A DNA stretch of 64,000 bases from Clostridia bacterium. GTDB taxonomy: Bacteria; Bacillota; Clostridia; Christensenellales; RUG350. Within the stretch, counting starts at the first letter, position 1, and each line of letters starts with the position of its first letter. The stretch lies in assembly GCA_017631635.1 (NCBI GenBank), contig JAGBSX010000022.1, positions 18,659 through 82,658 of the forward strand, in the 5' to 3' direction. The notes beneath the pieces were generated by a model. It was not told where the DNA came from. It saw only the letters and a program-made list of their open reading frames with translations, and did not search any database. The position numbers and the translations under genes were made by a program. Positions 1 through 64,000 of this stretch are shown here, piece after piece.

Positions 1-122
1 TTAGACACAGACACAGGCTCTCTCACAAGGTTGGCGTCTTGCTCTTCGAGGAAGTTCTCCTCGTGATTGATATCTTGTAGCAAGGCAGCGAGCCCCTTGC
101 CTAATCCGGATTTTTTCTTCAT
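1..122 (-). CDS. parB: ParB/Spo0J chromosome partitioning protein, N-terminal 40 aa only (continues off the left edge)
   Basis: Minus-strand ATG at 122-120 overlaps the parA stop by 1 nt. It translates to MKKKSGLGKGLAALLQDINHEENFLEEQDANLVREPVSVS; GLGKGLxALL is the typical ParB N-terminus. Sits directly downstream of parA. Confidence 0.85.
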   Translation of the reverse strand, partial: MKKKSGLGKGLAALLQDINHEENFLEEQDANLVREPVSVS

Positions 123-910
123 TATTTTTTGCCTCCGTTTTGTCTTTGCTTAAATTCTTCTTTGAGGTGATAGTATGCTCTAGCGCCAGTACATCTACGC
201 TCGTAGTTCACTATAGGCTCGCCGTGGCTAGGTGCTTCGGCTAGTTTGACATTTCTAGGGATAGTCACGTCAAATACTTTGTCTCCAAAATATTTGCGTA
301 CTTCTTCGGCTACTTGTTGAGCGAGTTTGCTACGACTATCGCAAAGAGTGAGTAGTACACCTGCTATATTTAGATTTGGATTAAATCCGTGTTTGCGTAT
401 TAATCTCACGGTATTCATCAGTTGAGTGAGTCCCTCTAGTGCGAAGAATTCGCATTGAATAGGTACTATTATCTCATCTGCAGCAGTGAGAGCATTGATA
501 GTGAGTAGTCCTAGTGATGGTGGACAGTCTATAAATATATAGTCCCACTCATCTTTGATTTTCTCTAGTGCATCTTTGACGACAAATTCTCTACGAGTGT
601 CTAGTTGCACCAGTTCGACCTCTGCGCCTGCTAGGTCGATATTTGTACCTAGTACCTTGAGGGTAGGGATAGAGGTGTCTTGGAATATCTCGTTGTCACG
701 GATATCCTCGTCTCCTGTGATTATATCGTATATAGATACGGTATCGTCGCCCTTGCTAGCGCCTAGTCCACTAGTAGCATTACCCTGTGGGTCCATGTCT
801 ACTACTAGCACTTTGAGTCTGTCAAATGCTAGGTATGCTGCTAAGTTGATACAAGTAGTCGTCTTGCCTACGCCACCTTTTTGGTTGGCTACTGCTATTA
901 TTTTGCCCAT
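122..910 (-). CDS. parA: ParA/Soj chromosome partitioning ATPase
   Basis: 262 aa. Deviant Walker A motif AVANQKGGVGKTTT, then DxDPQGN. Synteny rsmG-parA-parB. Confidence 0.95.
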   Translation of the reverse strand: MGKIIAVANQKGGVGKTTTCINLAAYLAFDRLKVLVVDMDPQGNATSGLGASKGDDTVSIYDIITGDEDIRDNEIFQDTSIPTLKVLGTNIDLAGAEVELVQLDTRREFVVKDALEKIKDEWDYIFIDCPPSLGLLTINALTAADEIIVPIQCEFFALEGLTQLMNTVRLIRKHGFNPNLNIAGVLLTLCDSRSKLAQQVAEEVRKYFGDKVFDVTIPRNVKLAEAPSHGEPIVNYERRCTGARAYYHLKEEFKQRQNGGKK

Positions 911-924
911 GGTCCAGTCTCCTT

Positions 925-1614
925 TTATAGTGGTGATTTTCGTGCTTTGCCACCCTCACGAGGGTATCTTGGGGGAGTAGGTCTCACCTTGTCTAGCAGG
1001 ATAAGACATCTACTATAGTCGCTATCGGGTATAGTGTAGGGTACTATCTCGCGTAGTTGAGCACCTAGTACCTTGACTGCATTTGCCCCTTCGTCGTATT
1101 CGCTAGGGAGGGTCTTGTATGCTATCATACGACCTCCCACCTTGAGTAGTGGTAGACAATATTCGCATAGTGGACTCATAGACGCTACTGCTCTAGCAGT
1201 CACTATGTCATAATTCTCTCTACGCACCTTGGCTAGGTCTTCGGCACGAGTATTGAGCACGGTTGCGTTGAGAGATAGGGTGTCTACTACGTCTTGCAAA
1301 AAAGTAGTCTTCTTGCCTATAGAGTCGGTGAGTGTGTAGTGGATATCCTCTCTCATGATGAGTAGTGGGATAGCAGGCAATCCTGCGCCACTACCTACGT
1401 CTAGACACTTCGCGCCACTAGGTATATGCTCCATACCTGCCAAAGAATCAGCGAAATGCTTGAGTACGGCATCTACTTGGTCAACTATACGTGTGAGGTT
1501 AAATCTTGAGTTGTAGTCTATCATCATATCGTAATATCTAACGAAGTCGGACACTTGTTTGTCCGTCATAGATATACCCATACGTGATGCTACTGAGATG
1601 AGATAATCTTGCAT
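925..1614 (-). CDS. rsmG: 16S rRNA (guanine527-N7)-methyltransferase RsmG (GidB)
   Basis: 229 aa. SAM-binding motif LDVGSGAGLPAIPL; RsmG-like length; position upstream of parAB. Confidence 0.9.
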   Translation of the reverse strand: MQDYLISVASRMGISMTDKQVSDFVRYYDMMIDYNSRFNLTRIVDQVDAVLKHFADSLAGMEHIPSGAKCLDVGSGAGLPAIPLLIMREDIHYTLTDSIGKKTTFLQDVVDTLSLNATVLNTRAEDLAKVRRENYDIVTARAVASMSPLCEYCLPLLKVGGRMIAYKTLPSEYDEGANAVKVLGAQLREIVPYTIPDSDYSRCLILLDKVRPTPPRYPREGGKARKSPL

Positions 1615-1636
1615 AAGTACTCCTCGTATTTATTTG

Positions 1637-1665
1637 ATTATAATATAATCAACCAAAATATGCAA
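1637..1665 (-). promoter_or_regulatory. Predicted sigma70-type promoter for rsmG-parA-parB
   Basis: Minus strand reads TTGCAT-17 nt-TATAAT (-35 at 1665-1660, -10 at 1642-1637), about 20 nt upstream of the rsmG SD (GAGGAG). Confidence 0.5.
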
Positions 1666-1730
1666 GCAAATTAGCAATATTGTTCCACGAAAATACTATG
1701 AAACATTTTGCCCTGGTGAAACTATGTGAA

Positions 1731-1766
1731 ACAAAATAAATAAACGCACGAGATTTTCGTGCGTTT
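1731..1766 (-). terminator. Rho-independent terminator downstream of the lipoprotein gene
   Basis: 9-bp stem AACGCACGA/TCGTGCGTT (1743-1751/1757-1765), 5-nt loop, T-rich run on the minus strand. Confidence 0.7.
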
Positions 1767-1795
1767 ATAGTAAACAACAAGGTTTTTAGGCGAAT

Positions 1796-3403
1796 TTAAT
1801 CATTGCGCCATGGTATAGGAGTTTGGTTTTCTCCGTAGTGCCAGTATTTATCGCCAGAGGCTAGTTGTTGGCTAGTAGGCTCGGTAGCAGAGTAGTAGTA
1901 TACGGTAGCATTGAGACCAGTATCACCATTTTGGATATTTGACCAGTACGTGCTATCGAGACGGTAGTATACTTGCACTGGTGTAGAGGTAGTCTCAAAG
2001 GCATTTGCCTCTATACTACGCAAAGATGCTCCTATTACCAAAGTGTTGAGGGAGGTACAACCCTCAAATGCTCCTGACTTGATAGTGTGTATACCAGGAT
2101 TGCGAGTATTGTAGGTGTCGGATACAATGACTACTTTCTCTAGAGAGGTGCAACCTGCGAATTCGCCTGCAGGTATCTCCTTCATAGTTCTAGGTAGAGT
2201 GATACCCGTGATATCAGTACCTGCCAAGAATCCGTCTAGACTGACTACGCCCATAGGCAATACGATATCTCCACTTAGGTCACTAGATACGCTATATATG
2301 ATAGGCTTGTCATTTCCGTAGCCATCGTCGGAGACACTCATTTCGTACAATATACCGTCTTGGTAGAAGAAGGATGCGTTTTCAGGCAAAGTGACGATAG
2401 CATTTGAGCCGTTGAAAGCACGTTTTTGAAATCCTGTCCATTCTGTCACCACGACTTCGCTGATGAGTTCGTTGGTAAAGGCGTTGGTAGGTACGTAGAT
2501 TAGTCTTTCGGGGAGTACTAGTTTGGTTATTCGGTGAGTACCTTGATAGATGTTCGCCTGCATATATTGTACGTATATGTCGTGTATTTTGGCAGGTATG
2601 ACTAGTTCGTTTGTTGGAGCGAGAGTAGATATAGAGGTCAAGGTATAATATCCAGGAGCATAGTTCATAGGAGTATACTCAAAGGTTAGACCTGTGTATG
2701 TCCACTTGGCATAGATATCTACACTTCCTAGAGTACCACTATTTAGTAGGTCGTTGTCGTATGGCGTCTCATAGTTCTCATCGAAGTACCAGCCGTCAAA
2801 TACGTAATCATCTATATAGACGTTGCCCACTAGTTGAGAGGTGTATCCTGCGTGTTGGTCAAATTCTCCTACTAGACTATTTGCATTTGGCACGTCTGCC
2901 CAACGGCATAGAGCGTGGTCTAGGTCAAAATAAAAGTGGTCGTATACAGATATAGTGTAATCCATAGTGTCCGTATCAGTACCGTTATAGTGAATAGTGG
3001 CAGTTAGGTCGAGAGTCTCACTCCTTCCATATATTTGACAAGAGTATTCTATTACCTTTTCGTTGCCGTCAAATCTTTCGCCACTTGGATGAAACATATC
3101 TGCAGTCACGGTGATTTGGTCACCGGGTTGGAGAGGTTCGGTGGAGAACTCTGTCATCCATCCTACAAATGCTACTCCGCTTACTACAGGGAAGGCAGGC
3201 ATAATAAGTGGCTCTCCTAGATTGCAAGAGACTTCTAGAAACTCTGAGTACCCACCTGCTAGGGGGCTATATCCAAAACTGACCGTATACTCCTCACGCG
3301 TGCTAGGCTCGCCACTAGGAGCAGTACATCCTGCTAGTGAAAAAGCAACGGTGATACTCACAAATATAGATAGCAATATAGTGATAAAAGATTTCTTCAT
3401 CAT
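1796..3403 (-). CDS. Surface lipoprotein with Listeria-Bacteroides-type repeat and BspA-like leucine-rich repeats
   Basis: Start moved to MMKKSF, which has GAGGAGG just upstream. Signal peptide with lipobox LAGC. YVFDGWYFDENYETPY-type repeat. C-terminal repeats such as IPAGEFAGCTSLEKVVI and IKSGAFEGCTSLNTLVI are typical of BspA-type LRRs. Confidence 0.8.
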   Translation of the reverse strand: MMKKSFITILLSIFVSITVAFSLAGCTAPSGEPSTREEYTVSFGYSPLAGGYSEFLEVSCNLGEPLIMPAFPVVSGVAFVGWMTEFSTEPLQPGDQITVTADMFHPSGERFDGNEKVIEYSCQIYGRSETLDLTATIHYNGTDTDTMDYTISVYDHFYFDLDHALCRWADVPNANSLVGEFDQHAGYTSQLVGNVYIDDYVFDGWYFDENYETPYDNDLLNSGTLGSVDIYAKWTYTGLTFEYTPMNYAPGYYTLTSISTLAPTNELVIPAKIHDIYVQYMQANIYQGTHRITKLVLPERLIYVPTNAFTNELISEVVVTEWTGFQKRAFNGSNAIVTLPENASFFYQDGILYEMSVSDDGYGNDKPIIYSVSSDLSGDIVLPMGVVSLDGFLAGTDITGITLPRTMKEIPAGEFAGCTSLEKVVIVSDTYNTRNPGIHTIKSGAFEGCTSLNTLVIGASLRSIEANAFETTSTPVQVYYRLDSTYWSNIQNGDTGLNATVYYYSATEPTSQQLASGDKYWHYGENQTPIPWRND

Positions 3404-3536
3404 ATCCTCCTCGTTGATTTTGGTAAAATCAAAAATCATCAACTATTTAATTATATTAAATATACAGATTGCTATTTTCAAATACCAATATATTTTCTAC
3501 AAGTCAAGTGGTGCTATCCTTTGATAAAAAAATAAG

Positions 3537-3565
3537 TTGATTTTTGAGAGAGTGTGTGATATCAT
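3537..3565 (+). promoter_or_regulatory. Predicted promoter for the 3595-4788 membrane-protein pair
   Basis: TTGATT-17 nt-TATCAT. The spacer contains GAGAGTGTGTGATAT, which is shared with the promoter at 27658. Confidence 0.5.
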
Positions 3566-3594
3566 TAGCATATGACACCTTGTAGGAGGAGATT

Positions 3595-4164
3595 ATGAAA
3601 GCAAAGATAGGTTTTTTGGCGTTTCATATACTATTTGCGCTATGCCAAGTGACTATGTCCGTATTGGGTATGCAACTGGTATCTCTAGCGTGCTACATAG
3701 CAGGCGCTGTGGTGGTGATAGTAGGATTGCTAGCATTTTTGCCTGGAGTGAGATTTTGGACAGGTATTTCGGAGTTTGGCTCTAGATTTGAGGCGAACAA
3801 TATCCCTACGGCATTTGTCACTATGATAATTACTATGCTGATAGGTGGTGCGATAGCGTATATCCCACATTTTTTGGGAGAATTAGGATTGTTTGCTCCT
3901 ATATTTAGTTATTTGGTAGCATTGTTTGTAGGACTCAAGATTATCGCAGAGAATAGTCAGTGGCAGTACTACTTGGGAGGTGCTACGCGCTGGATGGGCA
4001 AATTAGTCCCTTGCGTGTATATAGTGGCTATATCTATCATCATATTGCCTGTACTCAATCCTTATATAGTAGTCGGCCCTGCGTTGCAAATAATACTTAT
4101 GATAGTCGCATCCGTATTCCATCTGGTTCGCACCATTTTGGTGGTAGTCAACGACCCGTTTTAG
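3595..4164 (+). CDS. Hypothetical polytopic membrane protein
   Basis: 189 aa, about 5-6 hydrophobic helices, SD GGAGGAG 5 nt upstream. No family recognised. Confidence 0.6.
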   Translation: MKAKIGFLAFHILFALCQVTMSVLGMQLVSLACYIAGAVVVIVGLLAFLPGVRFWTGISEFGSRFEANNIPTAFVTMIITMLIGGAIAYIPHFLGELGLFAPIFSYLVALFVGLKIIAENSQWQYYLGGATRWMGKLVPCVYIVAISIIILPVLNPYIVVGPALQIILMIVASVFHLVRTILVVVNDPF

Positions 4165-4173
4165 GAGGCTAGT

Positions 4174-4788
4174 ATGAAGAAATCAGGATTATTTTATATC
4201 ATACCGTTGATGGTGGTCGCATTGTTTGTCGTGGTATTACTATGGATATATTCTGCCACCGATTTGTTCTATAGTGAAAATTACAAAATCATTGACACGA
4301 TAATAGGTGTGTTTTTGATAATATTAGGGATATATTGTGCGTGTGTTATATTTTTATCAGCAGATGAGAGTGATAGAGAAAGTTTTGCAGATTTGCTCAA
4401 GCAAATAGGTGGAGTCATAGGTACGGGTATAGCAGGATTGATGATATACAACGCAGGCGTTTACTTCTTGTCAGGATTGAATAGTTTGTCCACTATGATA
4501 CTATACGATATCATGATGTACGGCAACTATGCCGTAGCGATTATATGCTTGATAGGTACTATCAAGATGTTTAAGCCTGATGAGTGGCACTCATTGTCTA
4601 TTCGCTCCAAGATTGTCCGTCCACTAGTGGTCGTATGTTCGGTGGTAGGGTTGGTCAATTATATGGGCTCTCTCATAAGTGGAGAATTGCAATCGATTGA
4701 TTACACTATGCTAGTGTTATCCTTGACTATATTCGTAGTCAATCTAGCCTATGTGCTAATATCTTCATATTATCGTGACAATTATTAA
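4174..4788 (+). CDS. Hypothetical polytopic membrane protein
   Basis: 204 aa, multiple hydrophobic helices, SD AGGAGG upstream, tightly coupled to the previous ORF. No family recognised. Confidence 0.6.
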   Translation: MKKSGLFYIIPLMVVALFVVVLLWIYSATDLFYSENYKIIDTIIGVFLIILGIYCACVIFLSADESDRESFADLLKQIGGVIGTGIAGLMIYNAGVYFLSGLNSLSTMILYDIMMYGNYAVAIICLIGTIKMFKPDEWHSLSIRSKIVRPLVVVCSVVGLVNYMGSLISGELQSIDYTMLVLSLTIFVVNLAYVLISSYYRDNY

Positions 4789-4793
4789 GATAC

Positions 4794-4827
4794 AAAAAGA
4801 CTTGAGAAAACTACTCAAGTCTTTTTT
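4794..4827. terminator. Bidirectional rho-independent terminator
   Basis: 9-bp stem AGACTTGAG/CTCAAGTCT (4798-4806/4814-4822). A5 upstream and T6 downstream. Lies between convergent genes. Confidence 0.75.
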
Positions 4828-4898
4828 ATTGCGTTATTATTTATTTGAGATACTATTAGTTTTAGTCAATAGCGTCTTTATTATTGTCTTTTGAGATA

Positions 4899-6041
4899 TC
4901 ATATCCCTAGTTCTCTCATCAGGTTAGCCACTTTGTCCACTTGAGCATTGTCCATATTGACACTATGACCTAGTTCGGATACGGCTCGTTGTCTAGTGGA
5001 TTTGTTTAGTAGATTAAACCACCTACGCACTTGATATATAGGAGTTAGAATTTTGTGTTTTTGTAGTATAGGGTACTGGTATTTGAGTTTTTCGTACGGT
5101 AGCCATATCCTAGAGAATATATGCTTTTTGCCACCCTTGGTAGATTTCTCTATAGCGACGTAGTTCTTGATGTCTCCGTACATACCGGCATTTACCAAAT
5201 AATCTTGCATACTTTCTACTAGTTTGGAACTTTTGCCTTCTTTAAACCAGCACTTAGCCAATGATACCACTCCATCATTAAATCTAGTGAGTCCACCTCT
5301 ATCTAGCAAGGTGGTCAATGAGTCCTTGTCAATATCTAGGTGAGTGTCGAGTAGGCATAGGTCGAGGAAAAATCTAATACCACAACCCCCTGCTTTGAAA
5401 TGTCCTGCCATATGAGACAGGTGATAATAATAAAACATCTCGTCTTTTAGACGATACCTACACCCCTCTTGGGGAGTGGCGTAGTCCCACACCTCGTCTA
5501 GCACCTTGTCCCAAGGGTAGGAGGTGGAGTTTAATTTGTAATGAAGTTCTATATGCACTCCTATCTTGGAGTATAGACTGATATCGTGATTTCCTTTCTT
5601 GTCGCTACGGTAGTTGAGTGAGGATACTAGGCATTGCACAGCCCTATCCAAATCTTCTTCTTTGACAAGCACGTCTATATCGCAACTCGTCCTCATCCAG
5701 GGTAGGGGATAATAACCTCTAATCACACTACCTTTGAGTGGGATATAGGGGATATTTGCCTCCTGCAAGACTTTGGAGAGTTGGTCTAGTTCGTATTGCA
5801 TAAACTTGTAGCGATAGGTAGCCATATTTAGTTGTTCTAGGTAGAGTTGTCTAACTTCTGGACAATCGGTCAGTAGAGAGTTTTTCTCTAAGACGTCCCC
5901 TACTATATGTGCTAAGTCGTGCTTTTGGGCAAGCAAAAACAACGACTTTAGATTGTCAGCCGTTAGTTTTTTGTCTATATCAGGAGGCATACTTTCACCA
6001 AATACACCCACCCTCAATATCGCCGTCAAAGCACTCAACAT
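4899..6041 (-). CDS. Nucleotidyltransferase-family protein, of the uncharacterised NTP-transferase type common in capsule loci
   Basis: 380 aa. The CDIDVLV motif and overall pattern resemble the uncharacterised nucleotidyltransferase family. Located at the distal end of the polysaccharide locus. Confidence 0.6.
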   Translation of the reverse strand: MLSALTAILRVGVFGESMPPDIDKKLTADNLKSLFLLAQKHDLAHIVGDVLEKNSLLTDCPEVRQLYLEQLNMATYRYKFMQYELDQLSKVLQEANIPYIPLKGSVIRGYYPLPWMRTSCDIDVLVKEEDLDRAVQCLVSSLNYRSDKKGNHDISLYSKIGVHIELHYKLNSTSYPWDKVLDEVWDYATPQEGCRYRLKDEMFYYYHLSHMAGHFKAGGCGIRFFLDLCLLDTHLDIDKDSLTTLLDRGGLTRFNDGVVSLAKCWFKEGKSSKLVESMQDYLVNAGMYGDIKNYVAIEKSTKGGKKHIFSRIWLPYEKLKYQYPILQKHKILTPIYQVRRWFNLLNKSTRQRAVSELGHSVNMDNAQVDKVANLMRELGI

Positions 6042-6056
6042 ATCACTACCTCATAG

Positions 6057-6602
6057 TCAGTTTTCTTTTTTCTCGTTTCTGTACCTTATTACTTTGGCAG
6101 GATTGCCACCTACTATAGCGTACTCAGGCACGTCTTTAGTGACCACAGCACCCGCGCCTATTATGGAGTGGCTACCCACGTGCACGCCTGGTAGTATGGT
6201 CACACGACCACCTATCCACACGTCGTCACCTATGATTACAGGTTTCTCTGGCGAAAAACCTTGGTCACACATAGGTATATCTAGTCTATCAAATGCGTGA
6301 TTAGAGGTGTATATTATGCACTCTGGTCCCATCATCACGTCTTTGCCTATGACAACCTTACCGTGCATTTGAGCATTGATACCTACGCCGGATCTATCTC
6401 CTATCTCCATAGTCGAAGTTATCATAGCACCGTGCTCTATATTGACGTCCTTGCCTACGTATGCGAGAAAGTGTCTAGCAGACTTCTCTCTCAATTTGCG
6501 TGCTCTCTTGCCACCTTTGGCAAAGGAGCAAGGCATATTTTTGGCTATGTTGAAATATAGCCATATATTAAATCTACGAGATATTTTCTTAAATAAATTC
6601 AT
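6057..6602 (-). CDS. Hexapeptide-repeat O-acetyltransferase (maltose/galactoside acetyltransferase-like)
   Basis: 181 aa. Left-handed beta-helix repeats (IGDDVWIGGRVTILPGVHVGSHSIIGAGAVVTKDVP). Within the capsule locus. Confidence 0.85.
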   Translation of the reverse strand: MNLFKKISRRFNIWLYFNIAKNMPCSFAKGGKRARKLREKSARHFLAYVGKDVNIEHGAMITSTMEIGDRSGVGINAQMHGKVVIGKDVMMGPECIIYTSNHAFDRLDIPMCDQGFSPEKPVIIGDDVWIGGRVTILPGVHVGSHSIIGAGAVVTKDVPEYAIVGGNPAKVIRYRNEKKEN

Positions 6603-6606
6603 AATT

Positions 6607-8121
6607 TTACTCCTCTTGACTAGGTTGTTGAGTGTCCTCGGTAGATGCCGTGCTTTGGGAATCAGCAGTTTTCTTGTTTCTTGAGAGCAAGGACTTTAGA
6701 GTGTTTAGTAGATATGTAAATGCAGGTATCTTGAATATGATAGATATACTCACGTATATCACTACACCTGTCACTACTTGCAAGGCTAGTATTAGGTAAG
6801 GGTGTATAGTCAGGAAATTAAATAGATATACTATCACTCCCATTAGCGCTGTGAGTAGCAGGTAGGGGATCATATCTTTGAGTTGCTTGCCTAGGCCATA
6901 TCCATATATCTTGCCATTAGGGATAGCGAGTATTAGGTATTGAAGCAGTAGAGTGACTACTTGAGATAGCACTATCCAAAATACGCCGAATTGTAGGGCT
7001 ATAAATAGTAATATAAGTCCCAAGCATTTGACTATTACACTAATGATTAGTACGAGTGAACTATGACCTCTGGCTTGTATCATGACAGAATTGATACTTA
7101 ACAAAGGATGTATCGCGTAATACATGCACATTAATTGCATGAATATAATGCAACCATTCCACTTGGAGGTGTATAGCAATGGTATTAGGGTAGGAGCTAC
7201 TATCGCAAGACCACACATCACGGGAAACATTAAGTAGCATGCTGCAGATACGCAATTAGATACTGTATGTAGTATATTTTTGTCATCTTGCTTAGCTGAG
7301 AGTACAGGCATGAGTACCGAACGGATAGGATTGATAGCAAATTGACCTATCAATTTTGGCAAGGACGAACCTTTGCTAGAGTATGCTAGGTCTTCGGACG
7401 AATATTTTTTGCCTATGGCTAGAGAATTTGCCTCTGCACATATCGTCTCAAATAGGTTAGTAGCCAAAATTTTCCAACCGTATCCAAATAGAGCCTTGGT
7501 CCTTTGCCACGAATAGCATAGGTGAGGACGCCATTTTGTCACGAAGTATAGAGTAAATTTGTTGATAACTATCTCTATTAGGTTGTGAGCTACTAGTGCC
7601 CATACGCCGAATCCATTGTAGGCAAGGACAATACCTATGATACCTGAGACCAAAGAACCACACAAAGTCGCGAAGAAAAATTTCTTAAACATATAATTCT
7701 TGGTAGCGTATGCTTGTTGTACTGAGCCAAATGCGCCTATAGGTAGTCTCAATCCTAGTACGCGTAGTACGTCGCACAGTACAGGTGTTTCTAACCAAAC
7801 GGATATCGCAGGAGCAGATACGAAGAGAATAGCGTACAATACTATCGCTATCGCCATAGAGGTGTAGAATACCGACGAATAGTCTAGTTCATCAGTATCT
7901 TTCTTTTGGATAAGAGAGGTCGTGAATCCCGAACTAACGAAGGTGTCACATATTGTTATAAATATGCTAGTGAGTGCTATTACACCGTAATCTTCGGGAT
8001 ATAGTAGTCGGGCTAGTACGACTGATAGCACGAATGCCACCATTTTTGTGCCTAGTTGTTCGAGGAATTTCCACATCATACCAGACATTGTGATTTTTCT
8101 ATAATTTACCTTTTCTGCCAT
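6607..8121 (-). CDS. wzx: Polysaccharide flippase (Wzx, MOP superfamily)
   Basis: 504 aa, about 12-14 TM helices, N-terminal pattern typical of polysaccharide biosynthesis/export proteins. Locus context. Confidence 0.8.
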   Translation of the reverse strand: MAEKVNYRKITMSGMMWKFLEQLGTKMVAFVLSVVLARLLYPEDYGVIALTSIFITICDTFVSSGFTTSLIQKKDTDELDYSSVFYTSMAIAIVLYAILFVSAPAISVWLETPVLCDVLRVLGLRLPIGAFGSVQQAYATKNYMFKKFFFATLCGSLVSGIIGIVLAYNGFGVWALVAHNLIEIVINKFTLYFVTKWRPHLCYSWQRTKALFGYGWKILATNLFETICAEANSLAIGKKYSSEDLAYSSKGSSLPKLIGQFAINPIRSVLMPVLSAKQDDKNILHTVSNCVSAACYLMFPVMCGLAIVAPTLIPLLYTSKWNGCIIFMQLMCMYYAIHPLLSINSVMIQARGHSSLVLIISVIVKCLGLILLFIALQFGVFWIVLSQVVTLLLQYLILAIPNGKIYGYGLGKQLKDMIPYLLLTALMGVIVYLFNFLTIHPYLILALQVVTGVVIYVSISIIFKIPAFTYLLNTLKSLLSRNKKTADSQSTASTEDTQQPSQEE

Positions 8122-8129
8122 ATATACTC

Positions 8130-9233
8130 CTAGTCTTTTAGGTCAAATATTTCATTTAACTTTTGGTAATAAGATTTGTTTACCTTGGTCAAATCGTTTT
8201 TAATCACGTCTATAGAAGATATCTCTCCTATAGCAGTAGAGATGCTCTCTATATCACCACGCAAAGATATATTGTTTATCCACTCTATAGCATTTCTAAA
8301 TGCTATTATGTCGCTAAGTACCATAGGTTTGTCAAATACAGCCACTTCTTTTATGGTGATAGGATCAGCCTCGTATTCACTCAACTGTACGTATACGTCG
8401 CAGTTTTTCATAAATCTATATGGATTGGGCTGATTGCCTAGTAGATAGACGTGCTTGTCTAGTCCTAGTGATGATATCTCACTCTCTAGAGAGGATCGTA
8501 GTGGGCCGTCTCCTAGCATATACCAACTAAAATCTACCCCATTGTCCACTAGTCGCTTGGCGACGGATAGACACTTGTGTAGATTTTTTTCGGGAGATAG
8601 CCTAGCGACGGTGAGTATTTTGATACCACTAGAGCTATTGTACTCTTCGCAAGGGGAGAGTCCTGCATCTAGTATACTCTCTACGTTGAGTAGATTTGGC
8701 ATTATATCGTAGTTGATATCAACGCCTAGAGCATCCTCTAGTATGTTTTGCGTATGCTTAGATACGCAGTAGAGTTTGTCGTACTTGGGATAATACTCCT
8801 TGTCCCAAGACTTCATCTTGCCACCAAATTCGTATGAACCATGATGATAAAAAGCATACTTTTTGTCTGCTTTGACTCGGTCTATCACGTAATACTTGGG
8901 GAATCCTACTTGTGGATAAGCGATAGCGATATCATAGTGCTTGGTGAGGGTAGGCATAGCGAGCCAACGCTTTTGGTTTAGTAGACCTAGGCACGATAGC
9001 ACGAAATCCTTGCTAAACACACCATTTTCTCTAAGGGCAGCCCTCACGGACTTGACGGTAGGTACTTTGAGGATATTCACGCCCTCTGGTATAGACATCT
9101 CGTCACTAGTGCGTCCCCACAGTAGCAAGTCCACCTCTACCTTGTCCTTGATAGAGGCGAGGAAGTTGACGAGACTCTTTTGGATACCACCATAGGTCAT
9201 ATATCCCATTACTATTAGACATTTCTTTTTCAC
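8130..9233 (-). CDS. Glycosyltransferase, GT4-like (GT-B fold)
   Basis: 367 aa. The C-terminal pattern LGDGP...YVQLSEYEADPITIKEV resembles the GT1/GT4 E-x7-E region. Confidence 0.75.
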   Translation of the reverse strand: MKKKCLIVMGYMTYGGIQKSLVNFLASIKDKVEVDLLLWGRTSDEMSIPEGVNILKVPTVKSVRAALRENGVFSKDFVLSCLGLLNQKRWLAMPTLTKHYDIAIAYPQVGFPKYYVIDRVKADKKYAFYHHGSYEFGGKMKSWDKEYYPKYDKLYCVSKHTQNILEDALGVDINYDIMPNLLNVESILDAGLSPCEEYNSSSGIKILTVARLSPEKNLHKCLSVAKRLVDNGVDFSWYMLGDGPLRSSLESEISSLGLDKHVYLLGNQPNPYRFMKNCDVYVQLSEYEADPITIKEVAVFDKPMVLSDIIAFRNAIEWINNISLRGDIESISTAIGEISSIDVIKNDLTKVNKSYYQKLNEIFDLKD

Positions 9234-9246
9234 AAGTATCCTCCGA

Positions 9247-10224
9247 TTATGAGAGTTTGACTTTCAATTTTAGTAGCCAATGACAATACATTATCAATAT
9301 ATAATCTATCTTTTGGTTGAGAGATAGTTTGCCAAAATGGTGCTTTTTATTTTGCTTTAGATAAGTTTTATTTTCTGTATAAAAGTCTTTGTGACTATCT
9401 AGCATATTTGCGACTATGAGTTGGCGCAATGTATTTAGCACGTGGCGATATACCCAAGTTTTTGCGCTGTCTATTGCATATGGATACTTGTCTAAACAAA
9501 TAGTCTCTATATCCCTGATAGCATATACGTAATCGAGTCTCTTTGCAGAGAATTTGGAGGTCATAGCCGAATTTTCACGCATTATATAGTGATAGTACGA
9601 ACCTTCTACGTATACCATCTTGTTCATCTTGTCTATCACTTTAAATAGAAATAGGATATCTTCTCCCATACGATACTGGGTGCAATATCTCAAGTCGTCT
9701 AACATAGACTTTTTGTATAATTTGTTGACAGGTGCATACATCAATTCTTTGATGATACCTTGGGTGAAATAATTCTTGATTATATTTTCTTTGGACCAGT
9801 CCATATCGGAGGTAGCATCATTTACTTGTGTGTCGCCATTGACACGCACTTGCTTAAATCCACATACCGCCAAGTCCGCGTTTTCTCTAATAATAGAGCC
9901 GTGTAATCTCTCATACATATTAGGTTCGATATAGTCGTCAGAGTCTATAAATCCTATATACTCACCTTTGGCTATATCCATACCTAGATTGCGAGCAGAG
10001 GAGACTCCACCATTTTGCTTGTGTACGACTACTATTCTATTATCTTGTTTTGCGTATTTGTCGCATATAGCCCCACTATCGTCGGTAGAGCCGTCGTCTA
10101 TGAGTAGAATCTCTATATCTTGGTGAGTCTGTGCTATTATAGACTGTATGCACCTATCTAGGTATGGTGCTACGTTGTAGACAGGGACTATTATACTTAT
10201 CAAATTATTCATAGTATGCTCCAT
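9247..10224 (-). CDS. Glycosyltransferase family 2
   Basis: ISIIVPVYNVAPYLDRCIQSI...LIDDGSTDDS...DSDD motifs. Confidence 0.9.
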   Translation of the reverse strand: MEHTMNNLISIIVPVYNVAPYLDRCIQSIIAQTHQDIEILLIDDGSTDDSGAICDKYAKQDNRIVVVHKQNGGVSSARNLGMDIAKGEYIGFIDSDDYIEPNMYERLHGSIIRENADLAVCGFKQVRVNGDTQVNDATSDMDWSKENIIKNYFTQGIIKELMYAPVNKLYKKSMLDDLRYCTQYRMGEDILFLFKVIDKMNKMVYVEGSYYHYIMRENSAMTSKFSAKRLDYVYAIRDIETICLDKYPYAIDSAKTWVYRHVLNTLRQLIVANMLDSHKDFYTENKTYLKQNKKHHFGKLSLNQKIDYILIMYCHWLLKLKVKLS

Positions 10225-10226
10225 GT

Positions 10227-11165
10227 TTAGCGATATCGCTTTGCAAGAATTTTGTAGGCAAAGGGTAGATATTTGTATAGAAAAAATTCTATCTTTTCTT
10301 TGACCTTGAGGGTATGTTTGACTAGAGGGTAGTGAGAGAGGATATAAGACCTATACTCACTCAGTTCAGGTTGATATTCACTAGCCAAATTGGACTTGTA
10401 TATATTGCGTACTACGTTCGCCCTAGCACGGTAGCAATACTTGTCAGCCGTGCTAATCATAGCAGGATATATCTCTGCTATTAGGCGTCTAGCCTCCTCT
10501 TTGGATGATATCTCGAGCAAATTGCGTCTAGTAAATTTGCCTGTAGTGATAGAATCTCCCCTCTTATAATAGTTGTACAGAGGTAATTTGACGATACGAC
10601 AACTCTTAGCACGAGACAGGTGTTGGATATTGAATATCAAGTCTTCACCGTGCGCAAAATCTGGGTCAAAGTATATGCCTTTGAGCAATTCTTTGCGAAA
10701 TAGTTTGTTCCATACGGCATTGTTGAGTCGACCAAATATCTCCTCCCACAATTCATCTTGGGATAGGGTATCTACTCCACCGTCACTAGAACAAGGTACA
10801 CTCTTGTCTGGATATACGACGTTGTGCTGACATATAGATATATCCACGCCATCTATAGCCTCGCGAAGTCTAGCGAACATATCAGGAGAGATAGTGTCGT
10901 CACTATCTACAAATCCTATATAGTCTCCTGTGGCTATATCTAGTCCTTGATTTCTAGCGATAGATTGACCTGCGTTTTGCTTGTGTATGACCTTGACACG
11001 ACTATCTAACTTGGCGTATTCATCACAAATAACTCCACTATCGTCGGTAGAGCCATCGTCTATGAGTATTATCTCTATATTTTTATACGTTTGGTTGATT
11101 ATCGAATCTACGCATTGTCTTAGGTATTTGCCTTCGTTGTACACAGGCACTATTACGCTTATCAT
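10227..11165 (-). CDS. Glycosyltransferase family 2
   Basis: MISVIVPVYNEGKYLRQCVDSI...LIDDGSTDDS...DSDD motifs. Confidence 0.9.
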   Translation of the reverse strand: MISVIVPVYNEGKYLRQCVDSIINQTYKNIEIILIDDGSTDDSGVICDEYAKLDSRVKVIHKQNAGQSIARNQGLDIATGDYIGFVDSDDTISPDMFARLREAIDGVDISICQHNVVYPDKSVPCSSDGGVDTLSQDELWEEIFGRLNNAVWNKLFRKELLKGIYFDPDFAHGEDLIFNIQHLSRAKSCRIVKLPLYNYYKRGDSITTGKFTRRNLLEISSKEEARRLIAEIYPAMISTADKYCYRARANVVRNIYKSNLASEYQPELSEYRSYILSHYPLVKHTLKVKEKIEFFLYKYLPFAYKILAKRYR

Positions 11166-11195
11166 AATTCCCTCTTTGATATCTATGATGTTATT

Positions 11196-12314
11196 TTACA
11201 TATCTAGTGCTGTCGTTAGATAGTCGCCAGATAGTTGTTTTTGTTCTGCTACAAATTTTTCTGTTTGGGTGAAATCTACCTCATCTAGATTAACTCTCTC
11301 TATATCCTCTACGCACTCGATAGAGCGATCTAGTAGCCCAGTCTTATCGAGGATATCGCATATCCTATTATCAGTTTTGCCACCTAGTACGTAGAACTTC
11401 TTGCGATATATTAGCGAAAATGCCGTACCGTGAAATGATGATGTTATCACCATAGACGCATTGTCTACTAGTGACAAGAAGTCTAGAGGACCCGTATCGT
11501 ATCTCTTGACGAAAGAGTTGAATATATCGTTCTTGTTGTTGTACTTGGTGATGAGTACGGGCAAGCCTAATTTTTTGGATATCTTTTTAACTATTTTGAG
11601 TTGTGCTTTTGATGGCTCTAGACAGTAGAGTAGTATATACTTGCCGTTTTTGTAATTGGCGTTTGACTGAATTTTCTTATAATCCTCTTTATCTAATAGT
11701 AGTGTAGGATCTACGTGTATGTCAGGAGTTTTGCCTATTAATTCTTCTACGTTTTTGGCACTACCGACCTCTCTAGTAGATATATGGTCGTATGTGTTGA
11801 GTAGACTAGCATACTTGTCCTTGTCGTACTTATCCCAATCTATCTTGAGTGGACCAAAACTAGCCGCGTACGATATTTTTTTGGCATCTTTTACAAAATC
11901 TAGATAAAAATAATCTTCGAAGTCACACGACCTCACGTTCCATATTTGGTCACTACCACTGATAAAATAGTCGCTACTAGGTGGGTTGGCGTACAAATCC
12001 TCTATAGTAGGGTATTCATTTGTCAAGTTTATATAGTTCGTTAAAAATTCACCAAACTTAATTTGCTTTGATTTTAACTTGCCTTGATTAAAAAATGCCA
12101 CTACGTTTTTAACGGAGTTAGAAATGCTAAAACCTTTTTTGTATATACTATACAAGCCTTTTTGGGCTTTTGGTTCTACGTTTATTACGCTATATTCTAT
12201 TTTTTCGCCCTTTTCATTTGCGATTTTGTTTACAAATTGTTGCAACGCATAAGTTTGCAATACCGACCCGTAATTTTGTGCTTTATGAAAAGTGACTGTG
12301 GATACCTTTTTCAT
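11196..12314 (-). CDS. Polysaccharide pyruvyl transferase family protein
   Basis: 372 aa. The N-terminus VTFHKAQNYGSVLQTYALQQF is characteristic of this family. Locus context. Confidence 0.75.
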   Translation of the reverse strand: MKKVSTVTFHKAQNYGSVLQTYALQQFVNKIANEKGEKIEYSVINVEPKAQKGLYSIYKKGFSISNSVKNVVAFFNQGKLKSKQIKFGEFLTNYINLTNEYPTIEDLYANPPSSDYFISGSDQIWNVRSCDFEDYFYLDFVKDAKKISYAASFGPLKIDWDKYDKDKYASLLNTYDHISTREVGSAKNVEELIGKTPDIHVDPTLLLDKEDYKKIQSNANYKNGKYILLYCLEPSKAQLKIVKKISKKLGLPVLITKYNNKNDIFNSFVKRYDTGPLDFLSLVDNASMVITSSFHGTAFSLIYRKKFYVLGGKTDNRICDILDKTGLLDRSIECVEDIERVNLDEVDFTQTEKFVAEQKQLSGDYLTTALDM

Positions 12315-13279
12315 TATATTACCTTTACTTTTTTCTTATATATTTTGGACATAACACTAGGAAAATTAATCATCAACCATAGTTTGATCTTGTCCTTGGT
12401 TTTCACACCTTTGAGAGAGAATAGTCCCTTCTTATTTGATTTTATTTTGGCGTTGACTTCACTATATAGGGATAGATGCTTGTCCATATCTAGCATAGCC
12501 ATATACTTGATTTTGCATAGGATAGATAGGTATGAGGCTTTGCACCTATCATACACGTCTGGTGCGTGCTGGGTTAGAAAGTCTAGTACCTGTTCTCTAG
12601 CATAGAGTATAGTCACGAATCTGTCCGATAGCCTAATAGTGTTCATTATGCCACTTTCTCTAAAGAAGTAGTAGTATAGGTCCTGCTTGATGAACGCTAC
12701 CTTGTCTATATGGTGTACGTATCGTATGGTGAAAGGGAAGTCCTCTCCGTTAAATATCTTCTCGTCAAATCGAAGATTATATTTGTCTATGATGTCTTTG
12801 CTAAATAGTTTGTTCCATGCATATCCTGCGTACGAATTCTCGTCGAATACGCAAGCGTATCTATCAGTAGTGATAGTGTGTATATCCTCCTCAAATTCAG
12901 CCCTAGTAACCTCGTCACCCTTGGTCCTACAAAATTTACAAGCGCTCATCTGGGCATCTGTGTTGATTAGTGCGTTGTATAGATTTTCCAAAAATCTGCT
13001 ATCTAGCCAGTCGTCGCTATCCACAAAGGATATATATTCACCTTTGGCTATATCTAGTCCTGCATTACGAGCAGAGGATAGACCACCGTTTACTTTGTGT
13101 ACGACTACTATACGACTATCTTTTTTGGAGTATTCGTCACATATACGACCACACTCGTCGGGAGAGCCGTCGTCTACTAGGATAACCTCTATATCCTTAT
13201 ATGATTGAGAGAGTATAGAATCTATACATCTAGGCAAATAATCTTGTACTTTGTACACAGGTACTATTACGCTAATCAT
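12314..13279 (-). CDS. Glycosyltransferase family 2
   Basis: MISVIVPVYKVQDYLPRCIDSI...LVDDGSPDECG...DSDD motifs. Confidence 0.9.
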   Translation of the reverse strand: MISVIVPVYKVQDYLPRCIDSILSQSYKDIEVILVDDGSPDECGRICDEYSKKDSRIVVVHKVNGGLSSARNAGLDIAKGEYISFVDSDDWLDSRFLENLYNALINTDAQMSACKFCRTKGDEVTRAEFEEDIHTITTDRYACVFDENSYAGYAWNKLFSKDIIDKYNLRFDEKIFNGEDFPFTIRYVHHIDKVAFIKQDLYYYFFRESGIMNTIRLSDRFVTILYAREQVLDFLTQHAPDVYDRCKASYLSILCKIKYMAMLDMDKHLSLYSEVNAKIKSNKKGLFSLKGVKTKDKIKLWLMINFPSVMSKIYKKKVKVI

Positions 13280-13288
13280 AATCCACCT

Positions 13289-14374
13289 CTAAAACCAAGT
13301 TAATCTAAATATATCTTCGACAAATGCGCCGTCTATATATAGGCTATACACACCGAATATGATATAGCATAGCACGGCGATAAATAGTATGAGTAGTTGG
13401 TCTCGTTTGCTAAAAGCCTTGCTAATGAGTAGCGGTAGAGTGACTACTATACCTATTAGGAAGTATTGAGGTATACGGCCAAATAGTATAGGATTGCCAA
13501 ATAGCGCTAGCACCATGAAGATAGAACTCAAGACTCCTATCTTTAGTAGCCATTTTTCGTAGGAGGTTGCTATGGATAGATTTTTTCTGCCTATGATAGT
13601 CAATGCTAGTGGCACCATGAATACTAGGGCCCTGAGCATATTGACCGAGCCTGACAGCAGAGTCTCCTCCTCCACGTCCTTGCCCAAGAAGTCTATGATA
13701 GTGGTGATAGCCGAAGAGAATAAGGATAGTAGCGCACCCACTACGACTACCGATATGCAAAAGATAATAGTTCTTTTATTGAATACCTCACTACCTAGTA
13801 GTGGTAGTATCAAGAAGAATATACTATACGCATGAAAGCCTAGTGATAATATACAAAATAGGTAATAAGTAAAATATTTTTTTTCAAATAGTTTAGGCAG
13901 TCCCATCATAATGACACCAGTAGCCATCGCTTGCTTGAGACCTGCTAGGGAGAATAGATACATACCTCCAAACATAAATAGTATGATAGATAGGGTAAAA
14001 TTCTTGCTATACTTGTCAATGAGTGATATCGAAGGACACACGAATACCATAGCAGAGAGAAATAAAAATACTATCGGACTGCTTGATATGTAGTGATAGA
14101 TGACGTACTGCCATATCTTGAAGAGATATACTCTTGACAATGAAAATTTACCTGCTAATATGGACGCGAAATCAGAGGTCGTATGCTCAAAGTCATATAT
14201 ATAAGTACTAGTGTCATTGTAGTCGGTTCGCAGTCCTGCAAATAAGCATAGTGCAAAGCAAATAACACCACAAAATAGCACTCTAGCACCTCTAGAGAGT
14301 CTACCGGTGTTTTTTAGTAATTCGTACACGTACGAAAATATGATGACTATTGCGGATAAGATTATATAACTCAC
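13289..14374 (-). CDS. EpsG-family membrane protein, the likely Wzy-type repeat-unit polymerase
   Basis: 361 aa, about 10 TM helices, in a Wzx-containing locus with no other polymerase candidate. Confidence 0.7.
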   Translation of the reverse strand: MSYIILSAIVIIFSYVYELLKNTGRLSRGARVLFCGVICFALCLFAGLRTDYNDTSTYIYDFEHTTSDFASILAGKFSLSRVYLFKIWQYVIYHYISSSPIVFLFLSAMVFVCPSISLIDKYSKNFTLSIILFMFGGMYLFSLAGLKQAMATGVIMMGLPKLFEKKYFTYYLFCILSLGFHAYSIFFLILPLLGSEVFNKRTIIFCISVVVVGALLSLFSSAITTIIDFLGKDVEEETLLSGSVNMLRALVFMVPLALTIIGRKNLSIATSYEKWLLKIGVLSSIFMVLALFGNPILFGRIPQYFLIGIVVTLPLLISKAFSKRDQLLILFIAVLCYIIFGVYSLYIDGAFVEDIFRLTWF

Positions 14375-14388
14375 GTTGTGGTCCTCTA

Positions 14389-15192
14389 TTATTTGTTCTT
14401 CTTGTTGTGTATCATCTTGTAGACAAAACTAGGCACTAGCCATTTGATAATAGGAACTAATGCACGAAATCTAGCGAATATAGACAATTTGCCCTCTTTG
14501 CACACTTTCATAATTACTCTGCTCTCATTCAGCCTATTCTTTAGTGTGCGACGTCGTAGAGCATTTCTATCATCACGCATAGAGTATAGGACTTCTTGGA
14601 GATTGTAGCCTATATATCCTGCTAGATACATACGCACCCATAATTCGTAGTCTTCTACTCTGGTGAATTTGTCCGACTCACTATATCCACCGAGAGTGCG
14701 CAGTACCTCCGTGCGCATCATACAACCTGCGTGACAAAATTGAGACCTCTTTAGGAAATCTTTGAGAGTAGGTATAGTCTTGTGTTTGATGACGCCAAAC
14801 ACTCCGTTCTCGTCATATACCTCCATATGGCAACTCACTAGCGCGTACTCTGGATTGGTCTCAAGAAAGGCTAGTTCTTTTTCAAATCGTACTAGACTAC
14901 ACACGTCGTCTCCATCCATACGAGCGATATATTCGCCACGCGCTACCTCTAGACAACGATTGAGGGTAGGGGCTAGAGTGAGGTTTTTGTCATTTTTGAG
15001 TATGACGATACGGCTATCTTTTTTAGCCAAAGAGCACAGTACCTCATAGGTGTTGTCAGTAGAATTGTCGTCGCATATTATCAATTCCCAATTGGTATAC
15101 GTTTGGTTGATTATGCAGTCTACTGCCTCTTCTAGTGTGGAGGCGCAGTTGTACGCGCCCATCAATACGCTTATCAATGGTCTATCACTCAT
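14389..15192 (-). CDS. Glycosyltransferase family 2
   Basis: ISVLMGAYNCASTLEEAVDCI...ICDDNSTDNT...DGDD motifs. Confidence 0.9.
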   Translation of the reverse strand: MSDRPLISVLMGAYNCASTLEEAVDCIINQTYTNWELIICDDNSTDNTYEVLCSLAKKDSRIVILKNDKNLTLAPTLNRCLEVARGEYIARMDGDDVCSLVRFEKELAFLETNPEYALVSCHMEVYDENGVFGVIKHKTIPTLKDFLKRSQFCHAGCMMRTEVLRTLGGYSESDKFTRVEDYELWVRMYLAGYIGYNLQEVLYSMRDDRNALRRRTLKNRLNESRVIMKVCKEGKLSIFARFRALVPIIKWLVPSFVYKMIHNKKNK

Positions 15193-16300
15193 TGTCTACT
15201 CCTCTATCGCTTAATTTTATAATATCCAGGATTTGTTGATTTATCTTCTCTTGGTCAAAGTTGTCTTCGGCAAATTTTCTACTATTTGAGCACATCTTGA
15301 TAGCATCTTGAGGATTTTCGATAGCCCATATTACTTTGTCAGCCATGAGACTTGCGTCACCATTGGGTACTAGATAGCCATTGTATCCGTCTATTACGGT
15401 GTCACGACAACCTACACAGTCGCTAGCGATAATACCTCTGCCTACTGCCTCAGCCTCCATTACGGACATAGGCAGTCCTTCTCTGTGGCTAGGTAGCATA
15501 AACATTAGACAATCTTCTAGATATGGTCTCACGTCTTTGGTCGTACCTAGATAATTGATATTGCCGTCATCTATATACTCCTGTATATCGGCGAGTTTGA
15601 GAGTGCCCTCTGCGCCTAGATAATTGAATACTGCGTCAGGGTAGGACCTCTTGACTATCCTAGCGCACTCACAATAATTGAGGACACCCTTGGTCTTGAG
15701 CATACGTGCTATCATCAAGAAAGTCCTATCATTTTTCACAGGCTTTTGCTCAAACTTGACAAGATCTACTCCTATGCCGTGTATAAGTTCACATTTGTCT
15801 TTACTCACCAACTTAAGTGATACAAATTCTGCCAAATCATCTTGGTTGAGAAAGAAAACTTTCTTGGCATGTCTAAATGACTGCTTGTACCAACTGCATA
15901 TCACTAGTTTGATTAGTCTCCACTTGAGAGATTTGTTGATGAAGGCGTCTCCTGCGCCCTCTACCATAGAGTATATTTCTTTGATACCTACCTCATGTGC
16001 AGCCATTACGCCTAGGGTGTTTGGTTTGAGCACGAAGGTAAAGACTATATCTGGTTGATAATCTTTGATTAGTTGCTTGTATTGTCTCTTTTGTTTGATA
16101 AAATGTAGAGGATTGAGAGAACGATTGTGCGAAGGTATGCAGAAGAAATCTACTCCTAGACCTTCTATCAGTTCTCTATTGTCCTCATCAAAGGCACACA
16201 CGCCTACCTGGTAGCCTTCGTTTTGCAATTTTTTTATCAATGGTTGGCGAAAGTTCCTCACCGAGTTGGAACTAGCGCATAGCAATAATATCTTTTTCAC
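15185..16300 (-). CDS. Glycosyltransferase family 4 (GT-B)
   Basis: 371 aa. C-terminal PSHREGLPMSVMEAEAVGRGIIASD is the GT4 E-x7-E region. Confidence 0.85.
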   Translation of the reverse strand: MKKILLLCASSNSVRNFRQPLIKKLQNEGYQVGVCAFDEDNRELIEGLGVDFFCIPSHNRSLNPLHFIKQKRQYKQLIKDYQPDIVFTFVLKPNTLGVMAAHEVGIKEIYSMVEGAGDAFINKSLKWRLIKLVICSWYKQSFRHAKKVFFLNQDDLAEFVSLKLVSKDKCELIHGIGVDLVKFEQKPVKNDRTFLMIARMLKTKGVLNYCECARIVKRSYPDAVFNYLGAEGTLKLADIQEYIDDGNINYLGTTKDVRPYLEDCLMFMLPSHREGLPMSVMEAEAVGRGIIASDCVGCRDTVIDGYNGYLVPNGDASLMADKVIWAIENPQDAIKMCSNSRKFAEDNFDQEKINQQILDIIKLSDRGVDNE

Positions 16301-17196
16301 TTTTGTTCTCCTAGATTATCGATAATTACACTATATAGTCTGTCTGCGTTGCCGTCTCCTACGAAACTATTGTGAGGAGTGATGATTACGTTTGGGCAGT
16401 CCCATAGTGGGCTAGTAGAGGGTAGTGGCTCTGTCTCAAATACGTCTAGCACAGCCCCTAGCAGTTTGCTTTCTAGCGCCTCAAGTAGCGCACTCTCATC
16501 CACCACAGCCCCTCTAGCGATATTGACAAGGGTACTGCCTACCTTCATCTTGGATAGTCTATCACTATTGATGAGATGTCTAGTCTCTTGGGTGAGGGGT
16601 AGAGTGAGTACTACTATATCGGCTATGGATAGAGCCTCGTCTATATCGTCTAGATGATAGATGCGTTCATAATTAGAATCCACTCTAGGATATAGGTCTA
16701 CTCCTATCACTCTAGTGCCAAATGCTCCAAATCTCTTGGCGCACTCAGTACCTACGTTGCCAGCGCCTACGATACACACCGTCTTAGCGTACAATTCTAG
16801 CACTCCACGATGTTTTTGCCACACTTTGTCTATACAATTACGAGCGAAAAACGCACTTTGTTTGTACAATGCTAGCACTCCACTGATAGCAAATTCGGCC
16901 ATAGGTATACTATATACTCCACGCGCATTGTGGATAGTGATACATCGCTCCTCCACGTAGCGCATATCTACTCTATCAAATCCTGCGCTAGTGAGTTGGA
17001 TATAGCGAAGATTGACAAATTTCTCTATAGGGTGGTGCAAAAAGAGTCCGTTGCATATCACACCCTCCACCTCGTCGCTACCACAAGGCAAAGCATCACT
17101 CTCATTTTGCATAAATACTACGGAATGTCCTAGTGACTTTATATGATTTAGTTGTTCTTCGCTGTATTGCCAAGCGCCTGTTATCAATAATTTCAT
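16297..17196 (-). CDS. NAD-dependent D-isomer-specific 2-hydroxyacid dehydrogenase
   Basis: 299 aa. Rossmann motif IVGAGNVGTECAKRF, followed by a catalytic-region pattern ending NVIITPHNS. Confidence 0.85.
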   Translation of the reverse strand: MKLLITGAWQYSEEQLNHIKSLGHSVVFMQNESDALPCGSDEVEGVICNGLFLHHPIEKFVNLRYIQLTSAGFDRVDMRYVEERCITIHNARGVYSIPMAEFAISGVLALYKQSAFFARNCIDKVWQKHRGVLELYAKTVCIVGAGNVGTECAKRFGAFGTRVIGVDLYPRVDSNYERIYHLDDIDEALSIADIVVLTLPLTQETRHLINSDRLSKMKVGSTLVNIARGAVVDESALLEALESKLLGAVLDVFETEPLPSTSPLWDCPNVIITPHNSFVGDGNADRLYSVIIDNLGEQK

Positions 17197-17201
17197 ACTA
17201 T

Positions 17202-18029
17202 TTACCCTTCGATTATCTTTTGGACGATACTGTCTATATCTGCCTTATTTTTCGACAGATCGACTTCGCCACTAGCACACTTTTTCTCCCACTCGCGTAT
17301 ACTGCGTACGCCCTCGTCAAAAGTTAGGCGAATCTCATCCATATCCGTGACTATACTAGTATTGCAAAAACTCCTAGAGAGTATTGCGCAGGTAGAGCCT
17401 AGGCGATAGTGTTCGGCTATGATTTTCTCTGCAGGGAGCATACCTTTGCCCATAGATGCTATCCCTCCAAATCCATAGGATATACCCCTATCTTCAAATT
17501 TTCCACACAATTTCTCTACCGTACCGTCTGTGAGCAGTTGAAACATAAACTTGAGACCATATCCTAGGCTGAGGTCGTTGAGCCCTACGTGGATAGAGTC
17601 TATACCTCTTATGGAGAGTATATCATCTATGCACTCTACAGCCTCAGGAGTCTCTAATAGTGGGAGAGTCTTGGCTCTGCCGTCTACTAGTCTTACGAAT
17701 TTCTCTACCTCATTAGCCGTCTTGAAGTATGGTAGCATCAATATATCTGCCCCTGCCTCTATAGCAGAGTCTATCTCCTCGCTAGAGGAGGAGTATTCGC
17801 TAGTCGCCTCGTGTATAGGATTGATACGCGCCATCACCTCGGATGAGGTCAATACAGCCTTGACTCTACGTATATCCTCTATGGTGTGGTGAGATTGTAC
17901 CGTGTCCATACCACCTTGTCTAGCGTATTTGCCTATATACTCCATATCGACAAATATGCGATCTACCCCTGCATTTTCGGCGATTTGGGCTATAGAAGGG
18001 CTATTTGTTATGTACATTAATTTTAGCAT
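17202..18029 (-). CDS. HpcH/HpaI aldolase/citrate-lyase-family (PEP/pyruvate-domain TIM barrel) protein
   Basis: 275 aa. The pattern ILMLPYFKTANEVEKFV...LLETPEAVECIDDILSIRGIDSIHVGLNDLSLGYG matches the aldolase family fold signature. Substrate unknown. Confidence 0.6.
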   Translation of the reverse strand: MLKLMYITNSPSIAQIAENAGVDRIFVDMEYIGKYARQGGMDTVQSHHTIEDIRRVKAVLTSSEVMARINPIHEATSEYSSSSEEIDSAIEAGADILMLPYFKTANEVEKFVRLVDGRAKTLPLLETPEAVECIDDILSIRGIDSIHVGLNDLSLGYGLKFMFQLLTDGTVEKLCGKFEDRGISYGFGGIASMGKGMLPAEKIIAEHYRLGSTCAILSRSFCNTSIVTDMDEIRLTFDEGVRSIREWEKKCASGEVDLSKNKADIDSIVQKIIEG

Positions 18030-18032
18030 ATC

Positions 18033-18725
18033 TTACTCTGCTTGCGTATCGGTAGTGGTAGTCTCACTCTCCGTGCTAGATGCGTCTGCTACGGTAGAGT
18101 CCTCGACGTCGTCGGTAGGAGCAGACACTACTGTCGCGCCTACGTTTTCATTATCAGCATTAGAAAATACCTTGAATACAGTCAAAAATAGTATCTTGAT
18201 ATCTAGCCATAGGGATAGATTGTCTACGTACCACACGTTGAGTTTGATACGCTTGTTCCACTCTACGTCTTTGCGACCATTTATCTGTGCCCAACCGGTG
18301 ATACCTGGACGCACGTCAAACATACGCAGTTGCTCCTCTGTATATTGGTCGATAGGCCAAGGGTGATAGGTGAGAGGTGGACGTGGTCCTATGAAACTCA
18401 TATCTCCCTTTAGCACGGAGAAAAACTGAGGTATCTCATCTAGAGAGGTGCGACGCAAAAACTTGCCCACCTTGGTCACACGAGTATCTCCCTTGCCAGA
18501 GTATACGCCACTACCAGTCTGCTCAGCGCCTACGCACATGGAGCGAAACTTCCATATCTTAAATACCTTGCCACCTTTGCCTATACGCTCTTGTTTGAAG
18601 ATAACAGGACCTTTGGAGTCTAGTTTGATAGCGATAGCAATGATTAGCATAGGTATAGCAGATATGATGATGCCTAGTAGTGAAAATATTATGTCAAATA
18701 ACCTTTTGAAAAAATGTCTATACAT
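18033..18725 (-). CDS. Initiating undecaprenyl-phosphate sugar phosphotransferase (small bacterial sugar transferase type)
   Basis: 230 aa, one N-terminal TM helix. Motifs KFRSM, DEIPQF, GDMSFIGPRPP. First gene of the locus. Carries an unusual acidic Ser/Thr-rich C-terminal tail. Confidence 0.9.
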   Translation of the reverse strand: MYRHFFKRLFDIIFSLLGIIISAIPMLIIAIAIKLDSKGPVIFKQERIGKGGKVFKIWKFRSMCVGAEQTGSGVYSGKGDTRVTKVGKFLRRTSLDEIPQFFSVLKGDMSFIGPRPPLTYHPWPIDQYTEEQLRMFDVRPGITGWAQINGRKDVEWNKRIKLNVWYVDNLSLWLDIKILFLTVFKVFSNADNENVGATVVSAPTDDVEDSTVADASSTESETTTTDTQAE

Positions 18726-18817
18726 ATCAATCCTTCTCTTGTTGTAGCGCTAGTGTTTGCAACACAACGTTTTGTTTTTATTTTTCTACTACGCTCCGTA
18801 GGTAGACGCAACTATAG

Positions 18818-18846
18818 TTATATATAACTATACCAAAAAAAGTCAA
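18818..18846 (-). promoter_or_regulatory. Candidate promoter of the polysaccharide operon
   Basis: Minus strand reads TTGACT (18846-18841), then 16-17 nt, then TATATA/ATATAA. The -10 lies inside a perfect 20-nt palindrome (18813-18832). Confidence 0.4.
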
Positions 18847-19046
18847 TAAAAATAGGCGTGTACCAAGAATTTTTCTACGATACCACCTATTTTAACTCTT
18901 TTTACTCAACCACGCGACAAAACGACGGTGTTTTTTCTCTCACGCTTGCAGTTTTGGAGAGTGAGTCTAGTCAATTATAAAGGTACTAAGCGACTGACTA
19001 TCCACAACTTATGCAGGTTTTTTATAATTTTGTACTCGCTATAAAT

Positions 19047-19152
19047 AAAAAAAGCACCACTGTGGTGCTTGCAGCACGGAAGCCCGCATCCTCTTCCCTT
19101 TAAGCGGCCAATTACTTGTAAAGATCTAGAGTCGATACAAGAGTAATGCTAC
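19047..19152 (-). ncRNA. Candidate small RNA 1 (family not recognised)
   Basis: Bounded by the perfect consensus promoter at 19159-19187 and an intrinsic terminator, AGCACCA-CAG-TGGTGCT (19053-19069) plus U7. About 105 nt with an internal 10-bp bulged hairpin. No ORF with a credible SD. Confidence 0.5.
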
Positions 19153-19156
19153 TGTA

Positions 19157-19197
19157 ATATTATATGCAAATATTTATGATTTGTCAACAGGTTTTTT
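19157..19197. repeat. 41-bp direct repeat, copy 1 (carries the sRNA1 promoter)
   Basis: ATATTATATGCAAATATTTATGATTTGTCAA(C/T)AGGTTTTTT is identical to 19407-19447 except for one base. Confidence 0.9.
19159..19187 (-). promoter_or_regulatory. Perfect consensus sigma70 promoter (TTGACA-17-TATAAT) for sRNA1
   Basis: Minus strand reads TTGACAaatcataaatatttgcaTATAAT, with an A-rich UP-like tract upstream. Confidence 0.7.
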
Positions 19198-19299
19198 ATA
19201 AAAAACTAATAAACAAACAAATTTGTTACGTCGTCGAGGCTGTTGACGGCACAAGCAAGAAAATAATGCCTATAATGACTGCATATAAAGCAAAAGTAA

Positions 19300-19402
19300 A
19301 AAAATAAAAAGGAAAGTAAACACTTCCCTTTGAAAATCCCATGCGAGGTAGATATTTATAACCCCTACCACCACGTCCGAAACGAGCGCATGCGGTCTTT
19401 TC
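19300..19402 (-). ncRNA. Candidate small RNA 2 (family not recognised)
   Basis: Bounded by the perfect promoter at 19409-19437 and a terminator, GGGAAGU-GUUU-ACUUUCC (19311-19328) followed by U5AU7. About 100 nt. Contains a GGTAG...CTACC hairpin and CATGCG/CGCATG pairing. Confidence 0.5.
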
Positions 19403-19406
19403 ACAT

Positions 19407-19447
19407 ATATTATATGCAAATATTTATGATTTGTCAATAGGTTTTTT
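19407..19447. repeat. 41-bp direct repeat, copy 2 (carries the sRNA2 promoter)
   Basis: See copy 1. The two copies are 250 bp apart. Confidence 0.9.
19409..19437 (-). promoter_or_regulatory. Perfect consensus sigma70 promoter (TTGACA-17-TATAAT) for sRNA2
   Basis: Sequence identical to the sRNA1 promoter. Confidence 0.7.
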
Positions 19448-19506
19448 TAATTTTAATAAAAAAAGGTACATAACGACCACAAGGCAACGGTATATGTCTT
19501 TCTTGA

Positions 19507-19535
19507 TTGACAAAATATAAAAGGAGGCATATAAT
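19507..19535 (+). promoter_or_regulatory. Perfect consensus promoter TTGACA-17-TATAAT facing the small-ORF cassette
   Basis: TTGACAaaatataaaaggaggcaTATAAT. The spacer contains the AGGAGG SD of ORF 19538, and the ATG lies only 3 nt after the -10, so the promoter and SD/ATG signals overlap. Confidence 0.55.
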
Positions 19536-19537
19536 AT

Positions 19538-19741
19538 ATGAGAGATTGGGATGAAAACAAGCATCCAAGAAACGCACTTGGAGAATTTACAAACAAAAGC
19601 ATTGCAGAATTAAAATCTGAAATCATAGAAATTATTCCCTATAAAAAAGAGCCGATTATACTTGGAGGTGTAATATGGAAGAGAAAGATAAAAACAAAAA
19701 AATACCCTATAGATTTACTTGTCCTATACCGGTGGAAGTAG
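19538..19741 (+). CDS. Hypothetical 67-aa protein with an N-terminal WDENKHPRNALGEF motif
   Basis: AGGAGG lies 10 nt upstream. The 3' 67 nt overlap the next ORF in the -1 frame. The motif resembles the KHPR(D/N)xxGxF motif that I recall from phage and conjugative-element proteins (unverified). Confidence 0.45.
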   Translation: MRDWDENKHPRNALGEFTNKSIAELKSEIIEIIPYKKEPIILGGVIWKRKIKTKKYPIDLLVLYRWK

Positions 19742-19869
19742 TAGGATACGTTGAGATAAGTGAAGAAGATAGAAAAAAGTATAGAGAACAACATATAAAA
19801 TCTCAAAAATATTTTGGTATAGAAACCAATCCTGAAAATATTACAGAAATAGACTACGACAACTTATAA
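19675..19869 (+). CDS. Hypothetical 64-aa protein, paralog 1 (PYRFTCP...EISEEDRKKYREQHIK...NPENITEIDYDNL)
   Basis: SD GGAGGTG 4 nt upstream. 64 aa, about 75% identical to ORF 19953. Confidence 0.6.
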   Translation: MEEKDKNKKIPYRFTCPIPVEVVGYVEISEEDRKKYREQHIKSQKYFGIETNPENITEIDYDNL

Positions 19870-19952
19870 TTGAAAAAAAAGCACCTGATTTATAGTTGTT
19901 GATATGTATAATGATAAAGACAAATATATTGTGTATTTAAAAGAGGTACAAT

Positions 19953-20147
19953 ATGAAAAAAAGTGATAAGAAAAACAAACTACCCTATAGATTTACTTGT
20001 CCTATGCCAGGCAGGTCTGTAGGACATGAAGAGATAAGCGAAGAAGATAGAAAAAAGTATAGAGAACAACATATAAAAACGCTTAAACATTTTGGAATAG
20101 AAATCAATCCTGAAAATATTACAGAAATAGACTACGACAACTTATAA
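19953..20147 (+). CDS. Hypothetical 64-aa protein, paralog 2
   Basis: SD AAGAGG upstream. Tandem duplicate of 19675-19869 (278-bp period). The C-terminal 17 aa are identical; a variable patch follows the CP motif. Confidence 0.65.
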   Translation: MKKSDKKNKLPYRFTCPMPGRSVGHEEISEEDRKKYREQHIKTLKHFGIEINPENITEIDYDNL

Positions 20148-20227
20148 TTAAAAAATATAAAGTTACTGTGCGAATATATGAAAAAAACGAGACTATGAAT
20201 TTGAAATAATAAGAGAGGAAAATGTAA

Positions 20228-20503
20228 ATGACTAATGAAGAATATATTAATTATATCAAAGAACTGATTTCTTCTTCCAATGAGGCTGATTATGTGGCTT
20301 TTGTTGGAGTTAAGTATAACATTAAGGATAAGATAATGTCATTTATCAAAAATAACGATATATCGTGTAAGCACCTGTGGGAAGATAGTGTTGAGGGGGA
20401 TAAATCAACTGAAGATTGGCACAAACTTATACTTTATGTAACTGATTTGTGCAACAAAGTAAACCCAAGTGGAAAAGTAGGATTGTATATAAAAAACAAA
20501 TAG
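20228..20503 (+). CDS. Hypothetical 91-aa protein
   Basis: SD GAGAGGA upstream, then an ATG-TAA-ATG start-stop-start arrangement. No family recognised. Followed by a terminator. Confidence 0.55.
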   Translation: MTNEEYINYIKELISSSNEADYVAFVGVKYNIKDKIMSFIKNNDISCKHLWEDSVEGDKSTEDWHKLILYVTDLCNKVNPSGKVGLYIKNK

Positions 20504-20516
20504 CAAATATCAAAAT

Positions 20517-20550
20517 TAAAAAAGCACTTGCGATAGCAGGTGCTTTTAAT
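20517..20550. terminator. Bidirectional rho-independent terminator (small-ORF cassette / nadR)
   Basis: 10-bp stem AAGCACTTGC/GCAGGTGCTT (one G-U pair), loop GATA, flanked by an A-run and a T-run. Confidence 0.7.
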
Positions 20551-20567
20551 TTGCAAAGAAAGTAACT

Positions 20568-21602
20568 TCAAAACTGTGTTGTGATTCCAAGCTCTGCAAT
20601 CAGTTTTTTAGCTGTTTCAAAGCGTTCCAAGTAGTCTCCGGAGACACAATGGTATGTAATATTGTTTTGCGCGAGTGCTTGTTTGATTTGCTGACTGTAC
20701 CTTTCTCTGTCCTCATGAATTTTCTTATTTCTTGTACCGTCTTGGATAAATTCCACATCCGGCTCAAGAAACAAAACCAAATCCCACTGTGTCATATCGC
20801 TGATTGCAGTAGCCATTTTTTCACATATTTCAATTTCTTTGGGATTTGTCAAAATCAACCGAGAGTAAAATAACGTTGTAACTGCATCGGTATCCACGAA
20901 CAAGACGCGATTGCTTTTTTTGGCAGCATCCATGATCTGCAAGCGTTGACGGAGTAGATTCTCATATAAATCCTCCGCCATCATAAAATCCTCACCGCCG
21001 GCATAATCCGATGTGATTCGCCCGTATTCCGCCACATAGTTAGTATTATAGGCAAGTGCTAAATTTTGAACAAGAGTGCTTTTTCCGGTGCTTTCTCCGC
21101 CTACGACCAAAACCTTTCGTGCATAATAATCCTTACAAACATCCGGTATATAGTCCCAATGCGCGCTCGCCCAAGTACGTATTTCCGTTGAACTGATCGG
21201 AACCTCTTCTCGATCAAAATAGATGACTTGGCTTTCCGGACAGTATAGGGATTCAAATCGATTTGTTCCCAAATAGTCGCTTCCGCAAAATACTACATCA
21301 ATGTGTTTACCAATGGCACTCTTAATGTCCATGGCACCCTTTTCCCAATAATAGTCGGTATTATATTCTTCTTTCGATACAGCTTTGTCTTCGATCAAAA
21401 GAATTTTGACATTTGGTAGATGTCTCGTACTGTTAAGAATCCAACGATATCGAAGCTCTTTAGGTGTTGATTCGCGTCCTTCGCACCAACTGATCACAAT
21501 ATACAGTTCTTCGCATACGGATGCAGCTTTAATGATATCGGATATATGCCCTAAATGAAGGGGATCAAAGGATCCTCCGTACATACCTGTTTTATATAGC
21601 AT
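20568..21602 (-). CDS. nadR: NadR-type bifunctional NMN adenylyltransferase / ribosylnicotinamide kinase (no HTH domain)
   Basis: 344 aa. N-terminal GGSFDPLHLGH nucleotidyltransferase motif, central P-loop GGESTGKST. Overlaps pnuC by 11 nt. Confidence 0.8.
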   Translation of the reverse strand: MLYKTGMYGGSFDPLHLGHISDIIKAASVCEELYIVISWCEGRESTPKELRYRWILNSTRHLPNVKILLIEDKAVSKEEYNTDYYWEKGAMDIKSAIGKHIDVVFCGSDYLGTNRFESLYCPESQVIYFDREEVPISSTEIRTWASAHWDYIPDVCKDYYARKVLVVGGESTGKSTLVQNLALAYNTNYVAEYGRITSDYAGGEDFMMAEDLYENLLRQRLQIMDAAKKSNRVLFVDTDAVTTLFYSRLILTNPKEIEICEKMATAISDMTQWDLVLFLEPDVEFIQDGTRNKKIHEDRERYSQQIKQALAQNNITYHCVSGDYLERFETAKKLIAELGITTQF

Positions 21603-22284
21603 TTTTCTGACGAGCCTCCTTTTCCCATTTGATTAACATGATAATAGCATTACCCAAGTATACTCCCCACATCAGAAGTGTGGCAATATTGTCACTTCCG
21701 TTGCGGAAATCACACCACCACATATATATGCTGAAAACATCCACCGCAATCCAGATCCACCACTGCTCTGCATACATACGAATAGAGATAACCATAGCAA
21801 CCACAGATGAAACTGTAGTAAAGGCATCAACGAATGGCATTACGTCCCCAATGTGTTTAAGAAGCAATCCATACAAATATGTTGCTATAGCTATTGTAAC
21901 AATTAACAATGCAATGCCATACGGACGCATCTTGCGTTTTTCGACCTCACCGGTTTCTGTATTGATATGCTTGCTCCATACGATGAGACCTATAAATTGC
22001 ATAGGAATATAAAAAAACACATTTAGCATTGTTTCTCCATATAGTGCTGCTCGGTAGGAAATAATTGCGTATAACACACAATTCACAAACCCGAACAGAT
22101 AGGCTGATAGTTTTCCTTTTCCGGTGCAGACAACGCATGCAACACCTGTTAGGGAAGAAATAATACCCATTAATGAATCTCCCCAATAGATAGACAGCCC
22201 AGTAATTGTTGCGCAGGTCAGAATCAACCAAAAAACCTCAAAAGGTTTCCAACCGGTTAACTCGTTTTTGATTAATTTTCGCAT
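21592..22284 (-). CDS. pnuC: Nicotinamide riboside transporter PnuC
   Basis: 230 aa, 7-8 TM helices, PnuC-like N-terminal pattern (TGWKPFE...W...CVV...GK...). Operon with nadR. Confidence 0.85.
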   Translation of the reverse strand: MRKLIKNELTGWKPFEVFWLILTCATITGLSIYWGDSLMGIISSLTGVACVVCTGKGKLSAYLFGFVNCVLYAIISYRAALYGETMLNVFFYIPMQFIGLIVWSKHINTETGEVEKRKMRPYGIALLIVTIAIATYLYGLLLKHIGDVMPFVDAFTTVSSVVAMVISIRMYAEQWWIWIAVDVFSIYMWWCDFRNGSDNIATLLMWGVYLGNAIIMLIKWEKEARQKNAI

Positions 22285-22305
22285 AAAAAATCACCCTCTT
22301 TTTAC

Positions 22306-22334
22306 ATTATAGCACAAGAGCTAACTAAAATCAA
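22306..22334 (-). promoter_or_regulatory. Predicted promoter of pnuC-nadR
   Basis: Minus strand reads TTGATT-17 nt-TGcTATAAT (extended -10). The 5' UTR is short, with SD AGAGGGTGA. Confidence 0.65.
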
Positions 22335-22481
22335 GGTATAGCCTTGTATATCACCAACACGGAGTGTTGTATATCATCATTGCGAAAGCGAATCCAGCCC
22401 CAAAGGTGCTGATGATATCCACGCTAAAGCGTGATGATATCCACGACTGCCTCGTGATGATATGCCATCGCTTTCGCAATG
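22332..22481. repeat. Array of dissimilar short hairpins joined by conserved ATATCA(C/T) / ATGATAT(C/G) linkers (array H1)
   Basis: Hairpins at 22332-46, 22355-69, 22395-411, 22420-33 and 22442-56. Linkers: TATATCAC, TATATCAT, ATGATATC x2, ATGATATG. A 14-bp long-range inverted repeat (22378-22391 / 22468-22481) encloses three of the hairpins. Confidence 0.6.
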
Positions 22482-22483
22482 GA

Positions 22484-22522
22484 TAAAAAAAATACTGCAG
22501 AAAATATATCCTTTTCTGCAGT
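22484..22522 (-). terminator. Rho-independent terminator of ssrA
   Basis: 11-bp stem ACTGCAGAAAA/TTTTCTGCAGT (22494-22504/22512-22522), 7-nt loop, U-run on the minus strand. Confidence 0.8.
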
Positions 22523-22528
22523 CTTTTT

Positions 22529-22884
22529 TGGTGGAGGTGAGGAGAGTCGAACTCCCGTTCAATACAATAGCCGATAATCCTTCTACATACTTAGTCGGTA
22601 TATTGTCATCTTACTACTATCGCCTACCGACAGGCTATAATAGTCGTTATCCCGTATTACCCTATATCCCTACGGGAGTCAGGTATAGAGTTGTCTGCAT
22701 AGTTGATGCCGAGTCTAATACTGCAGAAGATACTAGGTCGACATCGCTGACTTAGGCAGCGAAAGCAAATGAATTGCTGTTAGTTTTGTTTGCGTTTAAA
22801 TTTAATTTTTCGTTTTGACAGAGCCGAAACCTCTGGTATGCTTCTATCACCCTCTACTTGTACTGTCGAATCCGGTACACCCCC
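22529..22884 (-). ncRNA. ssrA: tmRNA (transfer-messenger RNA, SsrA)
   Basis: 5' end is GGGGGUGUACCGGAUUCGACAG. 3' end is GGGAGUUCGACUCUCCUCACCUCCACCA (T-arm plus acceptor with encoded CCA). The G3:U pair is an alanine identity element. Internal tag ORF at 22793-22752: GCA AAC AAA ACU AAC AGC AAU UCA UUU GCU UUC GCU GCC UAA. Confidence 0.9.
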
Positions 22885-22908
22885 GTATACCGATATGGGT
22901 GGAGGTAT

Positions 22909-22937
22909 ATATTAGCACAAGACAAAAAAAAATGCAA
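22909..22937 (-). promoter_or_regulatory. Predicted ssrA promoter
   Basis: Minus strand reads TTGCAT-17 nt-TGcTAATAT, about 25 nt upstream of the mature 5' end. A short precursor leader is expected. Confidence 0.5.
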
Positions 22938-23055
22938 GAGTTTTGCTCGGATTTGGAGATATAGGTATTTGTACTTTTTATTTTGTCGATATATAGGCGT
23001 GCAGTCAAAAAAATGAAAAAATGCAAGTAGATAGAAAAATAATATCCGAAAAACT

Positions 23056-23084
23056 TTGCAATTTCGTGCTAATATTAGTATAAT
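23056..23084 (+). promoter_or_regulatory. Predicted promoter of the GlpA-like oxidoreductase operon
   Basis: TTGCAA-17 nt-TATAAT, 35 nt upstream of the ATG. Confidence 0.6.
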
Positions 23085-23119
23085 ATAAGCACAAAAATCA
23101 TAAAAGGACGAGTGTTTTT

Positions 23120-24550
23120 ATGTTTGACGTGATTGTAGTCGGTGGTGGCGTAATAGGCGCTACCATACTCAGAGAACTGACCAAATATCGCCTAAAGGTC
23201 GCTATGGTAGAGAAAGAGAGCGACGTCGCTATGGGACAGAGTAGAGCCAATAGTGGTATCGTGCACGCTGGATACGACGCCAAAGAGGGCACTCTCAAGG
23301 CGAAGTTTAACCTGCTAGGCAATCTAATGATGCCTGCCTATACCCAAGAGTTGGGCGTCAAGTATATCAACAATGGCTCTATCGTAGTAGCATACTCCCC
23401 AGATGAGATAGATACACTCTACGAACTCAAGAGCCGTGGAGAGAAAAATGGTGTAGAGGGACTAGAGGTGATAGACACAGAGACTCTACGAGCCCTAGAG
23501 CCAAATATATCCCCTGATGCGTGTGGAGCATTACTCGCCAAGACGGGAGGTATAGTGTGTCCTTATGAATTGACTATCGCATCTATAGGCAATGCTATGG
23601 ACAATGGCGCTAGCCTATACACCGACTACGAGGTGTGCGAGATAGTCAAAGGAGTTGACTATTTTATAGTCAAGTCTATTGACGGTAGAGAGTTGTCTAC
23701 CAAGATAATCATCAACTCAGCAGGCATAGGTAGTGGTGATATATCCAAGATGGCAGGCGACGACACCGTGCATATATCTGGTCGCAAGGGCGAATATATC
23801 CTACTAGATAGAGAGAGCCAAGGGTATTGTACGCATACGATATTTAAGACTCCTACTAGCAAGGGCAAGGGTATACTCATATCTCCTACGGTAGATGGCA
23901 ATATACTACTCGGACCTACTGCACAAGAGGTAGACGTACCTGATACAGATACCACCTCGACAGGGCTCGACTATGTCAAACAGACAGCCGACTCTATGTG
24001 TGTGAGAGTACCTCATTACAATACTATCACTTCTTTTGCGGGAGTGAGAGCATATAGCGACACCCACGATTTTGTCATCAGTCATAGTGACAAGGTAGAG
24101 GGGCTTATCAACGTCGCAGGTATCGAATCACCTGGATTGACTAGCGCTCCTGCCATAGCCAAATACGTAGTGGAAGAATTGGTGTCAGCCCTACTACCAC
24201 TAGTTGAGAATACCGACTTTGACGGACGTAGGCAATCAGACCACTACTATAGCAAGTTGGACAATGATAGCAAAAATAAGATAATAGCCCAAGACCCTCG
24301 CTACGGCAAGATAATATGTCGTTGTGAGCAAATCACCGAGGGAGAGATAGTCAGCGTGATTCGTCGCAACCCTAGGGCTACGACTATCGACGCAGTCAAG
24401 CGTAGATTGAGAGCAGGTATGGGCAGGTGTCAAGGTGGTTTTTGCCAACCACAAGTAGCACAAATATTGGCTAGAGAACTAGGTATACCTCTAGAGGAGG
24501 TCACCAAGAGTGGCAAAAATTCAAGGTTGATAGTAGGTAAGACAAAATGA
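23120..24550 (+). CDS. FAD-dependent oxidoreductase, glycerol-3-phosphate dehydrogenase-like, with a C-terminal BFD-like [2Fe-2S] domain
   Basis: 476 aa. N-terminal DVIVVGGGVIGATI dinucleotide fold. C-terminal CRCEQITEGEI...GMGRCQGGFC. Confidence 0.8.
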   Translation: MFDVIVVGGGVIGATILRELTKYRLKVAMVEKESDVAMGQSRANSGIVHAGYDAKEGTLKAKFNLLGNLMMPAYTQELGVKYINNGSIVVAYSPDEIDTLYELKSRGEKNGVEGLEVIDTETLRALEPNISPDACGALLAKTGGIVCPYELTIASIGNAMDNGASLYTDYEVCEIVKGVDYFIVKSIDGRELSTKIIINSAGIGSGDISKMAGDDTVHISGRKGEYILLDRESQGYCTHTIFKTPTSKGKGILISPTVDGNILLGPTAQEVDVPDTDTTSTGLDYVKQTADSMCVRVPHYNTITSFAGVRAYSDTHDFVISHSDKVEGLINVAGIESPGLTSAPAIAKYVVEELVSALLPLVENTDFDGRRQSDHYYSKLDNDSKNKIIAQDPRYGKIICRCEQITEGEIVSVIRRNPRATTIDAVKRRLRAGMGRCQGGFCQPQVAQILARELGIPLEEVTKSGKNSRLIVGKTK

Positions 24551-25794
24551 AGAATTATGATATAATCATAATAGGTGGTGGTCCAGCAGGATTAGCCGCC
24601 GCCATATCGGCATATGACAATGGTAGTAGAGATATCCTCATACTAGAGAGAGAGCCTGTGCTAGGTGGCATACTCAATCAATGTATACACAATGGCTTTG
24701 GACTCACTAGATTCAAGGAGAGTTTGACTGGTCCAGAGTACGCGTATAGATTTGTCGAAGAGGTGCGCAGTAGGGGTATTGAGTATATGTGCGATACCAC
24801 CGTCCTAGAGGTGTCTACCGACAAGCAAGTGACTGCTATCAATAGCACGAAGGGAGTATTTTCGCTATCTGCCAAGGCTATAATACTCGCTATGGGCTGT
24901 AGAGAGCGTAGCAGAGGCGCTCTAAATATAGCAGGCGCTAGACCTGCAGGTATATATTCGGCAGGTACGGCACAGAAGTACGTCAATATACTCGGTCAAA
25001 TGCCTGGCAAGAGAGTAGTGATACTAGGCTCGGGAGATATAGGTCTCATCATGGCTAGGCGTATGACGCTAGAAGGGGCAAAAGTGCTAGCCGTATGTGA
25101 GATAATGCCTCACTCCTCTGGACTCAAGAGAAATATAGTACAATGTCTGGACGACTACGGTATACCACTATATCTATCCCACACCATAGTCAAGATAGAG
25201 GGCAAGGATAGAGTGAGTGGAGTGTATATCGCCCAAGTAGATGAAAAGCGTAGACCTATAGAGGGTACGGAGAAATATTTTGAGTGTGACACCGTGCTAT
25301 TCTCGGTAGGTCTCATACCAGAGAACGAATTGTCCAAGGGGGCAGGAGTCAGTCTATCCCCTGCGACCAAAGGTCCTATCGTCTATGACGATAGAGAGAC
25401 TAGCGTGAGTGGTATATTTGCCTGTGGCAACGTGCTACACGTACACGACCTAGTAGACTTCGTGTCGGAGGAGGCAGAGATAGCAGGTGTGTCAGCCTCT
25501 AACTACGCTATGGGCAAGGGTGCTGATAGGAGAGTAGTCTCTACCACCTGTGGCAACAACGTGTCTTACGTACTCCCACAGATGCTAGATACCAATGCTA
25601 GTGGTATGGTCAAATTGTACTTTAGAGTAAACAAAGTGCTCCCAAATCCTACTATTCGCTTGACCTCAAACGGCGAGGATATAGTAGTCAAGAAGAAGAA
25701 AATAGCAGTACCAGGCGAGATGGAGAGCATAGTGTTGACACCAGCCAAATTGCAGTCGATAAGTGGAGACGTCGTAGTCTCCGTGGAGGAGTAG
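24547..25794 (+). CDS. FAD/NAD(P)-binding pyridine-nucleotide-disulfide-type oxidoreductase
   Basis: 415 aa. DIIIIGGGPAGLAAA and a second VVILGSGDIGL Rossmann motif. Overlaps the upstream gene by 4 nt. Confidence 0.8.
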   Translation: MKNYDIIIIGGGPAGLAAAISAYDNGSRDILILEREPVLGGILNQCIHNGFGLTRFKESLTGPEYAYRFVEEVRSRGIEYMCDTTVLEVSTDKQVTAINSTKGVFSLSAKAIILAMGCRERSRGALNIAGARPAGIYSAGTAQKYVNILGQMPGKRVVILGSGDIGLIMARRMTLEGAKVLAVCEIMPHSSGLKRNIVQCLDDYGIPLYLSHTIVKIEGKDRVSGVYIAQVDEKRRPIEGTEKYFECDTVLFSVGLIPENELSKGAGVSLSPATKGPIVYDDRETSVSGIFACGNVLHVHDLVDFVSEEAEIAGVSASNYAMGKGADRRVVSTTCGNNVSYVLPQMLDTNASGMVKLYFRVNKVLPNPTIRLTSNGEDIVVKKKKIAVPGEMESIVLTPAKLQSISGDVVVSVEE

Positions 25795-25795
25795 T

Positions 25796-26140
25796 ATGGA
25801 TAGAGAATTGACTTGTGTAGAATGCCCTATGGGATGCGCTATATTAGTGACTATCCGTGACGGCGAGATAGTGAGTATAGGTGGCAATAACTGTGCTAGA
25901 GGCAAACTTTATGCCCAAAACGAAGTCTTTACTCCCAAGAGAGTAGTCACCTCTACCGTCAAGTTGGAGGGGGGAGGTATGCTCCCAGTCAAGACGGACA
26001 GACCTGTGGATAAGGACAAGATATTTGAAGTGATGGCTGTCATCAATTCGCTAATAGTTGCTGCTCCTGTGAAGGTAGGAGAGGTAGTGGCTAGCGACGT
26101 GTGTGGAGCAAATATCATCAGCGCCAAAGAAGTATTGTAA
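25796..26140 (+). CDS. DUF1667-type small Cys-containing protein (third subunit of the cluster)
   Basis: 114 aa. The N-terminal LTCVECPMGC motif is typical of DUF1667. This three-gene synteny is conserved in Firmicutes. Confidence 0.75.
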   Translation: MDRELTCVECPMGCAILVTIRDGEIVSIGGNNCARGKLYAQNEVFTPKRVVTSTVKLEGGGMLPVKTDRPVDKDKIFEVMAVINSLIVAAPVKVGEVVASDVCGANIISAKEVL

Positions 26141-26188
26141 AGATAAAAAGCCACGCTATAGCCGAGTCCCTACAAGGGATTCGGCAAC

Positions 26189-26410
26189 TAAATAAATCCT
26201 AAACGGATTTGTGATATTCGTCTAACGACGAGTGATATTGCCTATCGGCAGTGTTGCCGAGCAACTTTAGTTGCGAACGCCAACTGCCTTGGCAGTTATA
26301 TTTGCCTATGGCAAGTTAAGGATTTATTTAATATAACTTTGGCGTTAGCCAAAATATAACGCAAGATTTGTCTTGCATATCACTTTTAGCCACAGGGCTA
26401 AAAATATCAC
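26189..26410. repeat. Array of dissimilar short hairpins joined by GTGATAT / ATATAAC / ATATCAC linkers (array H2)
   Basis: Hairpins at 26218-31, 26239-50, 26261-74, 26284-95, 26302-14, 26338-53, 26361-76 and 26384-403. Linkers: GTGATAT x2 (26211, 26232), ATATAAC x2 (26331, 26354), ATATCAC x2 (26377, 26404). A 12-bp long-range inverted repeat (26189-26200 / 26319-26330) encloses the first five. Confidence 0.6.
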
Positions 26411-26552
26411 TATATTAACTTAATCTTTTGTGGATAAGAAAAGCCCACCATATTTCGCATATAAGCGAAGTATAGTGGGCTACACTTTTGTTATAAACTA
26501 AAAATCCCTTATAGTGAACATCCTATTGCTGCTTTTTTCGTGCGACGAAATG

Positions 26553-26581
26553 TAAAAATAGCCTCATCATAGATGAGGCTA
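26553..26581 (-). terminator. Rho-independent terminator of the aldo/keto reductase gene
   Basis: 10-bp stem TAGCCTCATC/GATGAGGCTA, 3-nt loop, U-run on the minus strand. Confidence 0.75.
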
Positions 26582-26598
26582 ATTTATCGTAGGTTTAG

Positions 26599-27579
26599 TT
26601 ATTTGAGTATCAAGTCTATCTTGTCTAGGGTATCTTTGTCCCACTCTAGATTTGAGATAGCGCCTACGTTTTGGAGTATTTGTTCTGGGGTAGATGCTCC
26701 TGTGAGTACCGTGGTGACTACACCGTCGCGTAGTATCCAACTCAGAGCCATTTGAGACAAGGTCTGACCTCTAGATATGGCTATATCGTTGAGCAAATTT
26801 AGTTTGGTGACGATATCTGGAGTGATATTTTTGCCTTTGCCTAGCGCTATCATCTCGTCAGTCACGCCACCTAGATATTTAGTTGACAATGCGCCCCTAG
26901 ATAGAGGACTAAATACTGCTAGTCCTAGTCCGTTGTCTCTAGCGTAGTCCTTGAGACCATCTTCTTCTATCCAGCGATTGAGCATAGAGTATGAGGGTTG
27001 ATTGACTACAAATGGAGTGCCTAGTTCTTTGAGAATACTTTGCATCTTGGCAGTAGTCTCTCTCTTGTAATTGCTGATACCTACGTACAAGGCTTTGCCT
27101 TGACGTACTATCTGGTCTAGTGCGTGAGCAGTCTCCTCTAGTGGAGTGTGAGGGTCGTATACGTGATGATAAAATATATCTACATAATCTAGTCCCATAC
27201 GGCGTAGGCTTTGGTCTAGTGATGATATTAGATATTTTCTAGAGCCGTTGCGATCTCCGTATGGTCCTGGCCACATCTCGTAGCCTGCCTTGGTAGAGAT
27301 GACTAATTCGTCACGATATTCTCCTAGTCCCCCTTTGAGAACTTTGCCAAAATTTGTCTCTGCCGAGCCATTGTAGGGGTGGCCGTAGTTGTTGGCGAGG
27401 TCAAAGTGAGTGATACCTGCATTAAACGCCGTGTAGCACATATTCTCCACGTTGTCAAAATCATACGCCGAACCGAAGTTTTGCCATAGTCCTAGTGAGA
27501 CGGCAGGTAATTTTAGACCACTATTGCCTAGTCGATTGTATATCATATGGTCGTATCTATGGTCGGATATCTTAATCAT
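26599..27579 (-). CDS. Aldo/keto reductase (YghZ / L-glyceraldehyde-3-phosphate reductase-like)
   Basis: 326 aa. LGNSGLKLPAVSLGLWQNFG, then FDLANNYG...GSAE. Typical AKR family pattern. Confidence 0.85.
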   Translation of the reverse strand: MIKISDHRYDHMIYNRLGNSGLKLPAVSLGLWQNFGSAYDFDNVENMCYTAFNAGITHFDLANNYGHPYNGSAETNFGKVLKGGLGEYRDELVISTKAGYEMWPGPYGDRNGSRKYLISSLDQSLRRMGLDYVDIFYHHVYDPHTPLEETAHALDQIVRQGKALYVGISNYKRETTAKMQSILKELGTPFVVNQPSYSMLNRWIEEDGLKDYARDNGLGLAVFSPLSRGALSTKYLGGVTDEMIALGKGKNITPDIVTKLNLLNDIAISRGQTLSQMALSWILRDGVVTTVLTGASTPEQILQNVGAISNLEWDKDTLDKIDLILK

Positions 27580-27657
27580 AGAGCACCTCCTAGCATTATG
27601 ACTGTATTATAAATGCAAAATAGTCGAATTGTCAATCAAGTTTAGTGTGAAAATCCC

Positions 27658-27686
27658 TTGATGAAATCGAGAGTGTGTGATATAAT
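27658..27686 (+). promoter_or_regulatory. Predicted promoter of the Cys-rich protein gene
   Basis: TTGATG-17 nt-TGaTATAAT. The spacer carries GAGAGTGTGTGATAT, identical to 3548-3562. Confidence 0.6.
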
Positions 27687-27712
27687 CTAAATATCTACGA
27701 TATAGAGGTGCT

Positions 27713-28645
27713 ATGGTGTTTGAGAAGATAATGATGAAAATTCAAATATTCTTCATATGGTTAATAGTGGCAATCATGGTATGTTTTGTCGCAGTAGCCG
27801 AGATAGCGCCTTTTAGATATTTTGTCAAGTATCATTGTCACTATTGTGATGACCACACTAGTGGTATATTGCAATTTGACGCTGATGAGAAGATGATATA
27901 TTACACTTGCGAATTGTGTGGCGATAGGACGGATTCTTTTAGACCTAGAGAGATTACCGACCTAGGTACTACCGAGGTAGATTGCGAGGGTGATTATTAT
28001 TCTATTCAATTGTGGGAGTATGGCTTTGGTGGATGGTCAATGACCCAGAGATTGTATTTTGCCCAAAATACAGGCGAAGTCAACCACAAACATACTAGGA
28101 TTATCCAAGAAGCTATCCCCAATACTTGTACTACAGACGGTCGTACGGCAGAGATATATTGTGATGATTGCCACAAGACTATCCAAAATGCTACCGTCAT
28201 ACCTGCGGCTCACGATACTTATGCGATAGGACGTATAGAGCCTACCTGTACTAGTGAGGGACATAGTGGTCATATCTATTGCCACAGTTGCGATTACGAA
28301 GATGCAGTAGGATGTACTATACCTAAACTAGAACACGATACTTATATCGAAGGATACGTTCCTGCTACCTGTGCTAGCACAGGATATACTGGTGATACCA
28401 AGTGTCACGATTGCGATTACTTAGTACGGGGCGAACTAATTAGACTCACAGAACACGACTTTAGAGAGATTGCATCAGGTATAGAACCTACTTGTAAGAC
28501 GACAGGAAGGTCTCCTCGAGTAGTGTGCAATGATTGTGGATACGATGAGGGTGGAGATTTTCTCACCCAAGTAGATCATCAATACCATAGACCTTCTATA
28601 TTTAGCAAAGAAGAATGTATATGGTGTGGAGAAACTAAATATTGA
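27713..28645 (+). CDS. Membrane-anchored Cys-rich protein with tandem zinc-ribbon/knuckle-like modules
   Basis: 310 aa. N-terminal TM helix, one CxxC...CxxC ribbon, then four ~40-aa repeats of the form H-x8-10-P-x-C-x3-G-x5-6-C-x2-C. Confidence 0.7.
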   Translation: MVFEKIMMKIQIFFIWLIVAIMVCFVAVAEIAPFRYFVKYHCHYCDDHTSGILQFDADEKMIYYTCELCGDRTDSFRPREITDLGTTEVDCEGDYYSIQLWEYGFGGWSMTQRLYFAQNTGEVNHKHTRIIQEAIPNTCTTDGRTAEIYCDDCHKTIQNATVIPAAHDTYAIGRIEPTCTSEGHSGHIYCHSCDYEDAVGCTIPKLEHDTYIEGYVPATCASTGYTGDTKCHDCDYLVRGELIRLTEHDFREIASGIEPTCKTTGRSPRVVCNDCGYDEGGDFLTQVDHQYHRPSIFSKEECIWCGETKY

Positions 28646-28674
28646 TAAAAAACAAAGTTTTTTGGAGGTATATT

Positions 28675-28872
28675 ATGGAAGAGAATATAATGATATGCAA
28701 TTGCAAGCAAGTAAGCAAGTCTGATATCGCATCTGCGCTACACTCTTTGACCGAGTTCAAGGACGTACTAGGTGCGTTTGAAGAAGTTCAATTCATTACC
28801 AAATGTTCTACTGGCTGTGGTGGTTGTCACGACAAGGTGCTAGACGTCATATCCGAACTAATGATGGGCTAA
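28675..28872 (+). CDS. BFD-like [2Fe-2S]-binding domain protein
   Basis: Start moved to MEENIMICNCK (GGAGG 8 nt upstream). The pattern CNC...CSTGCGGC is typical of bacterioferritin-associated-ferredoxin-like domains. Confidence 0.75.
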   Translation: MEENIMICNCKQVSKSDIASALHSLTEFKDVLGAFEEVQFITKCSTGCGGCHDKVLDVISELMMG

Positions 28873-28878
28873 ACAGGT

Positions 28879-29592
28879 ATGAAGATACTCTTCATTAGAC
28901 ACGCAGATCCAGATTATAGCATAGACAATCTCACTCCTAGTGGAGTGGTCGAGGTGGAGTGTCTGCATAGATATATCGATAGGTACGCTATCGACCACGT
29001 GTATTCATCTCCTATGGGTAGAGCATATCGTACGGCGAGCGTCGCTATGGGGAGAGATGATATAGAGGTTCTCCCTTGGTTGAGAGAATTTAACCATAGG
29101 GTAGACTCTAGTATCATGCCACCTAGCGATATAATATGGGACAAATACCCCGACGAGTGGAGCAAATGTGATGGCCTATATGACAAGGATGCTTGGTACA
29201 ATCATCCTATGTGTGGTGACGTCAAAGACAAGTACCTAGAGGTGTGTAATGGACTAGACGAACTGCTAGCCAAGCACGGATACGAGAGAGAGGGTATGAT
29301 ATATAGGGCGGTCTCTCCAAATAGAGAGGTGATAGCGCTATTTTGTCACTTTGGGGTGCAATGTATATTGCTATCCCACCTGATGAACGTATCTCCTATC
29401 CCGCTACTACATCACACCTGTGCATTACCATCTTCTGTTACTACCCTAGTCACAGAGGAGAGACGAGAGGGTATAGCCTCGTTTAGGATGCTCGAATTTG
29501 GATCGCTCAATCATTTGGTCCAAGATGGCATAGAGCCGTCGTTTAGTGCTAGATTTTGCGAGACGTACGACGATATGAGTGAGAGACATTGA
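28879..29592 (+). CDS. Histidine phosphatase family protein (phosphoglycerate mutase-like)
   Basis: 237 aa. The N-terminal ILFIRHA motif is an RHG variant. Later H in FCHFG. Confidence 0.75.
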   Translation: MKILFIRHADPDYSIDNLTPSGVVEVECLHRYIDRYAIDHVYSSPMGRAYRTASVAMGRDDIEVLPWLREFNHRVDSSIMPPSDIIWDKYPDEWSKCDGLYDKDAWYNHPMCGDVKDKYLEVCNGLDELLAKHGYEREGMIYRAVSPNREVIALFCHFGVQCILLSHLMNVSPIPLLHHTCALPSSVTTLVTEERREGIASFRMLEFGSLNHLVQDGIEPSFSARFCETYDDMSERH

Positions 29593-29604
29593 GTATAGTT
29601 AGAG

Positions 29605-29632
29605 ACAAGTGTAGAGATACACTTGTTTTTTT
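29605..29632 (+). terminator. Rho-independent terminator
   Basis: 8-bp stem ACAAGTGT/ACACTTGT, 6-nt loop, T7. Confidence 0.75.
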
Positions 29633-29713
29633 GTAGTTATATAACTTTTATATAAAATTTTTCAAAAAATCTAGCGATATACCTTAAATTTCGACTAATT
29701 ATATTGTATTTGC

Positions 29714-29742
29714 TTGATTATTCTAGAGAGTTTGTGTATAAT
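29714..29742 (+). promoter_or_regulatory. Predicted promoter of the symporter gene
   Basis: TTGATT-17 nt-TATAAT. The spacer GAGAGTTTGTG is related to the motif at 3548 and 27669. Confidence 0.55.
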
Positions 29743-29773
29743 CTCACAGTAGTTTTTTAGGAGGTATATCGAT

Positions 29774-31309
29774 ATGGAATGGCTTTATGCTGGAGTACTG
29801 GTACTATATTTTTTCATAATGATATACATAGGATATCGTGCTAGGTCTAGTGCCAACTCCGTGGGAGGATTTGTACTAGGTGGTCGCAACGTAGGACCTT
29901 GGTTGAGTGCATTTGCCTATGGTACGTCGTATTTTTCGGCTGTCATATTCATAGGGTATGCAGGACAATTTGGTTGGAAATTTGGCGTAGCGTCTACATG
30001 GATAGGTATAGGCAACGCATTGATAGGTTCACTCCTCGCGTGGAAATTACTAGGTGGTAGGACTAGGTCTATGACGCAAAGACTAGGTAGCGCTACTATG
30101 CCTGACTTTTTTGGCAAGAGATTTGGAGACAATACCCTCAAGATAATATCATCTATCATTATATTTGTATTTTTGATACCATACACAGCCTCTCTATACA
30201 AGGGACTAGGTGGTCTATTTGAGATGGCTTTCAATATACCATATCCTATATGTATAGCCATTATGGCAGTAGTGACAGCCGTCTACGTACTCATAGGTGG
30301 ATATATGGCTACTGCTTGGAACGATTTTATCCAAGGTATCATTATGCTATTTGGTATAGTGGTAGTCATAGTGGCAGTTATCTCTACCCAAGGTGGTCTA
30401 TCTCAGGCACTAGAGTCTCTAGGACAAGTGAGTGCGACAGGTATACCTGAGGGCTCTCTCAATTCGGTACTAGGACCAGACCTCTATGGATTGATTATGG
30501 TAGTCATACTCACTTCGCTAGGTACTTGGGGACTTCCTCAAATGACACAGAAGTTTTATGCTATCAAGGATGATGGCGCTGTCAAGAAAGGTATGATTAT
30601 CTCTACGATATTTGCTCTAGTAGTGGCAGGTGGTTGCTACTTCTTGGGTGGATTTGGTAGGCTATTTGACAATCCCGACTTATATACCTCTAGTGGTGCT
30701 ATCAAGTACGACGCTATCATACCTACTATGTTGAGTGGGCTACACCCAGCCATCATAGCATTGGTACTAGTGCTAGTGGTGTCGGCATCTATGTCTACAT
30801 TGTCCTCACTAGTGATGACCTCGTCATCTACTATCACACTAGACCTCATCAAAGGCAAGATTAAGCCTGAGATTAGTCAAAAGGGACAGATGAATTGCCT
30901 ACGCATATTTGTAGCCATATTCGTCGTCATATCTGCAGTCATAGCGATAGTGTACGAGATGAGTGGATTGTCCTTCATAGCGCAAATGATGGGAGTGAGT
31001 TGGGGAGCATTGGCAGGATCTTTCTTAGCACCGTACTTGTATAGTTTGTATAGCAAGAAGGTCACGAAGACTGCGACTCTCACTTGTTTTATCTTCGGAG
31101 TGCTAGTCAGCTTAGTGTCTTTCGTGATATCTATGACTCCTACTCTGCAGAGTGCACTCACAGGCACGTTTATATACGACTACGTATTCGTATCTCCTAT
31201 ATACGTGGGTGCTTGGACTATGCTGATATCCTTGGTGATAGTACCTATCGTATCTGCATTTACCAAGAAGCCTAGCCAAGAGGTGCTAGACGAAGCCTTT
31301 GGGAAATAA
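29774..31309 (+). CDS. Sodium:solute symporter family (SSF) transporter
   Basis: 511 aa, about 13 TM helices. Patterns such as GGRNVGPWLSAFAYGTSYFSA and GLPQMTQKFYA are typical of SSF (PutP/PanF-like). Substrate unknown. Confidence 0.8.
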   Translation: MEWLYAGVLVLYFFIMIYIGYRARSSANSVGGFVLGGRNVGPWLSAFAYGTSYFSAVIFIGYAGQFGWKFGVASTWIGIGNALIGSLLAWKLLGGRTRSMTQRLGSATMPDFFGKRFGDNTLKIISSIIIFVFLIPYTASLYKGLGGLFEMAFNIPYPICIAIMAVVTAVYVLIGGYMATAWNDFIQGIIMLFGIVVVIVAVISTQGGLSQALESLGQVSATGIPEGSLNSVLGPDLYGLIMVVILTSLGTWGLPQMTQKFYAIKDDGAVKKGMIISTIFALVVAGGCYFLGGFGRLFDNPDLYTSSGAIKYDAIIPTMLSGLHPAIIALVLVLVVSASMSTLSSLVMTSSSTITLDLIKGKIKPEISQKGQMNCLRIFVAIFVVISAVIAIVYEMSGLSFIAQMMGVSWGALAGSFLAPYLYSLYSKKVTKTATLTCFIFGVLVSLVSFVISMTPTLQSALTGTFIYDYVFVSPIYVGAWTMLISLVIVPIVSAFTKKPSQEVLDEAFGK

Positions 31310-31316
31310 CATATCG

Positions 31317-31350
31317 TCACCACCTTGTACTAGGTGGTGATTTATTTCTT
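31317..31350 (+). terminator. Rho-independent terminator
   Basis: 8-bp stem TCACCACC/GGTGGTGA, 8-nt loop, T-rich tail. Confidence 0.7.
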
Positions 31351-31378
31351 GACATATTATATCCAAGTAGGATATAAT
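31349..31378 (+). promoter_or_regulatory. Predicted promoter of the ACT/UPF0210 pair
   Basis: TTGACA-18 nt-TATAAT. Confidence 0.6.
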
Positions 31379-31407
31379 TACCTAGACAACTAAAAAGAGG
31401 TGCTTGT

Positions 31408-31677
31408 ATGAAAAAAGCAATAGTATCTGTAATAGGCAAAGACAAGAAGGGAATTATCGCTAGAGTTTGTATGGAATTGTACAATCTCAATATCAATATC
31501 GCCGACATTACCCAGACGGTTATGCAAGAGTATTTTACTATGATAATGATGGTAGAACTAGAGGAGGATCAGGTATTTGCCGAGGTGTCCTCTGCTCTCA
31601 AGAAATTGGGCGAAGAGATAGGTGTATCTATATCTATCCAACACGAAGATATCTTCGGTGCTATGCACAGAATATAA
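31408..31677 (+). CDS. ACT domain-containing protein (UPF0237-like)
   Basis: 89 aa. MKKAIVSVIGKDKKGIIARV is ACT-type. Paired with UPF0210, as in many Firmicutes. Confidence 0.8.
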   Translation: MKKAIVSVIGKDKKGIIARVCMELYNLNINIADITQTVMQEYFTMIMMVELEEDQVFAEVSSALKKLGEEIGVSISIQHEDIFGAMHRI

Positions 31678-31686
31678 GAGGTATTT

Positions 31687-33036
31687 ATGTTTAATTCGGG
31701 CGAAATATTAGAAACTATCAATATGGTCCGCAAAGAGCACCTCGACGTGCGTACTCTCACTATGGGTATATCACTACTAGATTGTGTGAGAGGTACTACC
31801 GAGGAGACTGTCGACCGTATCAAATTTAAGATAGGAGATTATGCCAAGGACCTAGTCAAGACTGCTAGCGATCTTCAATGCGAATTTGGTATACCTATCG
31901 TCAACAAGCGTATATCAGTCACCCCAGTATCTCTACTAGGAGGAGGTAGGCTTGACTACGTCAAGTTGGCTCGTGCCATAGACGAGATAGGCAGAGACCT
32001 AGGAGTAGACTTCGTAGGAGGATATACAGCCCTAGTACACAAGGGTATGACTGATTTTGAGCGAAAATTTATCGCTACTATCCCAGAGGTGCTATCTACT
32101 ACTTCAAATCTATGCTCATCTGTCAATATCGGCTCTACCAAGTCTGGTATCAATATGGAGGCTGTGGCTATGATGGGTAGAGTAGTCAAAGAGTGCGCCA
32201 AGTTGACTGCCGACAGAGGCTCTATCGCTTGTGCCAAGTTGGTAGTATTTTGCAATGCCGTAGAGGACAATCCATTTATGGCAGGCGCATTTCACGGCTT
32301 AGGCGAAGGGGAGAAGGTCATCAACGTAGGCGTATCTGGTCCTGGTGTGGTACATAGCGCTATCAAGGATTTGCCTAATGCGACCTTTGACGAACTAGCC
32401 GAGATTATCAAGAAGACTGCATTTAAGATAACTAGAGTAGGACAACTCATGGCTAGACTCGCTAGCGAACGCACGGGCGCAGACTTCGGTGTAGTTGACC
32501 TATCACTAGCACCTACTCCCGTGAGAGGAGATAGCGTAGCGCACGTGCTAGAGTCTATGGGTATAGAGACCGTAGGTGGACCTGGTACTACTGCCGCTCT
32601 GGCTATGCTCAACGACGCCGTCAAGAAGGGTGGACTCATGGCTAGTAGTTCGGTAGGTGGACTAAGTGGAGCATTTATACCTGTGAGCGAAGATATAGGT
32701 ATGATAGAGGCAGCGCGTAGTGGAGTGCTAGGACTGGAGAAACTAGAGGCTATGACTGCCGTGTGTAGCGTAGGACTAGATATGATAGCCGTGCCAGGGT
32801 CTACTAGTGCAGACACCATATCTGGTATCATAGCCGACGAGGCTGCTATAGGTATGGTCAACAACAAGACTACTGCCGTACGTATCATACCTGTCGAAGG
32901 AAAGGAGACTGGAGAGGTGGAGTTTGGTGGACTACTAGGCGAAGCCCCTATTATGAAGGTGTCCAAGGTAGACAATAGCGTCTTTGTAGCGCGTGGAGGC
33001 AAGATACCTGCGCCACTACACTCCCTCAAGAACTAA
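31687..33036 (+). CDS. PFL-like UPF0210 (DUF711) family protein
   Basis: 449 aa. The N-terminus [27 protein letters not shown] is characteristic of UPF0210. Confidence 0.8.
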
Positions 33037-33217
33037 TAGAGTCTTATTTGGAGAATTTTCGACACAATTATACAAAACAAGTCAATAAAATACCCCTATA
33101 GACAGGTACAATAAATTGTTCGCTAGGCAACTATTATTTTACAAATGCAAACTATGAAATAATAGCAAATATGAGAAAATGATGATATAATGGACACAAT
33201 AGCCAAGAGGTGAAGTC

Positions 33218-34051
33218 TTGAAGAAGGTATTTGGTGCAATTAAAAGGTTTTTTGGAGTACTGGGTAAAGCAATCAAAGATTGCTTATCCAGTATTTTATT
33301 GGGTTTGCTAATCATATTGCTAAAACCTTGGTTTAGGTCAAAGACCGTTGGCAAACAATATGTCAACAAGGCTGACGAGGGTAGAGTATTTGTCGCCAAC
33401 CACCTAGAGATGTACGGACCTATCGTGATGAAGTTGAGTTTTGCATACAGGGTGAGACCTTGGGTGATAGACAAACTAATGCAAGATGATACCGTAGAGG
33501 CGCAAGTGCGCCCAGGTGTGGAGAAAAACTTCGCTTGGTTTCCCAAGTTCGTTAGAGAAGGTATAGTCAAATTCGCTACCTTTATGATGACTTATACTAT
33601 GAAGAAGATGAAGGGTATACCCGTGCATTTGCACGACGTCAAGAACGTGATGAAGACCATAGAGGTATCTGTCAATCTGCTAAACAAAAATAAGAATATC
33701 CTCATATTCCCCGAAGAATACGAGAGTAGTGGAGGATATCTACTCAAAGGTGTGGGCGAATTTAGGACGGGATTTGCACAGTTGGGTAGGAGTTATTATC
33801 TAGCGACTGGCAAGCGACTAGCATTTTATCCCGTATATATCAGCAAAGAAAATAAGCGTACTTATATCCTAGAGCCTATTTATTATGATCCCTCTACCCC
33901 TGCTCCACAGGAGAAGAGGAGGATAGTATCATATTTGCACGATACTATGCAAGCCAAAGCCCTAGAGGTAGAGAATTTTGAGGAGTTAAACACTAGCGAA
34001 GAGGTGAAAGGGGACGGAAAATCCTCTACCCCTACCGATAATAGAGAATAA
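33218..34051 (+). CDS. Lysophospholipid (PlsC-like) acyltransferase-family protein, degenerate catalytic motif
   Basis: 277 aa, TTG start with AAGAGG upstream. ANHLEMYGP sits in place of NHxxxxD, and FPEEYESSGG in place of FPEGTRS. N-terminal TM helix. Confidence 0.5.
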   Translation: MKKVFGAIKRFFGVLGKAIKDCLSSILLGLLIILLKPWFRSKTVGKQYVNKADEGRVFVANHLEMYGPIVMKLSFAYRVRPWVIDKLMQDDTVEAQVRPGVEKNFAWFPKFVREGIVKFATFMMTYTMKKMKGIPVHLHDVKNVMKTIEVSVNLLNKNKNILIFPEEYESSGGYLLKGVGEFRTGFAQLGRSYYLATGKRLAFYPVYISKENKRTYILEPIYYDPSTPAPQEKRRIVSYLHDTMQAKALEVENFEELNTSEEVKGDGKSSTPTDNRE

Positions 34052-34090
34052 AAAAAGCATCAGGTTGACCTGATGCTTATTTTATTTATT
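34051..34090. terminator. Bidirectional rho-independent terminator
   Basis: 10-bp stem AAGCATCAGG/CCTGATGCTT, loop TTGA, flanked by A6 and a T-rich run. Lies between convergent genes. Confidence 0.8.
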
Positions 34091-34096
34091 TCGTCA

Positions 34097-34951
34097 TTAT
34101 TTGTTGCCGTCGTTGAAGTATAGGATACCTAGGGTATTTGGACCACAGTGCGCTGTGATAGTAGCACCTGCGTATGTACGATATATGTTTTTGAATACAC
34201 CTGCTTGGTTGAGCATATCCTCTACCATATCTACGTATTCTTCAGGAGTATTTTTGGTACGGGTGAGGAATACTTGTTCGGAGTCGTAGTTGCTAAACTC
34301 TTTGAGGGTGTCCTCTACGTATTTCTTGATGACCATATCAAACTTGCCTCTATACTTGCGAGCAACTACCATCTTGCCGTCGCGCACCTCAATACAAGGC
34401 TTGATACGTAGTAGGTTAGCGCCTAGTAGAGTTAGAGTGGAGCATCTGCCACCTTTGTGCAGATAGTCTAGTTTGTCTATGACAAATGATGCTTGTACAC
34501 CACTCACACGTGAGCGTACCATATCGGCTATAGTGTGATAATCGTATTTGTTCTCCTTGGCCAACTTGCTAGCGTATAGGGCTAGTAGACCAGAGCCGGT
34601 GGATAGAGATGCCGAATCTATGACCTCTACGGGTAGTCCTTCTGCACCCAATCTAGCGTGGTTGTACGAAGCGGAAAATTTAGCGCCTAGGCTGATGTGG
34701 ATTAGGCTGTAGCCTTGGTCTGTATATTTTTTGAAAAAGTCGTGATAAGTATCTACACCGTTGGCTGCAGTTTTGGGCAACTTGCCACTCTTAGCGACGG
34801 TGTCGTATATGATTTCTGGAGTTACGTCTACTCCGTCATAATGCTCCTTGTCGTTTAGTACGACAATGAGTGGAATTATGACTGGTTGATATTCATCTAG
34901 TAGAGCTGAATTCCAGTCTATTACGCTATCTGCGGTGATAAGTGTCGTCAT
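34097..34951 (-). CDS. DegV family fatty-acid-binding protein
   Basis: 284 aa. The pattern ITADS...D...P...V...TS(Q)...F... and the length are typical of DegV. Confidence 0.8.
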   Translation of the reverse strand: MTTLITADSVIDWNSALLDEYQPVIIPLIVVLNDKEHYDGVDVTPEIIYDTVAKSGKLPKTAANGVDTYHDFFKKYTDQGYSLIHISLGAKFSASYNHARLGAEGLPVEVIDSASLSTGSGLLALYASKLAKENKYDYHTIADMVRSRVSGVQASFVIDKLDYLHKGGRCSTLTLLGANLLRIKPCIEVRDGKMVVARKYRGKFDMVIKKYVEDTLKEFSNYDSEQVFLTRTKNTPEEYVDMVEDMLNQAGVFKNIYRTYAGATITAHCGPNTLGILYFNDGNK

Positions 34952-35065
34952 TTAATCTCTTCCTCCAAAAAATCTATCGTCATTATATCAAACTAAACTA
35001 GCATAGTCAAGTAAAAAGAGCGTTTAGTATTTATGTTCTGTATTATAACAAAGTTGTATTGAGAT

Positions 35066-36172
35066 TTATTGACAATTATCTACAGGCACGGGTTTTTTGC
35101 GTCTAGAAGAGTAGATGTTGATAGCCATTTTGATGAGACTAGCCACGGGAGGCGCTATTATTAGCCCTATTAGACCTAGTAGTTCTCCTCCTATGAGTAC
35201 GCTGACTATCACGGTGATAGGGTGAATATTTAGTTTTGATTTGAGAACTAGTGGGGATAAAAACATACCTACTACGTTGACTATGATTAGCCCCCCTAAT
35301 ACCGTCCATAGCGCTAGCAGAGGAGTGTCGAATACTAGCAATATCGCAGTAGGCACTAGGGCTATATATCCACCTATAAAGGGTATGAGATATGCTAGTG
35401 CGAGTAATATGGAGAAAAATGGCGCGTAAGGTACTCCTATGATTAGATAATATACCAAAGATGCTACTCCTACTATAGATGATTCGGTCAATTTGCCTAG
35501 ATAGTAGCCACCTAGCACTACGTTGGCGCAGTTTAGTGAGCGATTGAGCATATTCTCTACCTTGTAGCCAAACAGGTGAGTGATAGCAGTCGATATACTG
35601 TCTGCTAGATAGGTGGTTTCGTACAAAATCATTATACACATCATCACGATAAGGGATAGTATTAAGATACCCTCGGCAGTACCCTCTATGATAGACAGTA
35701 GTAGATTGTACACCACAGGCAGAGCCTCTGATATAGAGCCTAGTATATCTCCCACTAGAGTTTCGGCGCTTATTTCGTTGAGAAAAGGTATGTTTTCAAG
35801 GATTGAGTCTAGTATCTCCACGGCACGAGACTGTATAGTGGGTAGATTTGAGATGAGTTGTTGGAGATTTGAGATGATAGCAGGCATAGTGAGGTATATA
35901 GCCCCCACTAGCGAACCTATCGTGGTCACTAGGGTAATGGAGATAGAGATACCTCTGAGCACCTTTTGATTTTTGACGCCTATGAGTTTTAGCAATAGTT
36001 CTACCAAGCGTATAGTTTGGTACATTATATAACTTAGAGCCAAGGCTATCAGTAGTGGTATAGCACCGTTGACGATAGCACCAGTCAGGGTGTAGAAGGT
36101 GTCTTTGGTGAGATGATATACCACTAGAGCAAGGGCTATGGCTATAGTTAGTTTGACAAATTTGCCTTTCAT
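35066..36172 (-). CDS. AI-2E family transporter (PerM/UPF0118)
   Basis: Start moved to ATG 36172 (MKGKF; AGGAG 5 nt upstream). About 8 TM helices and a family-typical C-terminal region. Confidence 0.75.
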   Translation of the reverse strand: MKGKFVKLTIAIALALVVYHLTKDTFYTLTGAIVNGAIPLLIALALSYIMYQTIRLVELLLKLIGVKNQKVLRGISISITLVTTIGSLVGAIYLTMPAIISNLQQLISNLPTIQSRAVEILDSILENIPFLNEISAETLVGDILGSISEALPVVYNLLLSIIEGTAEGILILSLIVMMCIMILYETTYLADSISTAITHLFGYKVENMLNRSLNCANVVLGGYYLGKLTESSIVGVASLVYYLIIGVPYAPFFSILLALAYLIPFIGGYIALVPTAILLVFDTPLLALWTVLGGLIIVNVVGMFLSPLVLKSKLNIHPITVIVSVLIGGELLGLIGLIIAPPVASLIKMAINIYSSRRKKPVPVDNCQ

Positions 36173-36259
36173 ACGCACTCCTATTCAAAATTTTTGATAT
36201 TCACTTGATTATTATTGCCAATATTGATATTATTATATAAACGAGTTTTTGGAGGGAGT

Positions 36260-37243
36260 ATGCAGATACTTGTAGTTGGAGCAGGTGCGATAGGTGGCGC
36301 TATGGCTGTCAAATTGAGTAGGATAGGACAAGTGACTATGCTCACTCGCCGTAGCCAAGTAGTAGACTTGCTCAAGGAGGGTATCTCTCTCACTAGCCTA
36401 GACGGTAGCGTAGAGGAGTGTCATCCATGCGTTGTGACACAGTTAGATGACGACAAATGGGATTTGGTGCTCCTATGCGTGAGAGCCTATGACCTAGAGG
36501 ATACTTTGGCGAGTATACTGCCTTTTGTCAAGGAAGACACTCCTATAGTAGCGCTCACCAACGGCGTAGTAGTCGGCGAGATGACTGCCCTAGCAGGAGA
36601 TAGAGGTGTATGCGCCTCCGTTGACTTCGGTGTAGGGGCGAGTGGAGATGGCAAATATTATATCAAGATAGACGGTGGCATCAAGATAGGAGACACCGTA
36701 GGTGGGACTGTCGCTAGCCGTGTCAAAGATATGATATCGGACGCTATAGAGGTAGAGGTGGTAGAAGATATAGTAGCCTCCACCTACTCAAAACTCATCA
36801 TCAACGCTATCATCACCTATACGGCAGTAGTGACAGGTTCGACTCTTAGGGACATCATAGCCAACTGCAGAGAGGTGCTAGACCAGATAATATACGAGGC
36901 GTACGCCGTGGCTAAGGCGTCTGGTATAGAGCCTGCGTCGTATAGAAAGATAGTATTTAGAGTATTTTGTCGCCGTGATATCATAGGAGGTATGTTTAGG
37001 AGTTGTGTGTGGAAATATATGACTGACAACTATGGCGATAGGACCTCTACCACAGCCGAGAGAATCGCTAGTGGTATGAAGAGTGAGGTGGACTATATCA
37101 CGGGATACGTAGTATCCTTGGGCAAAAAGGCAGGCAAACCTACCCCTATCAACGAGGCTATACTAGATATGGTCAAGAGGGTAGAAAGGGGAGAATTGAC
37201 TCCTAGTATATCCAATCTAACGGGTTTAAAATCATTGATGTAG
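36260..37243 (+). CDS. Ketopantoate reductase (PanE/ApbA) family oxidoreductase
   Basis: Start moved to MQILVVGAGAIGGAMA (GGAGGGAG upstream). Rossmann N-terminus plus an ApbA-type C-terminal domain. Confidence 0.7.
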   Translation: MQILVVGAGAIGGAMAVKLSRIGQVTMLTRRSQVVDLLKEGISLTSLDGSVEECHPCVVTQLDDDKWDLVLLCVRAYDLEDTLASILPFVKEDTPIVALTNGVVVGEMTALAGDRGVCASVDFGVGASGDGKYYIKIDGGIKIGDTVGGTVASRVKDMISDAIEVEVVEDIVASTYSKLIINAIITYTAVVTGSTLRDIIANCREVLDQIIYEAYAVAKASGIEPASYRKIVFRVFCRRDIIGGMFRSCVWKYMTDNYGDRTSTTAERIASGMKSEVDYITGYVVSLGKKAGKPTPINEAILDMVKRVERGELTPSISNLTGLKSLM

Positions 37244-37267
37244 CATACAATACCGTGGAGGTATTAT

Positions 37268-38263
37268 ATGCTACTACATATAGATATAGATAGACTAATA
37301 TCCAATATACGCACCTTGTCTAGAGGCTATCCGTATGCGTGTTTGGTGGTCAAGGCCAATGCTTATGGACACGGTTATGATATCGCTAGATATATAGAGG
37401 GCGAGGTGGACTATTTGGCTGTGGCTACTGCTGACGAAGGGGCTATGCTTAGAGATATAGGTATATCTATACCTATACTAGTCTTAGGGGTAGATAGTAT
37501 AGATACTCCCACCATAGTAGACTACCATTTGACACCTGTGGTGTATAGTGCCTCGCATATAGAGGGATTGCCTAGAGGGTACGAGGTACATATCAAGGTG
37601 GATAGTGGTATGCATAGGTACGGTCTACACCCTGCCGACTTGGTAGGATATGCTAGAGACTTGATAGATAGAGGACTAGTAGTGAGAGGGGTGTGTACTC
37701 ATATATATTCTACCTCGTCTATACCTAGTCAAGTGAAGATTTTTAACGAGGCTTGCGATAGTATCTCTAACATTTGTCCATCTGTCATTAGACACTTATC
37801 CTCGACTAGTAGTGTGGGGGTAGGTGGAGATATGTTGAGACTAGGGATAGGTGCATACACTCACTCTACCGTGATGAAGGTATCTATGCAGGTGCTAAAT
37901 ATACAGCGACTAATGGCAGGAGATACTGCTGGCTACGACGGAGTATTTAGGGCAGAGAGAGATAGCGTAGTGGCTATAGTGTCGGGTGGTTATGCCGACG
38001 GTATTAGGCGTAGTGAGATAGGCAGAGGATACGTATCTTATCTAGGGCATAGGCTCAAGATAGTAGGGGTATGTATGGACTGCACCCTAGTAGACGTGAC
38101 GGGCGTAGATATCTATATAGGAGACGAGGTGTGGTATCTATCTAGCGAGGTAGACCTACACGATATAGCGAGTAGACAAGACACGATACCATACGAGGTG
38201 CTTACTTCGTTTGGCGCTCGTGCCAAGAGGAGATATTATGAGAATAATAGCAGGAGAATATAG
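37268..38263 (+). CDS. alr: Alanine racemase
   Basis: 331 aa. PLP-lysine motif VVKANAYGHG. Later YGG..G pattern. Confidence 0.8.
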   Translation: MLLHIDIDRLISNIRTLSRGYPYACLVVKANAYGHGYDIARYIEGEVDYLAVATADEGAMLRDIGISIPILVLGVDSIDTPTIVDYHLTPVVYSASHIEGLPRGYEVHIKVDSGMHRYGLHPADLVGYARDLIDRGLVVRGVCTHIYSTSSIPSQVKIFNEACDSISNICPSVIRHLSSTSSVGVGGDMLRLGIGAYTHSTVMKVSMQVLNIQRLMAGDTAGYDGVFRAERDSVVAIVSGGYADGIRRSEIGRGYVSYLGHRLKIVGVCMDCTLVDVTGVDIYIGDEVWYLSSEVDLHDIASRQDTIPYEVLTSFGARAKRRYYENNSRRI

Positions 38264-38768
38264 AGGTAGACAGATAAACGCACCTGATTCTTCGAGACCT
38301 ACACTAGACAGAGTGAGGGAAAATCTATTTAATATACTAGGGCCGTCTATCAGGGGGGCTAGAGTACTAGATTTGTTCGGTGGCTCGGGAGCGCTAGGTA
38401 TAGAGGCGATATCCAGAGGTGCTACTGCAGATATATGCGATATAGATAGTGGCGCTATCAAGATGATTAGGGCAAATCTAAGTTTGCTCAAAGCAACTGC
38501 AGGGGTGTATCATATAGATTACAAGAGATACCTAGAGAATACCTCAAATACCTACGATTATATATTCGTAGACCCTCCATACGAGAGTGAGTATATCGTC
38601 GATATACTCAATATAGTGAAGGATAGGGGTTTGCTAAATAGTGGTGGGGTTATCGTCTACGAACACTCTAGCGACAAGAAGGTAAATATCGACGTGGAGG
38701 GATACTTTGTCAAAGATACTCGCAAGTACGGACACGCCACACTCACCTTTATCAAGGAGGACTTATGA
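38238..38768 (+). CDS. rsmD: 16S rRNA (guanine966-N2)-methyltransferase RsmD
   Basis: Start moved to MRIIAGEYRGR (GAGGAG upstream). Motifs RPTLDRVRE, LDLFGGSGALGIEAISRGA, DPPY. Confidence 0.9.
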   Translation: MRIIAGEYRGRQINAPDSSRPTLDRVRENLFNILGPSIRGARVLDLFGGSGALGIEAISRGATADICDIDSGAIKMIRANLSLLKATAGVYHIDYKRYLENTSNTYDYIFVDPPYESEYIVDILNIVKDRGLLNSGGVIVYEHSSDKKVNIDVEGYFVKDTRKYGHATLTFIKEDL

Positions 38769-39262
38769 GTACAGTAGCAGTCACAGGCAGTTTTGATCCT
38801 ATCACCATAGGACACCTAGAGATAATCCGTAGAGCCAAGGCTATTTTTGACAAAGTAGTAGTGCTCATACTTGACAATCCTCAAAAAAAGTATATACTAG
38901 ATATAGAGAGTAGAGTGCTACTCTGTCGGGAGGCTACTAGCGACCTAGAGGGCGTAGAAGTGTGTTATTACGACGGATATGCAGTCGAATATTGCTTGAC
39001 TCACTCTATATCTGCGATAGTGCGTGGTATTAGAAATAGTCAAGATTACGAGTATGAGAAATGGCTAGAGAGCGAAAATCGCAAAATAGGCGAGATAGAG
39101 ACGGTGTATCTACACGCCGATAGTGAATACGTAGAGGTTAGTTCGACCAAGGCTAGACAGATGCTAGTGGAGGGAGATACTAGCATAATACCAGTATCTA
39201 GACAAACTATAGAAAAAGTGTGGAGGGAGACTTATGGAAAACCTAATGAATCTAATAGATGA
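38765..39262 (+). CDS. coaD: Phosphopantetheine adenylyltransferase
   Basis: 165 aa. The GSFDPITIGHLEII motif. rsmD-coaD synteny. Confidence 0.9.
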   Translation: MSTVAVTGSFDPITIGHLEIIRRAKAIFDKVVVLILDNPQKKYILDIESRVLLCREATSDLEGVEVCYYDGYAVEYCLTHSISAIVRGIRNSQDYEYEKWLESENRKIGEIETVYLHADSEYVEVSSTKARQMLVEGDTSIIPVSRQTIEKVWRETYGKPNESNR

Positions 39263-39698
39263 ATTGGAAAATGAACTAATAGGTAGCACTAGTGGAGTAT
39301 TTGGTCGCAAAAAGGTAGACGTAGACAGATGTCTTAGTCTAGTCAATGAACTTAGGAGTATTATGCCCTCGGCAGTCAAAGAGGCAATAGTACTGATGCA
39401 AAACGAGGAGAAGTACAAAGAGGAGACGGAGAATTATTGCACCAAGATAGTAGACGACGCCCAGGCTAGAGCCGAGGAAATACTCTCGCAGAGCGAGATA
39501 CTAAAACGCGCTGAGAGAGAGGCAGAGACCATACGTGCTCAAGCCCTGCAATACTACGATACTATGAAACAAAATGCGCGTGATTATGTAGACGCTATGC
39601 TCAAGGATATGGAGAACTTCTTGGCAGACAATATCGCTTGCATTAGAAATAATCGTGAAGAACTCAGAGGTTCTATGGTCAATCGCCAACCAAAATAA
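39234..39698 (+). CDS. Hypothetical coiled-coil protein
   Basis: 154 aa, heptad-rich and charged, GGAGGGAG upstream. Overlaps the coaD end. Family not confidently recognised. Confidence 0.55.
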   Translation: MENLMNLIDELENELIGSTSGVFGRKKVDVDRCLSLVNELRSIMPSAVKEAIVLMQNEEKYKEETENYCTKIVDDAQARAEEILSQSEILKRAEREAETIRAQALQYYDTMKQNARDYVDAMLKDMENFLADNIACIRNNREELRGSMVNRQPK

Positions 39699-39724
39699 AT
39701 AACGGTCAATTTATTTTTTGACAA

Positions 39725-39756
39725 TCAAAAAACTGCCCAAGTCGGCAGTTTTTTTG
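39725..39756. terminator. Bidirectional rho-independent terminator
   Basis: 7-bp stem AACTGCC/GGCAGTT, 6-nt loop, A-run upstream and T7 downstream. Confidence 0.75.
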
Positions 39757-39809
39757 TACTTTTATTTTATTCGCTCTATCCTATAATATTCGCGTGCGTA
39801 CGCGTGAGA

Positions 39810-40892
39810 CTACATGCTGTATTTGAGTAGAGGTATCTTTTTGGATATTCTATAGGTGAGATAATAGCAGACTATAGAGATGATGACCGTGAGTAGATAC
39901 ACTACTACGGATACTATCACGGAATCAGTAGGAAAGGTAGGGGCTAGGGCTTGTATTAGATAAAAACTCCAGTATAGTAGTACAAAGTGAAATGGATACA
40001 TATACGCAGATGCTCTGCGCATATGAGCATATCTATGGTGTGGAGTCAAATTGATACTCTTGACGTAGCCAAATAGCATAGCCGAAAAGGGTACTAGAGT
40101 GATATAGCAATCAGGCGCTCTAGATATATCGGCTAAGTTGAGTATCACTAGTTCTATATACATCAGCAAAAATAATACTATGAGCATCCATAGTTTTGGC
40201 GTTTTGATAGATGGATTGTCGGCGAATATCTTGCCTATCGCTACGAATATGAGCGCATTGAGAGGGGTGTGATATATCGCGCCTATCTCGTGTACAGAAG
40301 ATACGATAGGGTATATAGGAGTATCTTCGAGTAGACCTAGGTAGGATGAGGATAGACATGCTAGTAGATATCCTAGTGTGGCTATGATTATCAACAACTT
40401 GCTACGATTGCGTAATGCGTAGACTATCAAAGTAGCCACTATCATACTCACCATATACCAAGCCCCGTCGTATAGTCCCCACACTATCAATTTGACCAAT
40501 ATCTGCCACCAAGCGAGAGGAGTGGTGGAGAATACGTGTTTTGAGAGCACGATAGGTACATTTAGAACTAGCCAAAAAGCGTATAGTATGAGTATTCGCT
40601 TGACAAAGTGCTTGACTATGCTCCATCTGTCCGTAGGTTGAGCATTTAACTTTGAAAACAAAAAGAAAGAGGACGTCACGAAGAAAAAAGGCACAGCGTA
40701 TCTGGTCAATAGGTGTGCTATAGGCAATAGATATACTAACACGGGATTAGTAGCGTCGTGAGGAATCCCCCCGTCTACTGATAGCCCCTGCATAGAATAG
40801 GTGACGCTATGTAGGGCTATGACCATGATAGCGCACCAAAATTTCATAAAGTCTAGCGAATAGTATTGAGTTTTTGTGGATAAATTGTTCAT
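39810..40892 (-). CDS. Acyltransferase family 3 membrane protein (O-acyltransferase)
   Basis: 360 aa, about 10 TM helices. The N-terminal LDFMKFWCAIMVIALH pattern is typical of Acyl_transf_3. Confidence 0.75.
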   Translation of the reverse strand: MNNLSTKTQYYSLDFMKFWCAIMVIALHSVTYSMQGLSVDGGIPHDATNPVLVYLLPIAHLLTRYAVPFFFVTSSFFLFSKLNAQPTDRWSIVKHFVKRILILYAFWLVLNVPIVLSKHVFSTTPLAWWQILVKLIVWGLYDGAWYMVSMIVATLIVYALRNRSKLLIIIATLGYLLACLSSSYLGLLEDTPIYPIVSSVHEIGAIYHTPLNALIFVAIGKIFADNPSIKTPKLWMLIVLFLLMYIELVILNLADISRAPDCYITLVPFSAMLFGYVKSINLTPHHRYAHMRRASAYMYPFHFVLLYWSFYLIQALAPTFPTDSVIVSVVVYLLTVIISIVCYYLTYRISKKIPLLKYSM

Positions 40893-41038
40893 ATTACCTA
40901 CCTATTTTGGCTACATTATAACATTTTTTGTAAAAATAATCAACGCATTTGTAAAAAACGAAAAAAATATAGCGAAAAAAATAGAAATAAACAGCCGAAA
41001 AATATAAAAAATAGTTAAAATTTTTTGTGTTAAAAGTG

Positions 41039-41067
41039 TTGACTAGTTGAAAAAGTGGTGTTATAAT
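41039..41067 (+). promoter_or_regulatory. Predicted strong promoter of rpoBC
   Basis: TTGACT-17 nt-TGtTATAAT (extended -10), preceded by multiple A-tracts. Implies a 5' UTR of about 140 nt. Confidence 0.65.
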
Positions 41068-41209
41068 AGTAAAATGCAAAATTATTGTGAGGGTGTGCCC
41101 TCTGATAAGTTTACGGGTAGGGGAAATTGTGCTTTTACGTAGTAAATATTGCAAATATTTTGAATAACTTTTTAGTTTTTAATAACAATTTTTTAAGGAG
41201 TGTGACATA

Positions 41210-44200
41210 ATGGCTCAGAGAGTTCACAAGGTCAATTACGGCAAGACAGAAAGAATGTGCTTTTCCAAGATAAAAGAAGTCTTGGATATTCCGTACCTCA
41301 TCACTATCCAAAAGGATTCGTACAAGGATTTTGTCGAAGAGGGTATAGCAGAAGTTCTCAAGGATTTTTCTCCTATCAACAACTTCAGCAATACTATATC
41401 TTTGGAGTTTTTGGATTTTAATTTTGACGGAGAGCCAAAGTATTCTGAGAAGGAGTGCAGAGACCGTGACGCTACATACGCACGTCCTCTCAAGGTTAAG
41501 GTAAGACTCACAGTCAAAGATACCGACGAGATGATAGTGCAAGACGTCTTCATGGGAGATTTTCCTCTCATGACCGAAAATGGTTCGTTTATCATCAACG
41601 GAGCAGAGAGAGTTATCGTTAGCCAACTAGTGCGTAGCCCTGGTGTATATTGCGATATGACTCAAGATCGCACCGGCAAGAAGATGTTCTCTGCCCAAGT
41701 TATCCCAAATCGTGGTGCTTGGCTAGAGTACGAGCAGGATGCCAACGACGTACTATGGGTCAAGGTAGACCGTACTCGTAAAGTACCTGTCACCGTACTA
41801 CTCAGAGCATTGGGATACGGAGACAACGATTGTCTAATGAAGACCTTTGACAATCATCCTATCATAGCCAATACTATCGCCAAGGATAGTTCTCGTACCC
41901 AAGACGAGGCTCGTATCGAACTATACAAGAGACTTCGTCCAGGCGAGATACCAAATATAGACGGAGTACGTATCCTCATAGAGAATATGTTCTACGACGT
42001 AGGCAGATACGACCTATCTAGAGTAGGTAGATACAAGTTTAACAAGAAGTTGTCTCTACTCAATCGTGTAGTAGGACTAGAGTGTGCAGAGGACGTGAGT
42101 GACGAGACTACTGGAGAGATACTTGTCTCCAAGGGCGACGTCATTAGCGAGGAGCAAGCCTTGGCAGTCAAGAATGCTGGTATCGCTACTATCAGAGTTA
42201 AGTGCGAAGATAGTGACGACACCTTCTTGGTCTCCTCCAACCAAATGGTAGATTTGAGAGAGTACGTAGCCCTCAGCGACGAAGACAAGAAGGATTTGCA
42301 TTACCTATTGCCTGAGTTTGAGGTGTACTATCCTGCCCTCAAGAAGATGATGGAGGACTACCCAGAGCATGATGATTTGATAGCAGTTATCAAGGCTCAT
42401 ACCGAAGAACTCAGCTACAAGCACATCATACTATCCGACATAGTGGCTACCGTCAACTATATCCTAGGACTCAACCACGATATAGGTAATATCGACAATA
42501 TCGACCACTTGGCAAACCGTCGTATACGTTCGGTAGGAGAATTGTTGCAAAATCAATTCCGTATAGGTATGTCCAGACTCAAGAGAGTCATCCAAGAGCG
42601 TATGAGCATAGTACAAGAGACCTCTGATATGTCTCCTATGTCTCTCATCAATATACGTCCTGTGACTAGCGCTATCAAGGAGTTCTTTGGTTCATCACAA
42701 TTGTCTCAATTTATGGACCAACTCAACCCTATCGCCGAACTTACTCACAAGCGTAAGTTGTCTGCTCTAGGACCTGGTGGTCTCAACCGTGATAGAGCAT
42801 CTATCGAAGTGCGAGACGTTAACCACTCTCACTACGGTCGTATGTGTCCTATCGAGACTCCAGAAGGACAAAATATCGGTTTGATATCATCTTTGTCCAC
42901 CTTCGCTCGTATCAACGAGTATGGATTTATAGAGAGCCCTTATCGTAAGGTAGAGAAGGGTACTGGTATAGTCACCGACGAAGTTAGATATCTAGACGCT
43001 GACGAAGAGGACAAGTACATAGTAGCACAGGCCAACGAGCCACTAGATGAGGACAATAGATTTGTCAACAAGAGAGTAGAGTGTCGTATCAAGGAGGATA
43101 TCCGTGAGGTAGACGCCAAACTCGTAGACTATATGGACGTATCTCCTGGTCAATTGGTATCTGTAGCGACAGCACTCATACCATTTTTGGAGAACGACGA
43201 TACCAACCGTGCGCTCATGGGCTCAAACATGCAACGCCAAGCAGTACCTCTCATCTCTCCAGAAGCACCTATGATTGCTACTGGTATAGAGCACAAGGTC
43301 GCATATGATAGTGGTGTCATGGTTATCGCCAAAGAGGACGGTGTTATCGACTCTATCACCGGCGACACTATGGTCATCAAGGCAGACGACGGTTCACTAC
43401 ATACCTACACTCTACACAAGTTTATGCGTAGCAACCAAGGTATGTGTATCAACCAACGTCCTCTACTACACAAGGGCGACAGAGTTAAGAAGGGTGACGT
43501 CATAGCAGACGGACATTCTACTGACAATGGAGAATTGGCTCTAGGTAGAAATATCCTAGTAGGATTTATGACCTGGGAGGGTTATAACTACGAGGACGCT
43601 ATACTTATCAACGAAGACCTAGTCAAGGACGACGTATTCACATCTATACATATAGAGGAGTACGAGACTGAGGCTAGAGATACCAAACTAGGTGAGGAGA
43701 CTATCACCCGTGATATACCTAACCTAGGAGCAGACGTACTAGCAAATCTAGACGAAGAGGGTATTATCCGTATCGGTGCTGAAGTACATAGCAACGATAT
43801 ACTAGTAGGTAAAGTATCTCCTAAGGGCGAGACCGAACTCACTCCAGAAGAGAGACTTATCCGTGCTATATTCGGCGAGAAGACTAGAGACGTCAGAGAC
43901 ACTTCGCTACATATGCCTCACGGTGAGAGTGGTATAGTAGTAGACGTCAAGGTATTCACTCGTGCCAACAAGGATGAACTATCACCAGGCGTTAATAAAC
44001 TCGTTAGAGTTTACGTCGCTCAGAAGCGTAAGATTGGCGTAGGTGACAAGATGGCTGGACGCCACGGTAACAAGGGCGTTATCTCCAGAGTAATGTCACG
44101 TGCAGATATGCCATATATGGCAGATGGTACTCCACTCCAAATCATACTCAACCCTCTAGGCGTTCCTTCTCGTATGAACATAGGACAAGTACTAGAGGTA

Positions 44201-44998
44201 CACTTGGGACTAGTGTCCAAGATGCTAGGATGGAAGGTATCTACCCCTGTATTCAACGGTGCTAAGGAGAGTGATATCAGCGAACTATTTGACCAAAACG
44301 GTCTACCTGCTGATGGTAAGATGCTCCTCTACGACGGACGTACAGGCGAGCCATTTGAGAATAGAGTCACAGTAGGCTATATGTACATGATTAAGTTGTG
44401 TCACATGGTAGCCGACAAGATACACGCACGTTCGACTGGACCATACTCACTAGTCACCCAACAACCTCTCGGAGGTAAGGCTCAATTTGGTGGACAGAGA
44501 TTTGGTGAGATGGAGGTATGGGCTATAGAGGCATACGGCGCTGCCAATATCCTCCAAGAGATACTCACAGTCAAGTCCGACGATATTATCGGTCGTACCA
44601 AGACTTACGAATCTATCGTCAAAGGTAACAACATATCCGAGCCTGGTATACCAGAGTCCTTCAAGGTGCTCATCAAAGAGTTGCAAAGTTTGGCTCTAGA
44701 CGTCAAGGTAATCTCTGACAATAGAGATGAGATAGATATCAAAGATCTTATCGAAAATGATCCTGACCTTGCCACCTCAAACGACAAAGATCCAGATCTT
44801 GACGAAGTCATACTCGGTGGTCAAAATAGCGAAGACCTATTTGGCTCATATGACGACGCAGGTGAGGATGATGAGGATATCAATCTATTTGACGAAGACG
44901 TTGACGACGACGATTTTGGATTTAGCATCAAGTCGTTTGATGAAGTTGACGACGATTATGATATACCTGAGGGTTTGTACGACGGTAAGGACGAGTAA
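41210..44998 (+). CDS. rpoB: DNA-directed RNA polymerase subunit beta
   Basis: 1262 aa. Unmistakable RpoB motifs ([35 protein letters not shown]). About 85-aa acidic C-terminal tail. Confidence 0.98.
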
Positions 44999-45011
44999 AA
45001 GGAGATAGACA

Positions 45012-48000
45012 ATGTTTGAACTCAACAATTTCGATTCAATGCAAATAGGAGTGGCATCTCCAGAGAAGATAATCAGCTGGTCAAACGGTGAGGTGACCAA
45101 GCCTGAGACTATCAATTATCGTACACAAAAGCCAGAACCAGAAGGTCTATTTTGCGAAAAAATCTTTGGACCAACCAAGGATTATGAGTGTAGATGTGGT
45201 AAATACAAGAGAGTACGCTACAAGGGTGTAGTGTGCGACAAGTGTGGCGTAGAGGTCACCAAGAGTAAGGTAAGGCGTGAGCGTATGGGACATATTGCTC
45301 TCGCAGCACCTGTCTCTCACATATGGTATTTTAGAGGAGTACCTTCACGTATAGGTACTGTGCTAGACGTATCACCCAAGGATTTGGACCAAGTTATATA
45401 CTTCACAGCATATATCGTGCTAGATCCAGGCGCTACCCCTCTACTCAAAAAACAAGTCATCACCGACAGAGAGTACAATGAGTACGTAGAGAAGTATGGC
45501 GAGGGCAGTTTCCGTGTAGGTATGGGTGCTGAGGCTGTCAAGGAACTACTAGAAGAGGTAGACCTAGACGCAGAGGCAGAGATACTCAGAGAACAAGTCA
45601 ACTCAAATGCTGTACAAAAGCGTAACAAGGCTGTCAAGAGACTAGAGGTCATAGAGGCTTTCCGTAAGAGTGGTAATAAGCCTAGTTGGATGATACTAGA
45701 CGTGATACCTGTCATACCACCAGAGTTGAGACCTATGGTCCCACTAGATGGTGGCAGATATGCGACCTCCGACCTCAACGACCTATATCGTAGAGTTATC
45801 AACCGTAACAATCGTCTCAAGAAACTCCTAGAGATAGGTGCTCCTGAGATGATGATTAACAACGAAAAGCGTATGCTCCAAGAGGCAGTAGACTCCCTCA
45901 TTGACAATGGTCGTAGAGGCAAGGCTGTCACCGGTCCAAATGGTAGAGAACTCAAATCTCTATCCAAACTACTCAGCGGTAAGCAAGGTAGATTTAGACA
46001 AAACCTACTTGGTAAGCGTGTAGACTATTCGGGACGTTCGGTTATCGTAGTAGGACCAGAACTCAAGATGTATCAATGTGGTCTTCCAAAGGAGATGGCT
46101 GTAGAACTATTTAAGCCTTTCATTATGAAAGAACTAGTATCTAGAGGTCTCACCCACAACATCAAGACTGCCAAGAATATGATAGACAGGACTCAACCTG
46201 TCGTATGGGATATACTAGAGGAGGTCATCAAGGACCACCCTGTCATGCTCAACCGTGCTCCTACCTTGCACAGACTAGGTATCCAAGCATTTGAGCCTGT
46301 ACTAGTAGAGGGTAGAGCCATCAAGTTGCACCCACTAGTATGTACCGCGTTCAATGCAGACTTCGACGGAGACCAGATGGCTGTACACGTACCTCTATCT
46401 ATAGAGGCACAAGCAGAGGCTAGATTCTTGATGCTCTCCACCAACAATATACTCAAGTTGTCTGACGGTAAGCCTATCGTATGTCCTACCCAAGATATGG
46501 TGTTAGGTTCATTCTATTTGACCAAGGTAAGACCTGGTGCAAAGGGCGAAGGTATGGTATTCTCATCTAAAGATGAGGCTATCATGGCTTATCAAACCAA
46601 AAACCTAGACCTAGAGGCTAGAGTTAAGATTAGATTTAGTGGCGAATACGAGGGCGAGACTGTATCCAAGTTGATAGAGACCACCGTAGGTCGTGTCATT
46701 TACAATGACGCTCTACCTCAAGATTTGCACTTCGTCAATCGTGACTCCAAGGAGACTTTCCTAGACCTAGAGGTAGAGGCTATAGTAGCCAAGTCCAAGC
46801 ACGGTGCTATCGGTAAGAAAGAGTTGTCAAATATCGTAGATGCTTGCTTTAAGTATCACGGTGCTACCGAGACTAGCATAGTGCTAGACAATATCAAGGC
46901 GCTAGGATTTAAGTATTCTACCGTAGGTGCATTGACCACCTCTATATTTGATATGACTATATCTCCAGAGAAGAAGGTCATACTCGAAGAGGCTGAGAAA
47001 CAACTACAAACTCTAGAGAAACAATTTAAGCGTGGTCTTCTCACAGACGAGGAGAGATACGAAGAAGTTATCAAACTATGGCAACAAGTCGCTGATGACG
47101 TCGAGAAAGCTACTATATCAAACTTCGACGAGTTTAACCCTATCCGTATGATGGCAGACTCTGGAGCGAGAGGTAGTGCTCGTCAGATCAGACAGTTGTC
47201 TGGTATGAGAGGATTGATGGCAGATCCTACTGGTAAGACTATAGAGTTGCCTGTCAAGGCTAGCTTTAGAGAAGGTTTGACCGTGCTAGAGTACTTCATA
47301 TCTTCTCACGGTGCTCGTAAGGGTCTAGCAGATACTGCGTTGCGTACTGCAAGTTCGGGTTATTTGACACGTAGACTTGTAGACGTATCCCAAGACGTCA
47401 TTGTTCGTGAGGACGATTGTGGCGACACCAAGGGTGTATGGGCTACCGAGATAGTCTCTGACGGAGTCAAGGTAGAGTCCCTCAAGGATAGAGTATTTGG
47501 TAGATACACACTAGAAGACGTAATCAATCCTGCTACTGGCGAAGTTATCGTAGCCAAGGATGAGATGATTAGTGAAGACCAAGCCAAGGCTATCGAGGAC
47601 GCAGGTATTACCAAGGTACATATCCGTACCGTGCTCAGTTGTAAGTCCAAGTATGGCGTATGCGCTAAATGTTATGGACGCAACCTAGCAGGTAGTGGAC
47701 CAGTTAGACTAGGTGAGGCTATCGGTGTTATCGCTGCTCAATCTATAGGTGAGCCTGGTACACAGTTGACCATGCGTACCTTCCACTCTGGTGGTGTAGC
47801 GACTGCCGACGATATTACTCAAGGTCTACCTAGAGTAGAAGAACTATTTGAGACACGTACTCCTAAGCGTTGCGCTATAGTATCTGATATAGCAGGTACG
47901 GTTAGCGTGGCAGTAGGCAAGCGTGACCTCAAGGAAGTCACAGTCACTTCTCCTGACAACAAGATAGTCAAGGTATACCCTATACCCTTTAACGCCAAGT

Positions 48001-48557
48001 TGCTCAACAAGATAGTAGACGGCTATCAAATACAACCAGGTGAGCCTCTCACTCACGGTTCTATATGGCCACAAGACCTACTACGCACCAAGGGTGTAGC
48101 AGGAGTAGAGGAATATATCCTATGCGAAGTCAAGAACGCATATAGATCCTCTGGTGTTGATATAGCAGACAAGCACATAGAGGTCATCATCAAACAAATG
48201 TTGCGTAGAGTACGTATAGAGACTCAAGGTGATACCGATATGCTACCAGGCGAACTAGTCGACATCATCAAGTACGACGAGGAGAACCAGAGAGTACTAG
48301 AGGCAGGTGGAGTACCTGCTACAGCCAAGAGAACTCTATTGCCTATACGTAAGGCCGCTCTAGCGTCAGACTCATTCTTGTCTGCAGCATCTTTCCAAGA
48401 GACTGCCAAGGTGCTCACAGAGGCTGCTATCAAGAACAAAGTTGACCCACTCGTTGGACTAAAAGAAAACGTAATAATAGGTAAGTTGATTCCTGCGGGT
48501 ACAGGCATGAAGTTGTATAGAGGCTTAGGACCTGCTCGTGCAGAGAAAAACGACTGA
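45012..48557 (+). CDS. rpoC: DNA-directed RNA polymerase subunit beta'
   Basis: 1181 aa. Zinc-binding [23 protein letters not shown]. Catalytic NADFDGDQM. Confidence 0.98.
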
Positions 48558-48571
48558 TAAAATCGTGTATT

Positions 48572-48610
48572 TCGCCCGAAAGAGTCATCTAGACACCTTT
48601 CGGGCGATTT
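48572..48610 (+). terminator. Terminator hairpin downstream of rpoC
   Basis: 11-bp stem TCGCCCGAAAG/CTTTCGGGCGA with a 14-nt loop. Only a short T-run follows. Confidence 0.55.
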
Positions 48611-48727
48611 GACTATATATATACTTACCACCAGTCTTTTTAGACGAAAAATACTGATTTTGAGTAGATTGTGGAGACAATTTGCAATTTTGGTATTAGA
48701 TAATAGGACAAAAGGAATTAGATTTTT

Positions 48728-49921
48728 ATGAAGAAACTCTTTACTTCGGAGAGTGTGACCGAAGGACATCCAGATAAGATTTGTGACAATATATCCGACG
48801 CCGTACTAGACGCCGTATTGGCTCTAGACCCTATGGCTAGAGTGGCTTGTGAGACTAGCGTATGCCCACGATTTGTGCTAGTGATGGGAGAGATTACCAC
48901 CACGGCATCTATCGACGTGGAGGGTATCGTTAGACAAGTCGTACGCGATATAGGATATACTGACAATGATAGTGGATTTAGCGCTGACAACGTAGAGGTA
49001 TTGGTACGACTAAATACTCAATCTCCAGATATTGCTATGGGTGTAGACAATGCTACTGACAATCAGGGGTATTGCACATCCGTCAAGGATTGCGAGTACG
49101 ATCGTGTAGGAGCAGGAGACCAAGGTATGATGTTTGGCTATGCTACTAGCGAGACGGAGAATTATATGCCTGTGGCTATATATTATGCACACAAGTTGAG
49201 CGCTAGACTTACCGAGGTACGCAAGGAGGGCTTATTGTCCTACCTACGTCCAGATGGCAAGTCACAGGTGACTTGTGAGTACCAAGACGGAGTGTTTAGC
49301 CGTATAGACACGGTAGTGGTATCTTGTCAACATGACGCTATCGTCTCCCAAGACCAACTCAAGGCAGATATCAAGAAGTACGTCATAGATGCCGTGATAC
49401 CTAGTGAACTAATGGACGCAGATACCAAGGTATTTATCAATCCTACCGGTAGATTTGTAGTAGGAGGCCCAGAGAGCGATAGTGGTCTAACTGGTCGCAA
49501 GATAATAGTAGACACTTATGGTGGTTATTGTGCTCACGGCGGTGGTGCTTTTAGTGGCAAAGACCCTACCAAAGTGGACCGTAGTGCAGCATATATGGCT
49601 AGATACGTATGCAAGAATATCGTCGCTAGTGGTCTAGCAAAGAGTTGCGAAATGGAGGTAGCCTACGCCATAGGTCGTGCTCGTCCTGTGAGCATTATGC
49701 TCAATACTTTCGGTACGGGAGTAATATCTGACGAGAACTTGACCAAGGTAGTGAGTGAAGTATTTGATATGAGACCGGGCGCTATCATAGACCAACTAGG
49801 TCTACGTAGTCCTATCTATCGTCAAACTGCCTCATATGGTCATTTTGGCAAAGAAAATCTCAGTTGGGAGAGATTGGACAAAATCCCTCAACTAGTAGAA
49901 GTTAGCAAAAAATATATGTAA
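48728..49921 (+). CDS. metK: S-adenosylmethionine synthetase
   Basis: 397 aa. [44 protein letters not shown]. Confidence 0.97.
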
Positions 49922-49925
49922 TGGT

Positions 49926-52142
49926 ATGGTAATCAACGGAGTAGTCGAAGAAATTATATACTCAAATGCAGAGACGGGATATACCGTAGTGGATATCTCG
50001 TCCGAAGGCACGTTGATTACTGCAGTAGGTACGTTTCCTCCAGTAGCGATAGGTGAAAATCTCACTTTGCACGGAGAATTCGTCATCAACAATAGGTATG
50101 GCGAACAATTTGCCGTATCCAAAGTAGAGACTGCTCTACCTGTGTCTAGAGAGGGTATCATCAGGTATTTGAGTAGTGGACTATTTAAGGGCATAGGTCC
50201 TGTGACGGCGCTACGCATAGTAGAGGTTTTTGGCACGGACGCTCTCGTGGTTATGTCCACAGACCCTCTCAAACTCAAGCAAGTCAAGGGCATCTCCAAA
50301 AAACGCGCTATTGAGATAGCAGAGAGTTTTAATTCTATGAGGGCTATGCAAGACACTATATTGTTTTTGCAAAGTTATGATATCTCACTAGGACTATGTA
50401 TCAAGATATATCGTTGCTACGAGGAGAGGACCGCGGACGTCCTCAAGACAAATCCATACAAACTCGTAGATGATATAGATGGAGTAGGATTTGCTACAGC
50501 CGACAAAATCGCCAAAAATATGGGGATAGAGAAGGATAGCGAATTTAGAGTGAGGGCAGGTATATCATACCTACTACAAGATTCTGCCGTGAGAGGTGGA
50601 CATACGTATCTGCCTAGGCAAGATTTGGAGAAATCTTTGTACACTCTGCTAGGACTTGACCAAGAGCAAATAGACGTAGAGAGTGCTCTAATGGCACTAG
50701 AATTTGACGGTATAGTCAAGTGCTTTACGCACGAAGACGTGCAAGTAGTGATGAGTAGCAAATTGTTTGCGATAGAGCATTCTATCGCGACCAAACTAGT
50801 CAGGCTCATCAGAGAATACGACCAAGTGCACCTCGATATAGACACGGATATATCAGAATTTGAGAGAATAAATTCTCTCAATCTTCACCCTACTCAACGA
50901 GATGCGGTGAAAAATGCCGTGAATAGTGGAGTATTTGTACTCACGGGTGGACCTGGTACAGGCAAGACTACTATTATCAAGTGCATACTGTATATTCTCA
51001 AAAATCAAAATAAGCAAATATCTCTCTGCGCCCCTACTGGCAGGGCTAGCAAGCGTATGAGCGAGGCTACAGGCGAAGATGCCAAGACTATACACCGTCT
51101 ATTATGCTTGGAGCATAGTGAGGGACTAAATAGTTTTAGGTACAACGAATCAAATCCTCTAACTGCAGACGTCATCATAGTAGACGAGGCGTCTATGGCT
51201 GACGTGTACGTATTCAATGCATTAGTCAAAGCCATCAAGAGAGGAGGTAGACTCATCATAGTCGGAGACAAGGACCAACTCCCTTCGGTAGGAGCAGGAA
51301 ACGTATTGAGAGATATCATAGCCTCTTCGCTAGTGTCGGTGACTATGCTAGAGCATATATACAGGCAGAGTGAAAATAGTCATATAGTATCAAACGCACA
51401 CCTCATCAACCACGGCGAGATGCCTAGGTTAGACCTAAAGAGCGACGATTTCTTCTTCACCAAGCAAAAGGGACAAGAGGATATCCTATCCACCGTGAGA
51501 GACCTAGTGTGCAAGAGATTGCCATCATATATGCAGGTATCCCCTAGAGATATACAGGTATTGACGGCTATGAAGAAGGGCGTGTCTGGTGTCAACAATA
51601 TCAACAAAGTTCTCCAACTTCACCTCAATCCCAACCCCAAGGGGGTATTGTACGGAGAGACGGAGTACAAAGTCGGCGACAAGGTAATGCAGACTGCCAA
51701 CGATTACAATCTGGAGTGGTATAGATACGACGAAGATGGTACTAAATCAATGGGACAAGGTATCTTCAATGGAGATATAGGTATAGTAGATAGTATAGAT
51801 ATACCTACACAATCTATCACCGTACTATTCGAAGACGGTAGATACTGCACCTATCAGGGAGATTTGAGTGACCTCAAACTCGCGTATTGTATCAGTATAC
51901 ACAAGTCTCAAGGTTGTGAATTTGACGTAGTGGTCATAGCGCTCACACCTGGTAGCCCACAGATTCTCACGAGAAATCTCATATACACAGCCGTCACTAG
52001 AGCCAAGAAAATGGTGGTGCTAGTAGGAGACGACGGAGTACTAGCGCGTATGGTGCGCAACGATTATACTGCCACTAGATACAGTATGCTCAAAGATATG
52101 ATGCTCACAGAGTATCGCAAGTATGGAGAATTGTATGTTTGA
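49926..52142 (+). CDS. recD2: RecD2-type SF1B ATP-dependent DNA helicase
   Basis: 738 aa. Walker A GGPGTGKTT, then IIVDEASM and GDKDQLPSVGAGN. C-terminal SH3-like region and IHKSQG. Confidence 0.9.
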   Translation: MVINGVVEEIIYSNAETGYTVVDISSEGTLITAVGTFPPVAIGENLTLHGEFVINNRYGEQFAVSKVETALPVSREGIIRYLSSGLFKGIGPVTALRIVEVFGTDALVVMSTDPLKLKQVKGISKKRAIEIAESFNSMRAMQDTILFLQSYDISLGLCIKIYRCYEERTADVLKTNPYKLVDDIDGVGFATADKIAKNMGIEKDSEFRVRAGISYLLQDSAVRGGHTYLPRQDLEKSLYTLLGLDQEQIDVESALMALEFDGIVKCFTHEDVQVVMSSKLFAIEHSIATKLVRLIREYDQVHLDIDTDISEFERINSLNLHPTQRDAVKNAVNSGVFVLTGGPGTGKTTIIKCILYILKNQNKQISLCAPTGRASKRMSEATGEDAKTIHRLLCLEHSEGLNSFRYNESNPLTADVIIVDEASMADVYVFNALVKAIKRGGRLIIVGDKDQLPSVGAGNVLRDIIASSLVSVTMLEHIYRQSENSHIVSNAHLINHGEMPRLDLKSDDFFFTKQKGQEDILSTVRDLVCKRLPSYMQVSPRDIQVLTAMKKGVSGVNNINKVLQLHLNPNPKGVLYGETEYKVGDKVMQTANDYNLEWYRYDEDGTKSMGQGIFNGDIGIVDSIDIPTQSITVLFEDGRYCTYQGDLSDLKLAYCISIHKSQGCEFDVVVIALTPGSPQILTRNLIYTAVTRAKKMVVLVGDDGVLARMVRNDYTATRYSMLKDMMLTEYRKYGELYV

Positions 52143-52875
52143 GAAGTTGACTAGAGCAGTAGACTGGGTGTTGTCTAGGATATTTTCTAATAAGTTCAAG
52201 TGTGTATGCTGTGGTAAAGACGTCTTTAGTGATAGTGAAGAGTATTGTACCAAATGTAGTATGTCTATCACTAGGACCAAGGACAAGCGAACTTGTATCA
52301 AATGTCATAGACCTATATACGGTGAGGGCGATTATTGTATGATATGTACCGACTATACTCACGAGTTTGACGTGGCGTATTCGGTATACACATATAGTGG
52401 CACTATATCCAAGATGATTAGGAATATGAAATATTCTAACAAGATGTATTTAGCACCATATTTTGCCAAGCACTTGATAGACAAATATGCTGATATGCCC
52501 ACTTGTGATATTGTCGTGAGTGTGCCACCTAGTATGGATAGAGCGAGATATAGATATCACGACCATACCAAACTGTTGGCGAGAGCATTTAGCGAAGGTA
52601 GTGGCGTAGAGTATATAGAAGGATTGCTCAAGAGACTCAAAGACACCGAGCCTCTAGAAAAGAAATCCCCCAAACAACGAAGAGAACATCTCAAAGGTGC
52701 ATTTGCTATCAGCGATCGCCGTGCTATCAAAGGCAAGAGAGTACTGCTCATAGACGACGTGTTCACCACAGGTGCTACGGCAGACGAATGTGCATCCGTC
52801 ATCAAGAAGATGGGAGCATTAGAAGTATATATATTGACGATAGCAGTCACCGAGTACAAGGTGAAGACTATATAG
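52135..52875 (+). CDS. comFC: ComF family protein (ComFC-type phosphoribosyltransferase with an N-terminal zinc finger)
   Basis: Start at ATG 52135 (GGAGA 5 nt upstream) overlaps the recD2 stop. CxxC...CxxC, then the PRTase motif VLLIDDVFTTGAT. Confidence 0.85.
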   Translation: MFEKLTRAVDWVLSRIFSNKFKCVCCGKDVFSDSEEYCTKCSMSITRTKDKRTCIKCHRPIYGEGDYCMICTDYTHEFDVAYSVYTYSGTISKMIRNMKYSNKMYLAPYFAKHLIDKYADMPTCDIVVSVPPSMDRARYRYHDHTKLLARAFSEGSGVEYIEGLLKRLKDTEPLEKKSPKQRREHLKGAFAISDRRAIKGKRVLLIDDVFTTGATADECASVIKKMGALEVYILTIAVTEYKVKTI

Positions 52876-52911
52876 ATAAGGGAAAGATACAAAAAATAAG
52901 GAGTTATTATT

Positions 52912-55581
52912 ATGGGACTATTTTCCTCATTATTCAAGAGTGAAAACGAAAGACAACTAGTCAAGTTGCGCAAAATCGCCGACAAAGTAGTGGCTTTGGA
53001 GGAAGAGTTTAGCATCAAGACAAATGCGCAACTCAAGCAAATGACTCAAATACTCAAGGACAGACTAGCAGGTGGAGAGACTCTAGACGATATATTGCCA
53101 GAGGCATTTGCCACCGTGCGAGAGGCGTCTTGGAGAGTACTAAATATGAAACATTTTTACGTGCAGATACTAGGTGGTATCGTGCTACACCAAGGTCGTA
53201 TCGCAGAGATGCGTACTGGTGAAGGTAAGACGCTCGTGGCTACGCTACCTGCGTATCTCAACGCACTCACAGGCAAAGGTATGCACGTAGTCACAGTCAA
53301 CGAATATCTAGCACAACGTGACGCCGAGTGGATGGGCAAGGTATACAGATTTTTGGGACTAACGGTAGGTGTTAACCTCACGGGTATGTCTCCAGATGAG
53401 AAACGTAGAGTGTATGCTTGCGACATAGTGTACGGCACGAATAACGAATTTGGATTTGACTATCTACGAGACAATATGGCTGTTCGCAAGGTAGACAAAG
53501 TGCAACGTGGACTAGAATTTGCCGTCGTGGACGAGGTGGATAGTATACTCATAGACGAGGCTCGTACTCCACTCATCATATCAGGCAAAGGTACTAAGAG
53601 TAGCGAGATGTATATCTCTGTCAACAAGTTCGTCAAGACTCTCAAACGCACCGATTATGAGGTAGATGAGAAGGACAAGGCTGTCAGACTACTAGAGGAA
53701 GGTATAGAAAAAGCCGAGAGATATTTTGGTATCAGAGATTTGTCCGATATAGAGAATACCGACCTCAACAATCATATTACTCTAGCACTTAGAGCGCATT
53801 TCTTGATGAAGAGGGAGAACGATTATATCGTCAAGGACGGAGAGGTCATCATAGTAGATGAATTCACGGGACGTTTGATGATAGGTCGTAGATATAGCGA
53901 GGGATTGCATCAAGCGATAGAGGCCAAGGAGAACGTGAGAGTGCAGAGTGAGAATCAAACTCTAGCGACTATCACTTTCCAAAACTATTTCCGTATGTAC
54001 CACAAACTCAGCGGTATGACGGGTACTGCCAAGACGGAGGAGACGGAGTTTGAGGGTATATATGCCCTAGACGTCATAGTACTACCTACCAATTTGCCTA
54101 TCCAAAGAGTAGATATGGACGACCAACTATACACCACTTCGGCAGGCAAGATTAGAGCGATAGTCAAGGACGTAGTAGAGCGTCACGCCAAAGGTCAACC
54201 TATCTTGATAGGTACTGTCACCGTCGAGAAGAGTGAACAACTCAGCGTCGAACTCAAGCGCAGAGGTATTCGCCACAACGTGCTCAACGCCAAGAATCAC
54301 GAGCAAGAGGCAGAGATTATCGCCCAAGCAGGCAAGAAAGGTAGCGTGACTATCGCTACCAATATGGCAGGTCGTGGTACAGACATTATGCTCGGTGGTA
54401 ATGCCGAATATCTAGCACGCAATCGCATGATTAGAGAGGGATATACTCCAGAGCAAATAGAGACTGCTATGTCCTACGTCGCCCCCAAGGATCTAGAGGA
54501 GAAGACTCTGCAGGAGACTTATGCAGGTTTTTACAACTACTACAAGCAAGACGTAGACGTAGAGAAAGCCGAAGTGTTGGCGCTAGGAGGATTGCACATC
54601 ATAGGTACGGAACGTCACGAGAGTAGGCGTATAGACAATCAGTTGAGAGGCCGTGCAGGTAGACAAGGTGATCCAGGTACGTCAGTATTTTATATCTCTA
54701 TGGAGGACGATTTGGCTAGAATATTTGGTGGAGACAGGCTCAAGAGTATGGCAGAAGCCTTCCACTTTGATCCAGACGAGCCTATCGCCAACAAACTAAT
54801 CACTAGGAGTATCGAAACTGCCCAAAAGAACGTGGAGGGCAACAACTATTCGGCACGTCGTTCGGTCATAGCATATGACGACGTAATGAACAAGCAACGT
54901 GAGATAATATACGCCGAGCGTAACAAGATACTAGAGGGTATTGACGTCAGAGACCAGATACTAGATATGCTAGATTCTCTAGTGACAGATATCATCACTA
55001 CCCAATGCGACTACAACGTCAACGTGACCGAGTGGGATTATGATGCGATAAATAGAGCGCTAGAGGAGAAGGTATTTAAGCCTGATACCAATCTAATCAC
55101 TCTATCCGTAGCCTCACACACTAGCGAGGACAAACTACTAGCCATGGTCATAGACGAGGCTCGCAAACTATACGCCGAGAAGGTAGCAGAATGCACGGAG
55201 GCAGGTATCAAGTTTGACGACGTAGAGAGATTCTTGCTACTCAAGACGATAGATAGACTATGGATAGACCACATAGACGCTATGGACCAACTACGCAAGG
55301 GTATTAGACTACGTGCGTATGGTCAACGTGATCCTGTGATGGAGTACAAGAGTGAGGGCTTGGATATGTTTGAGAAGATGTCCGAACGTATCAAGCACGA
55401 GACTGCGCGAATTCTAATGAAAGTCATCATCAAGCCTGTCGAAGAGAAAAATGGCGCTGACAACAAGGGGTATCGCCCAGTCAAAGGTGTCAAGAGAGAG
55501 AAACAACCCGAAGTGTCGAGAAATGCTCCTTGCCCTTGTGGTAGTGGACTAAAATACAAACATTGTTGTGGCAAAGAATAA
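52912..55581 (+). CDS. secA: Preprotein translocase ATPase SecA
   Basis: 889 aa. MRTGEGKTL, DEVDSILIDEARTPLIISG. C-terminal zinc motif CPCGSGLKYKHCCG. Confidence 0.98.
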   Translation: MGLFSSLFKSENERQLVKLRKIADKVVALEEEFSIKTNAQLKQMTQILKDRLAGGETLDDILPEAFATVREASWRVLNMKHFYVQILGGIVLHQGRIAEMRTGEGKTLVATLPAYLNALTGKGMHVVTVNEYLAQRDAEWMGKVYRFLGLTVGVNLTGMSPDEKRRVYACDIVYGTNNEFGFDYLRDNMAVRKVDKVQRGLEFAVVDEVDSILIDEARTPLIISGKGTKSSEMYISVNKFVKTLKRTDYEVDEKDKAVRLLEEGIEKAERYFGIRDLSDIENTDLNNHITLALRAHFLMKRENDYIVKDGEVIIVDEFTGRLMIGRRYSEGLHQAIEAKENVRVQSENQTLATITFQNYFRMYHKLSGMTGTAKTEETEFEGIYALDVIVLPTNLPIQRVDMDDQLYTTSAGKIRAIVKDVVERHAKGQPILIGTVTVEKSEQLSVELKRRGIRHNVLNAKNHEQEAEIIAQAGKKGSVTIATNMAGRGTDIMLGGNAEYLARNRMIREGYTPEQIETAMSYVAPKDLEEKTLQETYAGFYNYYKQDVDVEKAEVLALGGLHIIGTERHESRRIDNQLRGRAGRQGDPGTSVFYISMEDDLARIFGGDRLKSMAEAFHFDPDEPIANKLITRSIETAQKNVEGNNYSARRSVIAYDDVMNKQREIIYAERNKILEGIDVRDQILDMLDSLVTDIITTQCDYNVNVTEWDYDAINRALEEKVFKPDTNLITLSVASHTSEDKLLAMVIDEARKLYAEKVAECTEAGIKFDDVERFLLLKTIDRLWIDHIDAMDQLRKGIRLRAYGQRDPVMEYKSEGLDMFEKMSERIKHETARILMKVIIKPVEEKNGADNKGYRPVKGVKREKQPEVSRNAPCPCGSGLKYKHCCGKE

Positions 55582-55590
55582 GGAGATATT

Positions 55591-56688
55591 ATGGTAGAAT
55601 ATGATGAGCCTAGGCTATTAGCCAAGAAACTCAGAGACACTTTGCTAAAGTGTGGTGAGACTATGAATCTCACCGAACTAAAAGCAGAGATAGACACCCT
55701 CACAGCAGAGCAACATGCTGAGGGCTTTTGGGACAACCTCTCAAATGCTCAGGCTGTCAACAAAAAACTCTCATCACTGCAAAACAAACTCTCCAAGTAT
55801 GAGAAATTGCTAGTGAGAGTAGATGATATCGAGATAATGATACAACTATGCGACGAGTCCGAGGACCTAGGCGAACTAGAGGGTATCAATATGGAGTTGG
55901 TGTCGTTGACTCAAGATATATCAAACCTACGACTAGAGACTTTGCTTAGGGGCAAATACGATTATTGCAACGCCATCATTACTCTACACGCAGGTGCAGG
56001 TGGTACAGAGGCGCAGGATTGGACTGATATGCTATATCGTATGTACACTCACTACGCAGAGAAACACGGCTACTCCGTCAAGGTGCTAGATAGACTAGAT
56101 GGAGACGAGGCAGGTATCAAATCTATTACGTTTATGGTAGTAGGTGAAAATGCCTACGGTTATCTCAAGGCAGAGAAAGGTGTACATAGACTAGTGCGCA
56201 TATCGCCATTTGACTCAAATAAGCGTAGACATACCTCGTTTGCATCACTAGAGGTGATGCCAGAGATAGATACCGATATAGATATCAAGATCAAACCTGA
56301 TGAGATCAAGGTAGACACCTATAGATCTAGTGGCGCAGGTGGACAGCACGTCAACAAGACGGAGTCTGCTATTCGTATCACTCACATACCTACCGGTATC
56401 GTAGTAAATTGCCAAAACGAGAGGTCGCAGATACAAAATAGAGAGCAAGCCATGAAGATGCTCATGTCGGCACTAGTAGAGAGAGCCGAGAGAGAGATGA
56501 TGGAGCAAGCCCAAGAAATAAAGGGCGAACTCAAGAAGATAGAGTGGGGTAGCCAGATTAGGTCTTACGTATTCCAACCATACACCATGGTCAAAGACCA
56601 CCGTACAGGTTGCGAAACGGGTAATATCACAGCAGTTATGGACGGCGAGATAGACGAATTCATCATGGATTATCTATCCAAGTCCTAA
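55591..56688 (+). CDS. prfB: Peptide chain release factor 2 (single uninterrupted ORF, no programmed frameshift)
   Basis: 365 aa. SPF tripeptide (RISPFDS), GGQ (SGAGGQHVNKTESA). Confidence 0.95.
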   Translation: MVEYDEPRLLAKKLRDTLLKCGETMNLTELKAEIDTLTAEQHAEGFWDNLSNAQAVNKKLSSLQNKLSKYEKLLVRVDDIEIMIQLCDESEDLGELEGINMELVSLTQDISNLRLETLLRGKYDYCNAIITLHAGAGGTEAQDWTDMLYRMYTHYAEKHGYSVKVLDRLDGDEAGIKSITFMVVGENAYGYLKAEKGVHRLVRISPFDSNKRRHTSFASLEVMPEIDTDIDIKIKPDEIKVDTYRSSGAGGQHVNKTESAIRITHIPTGIVVNCQNERSQIQNREQAMKMLMSALVERAEREMMEQAQEIKGELKKIEWGSQIRSYVFQPYTMVKDHRTGCETGNITAVMDGEIDEFIMDYLSKS

Positions 56689-56698
56689 GTAGGTAATT

Positions 56699-57709
56699 AT
56701 GAAGATATTAGGTATAGAGAGTTCGTGTGACGAGACTGCCGCATCTGTGGTAGAAGATGGTAGGATTATCCTATCATCAGTCATATCCTCTCAGATAGAT
56801 ATACACAAGAGATTTGGTGGAGTAGTCCCAGAGATAGCCTCACGCAATCATACACTAGCCATTAGGCAAGTAGTAGACGAGGCGCTAGTGCAGGCAGGAG
56901 TAGGGTTAGATGAGGTAGATGCCATAGCAGTCACCTACGGTGCAGGACTAGTAGGAGCACTACTAGTAGGCGTTAGTTATGCCAAGGCACTCAGTTACGC
57001 TACAGGCAAACCTCTATATGCAGTCAATCATATCCAAGGTCATATAGCAGCCAACTACCTAGCACATCCCGACCTAGAGCCACCATACCTCTGCCTAGTA
57101 GCCAGCGGTGGACATACTGCGCTAGTGAGAGTCAAGGATTATACCGACTTTGAGGTGATGGGTATGAGTACCGACGACGCTTGTGGAGAGGCTTTTGACA
57201 AGGTGGCTAGAGTCATAGGACTAGAGTACCCAGGTGGACCAAAGATAGAGGCATTAGCCAGAGAGGGCGAGGACGTAGTACCTATGCCTCGTATGCTCAA
57301 AGGTCACAAGGGATATGACTTTAGTTATAGTGGACTCAAGACTGCCGTCATCAACTACGTACACACCCTAGAGCAAAAGGGACTAGAGATACCTAGAGAG
57401 AATATAGCGTGCAGTTTTCAAAATTGCGCTATATCTATGCTAGTAGACAATGCCGTTAGATGTGCTAAGACACTCGGCGAGAAGAAGATAGTAGTAGCAG
57501 GTGGAGTAGGTGCTAATGGCTACCTACGAGAGAGACTAACTCTAGAGGCAGACAAATACGGCATACAGACACTCTATCCCCCCAAGCATTTGTGTACTGA
57601 CAATGCTAGTATGATAGCAGGAGCAGGGTATTATGAGGTATTGAGTGGTAGACCTGCCACGCTAGACCTCAATGCAGTACCATCTCTCAATATCACCGAC
57701 AGATACTAG
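56699..57709 (+). CDS. tsaD: tRNA N6-adenosine threonylcarbamoyltransferase TsaD
   Basis: 336 aa. ILGIESSCDETAASVV, HxxGH (NHIQGHI), GGVGAN. Confidence 0.95.
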   Translation: MKILGIESSCDETAASVVEDGRIILSSVISSQIDIHKRFGGVVPEIASRNHTLAIRQVVDEALVQAGVGLDEVDAIAVTYGAGLVGALLVGVSYAKALSYATGKPLYAVNHIQGHIAANYLAHPDLEPPYLCLVASGGHTALVRVKDYTDFEVMGMSTDDACGEAFDKVARVIGLEYPGGPKIEALAREGEDVVPMPRMLKGHKGYDFSYSGLKTAVINYVHTLEQKGLEIPRENIACSFQNCAISMLVDNAVRCAKTLGEKKIVVAGGVGANGYLRERLTLEADKYGIQTLYPPKHLCTDNASMIAGAGYYEVLSGRPATLDLNAVPSLNITDRY

Positions 57710-57748
57710 CATAGTGAGAGTCATCTAGACTAGATAATAGGAGAAGGT

Positions 57749-58543
57749 ATGGTTATAGATATACATACACACGCATTTCCCGACAAGATAGCCTCTCGAG
57801 CCATAGCAGGGCTAGTAGAGAGTACCAGGGGAGTATATCCCCCTTGCACAGACGGTACGCTAGGTGGACTAAAGGACAGTATGAGAGAATTTGGTGTGGA
57901 TATATCAGTTCTCCAGCCTGTCGTCACCAAGCCTACACAGACCGAGAGTCTCAATCTCTGGGCGAGAGATGCAGAGTGCGAGAATATTATATCGTTTGGA
58001 GGAGTGTATCCTCATAGTGATACTATTGAGAAAGATATAGATTTCGTATGTTCACTAGGACTCAAGGGTATCAAATTGCACCCAGAGTACCAACAATTCA
58101 CTCTCAACGACCCCAAGATGATGAGAGTGTACGACTACGCTTTATCTAGAGGTTTGGCTATACTATTTCACGCAGGCTACGATCCTGCATATCCACCACC
58201 TATCCACAGTACCCCCACTATGTTTAGAGAAGTAGTGAGGTCTATGAGAGGTGGAGTCATCATAGCAGGACACCTAGGAGGTAGGAGACAGACTAGCGAA
58301 GTGCTAGACGTACTAGTAGGAGAGGACATATACCTAGATACTTCGGCAGGATTTGATTATTATAGCGTGGAGGAATTTCTCTCAGTACTCAGAGCCCACG
58401 GTAGCGACAAGATACTCTTTGGCTCGGATGCCCCTTGGACACGCGCCGACAAGGAGATAGAGGCTATCCGTTCTCTACCTATATCCCTAGAGGATATAGA
58501 CAATATACTCTACCTCAATGCAAAGAGAATATTAAACATCTAA
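57749..58543 (+). CDS. Amidohydrolase-family metal-dependent hydrolase (TIM barrel)
   Basis: 264 aa. N-terminal IDIHTHAFP metal-binding motif. Later H and D residues (FHAGY, GSDAPW). Confidence 0.75.
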   Translation: MVIDIHTHAFPDKIASRAIAGLVESTRGVYPPCTDGTLGGLKDSMREFGVDISVLQPVVTKPTQTESLNLWARDAECENIISFGGVYPHSDTIEKDIDFVCSLGLKGIKLHPEYQQFTLNDPKMMRVYDYALSRGLAILFHAGYDPAYPPPIHSTPTMFREVVRSMRGGVIIAGHLGGRRQTSEVLDVLVGEDIYLDTSAGFDYYSVEEFLSVLRAHGSDKILFGSDAPWTRADKEIEAIRSLPISLEDIDNILYLNAKRILNI

Positions 58544-58570
58544 AAAGCAAGCCCACAGGCTTGCTTTTTC
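58542..58570. terminator. Bidirectional rho-independent terminator
   Basis: 9-bp stem AAGCAAGCC/GGCTTGCTT, loop CACA, A-run upstream and T5 downstream. Confidence 0.8.
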
Positions 58571-58581
58571 GTTGCAAAAAT

Positions 58582-58788
58582 TTAATAATCTGCAATTCCC
58601 AGTAGATAATCTGTGCTTACCTCAAATATGGTGGCAATACGCACTAGCATATCATAAGACGGCTCGGATGTGTTGAGTTCGTATCTAGTATATGACTGTT
58701 GTCGAACGTTGAGCATATCTGCTATTTGTTGTTGTGTCAGCCCCTTTTCTTTTCTCAATTCTTTCAATCTTTTTGCGAAAATCTCCAT
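58582..58788 (-). CDS. XRE-family helix-turn-helix transcriptional regulator
   Basis: Start moved to MEIFAKRLKELRKEKGLTQQQIADML (AAGGA 7 nt upstream). Classic Cro/C1 HTH. 68 aa. Confidence 0.85.
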   Translation of the reverse strand: MEIFAKRLKELRKEKGLTQQQIADMLNVRQQSYTRYELNTSEPSYDMLVRIATIFEVSTDYLLGIADY

Positions 58789-58838
58789 AATCATATCCTT
58801 TTTTTTGTAAAAATCATTATCAATTTCTATTGACAAAA

Positions 58839-58855
58839 TACAACAATTTGTTGTA
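58839..58855. promoter_or_regulatory. Operator palindrome 1 (perfect 17-mer TACAACAATTTGTTGTA) in the divergent promoter region
   Basis: 8-bp arms. Lies in the spacer of the plus-strand promoter TTGACA(58830)-18-TACAAT(58854) and over the likely -35 of the XRE gene promoter. Confidence 0.65.
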
Positions 58856-58869
58856 CAATAAACGTATTA

Positions 58870-58884
58870 ACAGCAAATTGCTGT
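58870..58884. promoter_or_regulatory. Operator palindrome 2 (perfect 15-mer ACAGCAAATTGCTGT)
   Basis: Same half-site pattern, ACAnCAA / TTGnTGT, centred 30 bp from palindrome 1, just downstream of the predicted plus-strand TSS. Confidence 0.6.
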
Positions 58885-58900
58885 AAAAAAGGAGTAGATA

Positions 58901-59188
58901 ATGTACTGCCAGCATTGTGGTCAAGAAGTCAGAGAGGAAGCAGTGGTATGTATACACTGCGGTTGTGCCATAAATGTGGCAAACCAATCGCCTAAAGAAG
59001 AAGATAAAGAGGACAAACTATTAGCTGAGGTGTCTTTCATGATACCAATAGTTGGATTAATTATTTACTGTACTAATATAGACGAAAAACCTATTATGGC
59101 AAAACATTGTGGAAAGTTTGCGTTGTATGGTTTTATAGTCGCTGTGGTATTGCTCTTATTCGTAGCTTTTTTGCCACTTATTATATAG
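58901..59188 (+). CDS. Zinc-ribbon membrane protein, paralog 1
   Basis: 95 aa. MYCQHCGQEVREEAVVCIHCGC zinc ribbon followed by two TM helices. GGAG upstream. Confidence 0.75.
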   Translation: MYCQHCGQEVREEAVVCIHCGCAINVANQSPKEEDKEDKLLAEVSFMIPIVGLIIYCTNIDEKPIMAKHCGKFALYGFIVAVVLLLFVAFLPLII

Positions 59189-59229
59189 GAAATTTTATAA
59201 TAAAAAATAATTTTAAAAGGAGAAAACAA

Positions 59230-59502
59230 ATGAAGTACTGTCAGCATTGTGGTCAAGAAGTCAGGGAGGAAGCAGTGGTATGCATACACTGCGGTTGTGC
59301 TATAAGCCCAGCAAATCAAGTTGTCAAAAATGAAGAAGATAAAAATTCACTCGGATTAAATATACTTTCTTTCTTAATACCAATAGTTGGTTTGATTCTC
59401 TACCTTGTTAATTTAAAAGATAAACCTATTATGGCAAAAGGTATTGGAAAGTCAGCATTGATAGGATTTATAATCAATTGTATAATTTTAATGAATATAT
59501 AA
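59230..59502 (+). CDS. Zinc-ribbon membrane protein, paralog 2
   Basis: Start moved to MKYCQHCGQEVREEAVVCIHCGC (AAGGAGA upstream). 90 aa. Same architecture as 58901-59188. Confidence 0.75.
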   Translation: MKYCQHCGQEVREEAVVCIHCGCAISPANQVVKNEEDKNSLGLNILSFLIPIVGLILYLVNLKDKPIMAKGIGKSALIGFIINCIILMNI

Positions 59503-59507
59503 AAAGA

Positions 59508-59551
59508 ACCCTACAATTCGCAAGTCGCGAATTGTAGGGTATTATTTTTTT
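59508..59551. terminator. Bidirectional rho-independent terminator
   Basis: 14-bp stem ACCCTACAATTCGC/GCGAATTGTAGGGT, 5-nt loop, then T-rich ATTATTTTTTT. Confidence 0.85.
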
Positions 59552-59575
59552 ATTCAATACTACTCTATAGTATAT

Positions 59576-60757
59576 TTATCTATACATCTCCATTAGTTGG
59601 TGGAAGTAGGGGATAGATCTACGTACCATATCGGTAGATACGCAGGTGGCTATTCGTACGTAGCCTTTCGCTCCGAAACTATCTGCTGGTACTATGAGTA
59701 GACCTAGTTGTTTTGCCTTGCCCGCAAACTCTATCGAATCTCCATCAGGCACTTTGACTAGTAGATAAAATGCTCCGTCAGGATTAGCGCACTTTAGACC
59801 TAGAGAGGAGAGTTCTCTGATGAGTATATCCCTATTTTGCTGATATACGCTATTGTCAGAGTGTAGACCTACAGTACTTTCTATCACCTTTTGGAATAGT
59901 GATGATGCGCACACGTATCCTAGGCTACGACCTGCACCACATATGCACAAGTATAGAGATTGAGCCTCGGTGAGACTAGGGGATACGGCTATATATCCTA
60001 TACGCTCTCCTGGTAGACATAGCGACTTGCTATAGGAGTAGCATACTACCGTGTCCTTATAATACTTCATAGGATATGGCACTACCACGTCTCCAAATAT
60101 TACCTCACGATAAGGTTCGTCTGCTATGAGTATGATAGGATGAGAGTACTGTTCGCTATATCTAGTGAGTATAGAGGATAGTTTGATGAGGGTATCTTCG
60201 CTATACACTATACCAGAGGGATTGTTTGGCGAATTGATGATGACTGCTCTAGTATTTGGGGTGAGCATAGCCTCTAGTTTATCAAAATCTATTTGGTAGC
60301 CCTCTTCGTCCATCTCTACGTAGCCAAATTTAGCACCTGCACCCTCGCTAAATACTCTGTATTCAGGGAAAAACGGTGCTATTGCTAGTATCTCGTCCTG
60401 AGGAGACTCTACTATGGCATTGAGTGTGATAGTCAGCGCTGCGGCAGCACCTGTAGTCATATACATTAGAGTAGGGTCTACCTCTACGCCGTGAGTGGTA
60501 GATAGGTAGTCTGCTATCGCCTTGCGAGTAGATAGATTGCCAGGGGCAGAGGTATATGCGTGTATAGAGAGGTCTGTGTCTACTAATCTCTTGATACACT
60601 CATTGACGTCACTAGGGGTAGGCACGGATGGATTGCCTAGAGTGAAGTCAAATACTTTGTCTTCGCCTATTTGAGATTTGAGCATATTGCCGTATTCGAA
60701 CAATTCTCTGATGACGGAACGAGATGCTCCTAGGTTGTACATTTTCTTGTTATACAT
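59576..60757 (-). CDS. Class I/II PLP-dependent aminotransferase (aspartate/aromatic aminotransferase-like)
   Basis: 393 aa. The YSYSKSLCLPGERIGY PLP-lysine motif. NPSGIVYS. Confidence 0.85.
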   Translation of the reverse strand: MYNKKMYNLGASRSVIRELFEYGNMLKSQIGEDKVFDFTLGNPSVPTPSDVNECIKRLVDTDLSIHAYTSAPGNLSTRKAIADYLSTTHGVEVDPTLMYMTTGAAAALTITLNAIVESPQDEILAIAPFFPEYRVFSEGAGAKFGYVEMDEEGYQIDFDKLEAMLTPNTRAVIINSPNNPSGIVYSEDTLIKLSSILTRYSEQYSHPIILIADEPYREVIFGDVVVPYPMKYYKDTVVCYSYSKSLCLPGERIGYIAVSPSLTEAQSLYLCICGAGRSLGYVCASSLFQKVIESTVGLHSDNSVYQQNRDILIRELSSLGLKCANPDGAFYLLVKVPDGDSIEFAGKAKQLGLLIVPADSFGAKGYVRIATCVSTDMVRRSIPYFHQLMEMYR

Positions 60758-60847
60758 AATTCACCTCTACTATGATTAAATACTACCAAATGCTAGAGTA
60801 TTTGTCAACTTTTGACTAAATTTCTCCTAATTTTTTCTAAAAATTAG

Positions 60848-60877
60848 TTGACTTATGATATTTTGGAGGGGTATAAT
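60848..60877 (+). promoter_or_regulatory. Predicted promoter of the aromatic amino acid operon leader
   Basis: TTGACT-18 nt-TATAAT. Confidence 0.6.
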
Positions 60878-60894
60878 ATGACAGTAGGTAAGTT

Positions 60895-60954
60895 ATGAAG
60901 AATTACGCAAACCAAAACTTTTATTACTTTTACTTTTTCTTTAACAAGCAATAA
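60895..60954 (+). CDS. Candidate attenuation leader peptide MKNYANQNFYYFYFFFNKQ
   Basis: 19 codons with eight consecutive aromatic codons (F Y Y F Y F F F, 60919-60942). Weak SD AGGT about 6 nt upstream. Followed by antiterminator and terminator elements, then aroF. Confidence 0.6.
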   Translation: MKNYANQNFYYFYFFFNKQ

Positions 60955-61000
60955 GTGATTATCGGTTGTTTTTTTTGCGTAGTAATTAAATGTAATTAAA

Positions 61001-61033
61001 ATGGTCGATAGGGTATATCGACCATTTCTTTTT
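61001..61033 (+). terminator. Attenuator terminator upstream of aroF
   Basis: Perfect 10-bp stem ATGGTCGATA/TATCGACCAT, 5-nt loop, TTCTTTTT tail ending 22 nt before the aroF ATG. An alternative 10-bp pairing (6 WC + 4 GU) exists between 60960-60969 and 61001-61010. Confidence 0.7.
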
Positions 61034-61055
61034 GATTAGACAAGGAGAATATATT

Positions 61056-62072
61056 ATGATTATCATAGTCAAGAATAGTTATGACGACAAGCAACTAAAT
61101 AATCTAATCGAGTGGGTAGAAGGGCTAGGACTTAGCACCAATTTGTCCAAAGGACACCACTCTACCATCTTGGGACTAGTAGGAGACACCTCCAAGGTAG
61201 ATATTGACCTCGTGCGTTCGCTAGACATAGTAGAGGACGTCAAGCGTATCCAAGAGCCATTTAAGAAAGCAAATAGAAAGGTACACCCCGACGATACTAT
61301 CGTCGATATAGGTGGACACAAGGCAGGTGGAGGTCATTTTCAACTAATAGCAGGACCTTGCTCCGTGGAGAGTGAGGCGCAAATCATAGGGGTAGCCCAA
61401 GCAGTCAAAGAGGCTGGCGCTACACTGCTCCGTGGTGGTGCATTTAAGCCTCGCACCTCTCCATACGCATTTCAAGGTATGGGTGCAGAAGGACTAGAAC
61501 TACTAGTCAAAGCCAAGCGTGAGACTGGTATGCCTATCGTCACCGAACTCATGAGTGTCAAGCACATAGATTTGTTTGACGAGGTTGACCTAGTGCAGAT
61601 AGGCGCTAGAAATATGCAAAACTTCGAACTACTCAAAGAGGTAGGTCGTATGGGCAAGCCTATCCTACTCAAACGTGGTCTAGCCAACACTATCCAAGAG
61701 TGGCTAATGAGCGCAGAGTACATTATGGCAGAGGGTTGCTCCGACGTGATACTCTGCGAGAGAGGTATCAGGACGTTTGAGCCATACACACGCAATACTC
61801 TCGACCTCAGCGCTATCCCTCTACTCAAAGAAATCACTCATCTCCCAGTCATAGTAGACCCTTCGCACGCATCGGGACTATCTAGACTAGTCAAGCCACT
61901 ATCTATGGCGAGCGTGGGCGCAGGAGCAGATGGACTGATTATCGAGGTGCACAATGATCCACAACACGCATTGTGCGACGGTGCGCAGAGTATCAAGCCA
62001 GAGCAATTCAAGGACTTGGTAGACCATATAGACGTGATGCTACCACTAGTGAATAAGGTGAGAGACGTATGA
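61056..62072 (+). CDS. aroF: 3-deoxy-7-phosphoheptulonate (DAHP) synthase, type I-beta, with an N-terminal ferredoxin-like regulatory domain
   Basis: Start moved to ATG 61056 (AAGGAGA upstream); the TTG at 61032 lies inside the terminator tail. IAGPCSVES, RGGAFKPRTSPY, DPSH motifs. Confidence 0.9.
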   Translation: MIIIVKNSYDDKQLNNLIEWVEGLGLSTNLSKGHHSTILGLVGDTSKVDIDLVRSLDIVEDVKRIQEPFKKANRKVHPDDTIVDIGGHKAGGGHFQLIAGPCSVESEAQIIGVAQAVKEAGATLLRGGAFKPRTSPYAFQGMGAEGLELLVKAKRETGMPIVTELMSVKHIDLFDEVDLVQIGARNMQNFELLKEVGRMGKPILLKRGLANTIQEWLMSAEYIMAEGCSDVILCERGIRTFEPYTRNTLDLSAIPLLKEITHLPVIVDPSHASGLSRLVKPLSMASVGAGADGLIIEVHNDPQHALCDGAQSIKPEQFKDLVDHIDVMLPLVNKVRDV

Positions 62073-62902
62073 TAGTAGGTATAGTAGGACTAGGGCTAAT
62101 GGGTGGCAGTTTTGGCAGACTGCTAGTAGATAGAGGATATACTGTGTACGGCACGGATCGTAGTGTGGAGGCTATGAAGAAGGCAATCTTAGTCAAGGCT
62201 ATAACCTCTCCACTCACTATGGACAACGTAGCCGAGGTAGATATGCTAGTGATAGCCACTTATCCTAGGAGTTTTGAGAGAGTAGCAGAGAGTTATCTAC
62301 CATATATGAAGAGTGGTGCGATACTTAGTGACTTTTGTGGAAATAAGCGCATAGTCATATCTGCTATGAAACGCCTCTCTCCACTATACCCAGAAATATA
62401 TTTCGTAGGTGGACATCCTATGGCAGGTAGAGAGTATAGTGGTATAGAACACTCTTCTATCAGGTTATTTGACGGTGCGTCTATGATACTAGTACCATAT
62501 AGCCAAGATATACTCAAGTTGGCTATGCTCAAAGACTGGTATATCTCGCTAGGATTTAGGAGAGTAGAGATAACTACTGCAGACAATCACGATAGTATGA
62601 TAGCGTACACGTCGCAGTTGTGCCATATAGTCTCAAATGCCTTTATCAAGAGCGAGAGCGCCAAACTACACGCAGGATATAGCGCAGGTAGTTATAGAGA
62701 TTTGACTAGGGTGGCTAGGTTAGAGCCTAGTATGTGGTCTGAACTCATGATGGACAACAAGGACAAACTCACCGAGGAACTATCCCTACTCATAGACAAT
62801 CTATCCAAGTATCTAGTAGCCTTGCAAAATGGCGACGAGGATACTCTAAGAGCCCTACTTGATGAGGGCAATCAACTAAAAATACTCATAGACAAGAGGT
62901 AA
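62069..62902 (+). CDS. tyrA: Prephenate dehydrogenase
   Basis: 277 aa. IVGLGLMGGSFG Rossmann motif, GGHPMAGRE. Confidence 0.9.
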   Translation: MIVGIVGLGLMGGSFGRLLVDRGYTVYGTDRSVEAMKKAILVKAITSPLTMDNVAEVDMLVIATYPRSFERVAESYLPYMKSGAILSDFCGNKRIVISAMKRLSPLYPEIYFVGGHPMAGREYSGIEHSSIRLFDGASMILVPYSQDILKLAMLKDWYISLGFRRVEITTADNHDSMIAYTSQLCHIVSNAFIKSESAKLHAGYSAGSYRDLTRVARLEPSMWSELMMDNKDKLTEELSLLIDNLSKYLVALQNGDEDTLRALLDEGNQLKILIDKR

Positions 62903-62905
62903 TAT

Positions 62906-63937
62906 ATGATCTTAATTCCGGTCAAAGCATCCAAGACTTACGAAGTGAGTGTCACACAAGATTTTAACGATTTGAGACAAGTCGTAGACGGCGTCAAATC
63001 AGGTGACAAGATAGCCGTCATCACAGACACCAACGTAGAGAAATTGTATCTATCTAGCGTAATAGACGCGCTAGAGGGCTTTGACGTCTGTGTGCATACC
63101 ATACCAGCAGGAGAGAGTAGCAAAAATCTCTCTACCTACTGCACTCTCATCCAAGATATAGCCTCATCATCATTAGATAGGAGTGACATGATTATCACTC
63201 TAGGAGGAGGAGTGGTAGGTGATATAGGTGCATTTGTCGCATCTACTTATCTACGAGGTATTAGGCTAGTAGCGATACCTACCACACTACTATCTATGAT
63301 AGATTCGTCTGTAGGAGGCAAGACTGCAGTAGACCTACCTATCGGCAAAAACTTGGTAGGCACTTTTTATCAACCAAACGCAGTATATATCAACGTGTCT
63401 TGTATAGACACTCTACCTACTAGAGAGTTGATGAGTGGATATGGAGAACTAATCAAATACGCTATACTAGACGATAGGATTAGTATAGATGATATGAAGG
63501 TGCTAGATTCTTCACTCATAGCCAAAGCCGTGTCTATCAAGAGAGATATAGTGGAGGCAGATGAATATGAGGGTGGAGTGCGAAAGTTGCTAAACCTCGG
63601 TCACACCATAGGACACGCAGTAGAGAGTCTATCCAACTACACCTTGTCTCACGGTGAGTGTGTGGTCAAAGGTCTCAGGGCGATACTAGATATCTCCTCT
63701 AGATACTACGATATAAAAGATAGTGATTATACACAATTGGATAGTATTATCCGTATGCTAGGACACGACTGCACTATGCCTTATAGTGTAGATGAAGTGA
63801 TAGACTACGTATATCGAGACAAGAAGAAAAAGGGCGACCTCATAGATATAGTACTTATCAAGGCAAAAGGAGTAGTGGAGATAGTCTCTATGCCGATAGA
63901 TAAGGTGAGGAGGTATCTAAGTGAATATCAAGATTAA
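62906..63937 (+). CDS. aroB: 3-dehydroquinate synthase
   Basis: 343 aa. LGGGVVGDIGAFVASTYLRGI, GHTIGHAVE. Confidence 0.9.
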   Translation: MILIPVKASKTYEVSVTQDFNDLRQVVDGVKSGDKIAVITDTNVEKLYLSSVIDALEGFDVCVHTIPAGESSKNLSTYCTLIQDIASSSLDRSDMIITLGGGVVGDIGAFVASTYLRGIRLVAIPTTLLSMIDSSVGGKTAVDLPIGKNLVGTFYQPNAVYINVSCIDTLPTRELMSGYGELIKYAILDDRISIDDMKVLDSSLIAKAVSIKRDIVEADEYEGGVRKLLNLGHTIGHAVESLSNYTLSHGECVVKGLRAILDISSRYYDIKDSDYTQLDSIIRMLGHDCTMPYSVDEVIDYVYRDKKKKGDLIDIVLIKAKGVVEIVSMPIDKVRRYLSEYQD

Positions 63938-64000
63938 ACCTACCACCTTAAATGGCGAGGTAGTGATAATATCTTCCAAATCTTTTGCACATAGACTACT
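63921..64000 (+). CDS. aroA: 3-phosphoshikimate 1-carboxyvinyltransferase (EPSP synthase), N-terminal fragment running off the right edge
   Basis: GTG start with GGTGAGGAGG upstream. VNIKIKPTTLNGEVVIISSKSFAHRLL matches the EPSPS N-terminal pattern (G.v..p.SKS..HR). Confidence 0.7.
   Translation, partial: MNIKIKPTTLNGEVVIISSKSFAHRL

Follow-up and report, generated by a model that had tools for sequence, protein, structure and literature searches.

A hairpin-rich insertion in the terminator of the DUF1667 operon

The window, i.e. the whole 64-kb stretch of DNA that was analyzed, contains a 458-bp spacer (26141–26598) between two convergent genes, one coding for a DUF1667 protein (+ strand) and the other for an aldo/keto reductase (- strand). 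The neighboring genes are metabolic, and the site corresponds to the terminator of an ordinary metabolic operon (DAO/Pyr_redox_2/DUF1667). The spacer had been singled out as unusually long for convergent gene ends, which is borne out by the comparison with sister lineages: in L057, L058, L059, L061 and L062 (DUF1667 protein identity 91–95%) the same two genes are separated by 92–94 bp with a plain terminator. The excess is due to a 363-bp element, hereafter H2 (26161–26523, + strand), inserted into the 92–94-bp ancestral spacer, and for the purpose of annotation the 'long spacer' is to be read as a 94-bp spacer plus an insertion. The alignment of the filled and empty sites (A2) revealed that H2 is seated in the loop of the operon's own intrinsic terminator, which it has split: the left arm with the beginning of the loop (AGATAAAAAGCCACGCTATA, 26141–26160, + strand) is now separated by the element from the decayed right arm and T-run (TATTGCTGCTTTTTTCG, 26524–26540, + strand), while L057, L058 and L059 exhibit the intact terminator AAAAAGGCACGCAGTATAGCGTGCTTTTTT at the corresponding position. 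The bidirectional terminator of the aldo/keto reductase gene (inverted repeat I7, 26555–26585) lies outside the element and is kept in the empty-site lineages. None of the 46 Christensenellales loci from species-representative genomes carries an array downstream of the DUF1667 gene.

The boundaries of H2 were delineated from the empty sites (A2) and from five other copies (A3), and all hairpins, linkers and inverted repeats of the original prediction are present in it at the predicted coordinates (those below refer to the + strand). The element opens with an 11-bp hairpin including one G·T pair (26161–26185, GCCGAGTCCCT/AGGGATTCGGC), which also opens the copies in L282, L287 and L386, with differing upstream flanks. 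This hairpin contains the left arm of the imperfect terminal inverted repeat I4, whose 15-nt arms (26167–26181 and 26503–26517) are 87% complementary and, as read from alignment A3, extend to about 16 of 21 positions across the copies. The leader, CAACT-AAATAAATCC-loop-GGATTT, is directed toward the 3' end of the operon and is followed by units composed of a GTGATAT linker and a hairpin (26185–26259). The forward linkers are GTGATAT at 26211 and 26232 and GTTATAT at 26295, and the reverse linkers are ATATAAC at 26331 and 26354 and ATATCAC at 26377 and 26404; the small hairpins lie at 26218–31, 26239–50, 26261–74, 26284–95, 26302–14, 26338–53, 26361–76 and 26384–403. The first two forward units (26211–26250), GTGATAT with TCGTCTAACGACGA and GTGATAT with TGCCTATCGGCA, have hairpins identical to those in L318 and L388. 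They are followed by a copy-specific segment of about 44 nt (26251–26294) with overlapping hairpins (26253–65, 26261–74 and 26279–95), which is missing from each of the five other copies, is flanked on both sides by the direct repeat GGCAGT and stands in place of the third linker. After one more forward unit (GTTATAT with TTGCCTATGGCAA, 26295–26314) comes the center of the array, GTTAAGGATTTATTTA (26315–26330; family form GGATTTATTT), which is the complement of the leader at 26189–26204; this long-range inverted repeat (I2) comprises 16 nt with 94% complementarity, and its predicted 12-bp core is indeed perfect. The reverse half (26331–26410) consists of ATATAAC, hairpin, ATATAAC, hairpin, ATATCAC, hairpin and ATATCAC, i.e. 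of units of the forward type on the - strand. The element ends with a right-end module (26411–26523) kept in L282, L287, L318, L386 and L388 (A3), which harbors a conserved TGTGGATAA (26429–26437), identical to the DnaA-box consensus, and a nested hairpin with 20-bp arms (inverted repeat I1, 26442–26481). In L054 and L064, an inverted homolog of 26426–26539, devoid of the arrays, lies behind the stop codon.

The density of perfect hairpins in the H2 region is the highest in the 64-kb window, and its RNA minimum free energy is -132 kcal/mol, as compared to -77 ± 4.8 kcal/mol for dinucleotide shuffles (z = -11.4 for the + strand and -9.6 for the - strand). The hairpins had been described as dissimilar, which holds within one element; between the copies, each of them is kept (A3). 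The suggestion that the GTGATAT and ATATCAC linkers pair with each other to form a large branched structure found no support: the minimum-energy fold makes no use of such pairing, and in a register test on 21 informative elements, matching linker variants were found in 32 of 63 cases in the mirrored register vs 36 of 63 in the parallel one. No covariation between the leader and the center was seen by eye.

Relationship to Gut-1 and distribution of the copies

The cmscan analysis matched the 5' half of H2 (the leader and the following units) to the Gut-1 motif of Rfam (RF01706) with 42.4 bits and E ~3e-7, over model positions 1–77 of 77. Both GUGAUAU linkers were aligned to the model, while the third was lost to the copy-specific insertion. 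The curated gathering score of RF01706 is 50 bits, so H2 falls below it and the gathering-threshold scan of the whole window lists only the tmRNA; it is the replacement of the third linker by the private ~44-nt insertion that keeps the score of H2 under this value. Homologs of H2 pass it: L316 scores 58.9 bits, L318 51.4 bits and the copies of the GTGAAAT type 61.7–79.1 bits. H2 aligns with L318 from end to end (A3) and has the layout and several hairpins in common with L316. Our own covariance model R1, built from the leader and the forward half, assigned 38.1 bits (E 1e-6) to H2, which is the one canonical copy that it detected in the window. H2 belongs to a known family, within which it is divergent, and the Gut-1 motif makes up its 5' half. 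Both labels of the original prediction, a dispersed element family and a structured 3'-UTR or ncRNA class, fit this result, given the many unrelated contexts of the copies and the match to Gut-1.

Several other assignments were considered and rejected. ROOL, GOLLD, riboswitches, a pnuC/NAD+ leader, tRNA-like structures and a retron RNA were set aside after the Rfam scans, in which the tmRNA was the only family reported for the window and no family but Gut-1 reached a meaningful E-value within H2. CRISPR and TIGR-like arrays are built of repeats 20 nt or longer and of spacers that are not palindromic, with cas or tas genes beside them; in H2 the 'repeats' are 7 nt long, the 'spacers' are perfect palindromes and the neighbors are metabolic genes. 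Integron attC sites and omega-heptad arrays were dismissed too, with an R-box match of 6/7 at best and hairpins that are too short.

A second hairpin array, H1, located 4 kb away in the stretch that separates the terminator of the tmRNA from the promoter of pnuC (22330–22481), had been predicted to have the same architecture as H2. This is correct with respect to the style of the hairpins and the linkers, (A)TGATATC and TATATCA(C/T), whose hexamer core TGATAT/ATATCA (at 22348, 22371, 22413, 22435 and 22458 in H1) is common to both arrays, but the family leader is absent from H1. Neither the Gut-1 model of Rfam nor our model of the leader and forward half detected H1, which is a related but non-canonical array. 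At the H1-orthologous position, L054 possesses an array with ATGAAATC linkers that scores 41.9 and 32.8 bits against Gut-1.

Full-length copies with unrelated flanks were identified in L282, L287, L318, L386 and L388 (A3), the one in L386 likewise splitting a terminator hairpin. Some contigs carry several copies (four in L304, two each in L266, L277, L315 and L345), and at least 146 homologous elements were found elsewhere; the family statistics cover 131 unique copies. Family members were retrieved with a leader-specific pattern, while generic three-linker DNA patterns gave mostly tandem-repeat noise among the viral-collection matches listed. H2 exhibits both hallmarks of a mobile or dispersed repeat, occurrence in unrelated contexts (A3) and an orthologous empty site (A2), which establishes it as one 363-bp copy of a non-coding, palindrome-rich dispersed repeat inserted in the loop of the operon terminator. 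The possibility that H2 is a chance or local by-product, an unusually hairpin-rich stack of degenerate terminators that belongs to no family, could draw on its location in a spacer between convergent genes, where terminators accumulate. It has virtually no probability left: the fold z-score of -11.4, the homologs elsewhere and the full-length alignment to copies with unrelated flanks refute it.

The layout of the family is uniform across the 131 unique relatives and comprises five consecutive parts: a hairpin or terminator at the end, then the leader CAAYG-AAATAAATCC-loop-GGATTT, about three units of GTGAWAT with a hairpin, the center GGATTTATTT complementary to the leader, and three to five inverted units of ATWTCAC with a hairpin. 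The full two-part layout (the center and at least two reverse linkers) is present in 91 of the 123 evaluable members. The linkers of both halves shift together between sub-families, GTGAAAT occurring with ATTTCAC and GTGATAT with ATATCAC; H2 belongs to the latter sub-family, and the GTGAAAT-type one lacks its terminal inverted-repeat end structure. Family members sit at intrinsic terminators, mostly right behind tRNA, tmRNA or rRNA-operon genes: a T-run ends 5 nt ahead of the leader in 107 of 124 copies (in the sub-family of H2 it is found beyond the right end instead), a co-oriented tRNA or tmRNA gene lies 32–51 nt upstream in 47 of 129 copies, and the upstream neighbor is co-oriented in 64 cases vs 10 otherwise.

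Gut-1 was described by Weinberg et al. (2010, Genome Biol 11:R31), who rated it 'Y' for RNA, and their original alignment already includes GUGAUAU variants, with flanks that show an inverted AUAUCAC half and a location behind a tRNA or terminator, i.e. the same layout as here (PMC2864571). A full-text literature search returned no later characterization of Gut-1. H2 agrees with the Rfam model in the leader and the three short hairpins with GUGA(A/U)AU linkers, but the model spans 77 nt and the element about 200–360 bp, so the model corresponds to only one arm of a larger two-part element. While Rfam lists Gut-1 as an sRNA gene from the 'human gut only', here it behaves as an insertion-polymorphic, multi-copy repeat whose hairpins bear signatures of the DNA type, one copy of which is now placed in the genome of an uncultured Christensenellales-like bacterium.

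DNA and RNA signatures of the hairpins

The family provides 221 distinct hairpins with 1226 stem pairs, of which 1188 are Watson-Crick pairs, 8 are G·T and 13 are A·C; an excess of wobble pairs is absent on both strands. The stems covary strongly, with both sides of a pair changed in up to 17 of 37 sequences. On one strand, loops of the types C-GNA-G and C-GNNA-G predominate overwhelmingly; in the ATWTCAC sense, the most frequent are C-GAA-G (40), C-GCA-G (14), C-GCAA-G (11), C-GTTA-G (10) and similar ones, with a pronounced polarity (130 G..A loops vs 6 T..C loops). Among the tetraloops, GNRA (21) and GNYA (24) are about equally frequent, hence the RNA-style preference for a purine at the third loop position is absent. 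Such loops with their closing pair match the DNA mini-hairpins of extraordinary stability, d(GCGNAGC) and d(GCGNNAGC), which are known as isolated motifs at ssDNA replication origins and promoters (PMC13037366), whereas here they form arrays within a dispersed chromosomal repeat. GCGAAGC and GCGAAAGC are literally present in copies of the element, in H1 and in L054. The same layout is carried by both strands of the element.

These signatures have to be weighed against the view that Gut-1 is a structured RNA, either a trans-acting sRNA or a 3'-UTR element, whose hairpins would either expose the linkers (GUGAWAU or GAA) as single strands for recognition by an RNA-binding protein or block 3' exonucleases, the copies being functional, as genes or as cis elements under selection where tRNA genes and operons end. 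This view agrees with the published RNA rating (PMC2864571) and with the abundant compensatory changes in the stems, which the original authors took as evidence for RNA; orthologous copies differ mainly in the loops, some of which are C(UUCG)G or C(UACG)G, and in 64 of 74 cases the gene upstream has its 3' end on the side of the leader. The Rfam model also lengthens each stem by A-U and U·G pairs recruited from the linkers, which is possible on the GUGAAAU strand only, and in the phage-like contig L165, forward-only arrays lie between co-directional genes inside a phage operon and would be transcribed in the sense orientation. However, G·U does not outnumber A·C in the variable stems (8 vs 13), the loops have the cGNAg polarity on the strand that is antisense to the Rfam model and favor GNRA no more than GNYA, and a single-strand RNA model assigns no role to the mirrored reverse half. 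Moreover, 107 of 124 copies follow an intrinsic terminator rather than precede it, so most of them would be poorly transcribed, the presence of the element varies between very close lineages, and one insertion destroyed a terminator. Trans-acting sRNA genes have a promoter and a terminator of their own and tolerate G·U but not A·C pairs; neither H2 nor the family conforms to this pattern, and no promoter-like site was found upstream of H2. We consider an RNA gene or cis-acting RNA a rather unlikely explanation of the family. The combination of insertion polymorphism, targeting of terminators and tRNA 3' ends, no wobble excess and loops of DNA mini-hairpins suggests instead that the 'sRNA' label of Gut-1 may be mistaken.

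Alternatively, the array could serve as a binding platform at the DNA level, with 7-bp linkers about 21–27 bp apart in direct and inverted sets, candidates being the arm-type sites that integrases use beside tRNA attachment sites, iterons, centromere-like sites or sites where a primase initiates on single strands. The spacing in H2 (21, 23 and 27 bp) is indeed about two helical turns, the arrangement of direct and inverted sets beside tRNA and tmRNA genes recalls attP arms, the linkers of the two halves change in concert between sub-families, the DnaA-box consensus is conserved in the right-end module, and mini-hairpins are found at ssDNA priming sites (PMC13037366). But binding to double-stranded DNA leaves the perfect-palindrome spacers, the covarying arms and the cGNAg loops unaccounted for, no integrase or replication gene adjoins the arrays, and H2 lies in the terminator of a metabolic operon, not at an attachment site or replication origin. 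A binding platform appears improbable.

Comparison with known mobile repeats

Judging from the sequence features described above, the H2 family is probably a non-autonomous mobile DNA element rather than a small-RNA gene. It may work like the non-autonomous REP/BIME, REPIN or MITE repeats, i.e. its maintenance and propagation would depend on hairpins that form when the DNA is single-stranded, and an enzyme encoded at another locus would move it. As a secondary effect, read-through transcripts would gain a stack of stable hairpins, which could strengthen termination or stop 3' exonucleases. More tentatively, and with less confidence than for mobility as such, we propose that Gut-1 as a whole could be a hitherto unrecognized kind of mobile DNA that seeks out terminators in gut Clostridia, and not an sRNA gene. 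Such an element would consist of d(cGNAg)-type mini-hairpins arrayed with two-fold symmetry and separated by a 7-nt recognition motif, would propagate through ssDNA and would home to terminator loops and T-runs, especially behind tRNA, tmRNA and rRNA genes.

Searches for a mobilizing enzyme returned no transposase or recombinase linked to the element, either in the 64-kb window or in 935 kb of element-bearing loci. The clustering of 761 neighboring ORFs revealed no transposase, and the Pfam scan of 19 proteins of the window identified no mobilizing gene and no RAYT (Y1 HUH). A tblastn search with an IS200 TnpA query detected one IS200-like gene in the 935 kb, belonging to a separate IS located ~800 bp away from an element. 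No consistent target-site duplication was recognized in the flanks of six copies; the best candidate at H2 is TATA to the left with TATT to the right.

Among known systems, the REP/BIME and REPIN sequences of Proteobacteria, mobilized by RAYT (Y1 HUH) transposases, resemble the H2 family in being multi-copy, short extragenic palindromes in direct and inverted clusters at gene 3' ends and between convergent genes, with a conserved short motif beside each hairpin and, in REPINs, a two-fold symmetric doublet architecture. The family differs from them in that the 7-nt linker and the leader are conserved while the hairpins within an element all differ from each other, it resides in a Firmicute, it lacks the GTAG motif and no RAYT gene is seen in the window or next to the elements; membership in the REP/BIME-REPIN group is defined by a RAYT gene in the genome and hundreds of copies. 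The MITE-like BOX, RUP, Correia and ERIC repeats are likewise small, non-coding, modular, highly structured and intergenic, and their presence varies between close strains; the imperfect terminal inverted repeats of the H2 sub-family (I4) may be of the kind seen in MITE-like repeats. However, neither a target-site duplication nor a parent insertion sequence sharing these ends was found here, and MITE-like repeats lack the targeting of terminators and tRNA 3' ends and the linker-hairpin arrays.

The IS200/IS605-derived PATEs and other ssDNA transposons, which insert 3' of a fixed short target, may be comparable: the family likewise has a subterminal hairpin at either end, shows no target-site duplication and bears an ssDNA signature in its hairpins, and the short sequence at its left junction is constant (T-run and CAAYG in 107 of 124 copies), which could be part of the target or of the element. 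But no Y1 transposase is linked to the family, and PATEs are not known to contain internal arrays of 6–8 hairpins. Finally, class C group II introns, as well as IS1397 and ISKpn1 in REP loops, insert at or inside terminator or palindromic hairpins, which is similar to the insertion of H2 family members at or in the loop of intrinsic-terminator hairpins; the latter, however, are far too small and have no intron domains, reverse transcriptase or transposase, and Rfam finds nothing else in H2.

If the mobile-DNA reading is true, a REP/REPIN-like system would be added to the gut Firmicutes, together with natural arrays of ultra-stable DNA mini-hairpins, and it would help to account for the recurrent assembly breaks at these loci. 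At the H2 locus, contig breaks were observed at 26187, 26465, 26510, 26528 and 26534, as expected of a repeat. An invertible segment bounded by the I4 repeats, suggested by the inverted right-end module in L054 and L064, was rejected; the breakpoints do not coincide with I4 and are better accounted for by a multi-copy repeat.

H2 and the Gut-1 family

The hairpin array H2 (26161-26523) lies in the spacer (26141-26598) between convergent genes, a DAO/Pyr_redox_2/DUF1667 operon ending at 26140 on the + strand and an aldo/keto reductase gene on the - strand (26599-27579). H2 is a real feature: its eight small hairpins, the 11-bp hairpin at 26161-26185 and the hairpin at 26442-26481 were all found where the original prediction had placed them, as were the linkers GTGATAT (26211 and 26232), ATATAAC (26331 and 26354) and ATATCAC (26377 and 26404) and the long-range inverted repeat, in which 26189-26204 pairs with 26315-26330; a GTTATAT linker is found at 26295. 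The fold energy of the 360-nt stretch is -132 kcal/mol vs -77 ± 4.8 for dinucleotide shuffles (+ strand z = -11.4, - strand z = -9.6), and its density of perfect hairpins is the maximum of the window. The suggested pairing of GTGATAT with ATATCAC linkers into a branched structure is not supported: the minimum-energy fold does not contain it, and linkers matched in 32/63 cases in the mirrored register vs 36/63 in the parallel one.

A permissive Rfam scan identified 26185-26259 (+) as Gut-1 (RF01706), with the whole model covered (42.4 bits, E about 3e-7). This is below the gathering score of 50, because a segment of ~44 nt private to the window copy (roughly 26251-26294) removes the third linker. 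Gut-1 scores are 58.9 bits for L316 and 51.4 bits for L318, two copies on other contigs, and 61.7-79.1 bits for GTGAAAT-type copies. Judged by sequence, the Rfam consensus, CAaUGAAAU-hp-GUGAAAU-hp-GUGAAAU-hp-UGAAAU (RF01706), is the heptamer-linked hairpin array that had been described for H2. Gut-1 was reported by Weinberg et al. 2010 (PMC2864571) as an RNA motif confined to human-gut metagenomes, with host and function not known, and full-text literature searches found no later characterisation. The H2 layout is already visible in the flanks of their alignment (PMC2864571); BAAZ01000095 shows a stop codon and terminator, then GUUAUAU/GCGAUAU/GUGAUAU units and four AUAUCAC units, and BAAZ01025322 carries a Gut-1 copy downstream of a tRNA and its terminator. 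H2 is a divergent member of this family known since 2010, which limits its novelty, and the original reading of it as a dispersed element family or structured RNA class was essentially right. The additions made here are the complete layout of the element, its host lineage, its presence as an insertion within a terminator loop, and evidence that casts doubt on the 'sRNA' label.

Layout, context and insertion into terminators

GTGATAT-type copies occur on at least 6 metagenome contigs. Those on L282, L287, L318, L386 and L388 match H2 all the way from its left-end hairpin to …CCCTTATAGNAACNCC, with unrelated flanks; H2-type copies share recurring hairpins (e.g. TCGTCTAACGACGA, TGCCTATCGGCA and TTTTAGCCACANGGCTAAAA), show compensatory stem changes (TCGTC/GACGA to TTGTC/GACAA to TTGCC/GGCAA) and have in common a right-end module, in which the hairpin at 26442-26481 is accompanied by TGTGGATAA and by the right-hand arm of the terminal inverted repeat. 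By sequence, TGTGGATAA (26429-26437) is identical to the DnaA-box consensus, which may be meaningful or coincidental; in the alignment of H2 with five other copies the DnaA-box-like site is kept or nearly so (TGTGGATAA, TGCGGATAA, TGTGGACAA, TGTGGATAT).

A search with the leader pattern AAATAAATCC-loop-GGATTT-GTGAWAT, common to H2 and one viral-collection match, returned 15 specific viral-contig matches and, from metagenome contigs, at least 120 stretches. The family comprises at least 146 elements, 131 of them unique among the matches listed, to which the following counts also refer. The layout is constant: the full series of leader, forward units, centre and inverted linkers is present in 91 of 123 evaluable elements. 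Of these, 72 have three forward GTGAWAT-plus-hairpin units; the centre, GGATTTATTT, reverse-complements the leader, and the inverted ATWTCAC linkers number three to six. The context is constant as well. A T-run ends 5 nt ahead of the leader in 107/124 elements (consensus TTTTTT-CA(A/G)(C/T)G), a co-oriented tRNA or tmRNA gene lies 32-51 nt upstream in 47/129, and the neighbour on the upstream side has the same orientation in 64 cases and is divergent in 10. On the contig L304, four near-identical copies lie within 1.5 kb, after two different tRNA genes with the same downstream terminator, at an rRNA-operon end. In all five copies with a placeable right boundary, a T-run lies no more than about 10-20 nt from that boundary, and when the L386 copy is taken out and its flanks are put together, a strong terminator hairpin is rebuilt.

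The source organism is an uncultured Christensenellales relative, whose closest DUF1667 protein in species-representative genomes is only 65% identical; none of 46 related loci in these genomes carries an array at the position downstream of DUF1667. An array identical to H2 is present in same-species contigs from further samples. In sister lineages with DUF1667 proteins 91-95% identical (L057, L058, L059, L061 and L062), the spacer is just 92-94 bp long and contains a plain terminator, AAAAAGGCACGCAGTATAGCGTGCTTTTTT. In the window, 363 bp stand between the left part of that terminator, arm plus loop (…AAAAAGCCACGCTATA), and its decayed right arm (TATTGCTGCTTTTTT…); H2 has therefore been inserted into the terminator's loop. 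The spacer downstream of DUF1667 is a rearrangement hot spot; in a third lineage (L054, L055 and L064), ~100 bp homologous to window 26426-26539 stand inverted after the stop codon. Contig ends in several samples at 26187, 26465, 26510, 26528 and 26534 are expected of repeats met by assemblers.

In L054/L055 (DUF1667 protein 93% identical), an IS30-family-like transposase gene (HTH_38 + rve, 6592-7569) occupies this spacer and replaces the aldo/keto reductase neighbour. A same-species contig from sample ERZ27256965 (L050, 1493-1540) is identical to the window up to 26510 and then continues with unrelated AACGGCAACCGCAATATAGTCGAGGGTTTTTTTGATG…, which reflects a structural variant or else a join made during assembly via another element copy. 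Beside the reductase gene, a 310-aa ORF (27713-28645, +) without Pfam match is conserved in all related contigs. Elsewhere, in ten contigs of one species group (L260, L280, L284, L308, L319, L325, L335, L337, L374 and L384), the element is followed directly by what we take, by eye, to be a truncated IS256-type transposase fragment (…TTNAVESINSSFRKVTKKGAFPNE…). Several tRNA-linked elements (L261-L264, L266, L333 and L341) have downstream a small gene whose product, MAESKLRELS…IGANIREA, we recognise as presumably a four-helix-bundle/23S rRNA intervening-sequence protein.

DNA repeat or RNA

Stem covariation is strong (as many as 17 of 37 sequences are altered on both sides of one pair) and was the basis on which the motif was originally called an RNA. 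A functional RNA would also agree with the Rfam structure, in which A-U and U·G pairs from the linkers are added to every stem, with the C(UUCG)G loops of some hairpins and with the forward-only arrays between co-directional genes in the phage-like contig L165. However, of the pairs in the 221 distinct hairpins among the matches listed, 1188 are Watson-Crick, 13 are A·C, 8 are G·T and 17 are of other kinds; on neither strand is wobble pairing frequent or preferred to A·C. The loops in the same set are polar (G..A 130 vs T..C 6), the main combinations of closing pair and loop in the ATWTCAC sense being C-GAA-G (40), C-GCA-G (14), C-GCAA-G (11), C-GTTA-G (10) and C-GGA-G (8). An RNA GNRA loop requires a purine at the third position, but among these tetraloops GNRA (21) is not preferred over GNYA (24). 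Finally, forward units come first and inverted units second on either strand. The lack of wobble excess, the polar loops of DNA mini-hairpin type and the two-fold symmetry point to DNA; GCGNAGC and GCGNNAGC are DNA mini-hairpins described as 'extraordinarily stable' and occur at single-strand DNA origins (PMC13037366).

Weighing the evidence on both sides, we consider H2 and Gut-1 to be probably a mobile DNA repeat acting via single-strand DNA hairpins and a functional RNA to be rather unlikely; the 'sRNA' label may be a misnomer. The two readings are not exclusive, since REP and BOX repeats, too, have effects on RNA. Pfam, ORF clustering and tblastn with an IS200 TnpA found no mobilising enzyme in the window or in element-neighbouring ORFs, and no target-site duplication was found at element copies.

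L165 (IMGVR_UViG_3300028832_000052) is GC-rich and carries two GTGATAT hairpin arrays about 500 bp apart, one with a Gut-1 score of 58.2 bits. Between the two lies a small gene, by recognition presumably a Prp-type cysteine protease; all are co-directional, and transcription within an operon is predicted.

H1 and other window features

The likeness of the second array, H1 (22330-22481), to H2 holds for the linkers (ATGATATC, TATATCAC) but does not extend to the leader, and neither the Rfam Gut-1 model nor our leader-plus-forward-half covariance model R1 matches it. The orthologous position in L054 carries an array with ATGAAATC linkers, which shares the first hairpin of H1 and matches Gut-1 (41.9 and 32.8 bits), which makes H1 a probable degenerate relative. 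It sits downstream of a strong bidirectional terminator (22494-22522) of the tmRNA gene (22529-22884, -; 151.9 bits) and before an extended -10 promoter, TGCTATAAT (about 22306-22334, -), serving the pnuC/nadR-like operon (21592-22284 and 20568-21602).

In L054, a stretch of ~108 bp on the downstream side of tmRNA, including its terminator and part of the ATGAAATC-linker array, is duplicated in tandem (2504-2718). The far-side gene there is a 164-aa ORF plus Bac_transf, vs pnuC in the window, and the tmRNA 3' flank thus varies between lineages with DUF1667 proteins 93% identical.

Pfam gave no match for the ORFs at 3595-4164 (+, 189 aa) and 4174-4788 (+, 204 aa). The 1.8 kb at 18726-20568 are without any ORF of at least 100 aa; the small ORFs there, among them a paralogous pair of 64 aa each (19675-19869, 19953-20147), likewise lack a Pfam match, and a ~43-nt repeat, ATATTATATGCAAATATTTATGATTTGTCAA[C/T]AGGTTTTTT, occurs at about 19157 and 19406.

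Follow-up and report, generated by a model that had tools for sequence, protein, structure and literature searches.

The window (the whole 64-kb stretch of DNA analysed) carries the genes aroF, tyrA, aroB and aroA in operon order, preceded by a promoter, a short leader ORF with a run of Phe and Tyr (F/Y) codons and an intrinsic terminator, and the coordinates of these features are collected in Table 1. The downstream genes belong to the common aromatic pathway and the Tyr branch, so that the operon makes the amino acids that the leader would sense. The aroF gene starts with the ATG at 61056-61058, and not at 61057, behind the Shine-Dalgarno (SD) sequence AAGGAG at 61042-61047. For tyrA, the NCBIfam prephenate dehydrogenase matches were all under the curated cut-offs. 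The aroA translation (VNIKIKPTTLNGEVVIISSKSFAHRL) matches the N-terminus of the syntenic gene of the relative L001, which hits PF00275 at 1.9e-82.

Table 1. Features of the aroF leader region and of the downstream operon in the window (MFE, minimum free energy).
Feature	Position	Strand	Details
Promoter, sigma-70 type	60848-60877	+	TTGACT (-35, 60848-60853), 18-nt spacer, TATAAT (-10, 60872-60877); consensus scan 11/12
SD of the leader ORF, weak (AGGT)	60886-60889	+	5 nt (60890-60894) from the ATG; read from the sequence
Leader ORF	60895-60954	+	ATG 60895, TAA 60952-60954; 19 codons plus stop; peptide MKNYANQNFYYFYFFFNKQ
P1 5′ strand (AUUACGCAAA)	60902-60911	+	Leader codons 3-6; pairs with 60974-60983; MFE folds
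F/Y run, proposed stalling sites	60919-60942	+	Eight consecutive codons: TTT TAT TAC TTT TAC TTT TTC TTT
Candidate antiterminator 5′ strand (UAUCGGUUGUUUU)	60960-60972	+	Pairs with 60998-61010; folding and homologous helix in relatives
P1 3′ strand (UUUGCGUAGU)	60974-60983	+	MFE folds
Terminator 5′ arm	60998-61010	+	Common to antiterminator (60998-61010) and terminator (60999-61010)
Terminator 3′ arm and U-tail	61016-61035	+	Arm 61016-61027; U-tail CTTTTTGA 61028-61035
aroF	61056-62072	+	DAHP synthase (type I-beta) with N-terminal ferredoxin-like regulatory domain; Pfam PF00793 and PF18152; NCBIfam NF006421, 485 bits
tyrA	62069-62902	+	Prephenate dehydrogenase; Pfam PDH_N and PDH_C
aroB	62906-63937	+	3-dehydroquinate synthase; Pfam; TIGR01357, 324 bits
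aroA (EPSP synthase), start	63921-64000	+	GTG 63921; first 26 codons only, the window ends within the gene

The original prediction had described a TTGACT-18-TATAAT promoter followed by a 19-codon leader with eight consecutive F/Y codons, and both were found exactly as described. Transcription would start near 60884, about 7 nt past the TATAAT box, leaving only about 170 nt of leader before aroF and placing the leader SD just about 2 nt from the 5′ end. In the relatives, a TTGACA or TTGACT box with a -10 element is spaced from the leader ATG as in the window, and purine-rich SD-like motifs (GGAG, AGGAG, AGGTGA and AAGGA) precede that ATG. The mini-ORF of the window thus combines a start codon and a weak SD with a cluster of codons for the amino acids of the operon, five for Phe and three for Tyr. 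An ATG mini-ORF with at least seven aromatic residues in eight arose in only 9 of 5000 dinucleotide shuffles of the upstream region of the window, which argues against chance, and a scan of both strands revealed no other such mini-ORF in the whole 64 kb. The leader ORF is presumably translated, and the F/Y run would be where ribosomes stall.

Conservation of an aromatic mini-ORF in front of aroF, on which the original prediction would depend, was observed in the relatives. Such ATG mini-ORFs (at least 6/8 F/Y/W) were detected in 37 of 76 regions, made up of 75 related species-level genomes and the window, against 0.24% of shuffles, and F/Y-rich ones (looser threshold, at least 5/8) in 44 of 77 further metagenome aroF loci, counts that are not independent events because the relatives share phylogeny. 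The reverse strand of the same 76 regions held no such aromatic mini-ORF, and amino-acid classes other than the aromatic one gave no comparable enrichment upstream of aroF in these regions. The mini-ORF is kept at the amino-acid level before aroF in many Clostridia and Negativicutes, and the pattern persists across upstream GC contents of 0.2 to 0.57, in Christensenellales, Oscillospiraceae/Faecousia, Clostridium and Veillonella. About half of the roughly 150 FXD-type aroF loci sampled possess an F/Y leader, some of them with a GC content >0.5. Codon usage over 50 distinct leaders (TTT 188, TTC 47, TAT 96, TAC 89 and TGG 15) reveals that synonymous Phe codons and synonymous Tyr codons are both in use, suggesting that selection acts on the amino acid. 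The closest AroF relatives come from Christensenellaceae and Clostridia MAGs, with a best identity of about 80% in the genome scan and in the metagenome scan alike, and therefore no near-identical leader was available for comparison.

An intrinsic terminator is located between the leader ORF and aroF, 20 nt upstream of the aroF ATG, and neither strand has a gene ending at the hairpin. The original prediction was right about the hairpin and its U-tail but had drawn them too small, as a 10-bp stem at 61001-61033; the element spans 60999-61035, with 12 bp (60999-61010 with 61016-61027), a GGGTA loop and a free energy of -15.1 kcal/mol. Of 52 leader-bearing loci, the window counted, 41 have a terminator behind the leader. 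In a 12-sequence alignment (A3), which served as the basis of the formal pairing and covariation counts, 95.8% of the terminator cells are paired and compensatory changes occur in 6 of the 12 pairs, a result equalled by none of 500 shuffles.

Competing with this hairpin is a candidate antiterminator of 13 bp (9 Watson-Crick and 4 G·U), the hairpin having a free energy of -11.7 kcal/mol. It had been predicted as a 10-bp pairing (6 Watson-Crick and 4 G·U) from 60960-60969; the pairing is present and conserved in relatives, but it extends to 60972. In the window the duplex (-6.0 kcal/mol, with its four G·U pairs in a row) does not stand out from shuffles (z = -0.17), so the case for the antiterminator rests on the relatives. 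By position it corresponds to a helix that 16 relatives retain, the 5′ strand of which begins 1-6 nt past the leader stop codon; among the close relatives, no other feature of the geometry is as well conserved as this placement immediately behind the stop codon. The duplex reached z values of -2 to -5 in nine close relatives, and the TTTTGCGTA motif that comes after the antiterminator strand is conserved as well. An anchor-based table was used for 17 sequences in place of the alignment A2, which misaligns GCGG-type terminators; in it at least 15 of the 17 have the 9-bp core paired, and position -1 is occupied by U-A in eleven, G-C in five and A-U in one. The antiterminator cells of alignment A3 are paired at 80.8%, compared with 28-53% in slid registers, while the covariation among the 12 closest sequences is due to one sequence, L003. 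From a MAFFT whole-leader alignment (A1), in which the ATGs and the L016 terminator arm are out of register, RNAalifold recovered nothing beyond the terminator and a hairpin of 4 bp that joins the leader 3′ end to the antiterminator strand. An analysis of CGG/CCG anchors across all subfamilies was too permissive to be informative and was dropped.

Folding of the window with a masked ribosome revealed that the antiterminator would depend on where the ribosome stands. When the mask stood for a ribosome stalled among the F/Y codons, the predicted probability of the antiterminator was 0.94-0.97, while with a ribosome on the stop codon, which partly covers the antiterminator strand at 60960-60963 where its strongest pairs lie, it fell to 0.18-0.26. 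The switch foreseen in the original prediction, in which stalling leads to the antiterminator and arrival at the stop codon to the terminator, agrees with this model. In all 11 relatives tested the antiterminator was less probable at the stop codon than at the best stall position, and under the stop-codon mask it stayed at or below 0.12 in 10 of the 11, L003 being the exception with 0.58. The antiterminator was also predicted in a transcript ending at 61012 (about 0.95) and without any ribosome (0.95). In the full transcript at equilibrium the terminator always prevails, with a probability of 0.93 under all masks, and read-through would therefore depend on kinetics. By thermodynamic and comparative test alike, an alternative pairing is predicted that would exclude the terminator and depend on ribosome position, the helix of the window being a weak one.

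The MFE fold of the window contains a further element that the original prediction lacked, namely P1, a long-range 10-bp stem around the F/Y codons. In an extended form, the stem additionally includes AAAAC (60913/14-60917/18), whose partner is the GUUUU at the 3′ terminus of the antiterminator strand. The TACGCA/TGCGTA of P1 is found too in four relatives (L001, L010, L016 and L027), and P1-like stems around aromatic codons occur in Clostridium, Faecousia and Veillonella leaders. Shuffling of the P1 duplex gave z = -1.1 in the window, which is not significant alone, and values from -2.6 to +0.9 across the relatives. An alternative uses the same parts with another logic, in which translation of the leader takes place, yet the decisive step is something other than the covering of the antiterminator by a terminating ribosome. 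P1 could then be the real switch, through 1:2/2:3/3:4 competition or as an RNA polymerase pause hairpin, or the F/Y peptide could be an arrest peptide, or the control could act through mRNA stability or Rho. P1 forms in the full-leader MFE and also with a ribosome on the stop codon, its counterparts recur in the genera named above and in the published uORF-13 consensus, and leaders of the Faecousia type use the 3′ strand of P1 itself as antiterminator strand. The close relatives have a hairpin between the leader 3′ end and the antiterminator that the window does not possess, and since the free RNA forms the antiterminator by default in the model, something else may enforce termination. Against this, P1 and the antiterminator of the window overlap by only about 5 nt, P1 is indistinguishable from shuffles, and the antiterminator position after the stop codon is the geometry that close relatives preserve best. 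An arrest peptide is countered by the lack of peptide conservation beyond the F/Y run across subfamilies, and a canonical intrinsic terminator with covariation is present. We therefore regard the other logic as unlikely, even if it fares best among the alternatives.

The textbook view is that aromatic genes in Firmicutes are controlled by T-boxes and TRAP, which, together with the weakness of the leader SD, could favour a reader other than the ribosome (T-box, TRAP-like protein or some other factor that binds RNA at the pyrimidine-rich tract), with the ORF being incidental. An Rfam scan of the whole window at the gathering threshold, and of 60700-61150 at E up to 10, detected no T-box and no known leader family; the matches obtained were just chance ones driven by the terminator (among them DapZ, sroB and rpsL_ricks), all far below gathering. 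A T-box leader (RF00230) was rejected, with no covariance-model match even at E up to 10 and a leader of only about 170 nt. A TRAP-regulated leader was likewise rejected, as only five scattered KAG triplets were found, with a longest properly spaced chain of 1, against the 9-11 (G/U)AG triplets at 2-3 nt spacing of such leaders. The signal moreover lies at the codon level: it keeps the frame, the relatives have an ATG and an SD for it, F and Y interchange, synonymous codons vary and the reverse strand is blank. A reader of this kind is accordingly improbable, more so than the other logic. As for a chance ORF in T-rich intergenic DNA beside an ordinary hairpin, the region is AT-rich, so frequent TTT, TAT and TAC are expected, and the antiterminator of the window taken alone does not exceed shuffles, yet the rarity of such an ORF in shuffles, its uniqueness in the window, its recurrence at about half of the aroF loci sampled, those of GC >0.5 included, and the absence of a gene end at the hairpin leave this reading with hardly any probability, and the comparative sequence data effectively refute it.

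The locus is thus very probably a ribosome-mediated leader-peptide transcription attenuator that ties expression of aroF-tyrA-aroB-aroA to how much charged tRNA-Phe and tRNA-Tyr is available, and the leader and terminator most likely turn the operon on when Phe or Tyr is short. Every computational test available supports the mechanistic reading of the original prediction. Once transcription has started, a ribosome would translate the leader. With Phe-tRNA and Tyr-tRNA plentiful, it would reach the stop codon and its footprint would lie over 60960-60963, hiding the strongest antiterminator pairs and thereby leaving the 5′ arm of the terminator available to the 3′ arm. The hairpin of 12 bp with its U-tail would then form, and RNA polymerase would stop at about 61030-61035, before aroF. 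With Phe or Tyr in short supply, the ribosome would stall at 60919-60942, so that 60960-60972 would be exposed and would pair with 60998-61010 as soon as the latter is transcribed; with the antiterminator formed, the terminator would be absent and the operon read through. P1 is probably a '1:2' or pause element that the translating ribosome opens and that would favour termination when formed.

Attenuators of this kind have already been predicted for Firmicutes, and the locus adds one member to a class that is itself bioinformatic-only. The view in the original prediction that a peptide attenuator would be noteworthy in this phylum was consequently overstated: a 2019 publication (PMC6429828) describes F-Y-F uORF attenuators before aroF and tyrA in Clostridiales, Bacillales and Negativicutes, and another followed for Acholeplasma in 2021 (PMC8632094). 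The former work (Stav et al. 2019, BMC Microbiol 19:66) presents uORF-12/13 as 'aromatic amino acid attenuators' and uORF-13 as an F-Y-F-type short ORF that the loop of a stem P1 contains, with a terminator stem behind it. The 336 uORF-13 examples, about half of them upstream of aroF with tyrA as the next commonest neighbour, are distributed over Clostridiales, Bacillales, Thermoanaerobacterales, Negativicutes and metagenomes, and are given as bioinformatic candidates without experimental validation. The window shares the aromatic run, the terminator stem and the aroF/tyrA context, and its 10-bp P1, which encloses the run in the MFE at the non-significant z of -1.1 given above, may correspond to the published stem. 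In the window the P1 3′ strand is located downstream of the stop codon; that of Clostridium leaders falls within a longer ORF. The uORF-13 description (PMC6429828) mentions neither an antiterminator nor where one would sit with respect to the stop codon. The uORF-13 model is not among the Rfam 15 families, none of which matched the region, and our literature search found no follow-up papers on uORF-12/13.

The Acholeplasma element, uORFC-13-1 (Brewer et al. 2021, RNA Biol 18:2417; PMC8632094), comprises a promoter, an RBS, a start codon, a Phe-coding U-run and an adjacent intrinsic terminator, occurs exclusively upstream of aroF, and was proposed as a Phe-sensing attenuator from 24 examples, all from Acholeplasma and environmental sequences. 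The window resembles it in promoter, RBS, start codon, Phe codons, adjacent terminator and location before aroF, but uORFC-13-1 is described as having 'at least one' Phe codon, compared with the 8-codon F/Y run of the window. In the literature searched, the only aroF peptide attenuator with experimental support is aroR of Corynebacterium glutamicum (Neshat et al. 2014, via PMC11802643 and the PMC6429828 supplement), a Phe-Tyr-Phe leader peptide before the DAHP synthase operon aroF. Transcription of aroR-aroF is reported to go up on ribosome stalling under Phe limitation and responds to Phe, not Tyr (PMC11802643). The window likewise has an F/Y leader peptide upstream of a DAHP synthase operon; aroR, however, belongs to Actinobacteria, and its peptide and RNA structure are described as distinct from the Firmicutes motifs (PMC6429828). 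Premature termination in the C. difficile aroF 5′UTR is a published precedent. With the E. coli pheL-pheA and trpL-trp systems, the window has in common the logic of regulatory codons, mutually exclusive antiterminator and terminator, and a decision by ribosome position. It would differ from them in sensing two amino acids and in controlling aroF, aroB, aroA and tyrA, not pheA, and its free RNA defaults to the antiterminator, unlike the classical trp case in which no translation gives termination. Membership in the Rfam Phe_leader, Trp_leader or other proteobacterial leader families was rejected, with no match even at E up to 10, so the likeness is a functional one only.

A tentative and rather doubtful further reading is that the Christensenellales-type leader, that of the window included, forms a structurally distinct lineage outside the uORF-12/13 and uORFC-13-1 models, a dual Phe and Tyr sensor placed over a Tyr/Phe-inhibitable FXD-domain DAHP synthase. 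If distinct, this lineage may be set apart by a very short peptide of 16-20 aa, by an antiterminator strand 1-6 nt past the stop codon, such that the terminating ribosome itself would be the 'off' signal, and by read-through as the default of an untranslated leader.

For annotation pipelines, the finding means that such mini-ORFs with terminators should be labelled as attenuators, and not as hypothetical small proteins or sRNAs. The antiterminator geometry, the covariation and the ribosome masking provide independent comparative support for candidate Firmicutes peptide attenuators absent from Rfam, and indicate that aromatic amino acid control in Firmicutes has routes besides the T-box and TRAP. 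For the little-studied and mostly uncultured gut-associated Clostridia of the Christensenellales-like type, the locus offers a concrete and testable regulatory mechanism for an aromatic operon.

The promoter and the 19-codon leader with its eight Phe/Tyr codons were found where the original prediction had placed them, and all parts of the attenuator, as read from the sequence, lie within 60848-61058, with the terminator starting 44 nt 3' of the leader stop codon. The terminator and the antiterminator are likewise present, although 10 bp had been claimed for each, against 12 bp for the terminator stem and 13 bp for the antiterminator as found here; the coordinate first proposed for the aroF ATG is corrected in the table. 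The element appears to be a well-formed and genuine attenuator governed by a Phe/Tyr leader peptide, and sequence comparison and modelling support the mechanism proposed for it, in which a ribosome stalled on the F/Y codons would free the antiterminator strand and one at the stop codon would cover it.

Features of the leader region, its flanking genes and other elements of the window
Feature	Position	Strand	Detail
Sigma-70 promoter, near-consensus	60848-60877	+	TTGACT, 18 nt, TATAAT; 11/12 consensus matches
Leader SD, weak	60886-60889	+	AGGT
Leader ORF, 19 codons	ATG 60895 to TAA 60954	+	Product MKNYANQNFYYFYFFFNKQ
Leader codons 9-16	60919-60942	+	TTT TAT TAC TTT TAC TTT TTC TTT
P1, predicted long-range stem	60902-60911 with 60974-60983		
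Antiterminator	60960-60972 with 60998-61010		Four consecutive G·U pairs
Intrinsic terminator	60999-61010 with 61016-61027	+	Perfect 12-bp stem, GGGTA loop, CTTTTTGA tail; -15.1 kcal/mol
aroF SD	61042-61047	+	AAGGAG
aroF, DAHP synthase	61056-62072	+	N-terminal ferredoxin-like (FXD) domain; PF00793 + PF18152; NF006421, 485 bits
tyrA	62069-62902	+	Pfam PDH_N + PDH_C
aroB	62906-63937	+	TIGR01357
aroA, first 26 codons only	GTG 63921 to window end	+	Homology to EPSP synthase of related locus L001
Class I/II (PLP-dependent) aminotransferase, divergent from aroF	59576-60757	-	NF005305, 485 bits; own promoter-like site at 60808-60780
XRE-type HTH ORF, divergent	58582-58836	-	Adjoins tandem small genes
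Two tandem paralogous small genes	58901-59188 and about 59230-59502	+	Both: N-terminal zinc-ribbon-like motif (M.YCQHCGQEVREEAVVCIHCGCAI), hydrophobic C-terminal segment
Strong bidirectional terminator	59508-59540		3' of tandem small genes
tmRNA gene	22529-22884	-	Rfam RF00023, 151.9 bits; weaker, apparently secondary permuted-tmRNA match overlaps

The leader ORF is beyond chance. When the 230 nt preceding aroF were dinucleotide-shuffled 5000 times, an ATG mini-ORF with at least 7/8 aromatic residues arose nine times, and the leader is the only mini-ORF of at least 7/8 aromatic in the 64-kb window on both strands and from any start codon. The divergent aminotransferase, an arrangement also present in L001, may be the transaminase finishing Phe/Tyr synthesis.

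With the AroF protein as query, species-representative genomes and metagenomes each yielded 80 loci, the closest relatives (72-80% identity) being Christensenellaceae and other Clostridia MAGs. The aromatic mini-ORF expected before aroF in relatives was borne out, with an ATG mini-ORF of at least 6/8 F/Y/W within 250 nt upstream in 37/76 regions (75 genomes and the window) versus 0.24% of shuffles; none was found on the reverse strand of these regions, and no other amino-acid class tested was enriched. At the looser threshold of at least 5/8, 44/77 metagenome loci carried one. The upstream GC of leader-bearing loci spans 0.2 to 0.57, close relatives also have promoter hexamers and SD-like motifs ahead of the leader ATG, and the leaders sort into sequence-distinct subfamilies, typified by MKK..FYFYAYYF.KPYF (Christensenellales), MSSAAQFYFYYYYFFTQKK (Faecousia/Oscillospiraceae), MQKFYSFFYFTFWGFYFSAGY... 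(Clostridium) and ..QYFYFWFFIQSTGKGLFGLR (Veillonella). Both synonymous codons are used for Phe and Tyr in 50 distinct leaders (TTT 188, TTC 47, TAT 96, TAC 89), indicating selection on the encoded residues and not on a pyrimidine tract.

Christensenellales-type leaders (L001, L003, L006, L009, L010, L014, L016, L027, L083) share the 3' end (K/R)-P-(Y/D)-(F/C)-stop, whose proline could slow termination. Longer leaders with the conserved non-aromatic tail FFIQ(S/T)TGK(G/E)LF(G/E)LR were observed in Veillonella-labelled L020, L033, L037, L040, L041, L061, L068, L069, L109, L125 and L129; in L020, L033, L037 and L041, the four for which the duplex was computed, the terminator 5' arm is the pairing partner of tail codons ACGGGUAA..GGA, and the tail conservation probably reflects RNA structure. 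F/Y-rich leaders also precede FXD-type aroF in two non-Firmicutes bins, L060 (Lentisphaeria MAG) and L076 (Planctomycetaceae-labelled MAG), which could be horizontal transfer or mis-binning. At the thresholds used, no F/Y mini-ORF was found in about half the aroF loci of relatives (L042, L044, L056, L059, L062, L070, L075 and others, including Romboutsia, Massilimicrobiota and several Clostridium), where control is presumably different, whether uORF-12-like, T-box or protein-based.

A terminator follows the leader in 41/52 leader-bearing loci, window included. In the 12-sequence MAFFT alignment of the closest leaders, pairing holds in 95.8% of terminator cells, with compensatory changes at 6/12 pairs, a level reached by 0/500 shuffles. 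Across nine close relatives, the terminator 5' arm pairs best with the strand beginning 1-6 nt after the leader stop, with duplex z of -2.1 to -5.2. Among 17 sequences including the window, anchored on the CGG/CCG core, every position of the 9-bp antiterminator core is paired in at least 15/17, and the pair immediately 5' of it is U-A in 11, A-U in one and G-C in five, with the terminator 3' arm co-varying in step. Antiterminator cells in the 12-sequence alignment are 80.8% paired in the proposed register versus 28-53% in slid registers; shuffle support there is modest (12/500) and comes from a single sequence, L003. The window antiterminator alone is no better than shuffles (-6.0 kcal/mol, z = -0.17), because two transitions in its terminator 5' arm (group consensus GACC to GGTC) leave wobble pairs with the unchanged antiterminator strand. 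The terminator 3' arm compensates both transitions with Watson-Crick pairs, and the wobble-kept antiterminator pairing is consistent with continued constraint.

Folding was done on the transcript to 61012, by which point the terminator 5' arm has emerged but its 3' partner has still to be transcribed, and the ribosome was modelled as a masked 27-nt footprint. The result fits the claimed logic, with a mean P(antiterminator) of 0.94-0.97 when the A-site holds any one of five F/Y codons versus 0.18 (0.26 by a second measure) when it holds the stop codon, in which case P1 replaces the antiterminator. Among 11 relatives tested, P(antiterminator) at the stop codon was below the best stall position in every one, being ≤0.12 in ten and 0.58 in L003. 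At equilibrium the terminator dominates the full transcript in all conditions (P = 0.93), so the attenuation decision must be kinetic, as it is in classical attenuators. The antiterminator also forms without a ribosome (P = 0.95), whereas an untranslated trp leader terminates. The F/Y codons lie within the predicted P1, which has counterparts in Clostridium, Faecousia and Veillonella leaders and would act as a pause or '1:2' element. In close relatives, the last leader codons ((K/R)-P-Y-F-stop) and the antiterminator strand form an extra '1:2'-like hairpin (AGCC/GACC and AUAUU with AAUAU-C-GGUU), which is absent from the window, where the leader ends in ..NKQ*.

It is possible that the same parts follow another logic, namely P1 competition, an arrest peptide, Rho or mRNA stability. 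Chance origin of the leader is excluded by its conservation. TRAP control was rejected, as no (G/U)AG array was found in the leader region, and T-box and other Rfam families gave no match even at E up to 10.

The Phe/Tyr attenuator of the window is of a known, predicted kind and not a new one. Two 'aromatic amino acid attenuators', discovered from Clostridium novyi, are described by Stav et al. 2019 (PMC6429828): uORF-12, with 1258 examples, for the most part upstream of transporters, and uORF-13, with 336 examples from Bacillales, Clostridiales, Thermoanaerobacterales, Negativicutes and metagenomes, having aroF downstream in about half, tyrA as the next commonest neighbour, and a short ORF with F-Y-F inside the P1 loop, then a terminator. 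Compared by published description only, the window element shows the short F/Y-rich ORF, the terminator and the aroF and tyrA neighbours of uORF-13, and its predicted P1, around the F/Y codons, would correspond to the stem described. Elsewhere, Brewer et al. 2021 (PMC8632094) place uORFC-13-1 upstream of Acholeplasma aroF, Fuchs et al. 2021 (PMC8237595) reported an unexplained event of premature termination within the 5'UTR of C. difficile aroF, and the C. glutamicum aroR-aroF attenuator is described as responding to Phe limitation (PMC11802643). No literature follow-up validating the Firmicutes uORF motifs was found, and Rfam 15 holds none of the aromatic ones. The class in Firmicutes is so far a predicted one; antiterminator geometry and covariation are shown here for the window and its close relatives, and the family takes in roughly half of the FXD-type aroF loci sampled.
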